Shown in pieces: positions 1 to 64,000 of a DNA stretch of 64,000 nucleotides. The DNA comes from Macrostomum lignano. Taxonomy: Eukaryota. Position 1 is the stretch's first letter. Each line of letters begins with the position of its first letter. Location of the stretch: assembly GCA_002269645.1 (NCBI GenBank), contig NIVC01001414.1:124001-188000 (forward strand). Direction: 5' to 3'. Both the position numbers and the translations under genes were made by a program. The notes below the pieces were generated by a model. The model did no database searches. It worked only from the letters and a program-made list of their open reading frames with translations, and was not told the origin of the DNA.

Positions 1-2998
<2,998 letters not shown>

Positions 2999-3169
2999 TC
3001 AGCTCAGCCTCTGGCGGTCAGTGATGCAGAAATTTTTGTTTCTCTTCAGCGATTTGCAGACGACGGCAAATCCTTTAATTGCGGGAGTTATTGTGATTCA
3101 AGCTAATCGGTTAGTTCGAGCTTTATAGACAGGGTTTAAGGGATTTTGGGAGTTGATGCTCCCCTAAAG

Positions 3170-3550
3170 GAGAGGGAGAGATAAAAAGAGGTAGGAGAGA
3201 GGGGAAGAGGGTAAGAGAGAGTGGGGAAGAGGGAAAGAGAGAAGAGGGGAAGAGAGAGAGGGAAGAGGGGAATAGAGAGTGGAGAAGAGGGGAAGAGAGA
3301 GAGGGAAGAGGGGAAGAGAGAGAGGGGAAGAGGGGAAGAGAGATGAGAAGAGAGAGAGTGGGAAGATGGTCAGCGAGAGGGGAAGAAGATAAACGAGAGG
3401 AGAAGAGGGTAAGCGAGAGGGGAAGAGGGTAAGCGAGAGGGAAAGAGGGTAAGCGGGAGGGAAGGCGGGTAAGAGAGAGGGGGAGGGTAAGAGAGGGTGG
3501 AGGGTAAGAGAGAGGGCAAGAGGGTAAGATAGAGGGGGAGAGGGTAAGAG
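3170..3550. repeat. GA-rich low-complexity tract
   Basis: Purine-only degenerate GAGAGGGGAA/GGGTAAG repeats. Confidence 0.85.
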
Positions 3551-4576
3551 TAAAATACACAGCTGAGTAGTACTGAAGTATTTTTTCCTAAAATTAAACT
3601 AAAAGCTCATCATTCAATAAATCCTAGCATTTCATACGCGCTAGCAAGTAAGCTACAATGCCCTTATATATTTTTTTAGGCCAGCAGTAGAAGTAGCTGC
3701 TATACACATCTACTATACGCTATACGGGCCATGCCGTATGTCTGCAACGTATGAATGATTGATTGCGTTGTACTAACTAAGAATAATAATAATAATAATT
3801 AGGAAGGGATAGAGAAGTATAAGAATCTACCTATTCTACTTTACTAGCGGTTCTTTCTCTCTGTAGCAACAGCAGCAAAAGCAACATGGCCAAAAGCAGA
3901 AGCAAGTTTGGAAAAAATGCAACAACCCTAAACGTCTTATCTCTGCAGTTGAGGGTCTGGCTGGGTTGTGGGGTAGGGCCGGGTTATCGTGGCCTAACGC
4001 ATAGTATTGGTCAGCAACAGTCAGAGCGGGCCACTTCAGCCGAGCTGCCATGATTTCCTCCAGACTGCACAGCGCTGGCCTATATCTGAAGCTATAAAAC
4101 CGAGCATATATGCTTGAACGGTCAGGCAGATTGTGTAGCATCTGCATGTAATCAACAGGTGCTTAAAAATTGCGATGCGGAGTTTCCAAAACTGTTTAGG
4201 GGTAGTCGCTATCTGAAACTTCCAAACCGGCGCTAATAAACCTGTCAATATTAATGGCTTGGCCTAGCGGTATCAATGTATCAAGGCATTTAAAAAACAC
4301 AATTTTTTATTATTTTTCATGCATGCTGATGGCATTATCGAAATCTGTGTGTGTGTGTGTTGGATAGAAGTCTGCGAATTGATGCAGTCGGGAGCGGGGA
4401 ATGAAGGCTTGGCATTTCTCTTATCTAAGCTGCTTCTGGGGTTTGGCCTTGTCGGGCCTCTCCTGCTGTATACAGGTTAATCAGTTTTTGCGACAGTATT
4501 TTTTTAATCCGTAGACCTAATCGTGCTATTTGGCTTAGAAAATTAATGGTGAATTATTGAAGAATGCGAAGCTTAC

Positions 4577-4890
4577 GTGAAGTTTGTGGTTTGAGTGATG
4601 TTTGTGATTTGTGTGATGGTTGTGATTTGTGTGATGTTTGTTATTTGTGTGATGGTTGTGATTTGTGTGATGGTTGTGATTTGTGTGATGTTTGTGATTT
4701 GTGTGATGTTTGTGATTTGTGTGATGTTTGTGGTTTGCGTGATGTTTGTGATTTGTGTGAAGCGGCTAATTTTTGTGAAGTGGCTTACTCGTATTTGTGT
4801 GGAGCGGCTTATTTGCGTGAAGCGGCTTATTTGCGTGAAGCGGCTTATTTACGTGAAGCGGCTTATTTGCGTGAAGTGTCTAACTTGTGT
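4577..4890. repeat. 18-bp minisatellite (TGTGATTTGTGTGATGTT grading into GTGAAGCGGCTTATTTGC)
   Basis: Direct tandem periodicity. Confidence 0.85.
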
Positions 4891-5539
4891 GACCAGTTTG
4901 TGTGAATTTCGATAGGAATTCCTTGTTGGCTGAATTCAGTCCAGAACTCTTTTTACGCAGCCGAAGTTTCTGCACTGCCTGATTTGTTTTGTGTGTTTGT
5001 AACGCGATCTTAGTGGAAATTATGTATGAATTTCCTGCTGCCACCGCTTGCTGTTTGGCAGCCATTAAATAATACTGTGTAAATTATTAATTATGATTAT
5101 GTATATTGTTGATATATACATTCTGAATGGCTCTCTCGGGCTTTCTTCTCTGTGCAAGGCGATACCAGAGACTGGTGAGAGAAATATAAAAATAGCAAAG
5201 TCGTCAGCCAATTCTCAAGCTGGTCTGGAGGGGGGAGCCAATCCTTGAATGCTTCTGCTGCAGTTTTTTTAAGCTTGCTTCGTCATGCCTTGTGCTTCAA
5301 GCTCGAGGTTGACCAGAAACTGGCACAGGCATCTGCAAAGTCTTGTATATTTGCTTAGAATTTGGTAGAATTTCTTGCAACTGAGAACTTCTCGTGCATG
5401 TGTGCCATTTAATGTTGCGAGTTTTGCCAACTGGGGTGGGGGGTTGGGAACGCTTTGTTACTTAGATTGATGCTTATGGATAATGACTTGGATCAGTGCG
5501 CCACTCATGGTTCAACTGATTTCCTTATGTCCTCGGCTT

Positions 5540-5960
5540 TTCCCTCTCTACTCCTCTCTTCTTGCTCTTCATCTCTTCTCCCTCTCTTCTTCATCTATTC
5601 ATCTCTTCTCCCTCTCTTCTTCATCTCTTCATCTCTTCTCCCTCTCTTCTTCATCTCTTCTCCCTCTCTTCTTCATCTCTTCATCTCTTCTCCCTCTCTT
5701 CTTCATCTCTTCTCCCTCTCTTCTTCATCTCTTCATCTCTTCTCCCTCTTTTCTTCATATCTTAATCTTTTCTTCCTCTCTTCTTAATCTCTATCTGTTC
5801 TCCCTCTCTCTTTTTCATCTCTTTATCTCTTCTTCCTCTCTTCTCCAACACTTCTTCCTCTCTTCTCTAACACTTCTTCCTCTCTTCTTCATCTCTTCTC
5901 CCCGTCTTTTCCCTATCTCCCCCCTCTATTCCCTCTCTTCTCCTCTCTCCTTGTGCTATT
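5540..5960. repeat. CT-rich low-complexity tract
   Basis: TCTCTTCTTCATC-type repeats. Confidence 0.85.
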
Positions 5961-6917
5961 CTTCCTCCCCCCCCAGTAACAATTGATTTCCAACTGATTG
6001 CAACTCTTTCCCTTCTTGGTGCTAGTGTATCCGTAGTGACTCATCGTATTCAGACTTGCTTTGTACGTATTTCGGACCCATTCAATAAGCCACTGGCTGA
6101 TGCGGCACAGTGCAGCGTCATTCACTTTACTTACAGCGGACCGCTCCCCCCCCCCTCTATCGTCAGTCTGTCAGTCAGTCAGTCAGCCAGTGCTATACAG
6201 TGCAACCTATAACTATAACTAATAGGCATTGAAACCCCTGCCAAGCAGTCCCAGGTGTCAGATATTATGTATTACATATACGCTATAGAGGCAAGAGGTA
6301 TTTATAGTACGATGTTGATTCTTTCTTTCTTACATTCGTTGCTTCCTTGATCTCTCCCCAAGCCCGCTCTGTCCATGGTGTACAGTCAAGATGGAGATTT
6401 TTATCCCCTAGAGAAAGTGACGCCCGGCGTAAACACAACAGTTTGAGAGGCTTACAGAATGCATTCTACGGAAGTATAGGAGAATGACTCCATCCGGTAG
6501 GCCAACGCTACTGATCTGTCACGAGTGCAGTCGCAAATATTTTAATCCGTCGCTCTTATTTGTAGTAGCTCCCCCCCTTCCCTGGTTCGTTCTGGAATTG
6601 CCTGCTGCACAGCTTTTTTTGACATTTTGTGACTTTTTTCTCTGCCTGCCTACCCGCCTGTCTGGCTGGGCTGGATGGAGGGACAGTGGCTCTTGACTTA
6701 TCTTCATATCTGGACACTTGTAAGCGCTTCCCGTCAAAAAAATTACCAGTAGGTAACGTACGTACTACTTAGATCATGCCAAACTGGACCAGGCAGTGTT
6801 ACTGAAACTACGCTAATGTATAGCATTCAAGCTTTCTTTATTGGCTCTGGAATAAAATATTTTACAAATTGCACCATTTGGATACAAACTGACATTCATT
6901 TTGACTTGTTCTCGCTG

Positions 6918-7500
6918 ACAACTGACACCTCCCAGTCTCAACTGACACCCTCCAGTCTTAACTGACACCCTCTAGTCTCAACTGACACCCTCTAGTCTCA
7001 AGTGAAACCCTCCAGTCTCAACTGACACCCTCCAGTCTCAACTGACACCCTCCAGTCTCAAGTGACGCCCTCCAGTCTCAACTGACACCCTCCAGTCTCA
7101 AGTGACGCCCTCCAGTCTCAACTGACACCCTCCAGTCTCAACTGACACCCTCCAGTCTCAACTGACACCCTCCAGTCTCAACTGACACCCTCCAGTCTTA
7201 AGTGGCACCCTCCAGTCTCAACTGACACCCTCCAGTCTTTACTGACACCCTCCAGTCTCAGCTGACACCCTCCAGTCTCAACTGACACCCTCCAGTCTCA
7301 ACTGACGCCCTCCAGTCTCAACTGACACCCTCCAGTCTCGGCTGACGCCCTCCAGTCTCGGCTGACACCCTCCAGTCTCAACTGACGCCCTCCAGTCTCA
7401 ACTGACACCCTCCAGTCTCGGCTGACGCCCTCCAGTCTCGGCTGACACCCTCCAGTCTCAACTGACGCCCTCCAGTCTCAACTGACACCCTCCAGTCTCT
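6918..7500. repeat. 20-bp minisatellite (ACTGACACCCTCCAGTCTCA)n
   Basis: About 28 near-identical units. Confidence 0.95.
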
Positions 7501-8384
7501 AGTAACACATAATCCACTAAACCCTTATGATTTGTTGTTAATGCATAAGTATATAAAGTTTGCTAAATTTTTAAACTTAATACCCTTTAAAACGCATCAA
7601 ACCTTTGCCCAGATCCTGGCCCAATCTGCCTTGAGACCAACGTCAACACGGGAATTCCGCAGCCTTGGAGGTCGCTAATTTTCAAGGTATTTTTCTGCAT
7701 CTTCGTCATTATTTTTACAGTTTTTCAAAAGCCTCCACTTATTGTTGTCTTTCTGCATTTACTGAAAAAATAAAAGCAACACTTCCTTGCATTTCTACTT
7801 ATACTAGTGACTTAGTAGTATGCTGTGATTGATTTAGTGAGTTTTTAGTTCTTTTCGGAGAAAACCAAGAAATTTGGTTTTCAAGCTTCAAAGCGATTCT
7901 GTTGGACCTATGCGGGTTTAATAAATCAATCAGTGAGCATTGCTTTTGCAACCACTTCTCACTCTGTTTTTCTGTTGACTTTATTTATTTCTTTTATTTG
8001 ACTTTTTTATCTATTGTAGGACTGCTGAGTGGTGTTGGGACTAGCTATAGGCTAATCAGCTTTTATTTAAACACAGCTGTCAAACTCTCTCTAACTGATT
8101 TATGAGGTCAAATTGGAAGTTGCGAACTCTCCTAGGGCAGGTAGGTAGGTAGGTAGGTAGGTAGAGAGTAGGTTTTTCGATATGTTTGTTTTGAGTGCTC
8201 TTGATTGTACACCCTCTGAACTTTTATCTGTGTTTTGCAGATTTTTTATTCATTGATGTCTGCATCCACTCATCCGAATTCGCAATCCTCCCGTTTCTGC
8301 TCTCCCCTGCCTCTCGAAGCTTCATCTGTCTCTTGTCGTCTGTCCTGCGCTCTCCTCCCATCTATTTAATTCTCTCTCCTCTCC

Positions 8385-8815
8385 TCCAATCTACTCTCTC
8401 TACCCTGCTCTCTCCACTCTACCCTCTTGACTCTACTCTCTCGAGTCTACTCTCTCGACTCTACTCTCTCGAGTCTACTCTCTCGAGTCTACTCTCTCCA
8501 CTCTACTCTCTCGACTCTACTCTCTCGACTCTACTCTCTCGAGTCTACTCTCTCCACTCTACTCTCTCCACTCTACTCTCCACTCTACTCTCTCCACTCT
8601 ACTCTCTCCACTCTACTCTCCACTCTACTCTCTCCACTCTACTCTCTCGAGTCTACTCTCTCGAGTCTACTCTCTCCACTCTACTCTCTCCACTCTACTC
8701 TCTCCACTCTACTCTCCACTCTACTCTCTCCACTCTACTCTCCACTCTACTCTCCACTCTACTCTCTCCACTCTACTCTCTCCACTCAACTCTTTTCACT
8801 CTACTCTCTCCCCTC
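8385..8815. repeat. 14-bp minisatellite (CTCTACTCTCTCCA / CTCTACTCTCTCGA)n
   Basis: Direct tandem periodicity. Confidence 0.9.
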
Positions 8816-9671
8816 TACTCTTTCAGCTCTCCACTTTTCCCACTACTCCCTCACTCTAGTATCTTTTCTCTCCAGTCTCCTCTCTACTGTATTTTATCAG
8901 GAATGTCATTTTTTCGATTTCTCCACAGCCACTTCGACTTGTAAACAAAATAGTTGATACAGTGTTTCACCGGCACAGATTGCCTCAAATATAGGGAAAC
9001 AAATGCGGTTGATACTACTTCACCCTATCTTTGCATTGCGTTGGGCGGAGCACACGAATAAAGAGGGTGAGGTTGCTAGCGGCCTCTCTTCCCCTCTTCC
9101 CCTTTCTCCCTTTCCTGCCCAAGCAGGACTTCAACTCTCTCCCCAACCCCTCCTCACATCGCGGGCCCCTGTCTGTCGCCGCCGCCGCCTCCTCATGCCG
9201 CCGGCCGGCCGCCTTTCAACCAATCTGGTTGTTCTGGTTTCTCTCTCCGTGCCGCCGCCGCCTCCGCCGCCGAATTGTGTCTCTCAGTCCTGTGTGCGCG
9301 CGGCCGCCCCTCTGTCCCTCCTCCTCTGCCGCCTCCTCTCCCCCTCCCCTCTCTCTGCTCCTGTCAATCTCAAAAAGCGGAGCGGCGGCCTCCCCACCCC
9401 GAAAGCTCGCCAGAACGAATCAATAATAAGAATCGGCGGTACAAGTATAGTTTGCGATATTTTCTCTCTCAAAAAATCAGCTAAGTTTTAGAAGAGATTC
9501 GAAAACAAAAATACTGTCTTTTTGTTTAAGAAGAAAGGCCAAAACAGTAGCTCCATTCATCTTGTTAATTGTTTCATCTTGGTTAAAGGTAGGTAATGTG
9601 ACACTACCACTACTGTTAGTTTTCTGTGTGTTAACTGCATTTTTGTGTCCAAGATTCGTTCAGAGGGAGAT

Positions 9672-10310
9672 TCTTGTCTGTAGCTTGTGATTTCAGTGAG
9701 TGAGAGGGGCGATTCTTCAGGGGCGATTTTTGTCTGTAGCTTGGGATTTCAGTGAGTGAGTAAGGGGCGATTCTTCATGGGCGATTTTTGTCTGTAGCTT
9801 GGGATTTCAGTGAGTGAGAGAGGCGATTCTTCAGGGCGATTTTTGTCTGTAGCTTGGGATTTCAGTGAGTGAGTAAGGGGCGATTCTTCATGGGCGATTT
9901 TTGTCTGTAGCTTGGGATTTCAGTGAGTGAGAGAGGCGATTCTTCAGGGCGATTTTTGTCTGTAGCTTGGGATTTCAGTGAGTGAGTGAGGGGCGATTCT
10001 TCAGGGGCGATTTTTGTCTGTAGCTTGTGATTTCAGTGAGTGAGTGAGGGGCGATTCTTCAGGGGCGATTTTTGTCTGTAGCTTGTGATTTCAGTGAGTG
10101 AGAGAGGGGCGATTCTTCAGGGGCGATTTTTGTCTGTAGCTTGGGATTTCAGTGAGTGAGTGAGGGGCGATTCTTCAGGGGCGATTTTTGTCTGTAGCTT
10201 GGGATTTCAGTGAGTGAGTGAGGGGCGATTCTTCTGGGGCGATTTTTTTCTGTAGCTTGGGATTTCAGTGAGTGAGAGAGGCGATTCTTCAGGGGCGATT
10301 TTTGTCTTTT
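9672..10310. repeat. 54-59 bp minisatellite (TGTCTGTAGCTTGGGATTTCAGTGAGTGAG..GGGGCGATTCTTCAGGGGCGATTTT)
   Basis: About 11 units. Confidence 0.93.
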
Positions 10311-10369
10311 TGGGATTTCAATTTTATGTAAAATTTGATTGCGACTTTAAGGCAGGCAAATTTTGTTAG

Positions 10370-10760
10370 GATTATAAAAAAAGGAAGCTGGAAAGGAGCC
10401 CCACTTCTAGACATCTTTGTGCTTTGTATCTAGTCCCGTTAAAGTAAGTAGAACTGATTGATGTATAATAAGGGTATTTCATTTACAGAATGGATTTTAG
10501 TAGAGTGGATGTGGGCCTTTATCTATAATCTATTGAAGCATCTCCCTGGTGCATTTAAGTCTATATATGGTAGGTTTATATATAGAGTTTCTTAATCGTA
10601 TGTACCTGCAGGATGTGCTTCAGTAGACACACTTTTGTAAAAGTTTGAAAAATATAACTGATGCATTGCTTGGGTCACTTGACAGCTTGTTGAAGTATTC
10701 TTTGTCAGAAACCCATACGATATCTTTGTCCTTTTCTAAACCTTATTATACTGTCGGTCT
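10370..10760 (-). mobile_element. Possible highly degraded Penelope-like reverse transcriptase remnant
   Basis: Broken minus-strand frames give YFNKLSSDPSN, KPTIYRL and YFNGTRYKAQRCLEVGLLSSFL. These resemble PLE RT motifs (YxxLxxDPT, PxFYGLPK, YFxFNGxYYxQxxGLAMGSPLS). Many stops and deletions. Confidence 0.3.
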
Positions 10761-11444
10761 TTATCATGCCAGCATATTTGTCCTTGGTGACTTGGTCAGG
10801 GCAAGGAAATCTTCACATGGCAGAAAAACCTTACTATCTGCATAACCGATTTTAACTGTAGTGAAGAACTCAGATTTTTTTCTAGACCGTTAATCAGCGG
10901 CTTGTCTAATCAATGAATCAGTGAAATTCCGTTCAAATATGGCCCTGGCCTTGAGACTTGGCCCCGCGCAACCGGCCCCTCTAGTCTTGGTTCGCATATG
11001 TATGGATATCAGATGGAAACTTCACAGACTTGTCAACTTAGTGCGGGACGAGTGGGGATAGGAAGGGCAAGTTCTGGGAAATAAAATATCCTATAGGGAG
11101 GCATTGTTCAGGACCAGGTGGTGTTGGAACTTCACCATTGGCGTCAGTTAGTCTATTTTTCCGTTTTTTTTAATTCGAACTTCTTTCTGACCGACCGAGT
11201 CTGCTGAACTGGATTCTGTGGGCAGACTTCGATGAAGATGAAGTGGCTGTTGTGGAGGCTTGTCAAGTGTTAGTTGGCGCCAGAAAAGTTGCTATTTAAT
11301 CTGAGCAGCATTGCGTATTGATAGTATTTAGTACTAGGATGGGTCTATATAATTTCTTACCTGAGCACTATTTTCAAAGGAGACAAAGGTGCTACTACTC
11401 TGGGAAAGTTGGTGCCACAAGTGTAACTAACATCATATGATTGG

Positions 11445-11795
11445 CGCTACAACAAAGTAAAATGGCGCCACAACAAGGAGAAATGGCGCCAAAAGTGAAC
11501 ATCATATGATAGGCGCTACAACAAAGTGAAATGGCGCTACAACAAAGAGACATGGCGCCCACAACAAGGAAAAATGGCGCGCACAACAAATAGAAATGGC
11601 GCCCACAACAAAGAGAAATGGCGCCACAACAAAGAGAAATGGCGCCACAACAAAGAGAAATGGCGCCCACAACAAAGAGAAATGGCGCCACAACGAAGAG
11701 GAATGGCACCACAACAAAAAGAAAAGGCGCCACAATTGTAACATCATATGATTGGCGCTACAACTAAGAGAAATGGATGGCGCCACAATTTGCAA
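11445..11795. repeat. About 21-bp GGCGCC-core minisatellite (AAATGGCGCCACAACAAAGAG)n
   Basis: Direct tandem periodicity. Confidence 0.9.
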
Positions 11796-12944
11796 ACATT
11801 ACCAATAAATATTAGGCGCTATATGACATAGGCGAACACTGCTATTACAAGTTGTTTTGGGAATATTTTTTCAGTTAATTATTGATCAATTGATTATGAT
11901 AATGGGATTGAAAAAATATATGATAACTAACAGTAACACCATCGGTAGTTGGCGATGGTGACTTATTTACTAATACTCCTAGTATTAAATGATAATATTA
12001 GTAGAGTTCCGCGCCTACTTAACTGGCCTTCAACAGTTCGCGGGCCCCCCTGCCTTGCTGGCGCGTGATTTATGCTTCAGTTTGGTAGCTAAGCAATATA
12101 TTAATATGGTAGTGCCTGAGCTGTCGGACTCTCTAGCAAAAAATGATATTATACGAGGGCGGAGCACAAAGCTGAGGACAGGTCTTGAATCATTCTCTAA
12201 AAAATGTGCTGGCTTCAAGGCTCAGGCGGCTCTGCTTTTGCTAGTACTTGGCGTTGGTCTTTTGTGAAGGAATGGAGGTTTTTTGTTCAGGTTCGCAGAG
12301 TGTGCAGGGAGCCTTGGCAGCGGTGGTAAAGTGGCTTCTTAATAATAATAATGCTTTCCTTTTTTTGAAAAAGAAGAAATGGCAAGGAAGGGTATAAGGG
12401 CCAAGGAGGGGTGGACAGTGGAGGTGGGTCATAAGAGAAGGCGGTAGGTTGCAGCAGATCTCTTCTCTCTCTCTGCTATTGTGTGTAAGAAGACACCATG
12501 CCGGCACCCCGCACCGCACTGACGGTGGCAGTATCTGTATTCCATATATTCTGCCGCTTTATCTTTAAATAAGCGGGCCCGTTTAAGAGCCAACGCGTTG
12601 GAATAGGGCTTAGTTACAGAGTCTTGGCCCTGTCAATCAAGCTTAAATAGATATAATGGCTTTAGAGTCTCCCTGCCCACGCTTGTGTCGTGTGTTATTA
12701 TTAAATTTATATATATTATGTTTTTTATTAGACAGCGCAGCCTTGTTTTTCTATATTATTAGCATTGTTGAAATATTAACTAGTATTTAAGTCTGTTATT
12801 TCCTGTTGCACCTGTATTGCACTTTGTCTATCTCAACTATCCAACTGGTTAGCGCTGTTCCCATGGATTTTATGATGGGCTGAGGGAACAAAGCCGGGAA
12901 TCCTATAGGAATTGGTGTAATTAGTACCGATTTTAGGCGCCGCA

Positions 12945-13185
12945 GGCATTCATTTTGGCGTTACGGGCACTCATTTTGGCGCCACAGACAGGCACTCACT
13001 TTGGCGCCACCGACAAGCACTCATTTTGGCGCCACAGAAGGCACTAATTTTGGCGCCACAGACAGGCACTAATTTTGGCGCCATAAACAGGCACTCATTT
13101 TGGCGCCACAGACAGGCACTAATTTTGGCGCCACAGACAGGCACTAATTTTGGCGCCACAGACAGGCACTCATTTTGGCGCCGCC
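12945..13185. repeat. About 25-bp GGCGCC-core minisatellite (TTTTGGCGCCACAGACAGGCACTCA)n
   Basis: About 9-10 units. Confidence 0.9.
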
Positions 13186-14304
13186 CTAAAGCAAGATTTT
13201 TAATTTCCAAGACGAGTCATAATGTGTGGGGACCAAGGGACAATAGGGGACATGTCCCCCCACAATGGCGAGACCTCTGCAAGTGGTGACGCTTTTAAAA
13301 AACACCTGTGGCTTTGTTATTTATCGCCAGAAAGAATGAATCTCATTAGTAAAAACCTGCTGCTAATAGATATTGACGCTTATAAAAATGGATTTAATCA
13401 GTCCTTGAGTACACATGCAATTCCTTGCTGCGCAGTTTGCAGCTGTTTGCATGGCAAAGCGCTTCTCTGTTTGGTTAAGGCTATTCCTCTCTGGGGATCT
13501 GTATCTCAGCACACACGGGCTTAGATTTGTATCAGAGAGGATGGCGATGCTCTCAACAGTGTTTGGTACAGAACTGATTTCTCTTACATTATCCGCATTT
13601 CTTCTTTTTATCTATCTCTCTGCTTGGCCTATTTAAGCTCCGCTCTGACTGTTCTGTCATCTTTGCGGGTGAGCTTGTGTGTGTGTCTGTGTGTGTGTGT
13701 TTGCTCTCCTGCCTACCCTGTTCAAACTCTTGTTCCTGGAAATCTCTGCGAGTCTGTACAAATTCATCATCTTAATTCCTCATCCGCGTGGCCCGCCATA
13801 TTTGAGAGGGTGGGGGGGGGGGGTGAAACGCTGCCAAGGCATTTTATCGAGTCTTATCATATATTGAAGCTGCCATTTCTCCCCTCCCCAGTTCGGTTGG
13901 GTAATGTCAAAATGCCATTCGCTGTCTTTATCTTTTGTATGCGCGAGTCTGCTTTCAAGTCTGGTTTGAGATTCTTTTTCTTGAGTTCTCTTACACAGTT
14001 TCTGTCTCTCTCTCTCTCTCTCTCTCTGCAAAATTTCACTGTTCTCGTAACTGTTTTAGTTGCGCTCTCTTTGTGTCTGTATGGTATATAAATAGCCGGT
14101 TAGTTGAGAGATGAAGAATGCAAGTTAATAGAGAGAGAGGCAAGGTTCTGACAAGCTATACACAGATCAGGTAGACTCTGATATAATAGGCAAAGTGAGG
14201 CAACTATCCTGATTCAATAACTATTGGCTAATTTCAGGCGCTGGCCCGCACCCGTTTGCTGGCAACGCGGGAGACTCAGCAGCAGCAGCAGCAGCAGCAG
14301 GAAG

Positions 14305-15861
14305 ATGGCAACAGCGGCCCAAGCTCTGGTTGAGGCTGCTAAAAGCGGCAGCGCCAGCGGGGGCGGCGCTTCAGCTTCGGCATCTTCGGCGGCGACCACT
14401 GCAAGCGGCTCAACAGCTGCTGCACCGGCGGCGTCCTCAGCTCGCCAGATGCTGCTGTGTCGGGCGGCGGCGGCGGCTGCGGTGGCGGCAGCGGCTCAGC
14501 AGCAGCAGCAGCAGCATCAGCATTTGTTGAAACGCGAGCCGCCCGGTGTGAGCTCAGCAGACGAGGTGCTCCTGTCCCACCGGTTCTGCGACGATTCTGT
14601 GGATCAGGACGAGCTGGAGGAAGAGGAAGACGAGGAGGCGGCGCGGCGACGCAAGCCGCTCCCGGCGGTGTCCGCGTCGGCAAGGAAAGCCGCTCCGCTG
14701 GCCGCCGTCTGCAGCATCCAGGGAAAGCCGGCTTCGTCATCATCCGCGGCAGGGGCGGTTCGCAGCAGCAGCAGCAACAGCAGCAGCAATAACAACAACA
14801 ACAACAATGACGATCTGGCAGCCTCAGACGAGGTGAAGAACTACAACAACGAAGACGACGAAGAGATCGACGTTGGCGGCGTCGGCTGCAGCGGAGACTC
14901 GTCTGGAGGTGGCGCCGATCCGGCCGAGAATTTGAAGCAGGACAAAACCGACCTGGTCGAGGAGGGCGAGAAAGCCGCTTTGTGGCGGCCGTATGAGACC
15001 ACTGCGGTGGCCGCCGCGGCTCCGGTGCAGCCTCAGCTACCGCATCATCAGCTGCCGCATTCCATCGGGCACCTGCCGCCTCCGCCGCTGCACCGGCCGT
15101 TCGGCAGCAGCGCCGGAAGCTCCGCCTCCCAGCAGCAGCACCGGATCGACATGGCCGCCGCTGCCGCTGCCGCCGCCGCTTTTATGCCGCCGCCTACGCC
15201 GTATCATCCTCACGTGCACCAGCAGCAGCACCAGCAGCCTCATCACTCCCTGTTCACCGGCTCCCCGTCGCCGCAGCCTCCACTCGGCTATCCGAGCCAT
15301 CACAGCATGCCGCAGCTGCACCAGTTCTTCAACCAGTACGCCGCTCTGGCCTCCTTCATGCATCATCCGGCTGCCCCTCAGCGGCCCTCTCCCTTCCCTG
15401 CGCCTCATCAGCAGCATCAGCAGCAGCCTCAGAGGCATCAGCAGCAGCAGCATTATCACAAGCAGCACCTGCACAGGTCGCCTCCGCCTCCGGTGTCGCC
15501 ACTGAGCTGCGCGACTGCTGCATCGTCGACTTCTTCATCGAGTGCCACCGCAGTTGTCCCGCCGACAATTAGTCGGGTGTCCGGCAGCGGCACCAGTTCT
15601 CAGCATCGAATCCAGCATCATCAGCAATCATTGAGTAAAGCCGCATTACGTCAGCAGCTTCATCGTCATCCGTCTCAGTCTCAGTCCCAGTCGCAGCAGC
15701 AGCAGCCGCAGTCGCAGGCGCTGTTTCCCAGCCATCCCATGCTTCCTTCGGTGCCTTCAGCGGCTGCGGCGGCGGCTGCGGCAGCTGCGGCGGCAGCAGC
15801 GGCGGCTTCGGGCATGCGACTGTTTGACAACCTGCAGCCGCACGCGTCCCCTCGAGTTCCG
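14305..15861 (+). CDS. TCF/pan: TCF/LEF (pangolin) N-terminal coding exon with beta-catenin-binding domain
   Basis: DDLAASDEVKNYNNEDDEE (14809-14865) and AENLKQDKTDLVEEGEK (14923-14973) match the two halves of the CTNNB1-binding domain (DDLGANDELISFKDEG / DLADVKSSLVNESE type). Poly-Q/A/H transcription-factor composition. Strong donor CCG|GTAAGT after 15861 (phase 0). The start Met at 14305 is a best guess. Confidence 0.82.
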
Positions 15862-15984
15862 GTAAGTTGTCTGAGTTCATTTTTGGATTTTGTAGAAGTG
15901 TGTCCATTGCGTCACTTATTGGGTCAGCCTTTAAGGCAGTCGTGGGCTCCCTTTGCTATCGGTTTTGGCAAGTAATGCCAAAAT

Positions 15985-16505
15985 GATTATATGGCGCTAA
16001 AGAGAATGTTGTGCACAAGATATGGCGCTAAAGAGAATGTTGTGCACAAGAAATGGCGCCAAAGGAAATATCGGGTGCTAGAAATGGCGCCAAAGGAAAT
16101 ATAGGGTGCTAGAAATAGCGTAAAAGAAAATATGGAGCGCTAGAAATGGCGCCAAAGAAGACATATGGCGCTAGAAATGGCGCCAAAGGAAATATCGAGC
16201 ATTAGATATGGCGCCAAGGGAAATATCGGGTGCTAGGAATGGCGCCAAAGGAACTATCGAGTGGCGCCAAAAGAAATATAGGGTTCTAGAAATGGCGCCA
16301 TGGGGAATCATGGCGCTAGAAATGGCGCCAAGGTAAATATCGGGCGCTAGAAATGGCGCCAAAGGAAATATCGGGCGCTAGAAATGGCGCCAAAAGAAAT
16401 ATAGGGTTCTAGAAATGGCGCCAAAGGAAATATCGGGCGTTAGAAATGGCGCCAAAGGAAATATCGGGCGTTAGAAATGGCGCCAAAGGAAATATAAAGC
16501 GCCAG
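15985..16505. repeat. About 31-bp GGCGCC-core minisatellite (AGAAATGGCGCCAAAGGAAATATCGGGCGCT)n
   Basis: Direct tandem periodicity, starting about 120 bp into the TCF intron. Confidence 0.9.
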
Positions 16506-17059
16506 AGTTTGAAGGAGACGCAATTTCTATTCACTTTGACTGTGTCCTTTGAGCTCCGTTCCATATTAACTGAACTCAAGGTTTAGCTATAGTCTCTACT
16601 TACTCATTGGTCGAGTCTCAATTCACTCGGAAAGGGGTATCGGGTTGCATGCTTGCATAGCCAGCAAACAACTGCAGCAGCGGCGGCGACAGGCATCGGG
16701 GATCAACATCTCTATAGATCCCCGCCTCGTCTGAGACCCATCGACGAACGGAAACTCCTCGTCTTCTGGGATGTCGCCGCGGTTTTATCAGCTATCAGAG
16801 GGGTTGAGGGGTCATGCAGGAGTGGTCTGGCGGGGAACCGAGAGTGAGCTCAGATTTCATGGCCTTTATCTGCTAGACTATAGCCGCTAGTCTCTCTAAT
16901 CTGTGTGTCTTGACCAGTCTGTGAATTGAATCCTTTTTCGAATGCGTTCCCTTTGATTGATGCTGATATATTGTATAGAGTAGATCGATATCTGCTGTTG
17001 TATTGACAGAAAGAAATGTTTATCGATTTTAAGTTCCCATTTTATAGTAAAGTTTCCAA

Positions 17060-17900
17060 TGTTCCGCAGTTTAGATTCCTCAAAGACTCCAAAGGTTCCG
17101 CAGTTTAGATTCCTCAGAGACTCCAAAGGTTCCGCAGTTTAGATTCCTCAGAGACTCTAAAGGTTCCGCAGTTTAGATTCCTCAGAGACACCAAAGGTTC
17201 CGCAGTTTAGATTCCTCAGAGATACCAAAGGTTCCGCAGTTTAGATTCCTCAGAGATACCAAAGGTTCCGCAGTTTAGATTCCTCAGAGATACCAAAGGT
17301 TCCGCAGTTTAGATTCCTCAGAGATACCAAAGGTTCCGCAGTTTAGATTCCTCAGAGATACCAAAGGTTCCGCAGTTTAGATTCCTCAGAGATACCAAAG
17401 GTTCCGCAGTTTAGATTCCTCAGAGATACCAAAGGTTCCGCAGTTTAGATTCCTCAGAGATACCAAAGGTTCCGCAGTTTAGATTCCTCAGAGATACCAA
17501 AGGTTCCGCAGTTTAGATTCCTCAGAGATACCAAAGGTTCCGCAGTTTAGATTCCTCAGAAACTCCAAAGGTTCCGCAGTTTAGATTCCTCAGAGATGCC
17601 AAAGGTTCCGCAGTTTAGATTCCTCAGAGATGCCAAAGGTTCCGCAGTTTAGATTCCTCAGAGATGCCAAAGGTTCCGCAGTTTAGATTCCTCAGAGATG
17701 CCAAAGGTTCCGCAGTTTAGATTCCTCAGAGATGCCAAAGGTTCCGCAGTTTAGATTCCTCAGAGGCTCCGCAGTTTAGATTCCTCAGAGATACCAAAGG
17801 TTCCGCAGTTTAGATTCCTCAGAGACTCCAAAGGTTCCGCAGTTTAGATTCCTCAGAGACTCTAAAGGTTCCGCAGTTTAGATTCCTCAGAGATTCCAAA
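17060..17900. repeat. 34-bp minisatellite (CCAAAGGTTCCGCAGTTTAGATTCCTCAGAGATA)n
   Basis: About 24 units. Confidence 0.96.
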
Positions 17901-20574
17901 GCTCAGTGTAAAGCCAATACGTGCCCAAGCAGCGGTTCACTAAAAATGAAACAATTCGCAACAAAGGCGTAGAAAAACTGGGGTGCAAATCCATTTTTTC
18001 TCACGTTGTGAAATCGCCACAGGGTAGCGAAATAAATATAAAAAAACTGAGTAGTGTTCTCAGCTCATTCATATTTGTGGCGCCATCAAGTTTGCGAGAG
18101 TCTGTGCACGGTGAGAAGAAGCTCAGCACACCTGCCATGGGAAAAAGTCACTCCCTCGGGTTATTGTTAGCGTTGCTATTAGACTTATTTATTCTGACAT
18201 TCGTCCGACTGTGCTGTATTGGGGGGGGGGGGTTTCTACTTTCTCACCTGAATCCTTTGCCCATAAAAGAATTTCTCCCTGAACAAAAGTTTTTTTGCTT
18301 TCGTGTGTCACACTGGCGTCTTTGCATAATACGGTTTTAGTTTTCTTTTTTCTTGTGTAGGAATGCGAATCTATCCATTGTCTGTCAGAATCTTGCTATC
18401 CCAATCCTTTGTCCGCAGAGGTAAAAAAGTGGTTATTCGTTATGTTTGCTCATCCTTAATTTATATGTGCCCAGAGAAGCTGAACTGACTCCCGGCACCT
18501 CGCAGGCTCCTCCTCCTCCTAGACTCAACCTTTGTTCATGGCTCTGAGAATTATTAAATTAGCCTTATATAGCTATCTAGCGGCTATGAAGCATCTCAAT
18601 ATATTGAAATGGAATCGCCAACAACTTCAGCTCTGGAAATACGTGCTTGAAACTTGAACTCAACTTGAAAAGTGAAGTGAGAGCGAGAAATCACGGTTAA
18701 AGGAGTGTTTTGAGAGTCTTTAACTAATTGTGGCATCTTAATTCTACTTTCTATTTTACTCTATATAGAAAATTAGCTAGAGTATATATAGTGTCAGTTT
18801 AGAGCACGTGAGATGACTTGGAGCAGTTGTGTGAGCACACTGAGCGTGTGTGTGTGCCATGCCGTTTCATTTCAAGAAGCGAGACCGAGAGAAACGGTGG
18901 GCGGAGCAGTCAAGTGCCGCGGCAGCTCTTGAGTCCTGCCTCCGCCTGGCCTCTGTGTGTGTCTGTCTGTGTGTGCTGTGTGTGTGACTTCAATTTCAAA
19001 CGGAATTTAATTAACTGCATAACGCTGCTGCCCCGCCCCCCTCGGTGTGTGCTGTCTTGCGTCAAGTCAACTCAAATATTCACAAAGTGATCCGTGTGTC
19101 CGTGTGTGTGTGTCAGTTTCGCATAGGTTATCTTCATCAGTAAGAGAAGTTTCATTTTTTTCATTTTGGGTGTTTGTTCTGTCTGTGTGCCCGCAAGACT
19201 GACTCTTTAAGCTAGATGAAGACAGTGTCATTATACAACGAGTGTGCATAGTTCTCACCAAAATTTTCCCTAATAAACTATGTATATAATGATAGCATTG
19301 AAGTCACATACAGAGAGAGAGAAAGTGTGCTAGGGAGTCAGAGTGTCGATGATGCAGCAATCCATCCATGCTGTAGATCTGAGCGCATAGAGAGACCGAC
19401 CCCGTGGCTCTGTTCCGCATTAAACTGACTGCACTAAGGCTGCAATGCTCTCTCCTCACCCTCTCTCTCTCTGCTCGCTCTCGCACATTTGCAGAGGTTT
19501 TTTGACGGACGTAGCTTCTAAAGGGCCTTGAGCCTGTCAATCAAATGTGAAGAGACCACTTCAGTCTGTCTTTTCACTCCTTCCTCTGCCCCTCCCCCCA
19601 GCCCCCCCCCCCCGCGGCCTTTCTCCTCCACTGGGGTAGCTCTTCCCCATGGCTACCCCACCTAGCCTATAGCCTATTTTTGGTATTATAATACGCGCGG
19701 GAAGCCTTCACTCCTAACTGTATTCTTTTGGTTGCGGGGTTGCTGGTGTTAAAAGAAGTTATAAAGAAAAGAGAAGGCGGAGGGAGGATGTGACGGCTGC
19801 GGCGGCGGCGTCAGTGGCGGCTGTTTCAGTAAAGATTTTCCTTTAGATTTATTATTAATAATTTAGTGAAAAATGTGACGAGAAATTAGTAATAATCAAA
19901 TTCTAATGACTAGTAAATCGCGCCCGGCTCTGCAACCCCTTCATTTTTTAAGCTGAACAATTACTTATTAATTATTAAAAATTCAAAACCCATGCTGATT
20001 CAGAAGCGGATCAAGATTCTTAGCACACTGAAGTCAAACAGTTCGATTCTGTTGATTTATTTATTGACACGAAGGAGGAACTGATACATGCAGTCAGTGA
20101 TGGATTTATGAGCTGAGCTGCCGTTTTGGTCTGACAGCTTTTAGGCACGGGTTTTTGGGGGAAGATTTGTTAGAGCGAGTATCTGGTTACAGTCTTAATC
20201 CCCCCCCCTGCTTTCCGCTTGTCAGGCTCAGGGGAAAGAAGTGACGATTTTGCGGATCTGTTTTTTTGGCAACTCACTTTGCTACAGGATATTTAAGCAG
20301 TGATTTACTGGCATTTAGAGCGTGTCATCATCATCAGCTCTAGAGTTTTTCTTCTTCTGGAGCTTTTTGCTTCTCAATTTTCTGCAAAAAAACTATTTCA
20401 TTCCGTTAATCCTTTAATATCTGGTGCGTGCCGGGTGCTGTCACTCTATTATTGATAATCTGCAGCCTAGGGATGGGGTCAAATTTAATGGGGTGTGAGA
20501 AAGACACTTCTGAGCACTGAACTTCTCAACTCTTTTTGGCTCCTATTTTGGATGTCTCAAGATGGAGTTTTACT

Positions 20575-21315
20575 TGATTTGGCGCTCCTTCACAATACCC
20601 GATTCAGGCGCCCCTTCACAATACCCAATTTGGGCGCCCCTTCACGATACCCTATTTGGCGCCCCTTCACAATACCCGATTCAGGCGCCCCTTTACAATC
20701 CCCAATTTTGGGCGCCCCTTCACGATACCCGATTTGGCGCCCCTTCACAATACCCGATTCAGGCGCCCCTTTACAATCCCCAATTTTGGGCGCCCCTTCA
20801 CGATACCCGATTTGGCGCCCCTTTACAATCCCCAATTTGGGCGCCCCTTCACGATACCCGATTTGGGCGCCCCTTTACAATCTCCAATTTGGGCGCCCCT
20901 TCACGATACCCGATTTGGCGCCCCTTTACAATCCCCAATTTGGGCGCCCCTTCACGATACCCGATTTGGGCGCCCCTTTACAATCTCCAATTTGAGCGCC
21001 CCTTCACAATCCCCAATTTGGGCGCCCCTTCACAATCCCCAATTTGGGCGCCAATTCACAATCCCCAATTTGGGCGCCCCTTCACAATCCCCAATTTGGG
21101 CGCCCCTTCACAATCCCCAATTTGGGCGCCCCTTCACAATCCCCAATTTGGGCGCCCCTTCACAATCCCCAATTTGGGCGCTCCTTCACAATCCCCAATT
21201 TGGGCGCCCCTTCACAATCCCCAATTTGGGCGCCCCTTCACAATCCCCAATTTGGGCGCTCCTTCACAATCCCCAATTTGGGCGCCCCTTCACAAGTTAC
21301 CCGATTTGGGCGCCT
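20575..21315. repeat. About 26-bp GGCGCC-core minisatellite (TTTGGGCGCCCCTTCACAATCCCCAA)n
   Basis: Direct tandem periodicity. The overlapping ORFs are artefacts. Confidence 0.93.
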
Positions 21316-22149
21316 CCATAGGATAAAAGATTATAATCTGTTGCAAATCTTTCATATCTGAGTATTTTAATATATATAACTAATATATCTCTATACCTAA
21401 CACTATTGAATCCATAAAGTTGTTTTATAAATCAATCAATCGATCGATCGATCGATACTGCCTCCTGCTTCATCTCCGACTCTTCCTCCCTTCCCCCCCC
21501 CCCTACTTGCGTCTTTTTCTTGTATCGATAGGTGTTCCTTTTTTATTATATTATTATAACTGCTGTTCCTCACCTGCTTGCAGCCTTCCGTGTCTGCCTA
21601 GATTAACGCACCAGATTATCCTTCACACCCGTTCCTCCCATCCTTTCGATCCCATCTGCATCGCTTCGCTTCGCAGATTTTCCCCATGAAGCGAAAGAAA
21701 TTAATGACCCCAGCGGGGGGGGGGGGTCCCGAAAATCTGGTGTCGGCAACTGAGGGGTTTTTTCTTTACGATCTGTGTTTCTCTTCTCCTTTTTTCTGTC
21801 TTTTTCATATTGCTTGGACAAAAAAAGAGACTGGTTAAAACCTGCGTCGCTTCTGAGGCGTGACCAGGCCCTAGTCGATCGCTTAGCCAGCAGAATTGCC
21901 TTCTCCTAACCAGCTGACCCGTTTCCATGAAATTTCACTGCTGTTTTGTGTTTATCAGTTTTGTCTCCCCCATCCCTGTTTACAATTGATTCTTTCAATT
22001 CTGATTTCAATTCGTGTGTCAGTCAGTCTTAATCGAAGAGGATAAGTGCCAGACATTTGGCGGAATTGTTATATAATTAGGACGCTTTTTTGAAATAGTT
22101 GTTCGTGAAAAAATGTTTCAATATTCGCCATTCAAATGATTTCCATGGG

Positions 22150-22740
22150 AGAACCGCCGCTCTTAAAAAATCTCACCGTGAGAATCTCCACTCTTAAAAA
22201 ATCTCCCTGTGAGAATCGCCATTCTCAGGATAAACTCCCTGTGAGAATTGCCACTCTCAGTGAATCTCCCTGTGAGAATCGCCATTCTCAGGACAAACCC
22301 CCTGTGAGAATCGCCATTCTCAGGACAAACCCCCTGTGAGAATCGCCACTCTTAGAAAATCTCCCTGTGAGAATCGCCATTCTCGGGATAAACTCCCTGT
22401 GCGAATCGCCACTCTCAAGGAATCTCCCTGTGTGATTGTGAATCGCCACTCTCAAGGAATCTCCCTGTGCGAATCGCCACTCTCAAGGAATCTTCCTGTG
22501 AGAGTCGCTACTCTCAGAGAATCTCACCATTAGAATGGCTACTCTTGGGATAAACTCCCTGTGAGAGTCGCTACTCTCAGAGAATCTCACCATTAGAATG
22601 GCTACTCTTGGGATAAACTCCCAGTGAGAATCGCTGCTTCCAGATAATCTCATCATGAGAATCACCACTCCCAAAGAATTTCATGATGAGAATCAGAGAT
22701 CAGAGATCTCTATGAGAGAATCGCCATTCTCCAAATCTTT
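22150..22740. repeat. About 30-bp degenerate minisatellite with GAGAATCGCCATTCTC palindrome
   Basis: CCCTGTGAGAATCGCCA(C/T)TCTC units. Confidence 0.85.
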
Positions 22741-23849
22741 TTCTCTGGGTTGGGCTGATAAATCTTTTAGTAAATCTTTCTTTAGAGTCTTCTTCGGTAC
22801 TGAAGTAGGTCGTCATTCGATTGAGAATCGCTTTCTCAAGCCCTCACCTCTTATCAATCTTTAGTCAAGTCTGTCTGTACTTCCAATACTTATCCCGGAG
22901 GTTAAATAATGGGTTAGTTAGAAAAATAGAAATATTATATGGCTCACGCGAATGAATACCTCAAAGACTGCAGGAGACAACAGGGGAAGTGAATTGAAGG
23001 AGATTCGCCCTCCGATAGCTATATACTTCAAGATCTAGTTTTTTATGTGACTGACTTGGCTAGGCCTGGCTGAGAATGTGACGCTTGCGACAATAAAAGA
23101 CAATAAAAGAATCTCGCCTTGGCTCTCTACTGTTATTTGCTTTATTTGCGATCGTTAGAGAAGAAAATTGAAACCAATATCGATATCTCACCGAGGCTTC
23201 TTTTGTGTTTACTTTCTAAATTTTATTACTTTAGAAGAAAGAAAGAGGAAAATTCTGATTTTTTTAATTCGACTCAATTCTGAGACAGACTATACTCGAG
23301 TCCTGTCCGGACTCTTGTTTTTGACACTCTTTGTTCTCTCGAGATCTTTGTCCGCCGTAAGTTAAAAAAGTCTCCCAAGTCTGGTGTCTTCTGAGTGGTG
23401 CATGTGCCGTACCTGTGTGTCTCCTCAATTGAATTCGATGAGGTCAATTGGGTTTTTTATAATTATGGCCTGTGGAATGTCAATAAACCTTGAGTCGTTT
23501 GTTCTCAATCACGTTCCACGCTTTTATTCAAGTCAGCTTCCCTCCAGGACAAGAAATATTTCTGAGTTTTGAGTCCCTCGCGTAAAAATTCCCTACGCAT
23601 CAACGCATATTTTCAAGCAAGCCTCTCTACAAATGCGAAAAAAGCGATGGCTGTTGTGAATAAATTAGCATTAATACTGGGTACACCTGTTTAAGTACAC
23701 CTGTATTTCTAAATGCTGAAATGAGAGCCAAAATTAATTGAAGAACTAAAGAGGCGGATGGTGAACAGAAGCAAGAAGTGTGTATGTGTGGGTGGTGAGT
23801 GTTTGTATTAGCTCAAAGTTAATTTCATTTGCTGGATAGCTAGTTAATA

Positions 23850-24215
23850 GTACCAGGAAACCAGTACCAGGGTCGCCAGAACCAGGGGATGCCAGTACCA
23901 GGGGACGCCAGTATCAGTGGACACCAGTACCAGGGGAAGCCAGTACCAGGGGCGCCAGAACCAGGGGAAGCCAGTACCAGGGGACGCCAGAACCAGGGGG
24001 CGCCAGAACCAGGGGAAGCCAGTACCAGGGGACGCCAGTACCAGTACCAGGGGACGCCAGTACCAGTACCAGGGGACGCCAGAACCAGGGGGCGCCAGAA
24101 CCAGGGGAAGCCAGTACCAGGGGGGGGGGGCGCCAGTACCAGGGGGCGCCAGTACCAGGGGGCGCCAGTACCAGGGGCGCCAGTACCAGGGGCGCCAAGT
24201 ACCAGGGGCGCTAGC
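23850..24215. repeat. Short-unit minisatellite (CCAGTACCAGGGG/GGCGCC)
   Basis: Direct tandem periodicity. Confidence 0.85.
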
Positions 24216-24959
24216 GCCAAGGACGTCAAAGCAACAATGCAAAGTGGCACTTTTACAGCCGCTTAAAGGAGGGCCCGTCCCCCTCTCGACCCCTCGCCCT
24301 ACGACTACGACCTTGAGTGTAAAACGTAAAAAATAAAGAGCGCTAAGGTAAAAAGGTTAAGGTAACAAGTAATTTCACTATAAATTCGACAGCAGAAGTC
24401 GAAAGTCGACTGCTGAATATCGGAAAATATGACTGAAAATCAAATAATTCAGGGGGGGGAGTAGCTTGAACACAGAAGGACGTGGGGCAAGAAGTTGAAG
24501 GCGGCAGTCTTGCATGGATCGGCAACACAACTGGGGAGGGAAGCGCGAAAAAAAATTGGGAGGAGAAAGAAAGCGCCAAGAGGCTCAGCATACCGCAGCC
24601 GAGCTGTCCCTCTTGTCTGTTACGCGTGATTGACAGCTGGCAGTACAATAGGAGCCTTGGCCGTCTTAGCCCCTAACTGACGCGTTGATAATGAGAAGGC
24701 GGACCGGCCAAGAAGGGGGGGGGGGGCGGAGCTCTGAGCGACTGAGTTTCTTGGCTTCTGTTGGCCGCGCAGAGTTTGAGTAGCAAAAGCAGCTGAAGCT
24801 CTCGCATGGGTCTGAGAGGAGAGGCGGGGAGGAAAAGGCGCCAAATAAAAGCGGCCCAGCTATTGAGCTGCTCATTTTTATATTGAAACCTTGTTGAGAA
24901 CAAGTGGCGGCCGGCTCAGTGCAGAGGAGCTACTAGATTTTTTTGTTTGCAGCTGCGCG

Positions 24960-25865
24960 TTTGAGGCATTGGCGTTGGATTAGAATTGCTTGCGCGCTTA
25001 TTGAGAGGCATTGGCGTTGGATTAGAATTGCTTGCGCGCTTATTGAGAGGCATTGGCGTTGGATTAGAATTGCTTGCGCGCTTATTGAGAGGCATTGCCG
25101 TTGGATTAGAATTGCTTGCGCGCTTATTGAGAGGCATTGGCGTTGGATTGGAATTGCTTGCGCGCTTATTGGGGCATTGGCGTTGAATTTGAATTGCTTG
25201 CGCGCTTATTGAGAGGCATTGGCGTTGGATTGGAATTGCTTGCGCGCTTATTGGGGCATTGGCGTTGAATTTGAATTGCTTGCGCGCTTATTGAGAGGCA
25301 TTGACGTTGGATTGGAATTGCTTGCGCGCTTATTGAGAGGCATTGACGTTGGATTGTAATTACTTGCGCGCTTATTGAGAGCATTGGCGTTGGATTGGAA
25401 TTGCTTGCGCGCTTATTGAGAGGCATTGGCGTTGAATTGGAATTACTTGCGCGCTTATTGAGAGGCAATGGCGTTGGATTGGAATTAATTGCGCGCTTAT
25501 TGAGAGGCATTGACGTTGGATTGGAATTACTTGCGCGCTTATTGAGAGGCATTGGCGTTGGATTGGAGTTGCTTGCGCGCTTATTGAGAGGCATTGGCGT
25601 TGGATTGGAATTGCTTGCGCGCTTATTGGGGCATTGGCGTTGGATTGGAATTGCTAGCGCTTATTGGGGCATTGGCGTTGGATTGGAATTACTTGCGCGC
25701 TTATTGAGAGCATTGGCGTTGGATTGGAATTACTTGCGCGCTTATTGAGAGGCATTGCCGTTGGATTGGAATTGCTTGCGCGCTTATTGAGAGGCAATGG
25801 CGTTGGATTGGAATTGCTTGCGCGCTTATTGAGAGGCATTGGCGTTGGATTGGAATTGCTTGCGC
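24960..25865. repeat. 42-bp minisatellite (TTGAGAGGCATTGGCGTTGGATTGGAATTGCTTGCGCGCTTA)n
   Basis: About 21 units. Confidence 0.95.
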
Positions 25866-26504
25866 GTTTGTGTCGCTAACTATTCGTACTGCTAAAATTG
25901 TATCAGAATCACCTATGCTTGGCAGGTGTTATTAAGAGTTCAGGACGTGTAAGAAAAGCCGCAGTCCAATGCAAGCTTCTGTGAGCCTCCCCGTATGCTC
26001 GATGGCGCCACTGAGTGATTCAATAAGCAGGAAATTTCGTGGGCTGGCAACAACTAATAAATTCTGCCGGGAAATTTCAAGTCGTCTGTCCGTCCGTAGC
26101 TTCGGCTTTTAAAAGAGACGGGGGAGCTAGTGAGAGAGAGAGAGCGAGAGACGGTGTGCGGGCAGTTTTTCCAAACTTGGCCACTTGGCCGATGTCGGGC
26201 GGACGCTGGGAGGCGGGTCTCCCCGCTGACTGACAGCCAACTCGCTTTCGGCTTTCGGCGGGAAAAGGAGGCCGGTTGCGTGACTCGGCCGCTCTCGCTT
26301 CTCTATTCTGTTAGGCTGAGAGCACCTGTGTAGACTGCGTTTGATTGACTGGGATGGGAGCTGAGTGTTGGACTGCTGTGAGGGCGCCTCGGCACCTTGG
26401 GGGAGCCCCGCTGCGTCCTTCCTGGGTCCGTCCGGCTTCTCCAATATTAGCGACTTCTCACTGACTGTTCCAGTAGAGATAGATGACTTCGCTACTCAGC
26501 TGTC

Positions 26505-26990
26505 CTGTGTCTGTCTAAGGTCTGATGGGACACCTGAGCATTCAGGTGCTCAGCTGTTATTTGTGTCTGTCTAAGGTCTGATGGGACACCTGAGCATTCA
26601 GGTGCTCAGCTGTTATTTGTGTCTGTCTAAGGTCTGATGGGACACCTGAGCATTCAGGTGCTCAGCTGTTCTTTGTGTCTGTCTAAGGTCTGATGGGACA
26701 CCTGAGCATTCAGGTGCTCAGCTGTTATTTGTGTCTGTCTAAGGTCTGATGGGACACCTGAGCATTCAGGTGCTCAGCTGTTATTTGTGTCTGTCTAAGG
26801 TCTGATGGGACACCTGAGCATTCAGGTGCTCAGCTGTTATTTGTGTCTGTCTAAGGTCTGATGGGACACCTCAGTATTCAGGTCCTCAGGTCCTCAGCTG
26901 TTCTTTGTGTCTGTCTAAGGTCTGATGGGACACCTTAGAAGCATTCAGGTCCTCAGGTAGTCAGCTATTTTTCGTGTCTAAGGTTTGATG
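26505..26990. repeat. 56-bp minisatellite with overlapping palindromes and three E-boxes per unit
   Basis: Unit GTGTCTGTCTAAGGTCTGATGGGACACCTGAGCATTCAGGTGCTCAGCTGTTATTT, about 8 copies. Confidence 0.93.
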
Positions 26991-27839
26991 GTGCTATCTA
27001 AAAAGACAAAAGTGACTGAGGTTCAGTTTGATTATAATTAGAAATATAAAAAAATAGATTGCATGCGTGCCAACCCCGCTGTGCTTCGCTCTTGGCGTAT
27101 TGGTGCTCCACCCATAGTTTTCGCTTTGCAACTCCATTGATTTCTTTCACCTGTTATCGATGAGCGAATCTTTAAGTCAGTTTTATATTTTATAAAATGC
27201 GTGTTGATTTTTCCATCCATCCAGCCTCTTTGTGCTGCTTTGTCTCTCAATGCTATTTACCTGGTGCCAAGATGAACGTGGGAACGGCGACGGTCTGCGA
27301 TCTAGATAGACAGATCCCCGCCAGATTGATAGCCCATCGATTTCGATGCACTGGGTGCATTGCGTGTCAGCCTACAGGCTGGGTTGAACAACAAGTGCGC
27401 TCGAGTCTCCTGAGGTGTTGCTAACAGGCTGGTGGGGATGGGGGTGCTCGAGCACGCACAGGGTTTTATTAGAGCGCGAGGCGGACCATAATTGAGTCGC
27501 TCCACGTGTGCGGATATTTGAAAACATTTAGCTTTAAATACTGTCTAATAGAAGGTCTACTATTCAGGGTGAGCACAATGGATCAGTTGATAGAAGTATT
27601 GATTGATTATTACCCTGTTGTTGCTGGGATGCTTTTTAAGCGACTAAATGATGGCTTTGAGTCGGTCTGCAACTTAGAATTGAGCATATGAGAGTGCGCT
27701 TTCTCCACACCCTAATTGCCTTGGGTTCAATATGGTTAACGTGAAGTGTTTTTTAATAAGCTGGAATTTGGGCCCAACGAGAAAGGCGTTTATTTGCTCT
27801 GCGTTCTGGGAGTGTCTAGGGATCTGGGAGGGTGTCTCA

Positions 27840-28135
27840 GTCTGAGTAGCTGGGAGGCTGACCCAGCAGCTCAGGTTATGGGAGGCTGGCCCAGCAACTG
27901 AGGATCTGGGAGGCTGGCCCAGCAACTGAGGATCTGGGAGGCTGACCCAGCAGCTCAGGTTATGGGAGGCTGGCCCAGCAACTGAGGATCTGGGAGGCTG
28001 GCCCAGCAACTGAGGATCTGGAAGGCTGGCCCAGCTACTGAGGATCTGGGAGGCTGGTGGCCCAGCAACTGGGGATCTGGGAGGCTGGCCCAGCTACTGA
28101 GGATCTGGGAGGCTGACCCAGCCACTGAGGATTCC
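27840..28135. repeat. About 28-bp minisatellite (GGCCCAGCAACTGAGGATCTGGGAGGCT)n
   Basis: Ends about 40 bp before the HMG-exon acceptor region. Confidence 0.9.
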
Positions 28136-28176
28136 TGACTAAACTGAACCCCAACCCTCCCAATTCCGCACCGCAG

Positions 28177-29342
28177 GCCGTTCGCACCAGCAGCACAACC
28201 CCGCAGCGGTCTCCAGTCCCCTCAGCAACGGCGGCCATGTGCATCATCAGCCTCATCATCAACAGCAGCATCCACAGCCGCAGGCGCAGCAGCATTCGAT
28301 GGCTTTACCGCCAAGCAACCGGCTGCTGTCTCCAGTTGCCAGTCAGCAGCAGTCGCAGTACCGCAGTGCCGCAGCAGGTCGAGGCGGCGGCGGCCCCACT
28401 TCCAAGCTGAACAATCACGTGAAGAAGCCGCTAAACGCTTTCATGATCTTCATGAAAGAGCAGCGACCCGTGGTGGTGGCCGAGTGCACCCTGAAAGAGT
28501 CGGCGGCGATCAACCAGATCCTGGGCAGGAAGTGGCACTCGCTGAGTCGCGATGAGCAGGCCAAATACTATGAGCTGGCCCGCAAAGAGAAGGAGCTGCA
28601 CTCCAAGCTCTACCCGAACTGGTCGGCCAGAGAAAACTACGGCGGCGCGTCGAGAAAGAAGAAGAAAAAGAAGCTGGGCCTCGGTCTGGACGGCGACGCC
28701 AAGAACCTGGGCGCATCGGCCAAGAAGTGCCGGGCGGTGTACGGACTGGACCGGCAGGAGCTCTGGTGCAAGCCCTGCAAACGGAAGAAGAAATGCGTGA
28801 AGTTCGCGCCCGACTCTGACGATGGGGCAACTGCGGCGACGGCTCTCGGTGGCGCTGGCGGCGGCGCGATGGCCGCTTCTGGCGTCGGAGCGGCGGTGCT
28901 CATGCACCAGCTGCACCAGCACCAGCTGCACCAGCTCCAGCATCAGCAGCTTCATCAGGACCAGCCTGAGCTGCAGCCGCCAAGGAAGAAATTCCGGCCC
29001 TTGGACAGCCGCCTCATCAGAGATGCTGAAGCTGATGAGGACCAGCTAGACGATGATGACTCCGATGATGATGGAGACGACGGTGATGAGGCTGAGGAAG
29101 ATGCTGAGGCTGGTTTTGAGCAGTGCGACTCTGCGGATTTCGCCAGCGAGAGCCGGGAGGCTGAGGCGGCGGCCACAGCTGCTGCAGAGGCTGGCATAGT
29201 TGATGAAGAAGACTATGGCGACTATCAGGATGAAGCTGAGAACTGCTCCCGAGAGGTGCATTCTGCGGGAGTCAAAATCGAGGCCGAGGTTGTCAAGCCG
29301 CTGTCGCCACCGCCTCAGTCAGCAGGAGCAGAAGAGGTTTAA
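28177..29342 (+). CDS. TCF/pan: TCF/LEF terminal exon: HMG box, basic tail, C-clamp, acidic tail
   Basis: [76 protein letters not shown] (28416-28643) is a canonical TCF HMG box. It is followed by RKKKKKK and the C-clamp [25 protein letters not shown] (28722-28796). Stop TAA at 29340-42 overlaps AATAAA. Acceptor is either 28177 (phase 1) or 28191 (phase 0). Confidence 0.96.
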
Positions 29343-29859
29343 TAAAATTACCGAATAGTTTCACCTGAAATCGAGCTTCGCTTTCTGTCCTTGACTGTAC
29401 ATAGCTGTTTTTATTATTACCAATGCTGATTTTATATTTATATTATTATATATAATCTATACACAATTATAAATGCCCAAATGCTGGATTTTCAACTCGT
29501 GTGTCAACCGCTATTATGTCTGCTATTGTTCACAGTTTTCATACTTGTATTGTAGAACCGTTCTTTACCTGTTGCTGCTGCTGCCACATGGCATGCAGTG
29601 TCTGTAGAAACTCACAGCGCGAATGTGTGTAGCGGACAGTCCACACAGACAGACACAACACATACACTGTCATGTTTAGCGTATGTTTATATAGTTTAAA
29701 CTAATTTTTTTGGAAGTTATGTCAACAGCAAAGCGAGCTTATTCACTTACTTATTTAATATTTCATCTTTTATAGTTTTTCTTTTCATTTTGTTTTTTGT
29801 GTTTTTTTTCTTTTCGTTTGCTCATCTTTTGGCAGCGCAGGTCTCCGAGTTTTACGTTG

Positions 29860-30500
29860 ATACCTCTTCATTTCTCCCCTGCCCCTCCCCTCTCCCTCTC
29901 TGTCTCTCTTCCCCTCTTCCCCTCTCTCCTCTTCCCCTCTCCTCTTCTCTCCTCTTTCCCTCTCCCACTCTCCTCTTCCCCTCTTCCCCTCTCCCACTCT
30001 CCTCTTCCCCTCTTCCCCTCTCCCACTCTCCTCTTCCCCTCTTCCCCTCTCCTCTTCTCTCCTCTTTCCCTCTCCCACTCTCCTCTTCCCCTCTTCCCCT
30101 CTCCTCTTCCCCTCTTCCCCTCTTCCCCTCTCCTCTTCCCCTCTCCTCTTCCCCTCTTCCCCTCTCCTCTTCCCCTCTTCCCCTCTCCTCTTCCCCTCTT
30201 CCCCTCTTCCCCTCTTCCCCTCTCCTCTTCCCCTCATCCCCTCTCCTCTTCCCCTCTTCCCCTCTTCCCCTCTTCCCCTCTCCTCTTCCCCTCTTCCCCT
30301 CTTCCCCTCTTCCCCTCTTCCCCTCCCCTCTTCCCCTCTTCCCCTCTTCCCCTCTCCTCTTCCCCTCTTCCCCTCTCCTCTTCCCCTCTTCCCCTCTTCC
30401 CCTCTTCCCCTCTCCTCTTCCCCTCTTCCCCTCTTCCCCTCTTCCCCTCTCCTCTTCCCCTCTTCCCCTCCCTCTCTTCCCTTGTCTCCTCTCCTCCCCT
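29860..30500. repeat. Polypyrimidine (CCCCTCTT)n tract
   Basis: Pure C/T low complexity. Confidence 0.9.
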
Positions 30501-31289
30501 CTCCCAGTTTCAAGCGAGCTTATCCAGCCAGCAGAACCCGAGCCGCTGTCACCCAGAGAGCCAGCGTCCTGTTTTCAGTCTCTCATAAAAAACTCATTTC
30601 TCAAGCCGATCGGCCCTGCGTCAGCTTAGCAAATAAACTGTGTGATTTTTAATGTAAGCAAATACTACTCGCTTGGCCAGTTAGTAGTAGCAAGTTGCGG
30701 GTATTTATTCTATACTGTTTTCAAGTGATCGAGCTTCTGTATAACAACTATTTGCAAGGCGGAACTGAGAGCGCATTAATATCCCAATTTATCCCCAAAG
30801 CCAGAAGTACACTTGATCGAATTTCAGCTTCTGCCTGTCTGTCTCTTACTGTTTTTCCCTGTTTTTGTGCAACCCCAAATCTGTAAATTTTCTGTATTCA
30901 TAAATGTGAATCGCTGTTCAAGGAACCCGCGCTGGTTTAAATTTTCTTTTGCAATTGCAAGATGAATGCAAATATAAATATTAAATAAATATGCATCCCC
31001 GATCTGATGATGCGTGCAAATTCAGACTGAGTATTGCGTGCCAAGGCATGCAGTGATGTGGTTTATAGCTGAGTGTGCCATCTCTGCATTCGCTAGGTAG
31101 TTCTATGGAGAGCAGTGGATGGATTTTAGCTTAGTATATGAACTGTCACAGGTTCAGTGTTCAGTGCCTACTTGTAGTAGCAGTGATGATTAACTAATCC
31201 AGTCAGTTTAGTGCCTTACTTTTGCTGACTTTAGACAGCATGGATGGCTTGGTGATTTGGGAAATGCAGCATCTGCAGTGCAGGGCTCT

Positions 31290-32370
31290 TACTGCCTCTG
31301 CCCCTCTCCCTGCCTCTGTCCCCCCCCCCGCCTCTGCCCCCTCTCCCCGCCTCTGCCCCCTCTCCCCGCCTCTGCCCCCTCTCCCCGCCTCTGCCCCCTC
31401 TCCCCGCCTTTGCCCCCTCTCCCCGCCTCTGTCCCCTCTCCCCGCCTCTGCCCCTCTCCCCGCCTCTGCCCCCTCTCCCCGCCTCTGCCCCTCTCCCCGC
31501 CTCTGCCCCCTCTCCCCCGCCTCTGCCCCCTCTCCCCGCCTCTGCCCCTCTCCGCGCCTCTGTCCCTCTCCCCGCCTCTGTCCCTCTCCCGCCTCTGTCC
31601 CCTCTCCCCGCCTCTGCCCCCTCTCCCCGCCTCTGCCCCCTCTCCCCGCCTCTGTCCCTCTCCCCGCCTCTGTCCCCTCTCCCCGCCTCTGCCCCCTCTC
31701 CCGGCCTCTGTCCCCTCTCCCCGCCTCTGTCCACTCTCCCCGCCTCTGCCCCCTCTCCCCGCCTCTGCCCCTCTCCCCGCCTCTGCCCCCTCTCCCCGCC
31801 TCTGCCCCCTCTCCCCGCCTCTGCCCCTCTCCCCGCCTCTGCCCCTCTCCCGCCTCTGCCCCTCTCCCCGCCTCTGCCCCCTCTCCCCGCCTTTGCCCCT
31901 CTCCCCGCCTCTGTCCCCTCTCCCCGCCTCTGCCCCTCTCCCCGCCTCTGCCCCCTCTCCCCGCCTCTGCCCCCTCTCCCCGCCTCTGCCCCCTCTCCCC
32001 CGCCTCTGCCCCCTCTCCCCGCCTCTGCCCCCTCTCCGCGCCTCTGTCCCTCTCCCCGCCTCTGTCCCTCTCCCGCCTCTGTCCCCTCTCCCCGCCTCTG
32101 CCCCCTCTCCCCGCCTCTGCCCCTCTCCCCGCCTCTGTCCCTCTCCCCGCCTCTGTCCCCTCTCCCCGCCTCTGCCCCCTCTCCCGGCCTCTGTCCCCTC
32201 TCCCCGCCTCTGTCCACTCTCCCCGCCTCTGCCCCCTCTCCCCGCCTCTGCCCCTCTCCCCGCCTCTGCCCCCTCTCCCCGCCTCTGCCCCCTCTCCCCG
32301 CCTCTGCCCCTCTCTGCCCTGCTTCTGCCCCTCTCCCCGCTTCCCCCTCTCCTTACTCTCCTCTCCCCCA
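31290..32370. repeat. About 18-19 bp C-rich minisatellite (CCGCCTCTGCCCCCTCTCC)n; G-quadruplex-prone on the minus strand
   Basis: Direct tandem periodicity. Confidence 0.92.
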
Positions 32371-33479
32371 GCACAATCCCTAACGCAGCAGAGCCAGCAG
32401 CACCTGTGTAAAGCTGTCTGTCTGTCTGTTTGTCAGCAGAACCAAATTCTCAACCAGCAAGCTGTCGGGTTCCTTGTAAAGTGCATCGAGTACTTGTTGA
32501 TTCTCTGTTGCTAGCACAGTGTATCAGTTTTCATCCCCAAGTTTTTCTTGTCAGATTCTGCGAGCAAAGATACTTCAGTGCCTGAATTTCCCCTGAGGCT
32601 AAAATTTATTACGAATTTTCACAGAATTTTCCCAATTTTAATGTTTTCCTGCCCCCATCGGACTGCCACCTGCCAATCATCTGGTGCCTAAAAGTACAAA
32701 CTGATATTTGCCACAAAACTCTGTCTGTCCCGCACTAATTGATTGTCTTTGAAGTTTGCCGCCAGCAACTGTTGGAATTGCTGATCCCAGTCTCTCAAGC
32801 GAGCTTCGTACACAGACAGATTAGCAGTGCTCAGCCTTGGAAGGATTTTTATTAATATATTTAGCGCTTATTGTATACATTTTCACTGCCTACTGGCCTT
32901 AGTAGTATCTATTGCGAGTTTGTGCCTATTCATAAATTCTATTGCTTTGGTACTTATTAGTGAATAAATATAGTGAATCATATTGTGTGTTGAAGTTTTT
33001 AATTAAAATTTTTAACTTCTGGCTTACAGTCTGCACTTTTACAGGCTGACTTTACAGCACCTGGATTTTGTGCCCCATCTCTCAGTTTCTGTGGCTCTGC
33101 AGTGCCAGGCATTCTGGAGCTGCCTAATGGCTGTTTTTGTTAATTCTAATTCACTTGTTAATTTCTCTCACCTGGTGCCCTGACTAACTGGTTCAAGAGA
33201 TAAAGTACAGTGTGTACTTTCTGGTGTCTCTGGTGCACCTGAGACACCCTGTTTTTGCAGAGTGCATAGTTTAATTAGCTTATATTGTGTACTGAATATT
33301 TATAATTTAGCCCCAACAACATTTGAACTTTTGTTTTTTTTCAAATTGTTTGTTTTTTAATGAAAAATAGAATGAGGCCTTCGCTACGGAAAGTGAGCTG
33401 GTTTGGAGTTCCAGAGAGGCTCAGGTGGGCGATGAGCTCTGCTTGTTTCCAATGTCATTTCAGCAGCTGTGTGCTCAGG

Positions 33480-33706
33480 TAGTCAGTCAGGCAGTCAGTC
33501 AGTCAGTCAGTCAGTCAGTCAGTCAGTCAGTCAGTCAGTCAGTCAGACAGTCAGTCAGTCAGTCAGTCAGTCAGTCAATCAGTCAGTCAGTCAGCCAGTC
33601 AGTCAGTCAGTCAGTCAGTCAATCAGTCAGTCAGTCAGTCAGTCAGTCAGTCAGTCAGTCAGTCAGTCAATCAGTCAGTCAGTCAGTCAGTCAGTCAGTC
33701 AGTCAG
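33480..33706. repeat. (AGTC)n microsatellite
   Basis: Direct. Confidence 0.97.
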
Positions 33707-33799
33707 TGCCGCTCCCTCATCACTGCAGAGCCAGCAGCCCTCAGCGACCCCCAGGCTGCCCAGGCTCGCCCTCAGTGCCACTCAGTGAGGCTGCAAAGC

Positions 33800-33863
33800 A
33801 TGTCTGTCAGATTCATCAGGCGCAGTCGCTACAGGCTGGAAGATGACTCGCTGGATGCAGACG
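33800..33863 (+). CDS. SVOP: SVOP-like MFS transporter, exon 1 (MSVRFIRRSRYRLEDDSLDAD)
   Basis: ATG at 33800; donor GACG|GTGAGT (phase 1) matches the phase-1 acceptor at 35910. Confidence 0.65.
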
Positions 33864-33905
33864 GTGAGTTTCTGTACTCAGAAAAATCAATCGGGCAGAA
33901 AATAC

Positions 33906-33911
33906 AAAAAA
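33906..33911 (-). terminator. Pol III terminator (T6) of the tRNA gene
   Basis: Six T residues on the minus strand, 5 nt after the discriminator base. Confidence 0.75.
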
Positions 33912-33916
33912 TTGCC

Positions 33917-33990
33917 TGGCCGGGGAGGGGCTCGAACCCTCGACCTTCGCGTTATCAGCACGACGCTCTAACCAACTGAGCTACTCGGCC
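33917..33990 (-). tRNA. tRNA-Ile-GAT: tRNA-Ile, anticodon GAT
   Basis: Reverse complement GGCCGAGTAGCTCAGTTGGTTAGAGCGTCGTGCTGATAACGCGAAGGTCGAGGGTTCGAGCCCCTCCCCGGCCA folds as a 74-nt cloverleaf: D stem GCTC/GAGC, anticodon stem TCGTG/CGCGA, loop CT-GAT-AA, T stem GAGGG/CCCTC, discriminator A, one A6:C67 mismatch. A and B boxes are intact. Confidence 0.93.
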
Positions 33991-34194
33991 GCTATGGTCT
34001 CAGCGCCTCGGATTGTTCTCAAATAGCAGTGCAGTATTGATTAGCGATCTGTTCGGCTTATCGGCTGGTTCTGCTGCTTTTATTGCCTGGGAGCAGAAAT
34101 TGTTGGGGCGGGCAGCGGGGCAGAGAAAAGCAGCGGGTGTTCCTTCTTGGCTGCTTGTTGTTTCTGCTTCTGCCAGGGATCTGAGCAGGGTCTC

Positions 34195-34590
34195 TGATTC
34201 TGCCAAATGTTTCAGGGCATTTCTGCTTCTGCCAAATGTTTCAAGGCATTTCTGCTTCTGCCAAATGTTTCAGGGCATTTCTGCTTCTGCCAAATGTTTC
34301 AGGGCATTTCTGCTTCTGCCAAATGTTTCAGGGCATTTCTGCTTCTGCCAAATGTTTCAGGGCATTTCTGCTTCTGCCAAATGTTTCAGGGCATTTCTGC
34401 TTCTGCCAAATGTTTCAGGGCATTTCTGCTTCTGCCAAATGTTTCAGGGCATTTCTGCTTCTGCCAAATGTTTCAGGGCATTTCTGCTTCTGCCAAATGT
34501 TTCAGGGCATTTCTGCTCCTGCCAAATGTTTCAGAGCATTTCTGCTTCTGCCAAATGTTTCAGGGCATTTCTGCTCCTGCCAAACATTTC
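34195..34590. repeat. 29-bp minisatellite (TTCTGCTTCTGCCAAATGTTTCAGGGCAT)n
   Basis: About 13 units in SVOP intron 1. Confidence 0.95.
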
Positions 34591-34794
34591 CAGGTGATCT
34601 CAGCAGGGCTGCATCTCCTCGCCGGCAGCCTCGGGTCGCCACCGCTACGCCGTCGCTCATCGTCGCCGCCTCCCCTGCCGCGCGGGCGCGAGACAAAAGT
34701 AGGTCGCGTGCTGTCGTGTTTGCAGCTGCTCGAGGCATTTGGCCCGGGGTGGTTCTGAGTCACCTGATCCTTGGGGACTTTGTGGCTTTGATCC

Positions 34795-35440
34795 CCATTC
34801 ATCCTCCCTGATCCCAATTCACTCTCTGATTCTCAATCACCCTCCCTGATCCTCATTCACCCTCCCTGATCACAATTCACCCTCCCTGATTCTCATTCAC
34901 CCTCCCTGATCCTCATTCACCCTCTCTGACCCTCATTCACCCTCTTTGATTCTCATTCACCCTCCCTGATCCTCATTCACCCTCCCTGATCCTCATTCAC
35001 CCTCTTTGATTCTCATTCACCCTCCCTGATTCTCATTCATCATCCCTGATCCCCATTCACCCTCCCTGATTCTAATTCACCCTCCCTGATCCTCATTCAC
35101 CCTCCCTGATTCTAATTCACCCTCCCTGATTCTCATTCACCCTCCCTGATCCTCATTCACCCTCCCTGATTCTCATTCACCCTCCCTGATCCTCATTCAC
35201 CCTCCCTGATCCTCATTCACCCTCCCTGATCCTCACTCACGCTCCCTGATCCTCATTCACCCTCCCTGATCCTCATTCACCCTCCCTGATCCTCATTCAC
35301 CCTCCCTGATTCTAATTCACCCTCCCTGATTCTCATTCACCCTCCCTGATCCTCACTCACTCTCCCTGATCCTCATTCACGCTCCCTGATCCTCATTCAC
35401 CCTCCCTGATCCTCATTCACGCTCCCTGATCCTCATTGAC
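34795..35440. repeat. 20-bp minisatellite (CATTCACCCTCCCTGATCCT)n
   Basis: About 31 units in SVOP intron 1. Confidence 0.95.
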
Positions 35441-35909
35441 TCCCCTTAGATCCCCACCGCACAGAATTCCCACCGCACACAAATCCCATTTCAAGGCAAA
35501 ATCCCGGGCGAAGCAGCCCCGGTCCGCTCCCACCGGAATTTCCCACACTTCAAATCCCCTCCCCAGCCCTCCCTGCCGCCTCTCCTCCCGCTGCTCCTTG
35601 AGCCGGAAGCGGCAGCGCCAAGTCAGCCGTGGCAAATTTTATTTATCAGAGGCCTGAGCAGCGCTGCTCAGAAATCTACCCTCAGCAATTCCTGCCTCAA
35701 CTGCCCGAGCGCTGACTGACTGCTCAGCTGCAGCAATGCAGCGCGGCAGCTCTTATTCTTCTTCTAGTAGACAGAGTCTGGCAGCCGCCGCAGCAAGCTC
35801 AAAAAGCTACTCAGCAACTCAACAGGGTGCCTTGCATTTTCTCATTCAACTTGGCGTGTCATTTTGATTGACAGCTCGATTTGCATTGATGCACTCTTCT
35901 CGATTTCAG

Positions 35910-36082
35910 ATGCCAGAGTTCTGCTGAGTTCTGGCTCAGCATCCGGTGCTGCATCAGCTGCTGCAGGCAGCGACAGTTCTCAGGGCGAGCGGCAGGTTCG
36001 GTACACGGTGGAGGAGGCGGTTGAGAAGCTGGGGTTCGGCAGGTTCCAGATTAAAATCCTCTGCATCACCGGCATCATGTCT
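35910..36082 (+). CDS. SVOP: SVOP-like transporter, exon 2
   Basis: YTVEEAVEKLGFGRFQIKILCITGIMS matches SVOP FMVEDAVEAIGFGKFQWKL. TTTCAG acceptor, GTAGGT donor. Confidence 0.9.
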
Positions 36083-36104
36083 GTAGGTTGCTGCTTTTGC
36101 GGAG

Positions 36105-37020
36105 TCTTGAGCACTGCTCTGTGATCCCATTTGAGCACTGCTATCTGATCCCATATTAGCACTGCTCTCGGATCCCATTTGAGTACTGCTCTCTGATCCC
36201 ATTTGAGCACTGCTCTCTGATCCCATTTGAGCACTGCTCTCTGATCCTATTTGAGCACTGCTCTGTTATCCCATTTGAGTACTGCTCTCTGATCCCATAT
36301 TAACACTGCTCTCTGATCCCATATTAGCACTGCTCTCTGATCCTATTTGAGCACTGCTCTGTTATCCCATTTGAGTACTGCTCTCTGATCCCATATTAAC
36401 ACTGCTCTCTGATCCCATTTGATTACTGCTCTCTGATCCCATGTGAGCACTGCTCTCTGATCCCATTTGAGCACTGCTCTCTGATCCCATTTGAGCACTG
36501 CTCTCTGATCCCATTTGAGCACTGCTCTCTGATCCCATTTGAGCACTGCTATCTGATCCCATTTGAGCACTGCTCTCTGATCCCATTTGAGCACTGCTGT
36601 CTGATCCCATTTGAGTACTGCTCTCTGATCCCATTTGAGCACTGCTCTCTGATCCCATTTGAGTACTGCTCTCTGATCCCATTTGAGCACTGCTCTCTGA
36701 TCCCATATGAGCACTGCTCTCTGATCACATTTGAGCACTGCTCTCCGATCCCATTTGAGCACTGCTCTCTGATCCCATTTGAGCACTGCTGTCTGATCCC
36801 ATTTGAGTACTGCTCTCTGATCCCATTTGAGCACTGCTCTCTGATCCCATTTGAGCACTGCTCTCTGATCCCATTTGAGCACAGCTGTCTGATCCCATTT
36901 GAGTACTTCTCTCTGATCCCATTTGAGTACTGCTCTCTGATCCCATTTGAGCACTGCTCTCTGATCCCATTTGAGCACTGCTCTCTGATCCCATTTGAGC
37001 ACTGCTCTCTGATCCCATGT
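36105..37020. repeat. 24-bp minisatellite (GAGCACTGCTCTCTGATCCCATTT)n
   Basis: About 37 units filling SVOP intron 2. Confidence 0.96.
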
Positions 37021-37105
37021 CACAAGTATTGCCTTAATATCCCCACATTGCTACTGCCGCACGGACTGTCAGTAGTGCAGCTGGCATTTTGCAATTTCAA
37101 TGCAG

Positions 37106-37591
37106 GCAGCGGACGCAATGGAGATGCTGCTGCTGTCAGTGCTGGGCCCGGCGCTCCGCTGCGACTGGCGCCTGACGTCAACCGAGGTGGCCGGCATCAC
37201 CACTGTGGTGTTCGCTGGGATGCTGCTCGGAGCTCCTGGCTGGGGCGCCGTGTCGGACAAGCGAGGTCGATGGAGCGTGTTCGCCCTCAGCCTCTGCCTC
37301 ATGGCCTACTTCGGCCTGCTCTGCTCGTTCGCGCCTGACTACTTCTGGCTCGTCAGCCTGCGCGGTGTCGTTGGCTTCAACATCGGCGGTGCGGCCTCCT
37401 CCTTCACCCTGCTGTCCGAGTACCTGCCTCAGCGGCACCGCGCCAAGGTGCTCATCCTGTACAACCTGTTCTGGGGTCTTGGATCCACCTTCGAGATCCT
37501 GCTGGCTTACCTGGTGCTGCCCACTTTGGGCTGGAGATACCTGGTGGCCTTCTCTTCACTGCCGCTGTTTCTGTTCATGCTGACGCTGGGG
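37106..37591 (+). CDS. SVOP: SVOP-like transporter, exon 3
   Basis: AADAMEMLLLSVLGPALRCDW...GAVSDKRGR (MFS motif A)...EYLPQRHRAK...LPTLGWRYL. Phase 0/0 splice sites. Confidence 0.95.
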
Positions 37592-37976
37592 GTGAGTAGC
37601 CTGAGCTGCATCTGTGTGTGCTCACGCTGGGGGTGAGTAGCCTGAGCTGCATCTGTGTGTGCTCACGCTGGGGGTGAGTAGCCTGAGCTGCATCTGTGTG
37701 TGGTCACGCTGGGGGTGAGTAGCCTGAGCTGCATCTGTGTGTGCTCACGCTGGGGTGAGTAGCCTGAGCTGCATCTGTGTGTGGTCACGCTGGGGTGAGT
37801 AGCCTGAGCTGCATCTGTGTGTGCTCACGCTGGGGGTGAGTAGCCTGAGCTGCATCTGTGTGTGCTCACGCTGGGGTGAGTAGCCTGAGCTGCATCTGTG
37901 TGTGGTCACGCTGGGGTGAGTAGCCTGAGCTGCATCTGTGTGTGCTCACGCTGGGGTGAGTAGCCTGAGCTGCATC
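37583..37976 (+). repeat. 40-41 bp tandem repeat containing the exon-3 splice donor, 10 copies
   Basis: Unit ACGCTGGGG|GTGAGTAGCCTGAGCTGCATCTGTGTGTGCTC. Confidence 0.95.
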
Positions 37977-37998
37977 ATCTGACTCTTCCCTTCCTCAG

Positions 37999-38133
37999 CA
38001 ACTGCCGGAGTCTGCGAGGTTCCTGCTGGCCTCAGGACGCGCTGAGGAAGCGGCTGCCGTCATTGACCAGATTGCCAGGGAAAACCGAAGGCCTGCGATG
38101 GAGGGTCTTCCTGCTGTGGCCACCGTCAGCGAG
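37999..38133 (+). CDS. SVOP: SVOP-like transporter, exon 4
   Basis: QLPESARFLLASGRAEEA (PESPR-type motif); 135 nt, phase 0/0. Confidence 0.93.
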
Positions 38134-38237
38134 GTGAGCGACTGACTGACTGACTGACTGACTGACTGACTGACTGACTGACTGACTGACTGACTGACTT
38201 GACTGACTGACTGACTGATTGCCTGACCCTCCCGCAG

Positions 38238-38708
38238 TCAGACCGAGGGCAGCTCAAGGCGCTCTTCCACCCGTTCTACCGCCGCACCAGCTTCATCCTG
38301 TTCTCCCTGTGGTTCGGTGTCGCCTTCTCCTACTACGGCATCGTGCTGGTGAGCACTGAAATCTTTCGCTTCCACCAGGACTGCTTCAGCACCGCTCAGT
38401 CGGTCACGGTGGCCCACAACACCACGGAGTCCGTGGTGGACAACTCCTGCTGCAGAGGTCTGCAGTCGGACGATTACACAGCCATGCTAATCTCCTCACT
38501 TGGAGAGTTCGTCATCATTCCGGTGAACATGCTCACCATCGATGCCCTGGGCAGGCGGGCCACCCTCGGCATCAACTACCTGCTCACTGGCGTGTTCTTC
38601 GGCCTCACCTACCTGTGCGTGCCGAAGGCGGCCACCACCGCTTTTCTGTTTCTGATCAGGGCCCACTCTGCTGGCATATTCAATACTATTTATATTTATA
38701 CTACTGAG
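38238..38708 (+). CDS. SVOP: SVOP-like transporter, exon 5
   Basis: SDRGQLKALFHPFYRRT...AFSYYGIVLVSTEIF...IDALGRR...YIYTTE; 471 nt, phase 0/0. Confidence 0.95.
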
Positions 38709-38849
38709 GTGAGTAGTGCGGTCTGACCTGAATGCGAAGTTATTGATGATATTTTCTTATTTGTTGCCGGCTTTTCTTGATGAAGAAGGCAGAAGGAGGA
38801 GGATGAGATTGGTAGAAAGCAGAGAGTCGTATATAGAAGAGAGTGGTAG

Positions 38850-39420
38850 ATAGGAGAGAGTGGTAGACAGGAGAGAGAGGTAGACAGGAGAGAGGGGTAG
38901 ACAGCAGAGAGGGGGAGACAGGAGAGAGGGTAGACAGCAGAGAGGGGTAGACAGCTGAGAGGGGAAGACAGGAGTGAGGCTAGACAGCAGAGAGGGGTAG
39001 ACAGGAGAGAGGGTAGACAGGAGAGAGAGGTAGACAGCAGAGAGGGGGAGACAGGAGAGAAGGTAGACAGCAGAGAGGGGAAGACAGGAGAGAGGGTAGA
39101 CAGGAGAGAGAGGTAGACAGGAGAGAGAGGTAGACAGCAGAGAGGGGTAGACAGGAGAGAGGGGTAGACAGGAGAGAGAGGTAGACAGCAGAGAGGGGTA
39201 GACAGGAGAGAGGGGTAGACAGCAGAGAGGGGTAGACAGCAGAGAGGGGTAGACAGGAGAGAGGGTAGACAGGAGAGAGAGGTAGACAGCAGAGAGGGGG
39301 AGACAGGAGAGAAGGTAGACAGCAGAGAGGGGAAGACAGGAGAGAGGGTAGACAGGAGAGAGAGGTAGACAGCAGAGAGGGGTAGACAGGAGAGAGGGGT
39401 AGACAGGAGAGAGGGGTAAA
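38850..39420. repeat. GA-rich minisatellite (GGTAGACAGGAGAGAG)n
   Basis: SVOP intron 5. Confidence 0.9.
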
Positions 39421-39454
39421 TAGGAGATGGGGTAGATGGATTTGAGATCAGGAC

Positions 39455-39640
39455 ATTGCGAGAGCAGACATTGCGAGAGCAGACATTGCGAGAGCAGACA
39501 TTGCGAGAGCAGACATTGCGAGAGCAGACATTGCGAGAGCAGACATTGCGAGAGCAGACATTGCGAGAGCAGACATTGCGAGAGCAGACATTGCGAGAGC
39601 AGACATTGCGAGAGCAGACATTGCGAGAGCAGACATTGCG
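39455..39640. repeat. 15-bp minisatellite (CATTGCGAGAGCAGA)n
   Basis: About 12 perfect units. Confidence 0.96.
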
Positions 39641-39784
39641 ACAAGCTTGGTGCAGATTGGAGCACGCCGTTTGGCGTATATCGGCCCACTGCTGCAGCTT
39701 ACTAAGTTAGAAACTGGAAGGGTCGGTGAGACTGCAGGGCTGTCCACCACACCCAATGATATCAAAATCATCTTTCCAATCCAG

Positions 39785-40246
39785 GTGTACCCCACGGTGA
39801 TTCGCAGTCTCGGGCTGGGCATCTGCTCAGCCATGGCTCGCCTGGGCTCCATGACAACGCCATTTGTTGCCCAGGTGATCATGCCGGATGTGAGCGTGCT
39901 GCTGGCCTTCATCATCTACCTGATGGTGGATCTCAGCTGTGCTGGGCTCTGCGTGCTGCTGCCCATCGAGACCAGCGGCCGCGCCTTGGCGCACAGCCTG
40001 GAGCTGCCGGATGTGAAATTCTCAGCCACTGCTGATGGAGCTGCTGCTGACGGGGCCTCAGCTGCTGATGGGGCCTCAGCTGCTGGTGGGGCCTCAGCTG
40101 CTGGTGGGGCCTCAGCTGCTGATTGGGCTGCTACTGATGGGGCTGCTGCTGATGGGGCCTCAGCTGCTGGTGGGGCCTCAGCTGGTGATGGAATTCACAA
40201 ACGGACTGACAAAAAAGGGGGCTTTGGGGAGAGCAAGACTGAGTGA
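39785..40246 (+). CDS. SVOP: SVOP-like transporter, exon 6 (terminal)
   Basis: [31 protein letters not shown]...[10 protein letters not shown]; stop TGA at 40244-46. The six exons sum to 1791 nt, i.e. 596 aa plus stop, with all phases compatible. Confidence 0.95.
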
Positions 40247-40249
40247 CCT

Positions 40250-40274
40250 CAGTGTGTCTGTCTGTCTGTCTGTG

Positions 40275-40365
<91 letters not shown>

Positions 40366-40378
40366 GTGTCTGTCTGTG

Positions 40379-40410
<32 letters not shown>

Positions 40411-40446
40411 GGTTTGTCTGTCTGTCTGTCTGTGTGTCTGTCTGTG

Positions 40447-40485
<39 letters not shown>

Positions 40486-40486
40486 G

Positions 40487-40538
<52 letters not shown>

Positions 40539-40539
40539 G

Positions 40540-40590
<51 letters not shown>
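40250..40590. repeat. (TCTG)n microsatellite
   Basis: Direct; begins immediately after the SVOP stop codon. Confidence 0.97.
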
Positions 40591-41384
40591 CAACTTTTAA
40601 AATCGAAATCTGCACAGCTGTGAGCCCTGCTGCAATTCCCCTGCAGCAATTTTTTGAGCAGTTTTTATTGAGGCTGTGAGCTCCACAGATTTCCTGCATT
40701 CTCAGTTTTCACTAGCAAAATCCAAATTCTTGGCTTCGTGTTGTCCTTGTGATTTACCCATCTGCATCGCTTGTGAAATTCCACATTCCTAAGTCAAATG
40801 AAATTTTATATCAACTTCTGTGTGTTTTTACACTGTTTGACCAATGAAGGAGTTTTAATCACTGCGTTCTCTTTGTTGTTTTTTATTTATCCAGTTTATT
40901 TATATAATTTCATTTCACTACTGCACTACTGCTAGCTGTCAGTAGTAGTGGCGGACATGACAAATTTTCGTCTTGGTTGATTTCTAAATGCACTCGTTGA
41001 GTCACCCAGCAATCAGTAACTGAAGCTGCGGTGTCGAAGAGTATCCGCATGTAACGGTTAGATACACATTAAAGAGCTGCTCGCTGTTCGTAGTGAGCAC
41101 AGAAATGCCGTTCTTATCATTCTGTTGCTTTTATAAGCCTTGCTTATCTGTTTGATGCAAGAAAGATAGAACACAAGAGCTGAGAGGGACTGGAAGGCCA
41201 GAGTGGAAGATGGTCGACATCAAAGAATCGTCATGCCAACCATAAAAGACTTGCGGAGGAATCGCTGAAATGCTGCAGCTCATCATAAAGGGTTGCTCGG
41301 GTGCTCTGAGCCAAAGCTCGTTGGGGATCTCGCATCATAGATTATAGCTGCTTTCAGTTGTGATGCTTTTTTGCTTTTTTGAGA

Positions 41385-41870
41385 GAAGTAGACAGGAGAG
41401 GAGAGAGGGATAGACAGGAGATAGGAGAGAGGGGTAGACAGGAGATAGGAGAGAGGGGTAGACAGGAGATAGGAGAGAGGGGTAGACAGGAGAGAGGAGA
41501 GAGGGGTAGACAGGAGATAGGAGAGAGGGGTAGACAGGAGAGAGGGGTAGACAGGAGATAGGAGAGAGGGGTAGACAGGAGAGAGGAGAGAGGGGTAGAC
41601 AGGAGATAGGAGAGAGGGGTAGACAGGAGAGAGGAGAGAGAGGTAGACAGGAGAGAGGAGAGAGGGGTAGACAGGAAAGAGGAGAGAGGGGTAGACAGGA
41701 GAGAGGAGAGAGGGTTAGACAGGAGAGAGGAGAGAGGAGTAGACAGGAGAGAGGAGAGAGGAGTAGACAGGAGAGAGGAGAGAGGGGTTGACAGGAGAGA
41801 GGGGTGTACAGGAGAGAGGGGTAGACAGGAGATAGGAGAGAGGGGTAGACAGGAGAGAGGAGAGAAGTTT
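41385..41870. repeat. GA-rich minisatellite (GTAGACAGGAGAGAGGAGAGAGGG)n
   Basis: Related in core (ACAGGAGA) to the arrays at 1-2812 and 38850-39420. Confidence 0.9.
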
Positions 41871-43429
41871 AGATAGAAGGGAGATGTAGATAGGAAAGAG
41901 TACTGAGAGCACTGAGTGTGCCAAGCACAGCAGCACTGAGAAAGAACCAAGCCTGACAACTGTGTGCCATGCGTCAGACACTCCCACCTTTTCAAGCCGC
42001 TGATAGAGATTTAATAATGTTAGCACTAACCTATAATTAGTATTTACATTTTAACATATTGTTTTTTTAATTTAGTTTCTTTCAAACTGAGTAGATGGCA
42101 TTAAAATTGTTCAATTTATGCTAAAGTACAGAGTAAAAAGGTAAAATTACATGCGCTCGTGTCAAGTTTCAGCAATGCAAAGATTCCCAAAGAAGCTTCG
42201 CAACAAAGACGTGAAACATTCGGGAAAATCAAAACGGTGCAGTGAGAGCAGCAGTTGCTGTAAGCCACGCTTGTGAAGGTGCTGGGTGGCTTTTCCGTTC
42301 TCGAAACGCCAGTACGAAGTAAAACATGCTTCCATGGCATTCCATAGCAATTAAAGCACCCTACGAATAATTTATGGATGAGGGAATACCCAAATATTGC
42401 AGGTTAGTCTCTATTCTAAACAGATTTTTCAGTCATCTTTATAGCATTTAGGCTACTGGTTTTATTTTTAGCACAAAATTTCTAGTGAATTGGTAGATGT
42501 GGTATGTTGGTAGAATTCGCTGTCACCAGGTTCCTGCTTTCCCTAATTCTAGTATTTAGATATTAAAGAAGTCAGTCAGGACATCGATTGTAAATTTAAC
42601 ACATTTTTATAGAAAAGTCAAATAAAAAACGTAAGTTGTACAAAAGTTGTTTACATTAAATTCCTATTCCCTTTTATGCTTTTGGGCAAGACGCCCAATA
42701 ATGTTTCGAGGCCAGACTCCTCTTGTGCAAACTAATTGTTATTCCCTTATTTTTTCCTTTTCTTACCAGATTTCTTAATTTTTCGAAGATTGGGTTGCGC
42801 ACACCCCGCTGAGCTTTCTTTCCCCCCGAGATTTTTTTTCATTCAATAAGAAGGGCTAATGGAAAAGAGCCCGGGGCCTCAGCCCTTGGAAGGTCTCTTG
42901 CGCAACTTTATGTTTGAAAATTCGAAGTTATTGTTATAAATTTTTATCCGATTTGCAGGAGAAGCTAGGAATAAGCTTTCTTTTCCAGAGAACTAACTAA
43001 CTAAATAAGTAATAAGGCGCCTCAGCCAATGAACAGGCTCTTACGCCACTAAGAAATTCAGTTTGTTGTTGTTAAACGATTGGTCTAGAAAGTCTCAGAC
43101 CTCGGATCAGCCCGAGAAGGGCTCTGCCAATATATTGTATTATTTAAACGACTTAGTTTGATACACGATAAATAAAATTAATCGAAAATTAATACTGAAT
43201 ATTACATTTTGGGTCCTCACAAAGATCTGGATCAGGTACAGTACAGGGGGAAGTGCAGTCAATATTTGGCAATTAAAAAAGAAATAAAAAAAATTGGCTG
43301 TGTACAGATGGCTATTTTGGCATTACAAAATACTGGGAGCATGTAAAAAGGGCTACTATTAGTAGCAGCTCATTGGCACAATAATTTAGTTGGGGGTAGC
43401 CAAAAGTTTAGAAGTAAAGATGGTAAATT

Positions 43430-44070
43430 AGAGCATAGTGGAGTGTCTTTTTAAGCTTATTTTTTGGTGTAAAAAGGGCAAAAGCCGAGTAAAAAACGCA
43501 TTTGGCAAAGACGTAAAAAGGCGAGCGTATAAATATTGGGCAATAGTGTACAGATGCCTTTTGGTTTTTCCTATGTAGGAAATGCTCTGATCACTAGAGC
43601 AACAGAATTGATAGATGACACCAGCAGACAGAGCTCTAGGGGCCTTCGACTTCAACCTGCTAACAAACTGGCCGATTTTGGCGGTCTGAAACGCAGCCAT
43701 GACCCGAGAGTTGAAATACTTCAAGAAGGTTCTTTTAAGCTTCTTTTCCAGACTCAGGGACGGGACACCAAGGAATGGGAGTTTGATCAGCACATCACTG
43801 GAATTCGAACTCTTAGCTTCGTCTGTCAAACTAGACTCAGTCATTTTCTTAGTCAGAAATCTGTTCAGCACTTTACCAACAAAACCCCTAGAAAAACCAT
43901 TACGTTGAAAAATGTCAGTGAGCTTGACCACTTCTTGGTGGAAAGATTGCCAGGTACTACAGATATTGAACGCTTTGTGCATCATCCAACGGACAAGACC
44001 AGCCTTCCATTGGCGCGGGCACAACGCATTAAAGTTGAGCATGAGACTGCCCTACTATATTATAACTGCC
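43430..44070 (-). mobile_element. Penelope-like retroelement fragment (RT C-terminus/thumb and GIY-YIG endonuclease)
   Basis: LNFNALCPRQWKAGLVRWMMHKAFNICS...IFQRNGFS...KLPFLG...GVIYQFCCSSDQSISYIGKTKRHL. The VIY...YIGKT pair is the PLE GIY-YIG signature. 5'-truncated and frameshifted after RHL. Confidence 0.88.
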
Positions 44071-44288
44071 CTACTACATTACGTATTCAAGGCTCCGTAT
44101 AACAAAAGATGATCCAAACTCCTCAAGCCGCATCAGCTTCCAAGACAAAAAAAGGAACACCTCCACATGTAAAGTTGATAAAAGTAGTGTATAATGAACA
44201 TGGCGTGAGCAGAACGGGTTTGCCGAGACCCAAACGGCTGCTGGATCTGAATGAAGGCGAGCCAACAAGTGGCTCAGCTGCATCCCGG

Positions 44289-45229
44289 CTACAGCTTACT
44301 GCCCAGCAGGAACTCGTGCTCCAGCAGCTCCAGTGCAAAGCTTCTTTCCCTGCGGTCCTTGGCGATGCACCGGCTGTAGAAATCCCTCAGCTCTGCGGAC
44401 CGGCCGTCCGGCAGGGCGGGGGCGCGCCGCTCCTGTCGATCAGTTGGGTCATTTCTATGAAGATTTCAACGTTCGCGAACGGCCTCGCACCAGACGTCAT
44501 CTGGAAGACCGAGCAGCCGAACGCCTAGATGTCCGACTCTCTGCTGTACTGCACGCTGTCCGACTCTCCCGCTCCGAGCAGCTCTGGCGCCATGAAGTTC
44601 AGAGTGCCTTTGGGTGACTGAGTGGAGGCTGAGATGTGGCTGACTGACTGCTCCAACTTGATTGACAGACCAAATTCGATCAGCTGGATTCGCGTGTTGT
44701 CAGCACAAACAATTATGTTCGAGCAGTTGATGTCTCTGTGGATCACGGGCGGCTGCCGGCTGTGCAGGTAGAGCAGCGCGCGGCAGATCTGCGAGCGGTC
44801 GGTCAGTGAGCAGTCATCATTCATGGGAACATGGAACAGGAGCATCAAGGATGCACAATGCTCACCTGCTCGCTGAAGTCTCGAATCTTTGGCTCGTCCA
44901 GCGGCTTGTTGTCGATAAACCTCTCCAAGCTTCGGCCGTCCAGCAGCTCCATGAACACAACGACTGAGGCGTGCTCTAGCTGAGCGATGTGCAAGAACCT
45001 GACGATGTTGGGATGCCGCAGTTGGCACAGGTTTCTCTCGCTCTCGACAGCTATGTGGATCTCTGTGCTCACTGCGGTTTGGTCATCACCGAGCTGCACA
45101 GGCAGTCTGAGAGTCTTGGCAGCGCACGTGACGCCCGTGTCAGTTCGAACTTCGTGGACTTCGCCGAAGCCTCCGCGGCCGATGAACCGAACTTTGTCCC
45201 AGCGCTTCAGGAACAGGGGGCCTTCGGTT
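44289..45229 (-). pseudogene. MAP3K/STE11-like Ser/Thr kinase domain, disabled (duplicate copy A)
   Basis: IGRGGFGEV, CAAK, LRHPNIVRF, VFMELL, a 77-bp intron (44865-44789), VIHRDINCSNI, IEFGLS, KGTLNFMAPE. Then SDI*AFGC (TAG at 44525-27 where Trp is expected) and a frameshift near 44415-44425 before LPDGRSAELRDFYSRC. Confidence 0.88.
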
Positions 45230-45509
45230 CTGAGGGGATGCGAATTGAGGCAATGACGAAAAATTTACATTTAACTGTCTACCAAGTCCTCCAGCTGTGT
45301 GCTGGAGCTGTACTTTACCTGTGTGTGCTGTAGCTGTCGTCGACGAGCTGCACATGTGGTCTAAAAGTCTTTCAACACCGCGACGCCCGTGTCAGTTCGC
45401 ACTTCGAACTTTTTAGGCCTGTGGGATGCAAGTTTTGCTACGAGGGATAACTGTATCCTACACTTTTGTGTTGTACTCGTAGCTGTACGTGCTGTAGCTG
45501 TATGCTGTG

Positions 45510-45701
45510 GCCGTGTCTGTCTGTCTGGCTGTCTGTCTGTCTGTCTGTCTGTCTGTCTTTCTGTCTGTCTGTCTGACTGTCTGTCTGTCTGACTGTCTGT
45601 CTGACTGTCTGTCTGTCTGACTGTCTGTCTGTCTGCCTGTCTGTCTGTCTGTCTGCCTTTCTGTCTGCCTGTCTGTCTGTCTGCCTTTCTGTCTGCCTGC
45701 C

Positions 45702-45734
<33 letters not shown>

Positions 45735-45797
45735 TTCTGTCTGTCTGTCTGTCTGACTGTCTGTCTGTCTGACTGTCTGTCTGTCTGTCTGACTGTA

Positions 45798-45838
<41 letters not shown>

Positions 45839-45875
45839 GACTGTCTGTCTGTCTGCCTTTCTGTCTGCCTGTCTA

Positions 45876-45914
<39 letters not shown>

Positions 45915-45915
45915 T

Positions 45916-45954
<39 letters not shown>

Positions 45955-46005
45955 ATCTGTCTATCTGTCTGTCTGTCTATCTGTCTGTCTGTCCGTCTAT
46001 CTGTA
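45510..46005. repeat. (TCTG)n microsatellite
   Basis: Direct. Confidence 0.96.
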
Positions 46006-46459
46006 CCAGTGTATTTTGAAGGAACTCACGGCAGTGCTGGAGGCTCGTCTAAATACGTCTTGCCGTCGTACCTGAACAGGCAGTGCGGAGCTACGTGAGA
46101 ACCCTTGCTCTGTGCTAAATTTTGTCATCATTCTCTGTAAACTCACACTCTTTGTTTCTAATTTCTGACTCAGCAAAGTGCTTGCTGGTGTCTCACAGCT
46201 CACAGGCAGCTGAACATTAATATTCAACTGGCAATCTGCAGTCAAACTGCACAGCAAACTCCCTCAATGCAGCTCAGTCAGTCCCTGCTGCCCATTTAAA
46301 CTACAAAAATGCAAAAATGCCCACTCAGAGCAACTGCAGTCAGCTGCTCAATATTAAATCATAAATTACAGCATAATGTTTATCAATGATAAATCAAAGT
46401 CAGAGAGACATTCTCAGTCACCATGGAAACTCACCCACGCAGCAGCTCAGCCAGTTCGG

Positions 46460-47330
46460 CACCCTCTCGTACGGGTTCAGCCGTGCGAATTCAGGAAGCA
46501 GCCTATAATTCCTTTCGGACAACTTCTGGATGACCTTAACTTGTAAGGTCCCAGACAGACCGCTGAATCCAGCGGTCTTATGGTCTGGGTTTCAAACCCA
46601 CACCGACTCCACATTTGCCGACTTCAAAATTTGAGCTCCTCGAGTTACGGTCTTACTCGTAGTATTTCTTTTGTCTCTGCTGAGACTTTCCGCGAATATG
46701 GCGAGCCATGGCCGATACTTTGACCAACGTCTTCTGCAAGTAGTGCGCGTAGCACTCTGGGCTGAAGCGATCTTGCTTAGGCGGGGTTGCAGACGAGGTC
46801 AAGGGGCAGATTAAGTTCTCGGCCAAAGAATAGCTTCGCAGGCGAGAATCCTGTTGATTCTGCCAAGGTGGCGCGAATGGACATCGCTGCTAACTTTGCA
46901 GCTAGAGGCCCGTCAAACTGTCTATTCAGGCATATTGCCCTGGTTTGAGTTTTTACAGTTTGGATTGTGCGCTCTGCCTTACCATTAGCTTCAGGTCGTC
47001 TCGCAGTATGCGCAGCATATCGACCTCGAGCAGGCGAGTCAGTTCAATCATTACTTGATTTACAAGTATGAACGCAGTGCCATTATCTGTGACTAGCTGT
47101 TCCATTGCCCCGTACCTTGAGATCCACTCAGATAAGAGTGCAAATGCGGTCGTCTCAGCGGAGGAATCAGGGACAGGCAAAATCTCAATATAGCCTGTAA
47201 AGCGGTCTACCATGACTAGCAAGTACCTTAGACCATCTTGCTCGGCAAAGGGACCAGCATGATCAATGTGTACGACCTGGTTGGGGAACCCGGCCAGCGT
47301 AGGCTGCATTGATTCCTTGTTCTTAGTCAG
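46460..47330 (-). mobile_element. Ty3/Gypsy LTR-retrotransposon integrase remnant
   Basis: FPNQVVHIDHAGPF...RYLLVMVDRFTGYIE...AETTAFALLSEWISRYGAMEQLVTDNGTAF (rve D,D). Downstream frameshifted GKAERTIQT and TGFSPAKLFFGRELNLPLD motifs; multiple stops. Confidence 0.88.
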
Positions 47331-48283
47331 ACTTCAGTTCACCCAGCTGTAAAATGGGTTACAAGATAAAAACATGCGTGTAGTTTATTCCATTTTTTCC
47401 TTTCTTAGTTGGCTCCCCGGGTCGCAGATACCTAGCTTATGTCTATTTTTATCATTGGTCATTTCATAGCAGAGGCTCTAAAGGGCACTGACTGCCATTT
47501 TGCATCTCATTGTCTCAGCTGCCCCGCATCACCTCAGGCTTGGGGTGATCGCTCAGCTCACTGCTCACTGCCATTCTCACTCAGTCGCGGTCTGAATGCT
47601 CTGCCTGACAGAGCGGCGCCTGGATGTGGCTTAAATTCCTGCCGCATCTGACTGCCACCTGACTTGCTGCAGCTACAGTGAGAACAGAGCCTGACAACTG
47701 TGTCATGTGGCAGACATTCTGACCTTTTTCAAGCCACCGATAGGGATTTAAGAGTTATATGAAAGTCAGTATTGGTGTATACGATATTTAGTTGATAAGG
47801 TGCTTCAACCACTGTCTAAATAACTTATAATATTTTCAAACCGAAAGATTTTATGCTTAAGTAAGAAATCAGTAAAAGTTGAGATTCTCGTAAGCTTCAC
47901 CACTGAAAATCTGCTATGGTAGAAAAAATCTGGAAACTCAAAAAACATTTGAGAAAAGTTTTTCGTGCAGAGACAACTAAAACCCTGATTTGTCCCTGAT
48001 TTGGTGTTAGCAACCCTTCTGAAGGTGCTCGATGCGTGATTGGTGAGTGCTGGGTGCTGGATGGGTTCTGTACCGTAATTTGTGCCTTCTTGACGTTCCC
48101 GTGAATCTAACTAAAATTGGCAAAAGTTGAAATAGAAAAAAAGGCAAGGATAAAATTATGAAAATGTCAAAAGCCAAGTTTTGTGGGCTGGGCTGTCAGA
48201 TACAAACATTTAGTTGATTCTCAATTTACGCGTAAAATCTAAGATTCTAAATCTAAATCTAACAAGTTTATAAGCAATTCGGC

Positions 48284-48521
48284 TTAGTGCTGCCGGTTAG
48301 GCTTTTCTATCAGGAACTCCTGATCCAGCTGCCGTACTCGTACTACGGATCTTTTCCTCCTGCGGTCCTTGGCGGTGCAGCGCCTGGAGAAACCCCTCCG
48401 CTCTGTGGACCGGCCGTCCGGCAGGGCCGGCGCGCTACTCTTTATAAGTGGCACGGTCACCAGCCATGGATTGCGGTACTTAAAAAAAGGCCTCGCGCCG
48501 GAGGCCATCTGGCCTTCGGGT
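48284..48521 (-). pseudogene. Internally deleted kinase exon of duplicate copy B (acceptor plus kinase C-terminal tail only)
   Basis: Acceptor TTCCCACAG|ACCCGAAGGCC is paralogous to copy A CCCCTCAG|AACCGAAGGCC. It joins directly to AGATGGCCTCCGGCGCGAGGCC (subdomain IX-X, about 44500 in copy A). Confidence 0.8.
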
Positions 48522-48548
48522 CTGTGGGGAAATGAGGGATAAAATGCA

Positions 48549-48642
48549 TGCTGTAGCTGTGTGCTGTAGCTGTGTGCTGTAGCTGTGTGCTGTAGCTGTG
48601 TGCTGTAGCTGTGTGCTGTAGCTGTGTGCTGTAGCTGTGTGC
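48549..48642. repeat. 13-bp repeat (TGCTGTAGCTGTG)n
   Basis: About 7 units; a degenerate counterpart lies at 45290-45510. Confidence 0.9.
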
Positions 48643-48928
48643 TGAAGGAACTCACGGGAGTGCCAGAGGCTCGTCGAAGTAAATCTTGCACTCGTACCTG
48701 AATAGGCATTGCGGAGTCTGAGGTCAGGGAAATTCTATTTAAACTGCGTTTTTTGTCTGCTAAATGCTGTCTATTTGAACTAATCGTACAAAAATGTAAA
48801 AATGCCCGCTCAGAGCAACTGCAGTCAGCTGCTCAATATTCAATCATAAATTACAGCATAATGTTTATCACTCCTATCAGTGATAAATCAAAGTCAAAGA
48901 GACATTCTTGGTCGCCATAGAAACTCAC

Positions 48929-49413
48929 CCACGCAGCAGCTCAGCCAGTTCGCTGTTTCCCTCCTTTGTGGCCAAATCCAGCGCAGTCCTGCCGTCTCTG
49001 TTCTTCAGGCTCCAATCCGCCCCTGAGTCCAGCAGAACCCGACCGACTGCGGCGGTAGCGGCGGGGGGCGCAAGGAAGGCTGCCAGCATGAGGGGCGTAA
49101 AGTCACAGTCATTCCTGGCATTGGCGGAGGCTCCGGCAGCCAGCAGAGCGGAGGCTGCGGCAGAATTGCCAGCCTCGGCTGCACGGTGCAGGCAACTTTC
49201 AGCCCATGTATCCGCACAGGTGGGGTCACCCAGCTGCACCAGATGCTCCCACAGAGCCTCATCACCGCATGAGCTGTTGTAAGCTGCGTACATCAACGGG
49301 CTACGACCAAAAATGTCAGGCAGGTCGCAACTGCCGCGGGTCGCCGCTCGCCGCAGCCCCGCCGAGTCGCCCGCCTCGGCCAGCCGCTGCAGTTCCTGTC
49401 GATCCGCCTCTTC
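48929..49413 (-). CDS. Ankyrin-repeat gene exon (about 4 ANK repeats)
   Basis: GRSPLMYAA, ESCLHRAAEAGN, FTPLMLAA, GRTALDLA. TTTGCAG acceptor (phase 0), GG|GTGAGT donor (phase 2). Followed by a 20-nt micro-exon at 48717-48698. Confidence 0.85.
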
Positions 49414-49486
49414 CTGCAAAGGCGAGCGGGAAGTTTGAGCACAGCTGCTCAGCTGCAGCCGCATCGGCACCGCAGATGCCGCTCAC

Positions 49487-49547
49487 CTGGTTTGTCAGGC
49501 CGAAGATCACGCCAATTTCCTTCAGAAAAAGCCGCAGCCGCATCTCC
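49487..49547 (-). CDS. Ankyrin-repeat gene small linker exon
   Basis: TGTTGCAG|GGAGATG...AACCAG|GTGAGC. Phase 2 in and phase 0 out, which exactly bridges the flanking ANK exons. Confidence 0.7.
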
Positions 49548-49935
49548 CTGCAACAGCAAAATTGCGCATCGAATTTGCAATTTTCTCAACTCCGACAACT
49601 ACGATCGCCAAGTATAATTTCAGGTCATGACAGAATTTTCACGAATGATTTAGTAAACAGAAATTCCTAATTATCCTCCCAGTTCTCCATCTGCAGCTCA
49701 ACCCACACACTCACACTGCACACCGAGGCCTTACAGCTTCCATTCTCGACTCAGATCAACCGGCACTCCATTGGCTGGGAGGCAGCCAGCCAATCACAGC
49801 TCTCGCCCATCAAGCAGTCAGCCAGAGACAAGCTCAGCTGACTGGCTCTGATTGGCTGGCCTGAGACTGCAGCTCTGGCCACCCCAGCCGAATGCTGCAA
49901 AACTTGATGGACACAGCAGCGAACTGCTCACTCAC

Positions 49936-50472
49936 CGCTCGATGTAGCTGGCCAGCTCTGAGTGGCCGCTGAGCCTCGCCAGGTCCGAGGCCGTCCGACC
50001 CTCGCGATCCTTCTTTAAGTTTTCGTGCTGTTTGCACTCATTGAATCTTCTCTGCCTGAGCAGGTGCAGCAGGTGCTTGGCGCATTTCCAGCTTCCAGTC
50101 CGCGCCGCCTCCATCAGCGGAGTAGCGCCGTTGTCGTTCCGCAGCCACTTCGTATCGAACGACAGCAGCGTCAGCAGCCGCAGGTGGTCCCACCGGGCTG
50201 CCAGGTGCGCAGCCGTGTCGCCGTTCGCGTCAGCCGCCTTGGGGTTCGCGCCCAGCTCAAATAAGTACAAGATGCACTTTTCAGTGTGCACGGGAGTCTC
50301 AGGAGCGTCGGCCACCAGCATGAGGACGGTCCAACGAGCTGCATCAGCGCTGGTGACCAGCTGGCGCGTTGCCAGCCGCCGCACCTTGTCGAAGTCACCT
50401 TGGATGACATTGTGGGCGAGATTCTGGAGATCGGCTGCTGAGTCTGCTTGGTCGCTAGGCGAGCTGGCTCTC
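49936..50472 (-). CDS. Ankyrin-repeat gene exon (about 4 ANK repeats)
   Basis: WTVLMLVA, GDTAAHLAARWDH, GATPLMEAARTGS, GRTASDLARLSGH. TTTTCTAG acceptor and CG|GTGAGT donor (phase 2/2). Confidence 0.85.
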
Positions 50473-51029
50473 CTAGAAAATTTATTCTTGGCTAGTAAAC
50501 GTAACTAAATGACAAGTAATTGCTAGTAAATGACAGCTGTGATTTAACGTGGCTTTCTCATGAAACCTTTTTGCCTGTTTGTCTGTCTTTATGTGTCTTA
50601 TATTTTAGAATATATTAATATAGATTACAACATAGATAATATATAACTTCATAAAGTTTTTTAGTTTTACCTACATGTAAATGTTCATAAAGAGACGTTT
50701 ACATCGTGCGGTTGTAACTACTTTTATAAAATTCAAAAGCTTTAAAATAAATAAATTCTTATTCCTGGTTTTTAGAAATCGGAGCTACTCAACTTACCAG
50801 GGAGTTACATTACATTACAAGATTACTTGGAAGCAGTCAGTCTAATGCGAATGCCAGATGAAATTATGTTATAGTCTCTATGAGTAACTGGCATTTTTCT
50901 TTATTTTGAGCGTTTTAGTTGCGCTTGTCGAAAGTTCCACCCTCCAAGCGAATTGAATTTTTCTCACTTATTGCGAGTGACGCAACTAACGGCACGCGCG
51001 AAGCTTATTGCCACATGGGGTTGGCTTGG

Positions 51030-51260
51030 GTCTGCATTATGGTCCAGGATGACAACGCGCCGCTACAAGTTAGCTACAGCTGCACACTCTGCGCTGGCCT
51101 TCCCGGTCCCCAGACATGAATCCCATCGAGAATGTATGGGACTTCCTAAAACGCAGCATTCGAAAAGATAATCCACCAGAATGTTGCGAAGCTGCGTCAT
51201 GCCATTTAAAACGCTTGACAGCAGCTTCCCCAGGACTTTCTGCGCCGCCTCATCCTGGGG
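51030..51260 (+). mobile_element. Tc1/mariner transposase remnant inside an ANK-gene intron
   Basis: MVQDDNAP followed, after a frameshift, by RWPSRSPDMNPIENVWDFLKRSI, the DDE_3 WPxxSPDLNPIE signature. Confidence 0.75.
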
Positions 51261-52485
51261 ATGCCCCGCAGGGTCGCCGCACTTCCTCGTACGAGGGAAT
51301 CCCGTACGCACTATTAAGCGTAGTAATTCTAATTGCATATTGCATAAAAATTGTTATGATTTTGTGGGACTGACGTTTATTATTAATTTAATCAACTTTC
51401 CCTTCCTTGCGGCGGCTTTGTTGAGTAACTTAAGGGTTGTATTGTGAGTGAGAAGTTGTCGCGTAGCGCTGGCTACCAAAAGACTGAAGGCGCTTGATCA
51501 AGTTGAGCGAAAGGTTAAATCTTGGCTGGGGTCGATCGCGTCTAATTAATAAAAATTGATGTACAGGTAGCTTGAGGCTGAAACCGAAACTGGGAGTTTG
51601 GGCCATATACAAACTACATGTAGCTTGTCGTACTCGAAAGCAAGCACTTTTATTAAATGCAGTGGGAAATAAGACGCTACAGTCGAAATACGTGAGAAAA
51701 TTCTCGCTTGGAGGGTGGAACTTTTGACTGTTGCTGAGTACAGACTTGTGAAAGTTGGAACGAATCTCTACGCCCGAACTCCCAGCAAGTTTAGTTCTAC
51801 CTGAAAATTTCGACAAATGAGTACGCATGTACACTGATAGCGTATAGAATTCTAAACTTAAAAATTAGAACATTTGGATCGGAGTTTGATAGGAAAGGCC
51901 CTTGTAAGCACTGGAATTGTGCTTACATCGAAGCGAAAAATCAACGGCCTTCTCCCGTCTCGACCGGTGCTATCCAGCCAGACCAGCTCTACACTAAAGG
52001 GCAGATAACAAAGCTGAGGTTTGAAGGCCAAGCCAGCAGCCTGCGAACGCGTGACACAGTGGACTCGCAGCAATGCTTGGGGGTGATATGGTTACCTAAC
52101 AACGGCACAGAGAAAAACTGCTCGAGCGATAACCCTGCCCCGCTCAAACTATGCGCCATTGCTCTTCATTTTGTCAACTAAACCAGTTTGCTTGCTTGAC
52201 TATAAAATACACTGTCTTGCATAATTTGCGGCAGAGAGAGATTCAGAAATGTGAGCCTCACACTCATAACAGGGCCCTTAGAGGCCAGTGCGTTAAAAAT
52301 TCTTTCTGGCTTGTATGCAGAAGATAGCAGGAAAAAAACTGTTATAGCCCTGGGTTCCTTTTTGTAGAGAAAAAGATGGGAAACTTTTACCAGCTGGTAA
52401 TTCACAACCAGACTTTATCTTACAAGCTAATATTCTCGTGCATCAGCAGATTTTATTCTGTATGGTGGTAAAGCCTTAATCTCAC

Positions 52486-52740
52486 CTCACGTGCGGTGTC
52501 TCCGCCATTGCCAGCACTGCGACCACCTCCGAGTGTCCTTTGCTCTCTGCCACATTCAGCGGAGTGGAATCCGAAAAGTTCCTCTTATCACGAGATGCAC
52601 CGTATCTGAGGAAAAGCTCAACGACTTCCGTGTTGCCAGCAGCAGCAGCCAAGTGTAGAGGCGTATTTCCCTCCAGATCCGCAGCGTCGAGATCCGCACC
52701 CAGCTGGAGCAGCAGCTCTGCACAGCTGAGATGACATTTT
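52486..52740 (-). CDS. Ankyrin-repeat gene exon (about 2 ANK repeats)
   Basis: LGADLDAADLEGNTPLHLAAAAGNTEVVELFL...DSTPLNVAESKGH. Phase 2/2 sites compatible with both neighbours. Confidence 0.88.
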
Positions 52741-53583
52741 CTAGACGGTCGCAAGCCTCCACTGGCTGCCACCATGAGGGGAGTTCTTCCCTCCCAGTCT
52801 CTCCAGTTGCAGTTCTCTTTGTTTACGGCTTTTGTAAATTCCTTCTTCCTAGCTTGGCTGATGAGGCAGTTCAGCTTCTCGGCTTCCTGAAAATTTTATG
52901 GCAAATTTTTAGATGACCATCTGTGGTTTTATTCGATCGCTTTCTCGGCAACAGAAATGTTTTCTTACCGAAATGGAATGCTCGGTCAACCCGAATTTCG
53001 CTCTGGAATTTTTTGTTTGAACCGCAATTTTAGCATCTGAAGAGTGGATGTCTGAATGCCCTTGGTGAAACCAAACTAATAAAATAAATAAAATACGCAT
53101 TTAGTTAAAATTCCTAAAATAAGGTTCTAGTTATTAGTTATCATATTTCACCCAGTGGTACTTTTATTGCATTGACACAACTGGGTGTTGCTAACTATTT
53201 CAAAACACTCGCACGAGGGCTGTAGGCACCCTGGCGAAAATGACAAGAATCGTTTCAGCAGCCCCCGCTGAGGCAGTTCTGCTCATTCCGCTGACTCCTG
53301 AGCACAGACAAGCGCGCCAATACTGTACACAGGCACGCACTCATGTACACGCTCACTCAGGGTGTACAGCGGTCCGAACTTTCTAATATTCAGGAATATA
53401 CACTCTGCGCCTTGGGGGTTCGCCCTCATGGGTTTAAACGACAACCCTCCAACCAATGATTTATGCGAAAGCTCCAAACGAATGGGCCGCGCACGTAATC
53501 GAACCGCTGAGCTGCTCTGGCCCTTGTAGGTGCAGTTTGGTTCCCAGACCTTGAGCCTGACCATTTCAGGTATTTCTACTCAC

Positions 53584-54191
53584 TGCAGAAGATGCAAGCA
53601 GATGTCTTGGTAGCCCTGCTTCCACGCAGACCAGTAGATGCTGGCGTATTTCTCAGCACCGCTGTCACGCAGAATCTCCGGCTCATGCTTCAGAACAATC
53701 TTCACCAGCTCCAGGTTTCCAGCACAAACAGCCATGGTCAGGGCAGACTGACCGGCCTTGTCAGTGAGCTGAGAGTTGGCCCCGTTGTCCAACAACATCT
53801 CTGCTACCGGAGCATTCTCCTCTTCTACTGCCAGCAGCAACGGCGTCATGCAGCTTCCATCTGCGCTGTTGATGTCTGCCCTGTGGTTTGCCAGCAAAGT
53901 GTTTAGCAGAGGAATGTTGTTGGAGAGGACGGCGCAGTGCCAGACGGAGTGCTTCCGGCTGTCCGCAGCTTGCGGATCAGCTCCTCTGCTGATGAGGATT
54001 TCGAAGCACTCGGCATGAGCCTCGGAGCCTTGAGAGAAGTCCGCGACTGACGCTGCTGCGGCACAGAGAAGGGCCGTGCGATGAGGAAACGATTCGTGTG
54101 GGTCTTGCAGTACTGACGGATCAGCTTCAAGGATTTGAGCGAGCTTTGACGCATCTCCGGTGGCTGCGAGATGATGCAGAGCTCTGGGAGT
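53584..54191 (-). CDS. Ankyrin-repeat gene exon (about 5 ANK repeats)
   Basis: The frame stays open upstream of the listed ORF to the acceptor TTTACAG|ACT: TPRALHHLAATGD...RTALLCAA...SVWHCAVLSNN...MTPLLLAVEEEN...QSALTMAV. Donor CA|GTGAGT (phase 2). Confidence 0.85.
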
Positions 54192-55429
54192 CTGTAAAGT
54201 TTATTTTGAAGCATATGTAAAAATGTAAGTGCCTTTGGCTATGACGAAATTTCTTTAAAATGAGTTGCTGAGCAATCTGTGAAAGGGCCAATCTGTGAAA
54301 GGGTCCAATTAGTTAGAAAATCTTGCAACGTCACACTTTTTTTTGCTACTTAATTAAACTTATCAATGAATCACTGTTAAGAGACAATTACAAAAAATGA
54401 AATTGCAAAACAATGTTCCAGGTGTCTGAACAGGTTCCTGTTCATATTATATTATAAACATACAAGATAAACAGCACGAGCCGCATTAAAAAATCAAGTA
54501 CCTGTGCAAGTAGGAATGCACCCAGTAAATGCAAGAGTTCTGGCCTTGTGTGGAAAGTAACCTTCTAAATATAAATCAAAAATGAAGTAACCATAAGGAG
54601 TAATACTCGTAGTTAAGGATCATGACAGTGAGTATAACTTTGCATTTAAATTTAATTTACTTGAATTCAAATTTTAATTAGAATTTAATGCAGCTACTGT
54701 AGGATTTCATAACTTGAACATCCTTCTCTACACGGAAGTTCAGACTTTCAAAGAGTACACTCGAGTACTTTCAGCATAACTTGTAGCACAAAATTCGTTA
54801 GCACAATCGTTAGCACAAAATTTTCACCGTAAAATATACCTGACTCCTTCCTCAGTATCAAACTGCAGAAAATCTTCTGATTTCCAATACAACTCTCTTT
54901 ACTCGTTAGGGTTTTCCTACAAGTATCTGACCGCCAGCAACAGAGTTTGAAATGCTAAACAGGAATATATTCATCTGTTTACTTTCGCTCTAGAGAAAGA
55001 CACAGGTGTACTCAAGAACTGAAATGTTTTGAAATTTTGACATGAAAACGTTTAGCGAGTAAAAATTTATTATAATTTTCTCGTAAAAGCTAATTATTGT
55101 ATAAGACCGTAGCAATTAAAAGTACCAAGAGGAAGGATGTTCCATGAGGGGAAGTCGACGCCCCTTTTCCTGATTTCTACATAAAATAATAGCTCGTGCA
55201 GACAGAATGCGATTTTGGGGGTAGTTTAAAATTCTGTTCTGAAAGCCTTTCATAACAACTGTAATAAAGCATTGCGCTGCTCTGTGACCACTTACATGTG
55301 CGTGAGATGCTGCATCAGCGCTCTGCTTTTGGGCTTCCTGAGCTCTGAAATGTGACGCGGAATCAAGATATGTACATCGCGTCAGCACTAACGTATGCAG
55401 ATAATTATGCACTGGAAAAACTGTCTTAC

Positions 55430-56505
55430 ACTTCCGCTGCTGCCTGCAGCATGTGAGCGGTGTTTCGGCAGGGCACCGTGAAGCACTCCAGCTGAAACGA
55501 GTGCTCCTGAGCCAGCTGCTCACACTTGGAAACCGCAGCACGCAGGAACTGGTCATCGCAGAACTCGCTTAGTACCTGTTCCGCTGGCAGAGCTCCTGTG
55601 TCCTGATAGCATTCTTCTTGTTGAAAATGGAATAGAATTACTCGGATTTTCAGGCCAGAATCCGATTTCACTTCATGGTTGGGCAACCGCTTACGTTGAC
55701 ATTCGACTTCTTTTCTGGTCTTCAGGTACCATTCGCACGTGCTGATTTCGTTGAACAGAATGCACAGATAAACTGGCGCAGAACGCTTTGAGCTCTCAGC
55801 GATGCAGTGCTCCAACTCTTCATTGACTGCTTCATCTTCTCCGTTTAAGCAGGAAGTCACAGCGACTCTCATCGAGCACTGGGGCTGATCTCCGATCGTC
55901 ACCAACGCATCGCCAGCATTCAAGTCCAAAAGTGACTCGAGACGGGTTTCTCCCGGGACCCTCAGTAGATGGCAGAACACAAAAGCTGATGACAGGAAAT
56001 GCCTGATTGAAACGTCATCAAGCAGCTGCGGTTGGACTGAGGATTTGAGTATTCGCTCAGCAGTGCTTGGATCGACTTGAATCCTGAGCTGCTTGACTCC
56101 AGTCACTTTAATCAGTTGCGATACAAGTCTGCACAGATCACCGAGCACTGGGGGAAAAGTTGCACTGAATCGCTCGCTTAAATTCGGTAAGCCCGTGAAG
56201 GTGACTTTTACCGAGTGCAATGAAGACACCACGGCATATGGAGTTTGATCCGATCCGGTCGTGTCTTCAGAATCCTCAGCTTCCAGACTGGCAATCGCGA
56301 TCTCACAGATGGCGTCTTGGCTGTCGGAAGTCGTTGGCGGTGTGAGTCTCAGAACTGGACATGCCTCGACAGGTCTGGCTATTTTGTTACGCTTTGACTG
56401 AGAAGATCCGAGAATATCGCACAGGGTGAGCACGCTTTGCCGGATGTCCATAGATTGCAGTAGGTTCATATTTTCGTTGGCTGTTCGCTTTCGTTTTCTT
56501 TTTGG
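55430..56505 (-). CDS. Large exon of unknown domain, probably an upstream part of the ankyrin gene
   Basis: About 359-codon open frame starting at acceptor CTTTACAG|CCAAAAAGAAAACGAAAG (PKRKRKR, NLS-like) and ending at donor-like GAAGT/GTAAGA. Globular-looking composition; no family recognised. Confidence 0.6.
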
Positions 56506-57339
56506 CTGTAAAGAAGGACTTGTTGAAAATCAAGGACCACTAGTTGTTCCAATATAGTCTTGTCTGGTATACGTAGTACTTCTTTATTATTTGAGCAAAG
56601 TTTCTCACAAAGGTGCCTCAATAACCAGTTTACTAGTAATAGGCTGCAAGATCTTTCCTATAAAATGGGTGCACAATGGTATCAGGGAGCAGAGAGAAAA
56701 GCGGAGAGCCAATGCATTGTTGAGGTTCGATAATAGGCTGAAAACCCTCTCTCCTGCCAACCACATGCATCTGGAGAGGAGACCCATGCAGCCGAGCCTA
56801 GCTGTAGCCGCTCGGTGTGAGGTCGCACCGTACCGCCATGACACAGCGGGAGAGAGCAGCTGCAAACGTAGTACAGCTACTGACTGCCTGTGTGTTAGAC
56901 ATTCCCAGTCCCACTTTTCTCTCTTAGCCCCCATATTGTTTCGGCGCACAATGCATTGCAGATTTGACTGATCCAGTGAGCTCACAGTCTCGATAAGCAA
57001 AAGACTGCCGTTTTGCCAGTTTAGTTTCATTTTTTCTGTCTCCAGTGTTTGCAGACTTAGTAAATAAAATAAATTAAATTGTACAAACAGTATTAAAGCT
57101 GCGTGAGGACCCTTTCTGTACATTAAAAATATCGCGATTGCAACTACTACCGCAACAATTTGGGTTTGATAAAATGCAGAAGAAGTTCTAAAAAATTATT
57201 ATAATTTAATTTCAAGCATCACTTGCATTTTTACTAGTCGTCTTGTTACAGGTAAATTTGAAATAATTTATTTGTTCTAAATTCTTGTTTATCACGTTAT
57301 GTTAGCTCTAATTCCAAAACGATAAATTAATTTGAAATA

Positions 57340-58599
57340 ATGATGGAACCTATCATTTTGCAGATGGACCGTGACTATAAAATATTTGAGCAAAAACTGA
57401 CTGAAAGTGCCGTCTCGGATATCGAAGCCCTGATCCAAATTGACCAGTTGCGAAACTACCCAAAGCTAAAACGCAGCCTGGCTTTGATGGTCGTCCTCAC
57501 CTACGAGACGAATACAGGAGAACCATTTTTTCACTTTCACGAGAGGCTGGTAACACTTTTTATTAAGTCCGTGACGTCAGTGCAACAAGGGGAAGAGCTC
57601 AGAGTATTCGGAAGGCCCATAATTAGAAGAAACCAGGGCCGAATACCGACAGAAATGGGTGAGCGATGTCTGTGCACCTGGATGAACGAAGGTGTGTCAG
57701 TGGACATACCGGTGGGCTACACGGAGGGATTCAAGTCGGCCATTTTGTACCTGATGGCCTCAGATATCCATCAGTACTTCTCATATCGCTACCCTCCAGC
57801 TGCCGCCACATCAGCAATTGAAATTCCTTGCTTTCTTGAGATGTTTCTCAGCAGCAGCCGCAACAACCAAAATAATTTTGCTGCCTTAACTGGAGAATAC
57901 GTGGCCCTGAACGGCATGTGCTTCGAGAAGGGGTGCATCGGTGAACACTTCAAGTACAGCAGCCTGGAGCAAAAGTTTGATTTCGCTGTGCATTACGGAC
58001 AGCAAGAGACAAACGTGTCTGTAAAAAGTGTCAAGTTTTCCAATGTCAAGCACTTTGAAAGCCCAGGAAGCTTTGATGTCTGGGACCCGACACGAGACTG
58101 CAAAACTGAAAAATTTGTTAGTCAGCGGGAGGGTGAAAACGTGCTGCTGCACAACTGCGACTGTCGGCACTGCGCTCTGATGCCGCTCCGGCGAATCACA
58201 GTCAGACAGTCAATGATTATCGATGACAACCGAGTGTTTCTGGGAGATCTGGAGTGCGAGCGCAAAGCAACACTGGAAGAAGCTTTCGCAAAATGGTTGC
58301 CAAGTGATTCATTTAGAATTAGCGATTCAGGCTCGAACTCCAGCAGGTCGGAGGGCGATGAAGATTCTGATGACAGCTTGGAGGAGACGGAGGAGAGTAA
58401 AGACGCTGAGCTGGCAGTTGTCACTTTGGTGGCAGCCAAGATGTTCTTTGAACTTCGGTATGGACTGTGCACCTTCAAAAATGGTGTTTTTCGGCTGCGA
58501 ACAAATCTCATTCACTCCATGCTGCAGGAAGGCCAGGCTGGTGCTCACGCTGATGGCATGCGTGCTCTGATTGACAGGTCTGATGAATATTTTCAATAG
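57340..58599 (+). CDS. Intronless hypothetical protein, 419 aa
   Basis: Long non-repetitive ORF with ATG and TAG, an AT-rich upstream region, a CxCxxC cluster (HNCDCRHC) and an acidic Ser-rich patch. No family recognised. Confidence 0.7.
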   Translation: MMEPIILQMDRDYKIFEQKLTESAVSDIEALIQIDQLRNYPKLKRSLALMVVLTYETNTGEPFFHFHERLVTLFIKSVTSVQQGEELRVFGRPIIRRNQGRIPTEMGERCLCTWMNEGVSVDIPVGYTEGFKSAILYLMASDIHQYFSYRYPPAAATSAIEIPCFLEMFLSSSRNNQNNFAALTGEYVALNGMCFEKGCIGEHFKYSSLEQKFDFAVHYGQQETNVSVKSVKFSNVKHFESPGSFDVWDPTRDCKTEKFVSQREGENVLLHNCDCRHCALMPLRRITVRQSMIIDDNRVFLGDLECERKATLEEAFAKWLPSDSFRISDSGSNSSRSEGDEDSDDSLEETEESKDAELAVVTLVAAKMFFELRYGLCTFKNGVFRLRTNLIHSMLQEGQAGAHADGMRALIDRSDEYFQ

Positions 58600-59684
58600 T
58601 TAGGAGCCTCTTATGAAGGATCTTTAACGCGCAGAATAAGGCATGGTAGCTGGATTTGACCGTCATCTGAACCAGCAACAACAACAAAAACAACACCAAA
58701 AACATCAAAAAACAAAAACAACAGTAAAAACATCAAAAAACAAAAACAACAGTAAAAACAACAAAAGCAGAACGATAACAACCATATCAACAATATTAAC
58801 GATGAGACCACAAAAACAGCAATAGCAGTGAGATATTTTTGCTACTCTCATTCTTTCCCTCTCCCTTCCGCTTTCTCGTCTCCCCATCATCACCTATGCT
58901 TTCCCACTCCTTCCTCATTTCAAGCAGACTCACATTCTTCAGCAGCAAGTGCAATGTTCCATGCTAAGTACATTAAGTACTTGTTAATTCCTTGTTAACA
59001 ACATTGTGTAGCAGTTTTTTGTCAGATTATGAAAAAAAGTATCTGCAGTGCAGAATTTTCTGAAATGCAAAAATCTGAAAATTTCAATTGTTTTTTATAA
59101 TTTTTGTCTAAAATTGCACTTTTATATTTGCCATAAATTTCTGTCATGGATTTCGCCATAATAACTGTTATATCTGTAACTCCAGTCAAACTTGTTCTCT
59201 GTACACAAGTAAGAGTGCTCAGCCTTTGAATAATTTTTTGTGTCAAATAGCGGGCTGTTCCTTTTGTCTATGGCTTTGACCGGGCCTTAGTGCCCTGAAA
59301 TTGTATGGGAGTTGCATCACGCTTTATGAGAGATAATTAAGCGTGCTCTACCGGCTACTTTTTATAAAATAGCCCTTATTGTATACATTTTTGTGACATA
59401 TTGGCTCAAGCGCTCGTAGTGTATATTGCAAGCATGTGCCTATTTATAAATTCATCTTTATTGCCTTAGTACTTATGCAGATTACTAAATAGAGTGTGAA
59501 TAAATATGAATAAATATGATGAATAAATATCAATATAAAGTTAATCCTAAACTCGGCATTCTAAATTTTTGTGTTGAATTTTCATTGAGTTTGACTGGCT
59601 GAGCAGAGAATAAAGCAGTGGTGACAGGAGAGAGGGGTGTCAGTGTGGGTAACTAAAAGGGCATAGAGGGAGGACTGGAAAGGC

Positions 59685-59859
59685 AGATGAGGGGAACTGG
59701 AAGGGCAAAGGGGGAACTGGAAGGGCAAAGGGGGAACTGGAAGGGCAAAGGGGGGAACTGGAAGGGCAAAGGGGGGAACTGGAAGGGCAAAGGGGGGAAC
59801 TGGAAGGGCAAAGGGGGGAACTGGAAGGGCAAAGGGGGGAACTGGAAGGGCAAAGGGGG
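59685..59859. repeat. 21-bp G-rich minisatellite (GGAACTGGAAGGGCAAAGGGG)n
   Basis: About 8 units ending exactly at the AGTAGT inverted repeat. Confidence 0.93.
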
Positions 59860-59954
59860 AGTAGTTGTAAAATATGGGGGGTGGCGTTAAATTAACCAAT
59901 CTCCAAAAATCATCATGAGTGAGCGATGCCCATCCCCCATATTTTACAACTACT
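59860..59954. repeat. Perfect 21-bp inverted repeat, AGTAGTTGTAAAATATGGGGG...CCCCCATATTTTACAACTACT (53-bp spacer)
   Basis: Arms at 59860-59880 and 59934-59954 are exact reverse complements. Confidence 0.92.
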
Positions 59955-60756
59955 AATATATAGCATACAGATCTGGAAACCACTTTTTTTTAAATTCCCT
60001 TTAGGGGGTCTGTCGACAGTTTTTAGAAAAACACAACTACCCCAGACGTCATACCAATCAATGGCGATTTGATTACCAATCGCAACGCTTCCAACACGCT
60101 ACGCGCGCTATGCTTACGTTTACAACCCCTCCTGATGTGGGGCAACTTCAAAAGTCGGTAATCAAGAGTCCCAAAGTCGTAGAACGAGGATCGCTGGAAA
60201 CACCAAATAGTAATAGTTCAGAGAATGGTTTTTATACATACCTTGCGGAACTTCAACCTCTAATCGGGAAACAGCAAAGTTACCAAGATCGTCATCGGTA
60301 TGTGGTTGAACCGCCTTCATCCACTTTTGGAGAACAAGAGCCAACTTGTAGCATGTCTCTACAAAGAAGGGATAATAATATGCCGTTCTGATCGCTATTT
60401 CTGTATGAAATTAGCAAAGCTAGCAGAGGTGTATTCGAAATTCACTTATTTGGAGAGATTCATCGGCATCTGTCAAAGATACCCGAAATCTTAGCTCAGA
60501 ACCCACAATTTTGGAATGTAGGCGCTGTAAGTATTCTAATATTCTAAGTTGCTAGGCAGTCCAACGCGTAAGTCACGCTTGGCAACTATATGTACAGCCA
60601 TGTGTTTCTATATGTATAGCAATGGCATATGTATTCCTTTATATAGGTGGAATACCGGTACGCAAGTGGCGCGTCGCGGCCGTCGCAGCTATTGCGCCTA
60701 TAGCGCTTGTCACCCAATCCCAATATCGGAATTTTTGATAATTTTTATTGTAAAAA

Positions 60757-61334
60757 ATGGTAAAATTTGGAGAAGCATTAGACCTACAATCTGCACTAAC
60801 TTCATTCTCGCACAAACTCCCTTTCACCCCCGGTCGGTATAAGGGCGAAATGCACATACCCGGTTATTATTTTGCAGGCCCCGGCACAAATTTAACGTTA
60901 AGACTAAACCCTCAGACCGATACACCGCAACCCGATAGCCTCCATATAAACCTTATAGACTGGGCGGCATATCGACACGATAAACGTTATAGGAACGCAG
61001 AAACTCTTGCTCAAAAACACAGCTGACCAACAGATGTCGCAAGAGCTAGATGCTATTCCTACAGAAGACTTGACAGTAAAAGAGCGCGTAACGCGACATA
61101 CGGTAAAAAGAATAATAAAAGCAAAAGTTAAATTTGGGCTGGGGCTTACTTTAGAAGAAGCCATAAAAAAGCACACCCCATATCGTAAACCCAAAGTATT
61201 TAGAAAATTTGTGCACCATTACAAAGACGAAATATGGCACGCTGATTTAGTTATTATGCCGCCAGAACGTGGCTATAAATATATTTTAACAATTCTGGAC
61301 GGCTTCACGCGTTTTGCCTGGGTTGTTCCTTTAA
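60757..61334 (+). mobile_element. Polinton/Maverick (adintovirus-type) PLA2-like domain plus retroviral-type integrase, frameshifted and truncated
   Basis: HIPGYYFAGPGT...NLIDWAAYRHDKRY is a parvovirus-VP1-type PLA2 (Ca loop plus HD). A frameshift near 61020 leads to ADQQM...KDEIWHADLVIM...YKYILTILDGFTRFAWVVPL (Polinton-like rve start). Cut at TTAA 61331. Confidence 0.85.
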
Positions 61335-61655
61335 CAGTAACCCGACGGATGGCCTGCATAGCAGGCCATGGCCGCAGGCCATGGCCGGAGCCTTTCCACT
61401 CAAAACGGTTCTTTATGCCGTGCAGTCTGTGGGTAAATTGATGTCAACTCTAGCTTACTATTCCAGACGGCTAATTCTGCTGAGCCGAACAATTGACCAT
61501 ATATATCTTTGTGGCACTGCAGTTAAGGACTGATGACCTGCATGGCAGGCCATCCGCTAATTCAGCAGAAGCAAAGACACGGTAGTAGGCGGTGGTTCAG
61601 ATAATTTTATTTATGGAAGAGAACAAACCGTCATTAAAGTGAATTTTTTTACTTA
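61331..61655. mobile_element. piggyBac-like terminal segment, copy 1
   Basis: Begins TTAA-CAGTAACCCGACGGATGGCCT, has internal palindromes and is near-identical to 63119-63348 apart from an insertion of about 100 bp. Confidence 0.55.
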
Positions 61656-63118
61656 CGTAGACTTGCAGCAGTAGCAGTCTCATTTGACCCGTTGAGCACT
61701 GCAGATTGGAAAGCCTAAAATTTTGTGCAAATTGATAATCGTCATAAATTACTCAAAACCCTTCCAGCGCCGGCTGTGCGTGAGCGAAGAATTCTAAAAT
61801 AAACTATTATTTATTACATACCAAAGGAATATTGGCTCCCTCAGAGAACCCTGAAACTGCTGTTGTCTCGTAGACACTCGTTGTGCCTCTATTTTTTGGG
61901 TGGAGCAGCACAACAGCGTGCATTTCAGAATCCTCGGCCAATTCAAACTGTCAAAGCAGAATTGGTAAAAAAAACCGTGAGCACTAAATTTGACAAGTTA
62001 ATGAGGAGAAACTGCTGACAATTTATGAAAATGACAAACAGACTTACGAGCTTGTACATCGACTTCTTTAGTTTCTTCTAACGTTCGGCATGTGACGTTG
62101 GTGGTTCTTTTATTCTCCCAGTTCGTCTATTAATATCTACTAAAAAATATTTAAAAATGTACTCGTATTTTATTTATATCAATTGGTTTCACTTTTATGT
62201 TTATTGAAAATAGTAAGCAATGCTTTGTTTTACTGCATTAAATAGTTATATTTAACATTTTGAATTCTGTGGCTTCGGAGAAGACTGAGCGTGGTGTGCG
62301 GCTGCTGTTCCTATCGCCAGTCATTTGATTTTAGTAAACACTGATTGATTTTAGTAAACACTGAAAAAAACAGTAGTTCAAGATCGCTCTCAATTTAGTA
62401 GTGTTACCCACTAAGGTCATCTTCGAAGCCATTCCATTGACACTGCAATTGTTCGTTACCAGTTAGCATCAGCAATAACCACTACATGTGTAACCTGCAA
62501 ATATACATAATCCGTAATCGAATTATCGGCGCCGTCAGTTATCGTCACCACTAACTGTGTGTTTACTCACTACTTTAATAGCAGCCCGTCAGCACGCGAA
62601 CTCGGACCAGATATCGTCACAGGCAAGACTTGGAGCTGCAGCCGAACTAATTACGTTTTGCTAGCGCTTTATGGATAATACTAAACAAAATGCGATAAGT
62701 GAAATGCACTCGCTGTGCTAGATCACCACTTGCTCCGTCTCCGCCTATTCACTCTGGAGATTAAAGTTCTGAATAAACAGATGCTGTAGTGACCGGTGTT
62801 TGGGTCTATGGACTCCTTAGATTTCACTGGGGAATACGAGCATATGTGACCAAGCAATAGTTGCGAAGTATTCACATGCGACTGAGGAATACAGTGTTCA
62901 GTGATGTGCAGCCTTTGCGACGAAGTTATTAAATACAAGAAATAGACGTGCTCTCTACTAGACGGTTGAGCGTTGGCTTCGCTTCTCGCTCCTTTCAGAT
63001 TTTGCTGATGAAATTTTCAACATAGTAAAACGATACTCTAAATAAATATTGCCATACCTGCAAGCTTTTCGTTCCGGTTGCAATTTCTCCTAACCTGTTC
63101 ATTCCAAGCACTTAACAC

Positions 63119-63348
63119 TTAACAGTAACCCGACGGATGGCCTAGCTTACTATTCCAGACGGCTAATTCTGCTGAGCCGAACGATTGACCATATATATCT
63201 GTGTGGCACTGCAGTTGAGGACTGATGACCTGCATGGCAGGCCATCCGCAATTCAGCAGAAGCAAAGACACGGTATTACGCTCTGGTTCAGATATTTATA
63301 TTTATGAAAGAGAACAGAACCGTTATTAAAGTGAATATTTTTTACTTT
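63119..63348. mobile_element. piggyBac-like terminal segment, copy 2 (probable 3' end of the transposase-bearing element)
   Basis: Same TTAA-CAGTAACCCGACGG start; lies downstream of the minus-strand piggyBac transposase remnant. Confidence 0.55.
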
Positions 63349-63565
63349 TTACTCAATCCGACAAATAGCAAAAAGTTCCCGCGGTTTCAACAAGAAGAAC
63401 TTTAAAAAATTGTTAAAATACGAGTACGCAAATGTTTCAATAGAAATGAGTACGAGTATATGAACTTTCGGGAATTTACCATGTCAATTACTGAGAACGA
63501 AAAGCAAGAATCAACATATAGAGTTAATTCAATTGTGTTATATTCGATTATTTATTTAATTTTCT

Positions 63566-63596
63566 GATGCATTTCGTCCACAGTGGACATCTTCAG
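63566..63596 (-). ncRNA. Minimal hammerhead-ribozyme-like motif (core, stem II and stem III intact; stem I not paired)
   Basis: Minus strand reads CTGAAGA-T-GTCC-ACTGT-GGAC-GAAA-TGCA-TC. Confidence 0.5.
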
Positions 63597-63713
63597 GGCT
63601 TCATTTATGCTCGTAATTTATTAGTCAGAAAACGATTTAGCACAATTGAATTTATTTTATTATGTTGAATCTCGCTTTCGTGTATCTACTTTTTATCAAG
63701 CGAGCTACTTTAC

Positions 63714-64000
63714 CTAAAATAGATTTAAATAACAGAGTATAGCAGAAATTTCAACTCGTTTTCTGCCAGTACCTGAGTTGAACATTAGCTGACGCACAGT
63801 TGTGCGCAGAAATGAGAGAAATTTAGCGGACCTACCAGCCTTCGAATACAAAATCCAGCAATTGTGCACTCCCTGAAGTAGCAGGTGAAAACCTAGGCGG
63901 TGAAACCAACGGTAAGTCTTACGACAGGCCAATTAAAGTACGGCTGTAGAGAACCATCCAGCCTGTCCACTCCGCCATGTTCTTGGAGTAAACAACAGCC
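63714..64000 (-). mobile_element. piggyBac (PGBD-type) transposase C-terminal remnant, runs off the window
   Basis: YSKNM(G)GVDRLD after a frameshift, then LACRKTYRWFHRLGFHLLLQGVHNCWILY...FLSFLRTTVRQL. This matches the YNxxMGGVDxxD and RKTxRWxxKLFFHLLDxAVxNAxILY motifs. Confidence 0.8.

Follow-up and report, generated by a model that had tools for sequence, protein, structure and literature searches.

The window, a 64,000-nucleotide stretch of contig NIVC01001414.1 from Macrostomum lignano, contains at positions 60757-61333 the frameshifted and truncated remnant of a gene in which a parvovirus-type phospholipase A2 (PLA2) is joined to an integrase (rve). The motifs listed in the original prediction (PGYYFAGPGT, DWAAYRHDKRY, and, across one frameshift, ADQQM, followed by the start of an rve domain) were located as claimed. 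An ATG is present at 60757, and the first two motifs share one frame, the stop codon of which lies at 61024-61026. The second frame carries ADQQM...IWHADLVI...ILDGFTRFAWVVPL, and one +1 frameshift is located at approximately 61015-61025. The 5′ gene piece (60757-61023, forward strand) contains the calcium loop YFAGPG and the catalytic residues HD..Y, and matches the Pfam family PF08398 (Phospholip_A2_4) with an E-value of 1.4e-4 and 22.5 bits (cut-off 23.9). The 3′ piece (61022-61333, forward strand) comprises the end of PLA2, a G-x-G linker (KFGLG), and the truncated start of the rve core, which matches PF00665 (E-value 4.8e-5, 24 bits, cut-off 32.6) at model positions 4-42 only. Both pieces stay under the Pfam cut-offs because they are short. 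At approximately 61333 the gene is cut by an unrelated dispersed repeat outside the Polinton (61331-61654, forward strand), which leaves the DDE triad with its first acidic residue only. The repeat has 14 matches in the host assembly, mostly 86-93% identical, and a second copy is found near 63119.

Upstream of the gene, a terminal hairpin (AGTAGT...ACTACT, 59861-59954), whose 25-nt arms are 96% complementary, presumably represents the outer end of the element; the other element end has been lost. The same kind of palindromic end is present at three further contigs (C234, C716, and C1051). The sub-terminal region (59955-60756) has two matches in the host assembly, the window itself and C234, and its positions 60452-60538 are 86% similar to the corresponding part of the C234 copy. 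A 128-codon open frame within it (60005-60391) matched no Pfam family. No other Polinton genes were found within the 64-kb window. From the hairpin approximately 800 bp upstream and the single gene, it follows that the relic is one 1.5-kb element end, and the stretch is almost certainly a dead end-piece of a Polinton/Maverick. Taken on its own, this copy, the anatomy and damage of which are directly observed, is ordinary debris; its worth is that of an empty-site control, since an unoccupied GGNCC at the Gly-Pro codons of the calcium loop (60877-60881, forward strand) contains the intron position of its relatives (between 60879 and 60880), and that of a pointer to the fusion.

Some other features were observed around the relic. 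A G-rich minisatellite with units of 20-21 nt (59668-59860) adjoins the terminal hairpin. Two ORFs of 422 aa (at 57331) and 366 aa (at 55426) have weak Pfam matches only, under the cut-off, and several short ORFs resembling ankyrin repeats, as judged by eye, lie on the minus strand at 49932-54200. A second integrase fragment is present on the same contig, approximately 1.5 kb past the window end (L037:1469-1858).

Whole elements and the PLA2-integrase fusion

A search of the host assembly (764 Mb) with the PLA2 piece gave at least 150 scored matches (of 599 candidates), and one with the integrase piece gave 202. The C234 copy is 86% DNA-identical to the window copy and is open in one frame across the frameshift point. 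Because of these relatives, a chance origin of the window motifs is excluded. Unbroken copies consist of one frame of 431-452 aa; the PLA2 cut-off was passed by both of the two scanned and the rve cut-off by one of them, and copies of 452 aa exceed both cut-offs (PLA2, E-value 1.3e-8; rve, E-value 7.1e-10). The proposed parvovirus type of the PLA2 is thereby borne out, with PF08398 recovered in the relic and in unbroken copies.

Full-length relatives, which had been anticipated elsewhere in the genome, were found as elements of 17-23 kb. Among the eight contigs mapped, both terminal inverted repeats (TIRs, 300-592 bp) were observed in five, delimiting elements of 17.5-23.2 kb that start with AGTAGT or GTAGT, and exact 6-bp target site duplications (TSDs) flank three of these five. 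The TIRs open with an imperfect palindrome of 75-115 nt (e.g., L102:2229 and L114:8665), so that each end could fold as a hairpin.

With regard to gene content, the relatives encode, outside the window, a double-jelly-roll capsid protein (PF21738, E-value 1.8e-13) and an A32-like packaging ATPase (PF04665, E-value 6.9e-6). These two genes, together with the TIRs and the fused frames, support the proposed remnant of Polinton/adintovirus type. The fuller gene set expected of complete copies was recovered in part: capsid and ATPase were confirmed, the polymerase was recognized by motif pattern only, and the protease-like ORF was named by eye. A large ORF in C1051 contains motifs A, B, and C according to PolB-type patterns, and an ORF in C781 did not match these patterns. 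Searches of Pfam and PHROGs with the large ORFs of the relatives gave no polymerase match and an endonuclease VII insert only, a PolB search of phage records gave no match, and no polymerase was found in the C234 stretches searched. The protease-like ORF (144 aa) lies at the expected place and has no library match; its H/D/Q/C residues, assigned by eye, are presumably those of an adenain-like cysteine protease. The C234 copy stands in order with pX-like, capsid, ATPase, minor-capsid-like, and protease-like pieces, and fibre-like ORFs are further neighbours of the relatives. One of the latter (L036:1535-3208) contains an F5/8 type C (discoidin) domain (E-value 4.9e-10). After the capsid region of one Polinton, weak matches to the histone 3′ stem-loop, under the cut-off, were observed at L035:8518-8563 and 9279-9324.

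It might be argued that the window piece derives from a cellular secreted PLA2, a Gypsy/Ginger integrase, or the chance joining of two fragments, as each piece alone remains under its Pfam cut-off and among solved structures, retroviral and Ty1 integrases come closest. However, fused frames occur in many copies of the host genome, among the best 150 database representatives (clusters) 16 span both domains, and Polinton genes lie beside the closest copy, C234. Best matches to cellular secreted PLA2 or Gypsy/Ginger integrases with no Polinton neighbours, named in the original prediction as evidence against it, were not what was found. Such an origin is scarcely credible, and it is refuted by unbroken copies that pass the PLA2 and rve cut-offs, by whole elements with TIRs, and by the neighbours at C234.

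Sixty Wnt matches were found in the assembly, some of them on element-bearing contigs (C67, C506, C952, and C393). Since Wnt genes share contigs with the elements, these sit in the chromosomes of an animal host. The exon tree, computed without four intron-free rows (L003-L005 and L060) and with a bootstrap that had not settled, contains three fully supported branches, and the window copy groups with C234 and C301. A second Polinton-like family (C716; L029:6701-8221 and L031:8705-10000) has PLA2 and integrase as separate, divergent genes, and its GGNCC count is 6 versus 11.5 expected.

Since the relatives are Polintons with TIRs, 6-bp TSDs, and capsid, ATPase, and polymerase-like genes, they represent a known class, and the "undescribed virus-like system" of the original prediction is not supported: Polintons/adintoviruses with a parvovirus-type PLA2 have already been published, as is evident from the accessible portions of PMC8502044, PMC3671162, PMC4642659, and PMC5803895. 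Compared on genes alone with the animal Polinton/Maverick of the Alpha adintovirus type, which has PLA2X (accessible portions of PMC8502044, PMC3671162, and PMC5803895), the relatives have in common the rve integrase, PolB-type motifs (in one of two copies tested), A32-like ATPase, double-jelly-roll capsid, parvovirus-type PLA2, TIRs, 6-bp TSD, and a length of 17-23 kb. They differ from what those portions describe in that the fusion partner of PLA2 is the integrase and not a pX-like tail (here an ORF of its own), the ends carry a hairpin of 75-115 nt, and many copies contain group I introns, the window copy being a dead piece of 1.5 kb.

The fusion itself is directly observed as a single frame in the relatives. 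The H, D, and Y residues of PLA2 are invariant in the fusion alignment, and the 10 fused database representatives that were checked all come from metagenomic or read assemblies. When the PLA2-integrase alignment was compared with viral_contigs, 85 pattern stretches were obtained and no relative was confirmed. Such fusions were assumed in the original prediction to be described already. In the accessible portions of PMC8502044, PMC3671162, PMC4642659, and PMC5803895, PLA2 is instead a separate gene (PLA2X or CAP), and it is also separate in those of 10.64898/2026.06.19.733378. The words "fused" and "fusion" do not appear in the main text of PMC8502044 (supplements outside scope), and no report of a PLA2-integrase fusion was found in openly readable text, supplements and subscription papers being outside the scope of the search.

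The parvovirus VP1-unique PLA2 (PF08398) has the same calcium-loop GPG and catalytic HD..Y, whereas the putative enzyme encoded here would be joined to an integrase and not to a capsid protein. If PLA2 were a particle-borne entry enzyme, as in parvoviruses, the fusion would bring the integrase into the particle too. That the fusion serves this co-packaging is a tentative proposal, the odds for which are slightly less than even. The Gly of the G-x-G linker is nearly invariant, and the linker is a poor fit to the adenovirus protease consensus used for comparison; its cleavage by the protease of the element is a weak idea.

Group I introns in the calcium loop

In 50 of the 74 classified copies, the PLA2 is broken between the Gly and Pro of the calcium loop by an insert at one GGNCC site. 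The survey covered 83 loci, which comprise 24 without an insert (the window included), 24 with a short type 1 insert, nine with short type 2, 17 with a long insert, and nine unclassified; these loci were hand-picked, and the counts are thus not genome frequencies. Seven loci had been dropped before the survey (four duplicates, two of the second family, and one fragment). None of the window-like copies (L001-L006) contains an insert.

Several lines of evidence identify the inserts, with near certainty, as group I introns. All 28 scored candidates exceed the cut-off of RF00028, each lying approximately 600 nt or less from a PLA2/integrase match, and the matching inserts score 64-91 bits. Among the scanned inserts, Rfam matches were obtained for four of five long, three of nine short type 1, and none of seven type 2. 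GGT precedes all 50 inserts, so that the 5′ exon ends in the U of a U-G pair, the P1 partner being assigned by eye. In the core, which covaries, 91% of the paired cells can pair compared with 80.5% after shuffling, two-sided changes affect 22 of 39 pairs (a level not reached in any of 500 shuffles, with slid controls at 38-50%), and the G-C pair of the G-binding site is conserved in 22 of 23 rows; the structure behind these figures came from the Rfam alignment of one row, was partly hand-set, and was applied to rows that are related. Compensating pair changes between intron classes occur in P3, P4, P6a, and P7. The type-2 introns, which Rfam misses, pair in P3, P6a, and P7; a shift by one column brings P4 into pairing as well. 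These introns (L019:802-1129 and eight other loci) have the P5 extension of type 1 and a different P3/P4/P6/P7 core, and the combination of a shared P5 with a different core suggests core swapping between intron classes.

Group I introns usually end in G, as do 16 of the 17 long ones here, and the short type 1 introns (n = 24) end in A in 20 cases, in G in three, and in another base in one. Introns with a terminal A are not without precedent; a literature search retrieved no example. In the type-2 introns (n = 9), the 3′ splice site is uncertain and no CC follows.

On sequence evidence, the introns are predicted to splice, or to have spliced, in vivo, which we consider quite probable. Contigs of eight runs, none of which is on record as RNA, showed no joint when compared with one short-intron copy. 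Comparison of the same contigs with one long-intron copy gave a joint in one run, where the middle letters are those of intron-free DNA alleles and do not represent ligated exons. The introns might alternatively be inert cargo from an earlier protist host or virus that do not splice in the animal, the intron-bearing elements multiplying with integrase made from intron-free copies or from an internal start. Such a scheme would accommodate the many introns that end in A and the lack of a spliced joint in the contigs of these non-RNA runs, and protist Polinton-like viruses are known to carry group I introns (accessible portions of PMC12220804). It is nevertheless quite improbable, given the compensatory changes in the four helices among classes, the constraint on both exons of intron-bearing copies (pN/pS 0.08-0.38, well below 1 on either side of the intron, in a set without copies containing stops, duplicates, or shifts), and the occurrence of introns in elements whose TIRs are 99-100% identical and whose TSDs are exact.

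The intron state is scattered across the exon tree: the long-intron copies do not form one clade (p-AU 9e-7), and the same applies to short type 2 (p-AU 0.022). Ordinary recombination between copies is another possible source of mosaic trees and low pN/pS. Outside the host, one of the 17 loci scanned for Rfam introns was positive and 16 were without; in the positive one, the JGI metagenome contig L131, a gene of 35% identity is interrupted at the identical codon by the same intron with its ORF.

According to the accessible portions of PMC10964413, nuclear group I introns are confined to rRNA genes and are almost absent from animals. Such introns receive only passing mention in the accessible portions of 10.1101/2023.08.22.554363, PMC11296320, and 10.64898/2026.10.13.758929, and openly readable text yielded no account of animal Polintons with group I introns, supplements and subscription papers being outside scope. 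The protist Polinton-like viruses of Rhodomonas, Paulinella, and Desmodesmus, as far as the accessible portions of PMC12220804 go, are alike in that a protein gene of the integrated element contains RF00028 introns of approximately 300-380 nt. By comparison, the present introns are found in an animal host, are inserted in the PLA2 calcium loop, have a nuclease ORF in or beside them, show three core variants at one site, and are accompanied by element-wide loss of that site.

Nuclease genes and the loss of GGNCC

An Eco47II-like nuclease ORF (PF09553, E-value 5e-6) was detected inside 16 of the 17 long introns; an ORF of at least 200 aa is present in only eight of the 17. A free-standing nuclease-like ORF immediately precedes the gene in each of the 33 short-intron copies; it is Eco47II-like in 11 and endonuclease-VII/HNH-like in 22. 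The latter type (L020:89-660 and 21 other short-intron loci) matches phrog_1035 with an E-value of 3e-8. The alignment-based predicted model of the intron nuclease (pLDDT 88.7) resembles EcoO109I (E-value 2.4e-4, TM 0.66), a fold assignment made by Foldseek alone; a single-sequence model with a pLDDT of 43.9 was not used. Eco47II homologues have been linked to GGNCC in the accessible portion of PMC10305163.

The word GGNCC is nearly absent from the invaded branches and not from the branch of the relic. In eight elements, it occurs seven times versus 147.0 expected, an approximately twentyfold depletion, and three of the seven are empty insertion sites; the control word CCNGG occurs 116 times versus 147 expected in the same elements. 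In two intron-free elements, the insertion site is the sole GGNCC, and the C110 element, the upstream ORF of which is endonuclease-VII/HNH-like, also has one GGNCC only. Host DNA contains 110 of 202 and 142 of 219 expected occurrences (0.54-0.65 of expectation), CCNGG behaving alike. In the window branch, C234 has 14 GGNCC versus 10.3 expected, i.e., no loss, a count made over 7.7 kb of a broken element with a coding minisatellite omitted. The relic (59861-61332) has one, at the calcium loop, versus 3.6 expected, which alone is not significant. Because it is intron-free and its closest relative lacks GGNCC loss, the window branch serves as a natural control, consisting of C234 and the relic.

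The best explanation, to which we assign a probability of about two in three, is that the window holds a dead intron-free Polinton end, and that in two sister branches the fusion gene was invaded at GGNCC by introns that are likely spliced and likely homing. Splicing and cutting are the parts that we infer. The Gly-Pro of the calcium loop would force GGN-CC, making this the GGNCC that an element cannot easily lose. The nuclease, which probably cuts at the predicted site GGNCC and drives homing, would cut intron-free copies at the calcium loop, and repair from an intron-bearing copy would convert them. As the intron splits the site, the carrier is proposed to be protected. Selection would then strip all other GGNCC from exposed lineages, and the branch of the window would have been unexposed, or have departed before exposure, and decayed since. 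Against this explanation stand the 22 short-intron copies with an endonuclease-VII/HNH-like ORF in place of the Eco47II-like one, since elements of this kind lack GGNCC as well, and the site itself: with 5 bp it falls well short of the classical homing sites, and as it is common in host DNA, an active nuclease should be toxic in the nucleus.

Another possibility is that the nuclease is no homing enzyme and serves as a weapon between elements, cutting GGNCC-containing DNA of co-infecting or neighbouring origin, with carriers purging GGNCC and the intron being a self-protection patch that is moved by ordinary recombination only. The restriction-enzyme fold and the element-wide site loss do resemble restriction avoidance, the Eco47II-like ORF is free-standing upstream in the 11 short-intron copies, distant relatives of the nuclease occur in viral contigs outside Rfam introns, and the intron was found at only one of the 17 outside loci. 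We nevertheless regard this as unlikely, since the ORF lies within the intron in nearly all long copies and in L131, several database homologues continue into translated intron core, and the intron state is scattered over the exon tree. The use of the nuclease against other elements and its role in homing are not mutually exclusive.

Phage mobile group I introns and collaborative homing, as presented in the accessible portions of PMC11296320, similarly involve free-standing and intron-embedded nucleases at the same intron site. What differs here is that the nuclease is restriction-like, of the Eco47II family and the EcoO109I fold, and that its predicted site spans 5 bp; the accessible portions of PMC10964413 give GIY-YIG, LAGLIDADG, His-Cys, and HNH as the only homing families of eukaryotes. 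The element class is known; the family, with its fused PLA2-integrase, restriction-like nuclease, and ribozyme intron that is likely mobile, is a novel form within it. It would be an even bet to generalize further, namely that a mobile group I intron can function in the nuclear genome of animals, that a restriction-derived nuclease with a 5-bp site drives it into the one position that the entry enzyme of a Polinton is unable to recode and has purged this site from entire element lineages, with the window branch as the uninvaded reference, and that the fusion is the mark of an undescribed, widespread lineage of Polintons to which this happened more than once.

If the preferred explanation is true, introns in protein genes of animal-integrated elements would break both the rRNA-only and the almost-no-animals statements in the accessible portions of PMC10964413, and would make it possible to test if animal cells allow these ribozymes to splice out of mRNA. 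In addition, a short-site homing nuclease of restriction type and the lineage-wide loss of its site would form a measurable record of mobile-element conflict. What the window adds is the contrast between branches (intron-free, no GGNCC loss), which rests on one broken element (C234) plus the relic.

With regard to cutting, the far TIR of C1101 (L118:1890-2017) contains a duplicate of PLA2 codons 1-43 that breaks off immediately ahead of the GGNCC site, and contigs of three runs have loose ends at this position, with two different sequences. The break and the loose ends are possibly a scar of cutting.
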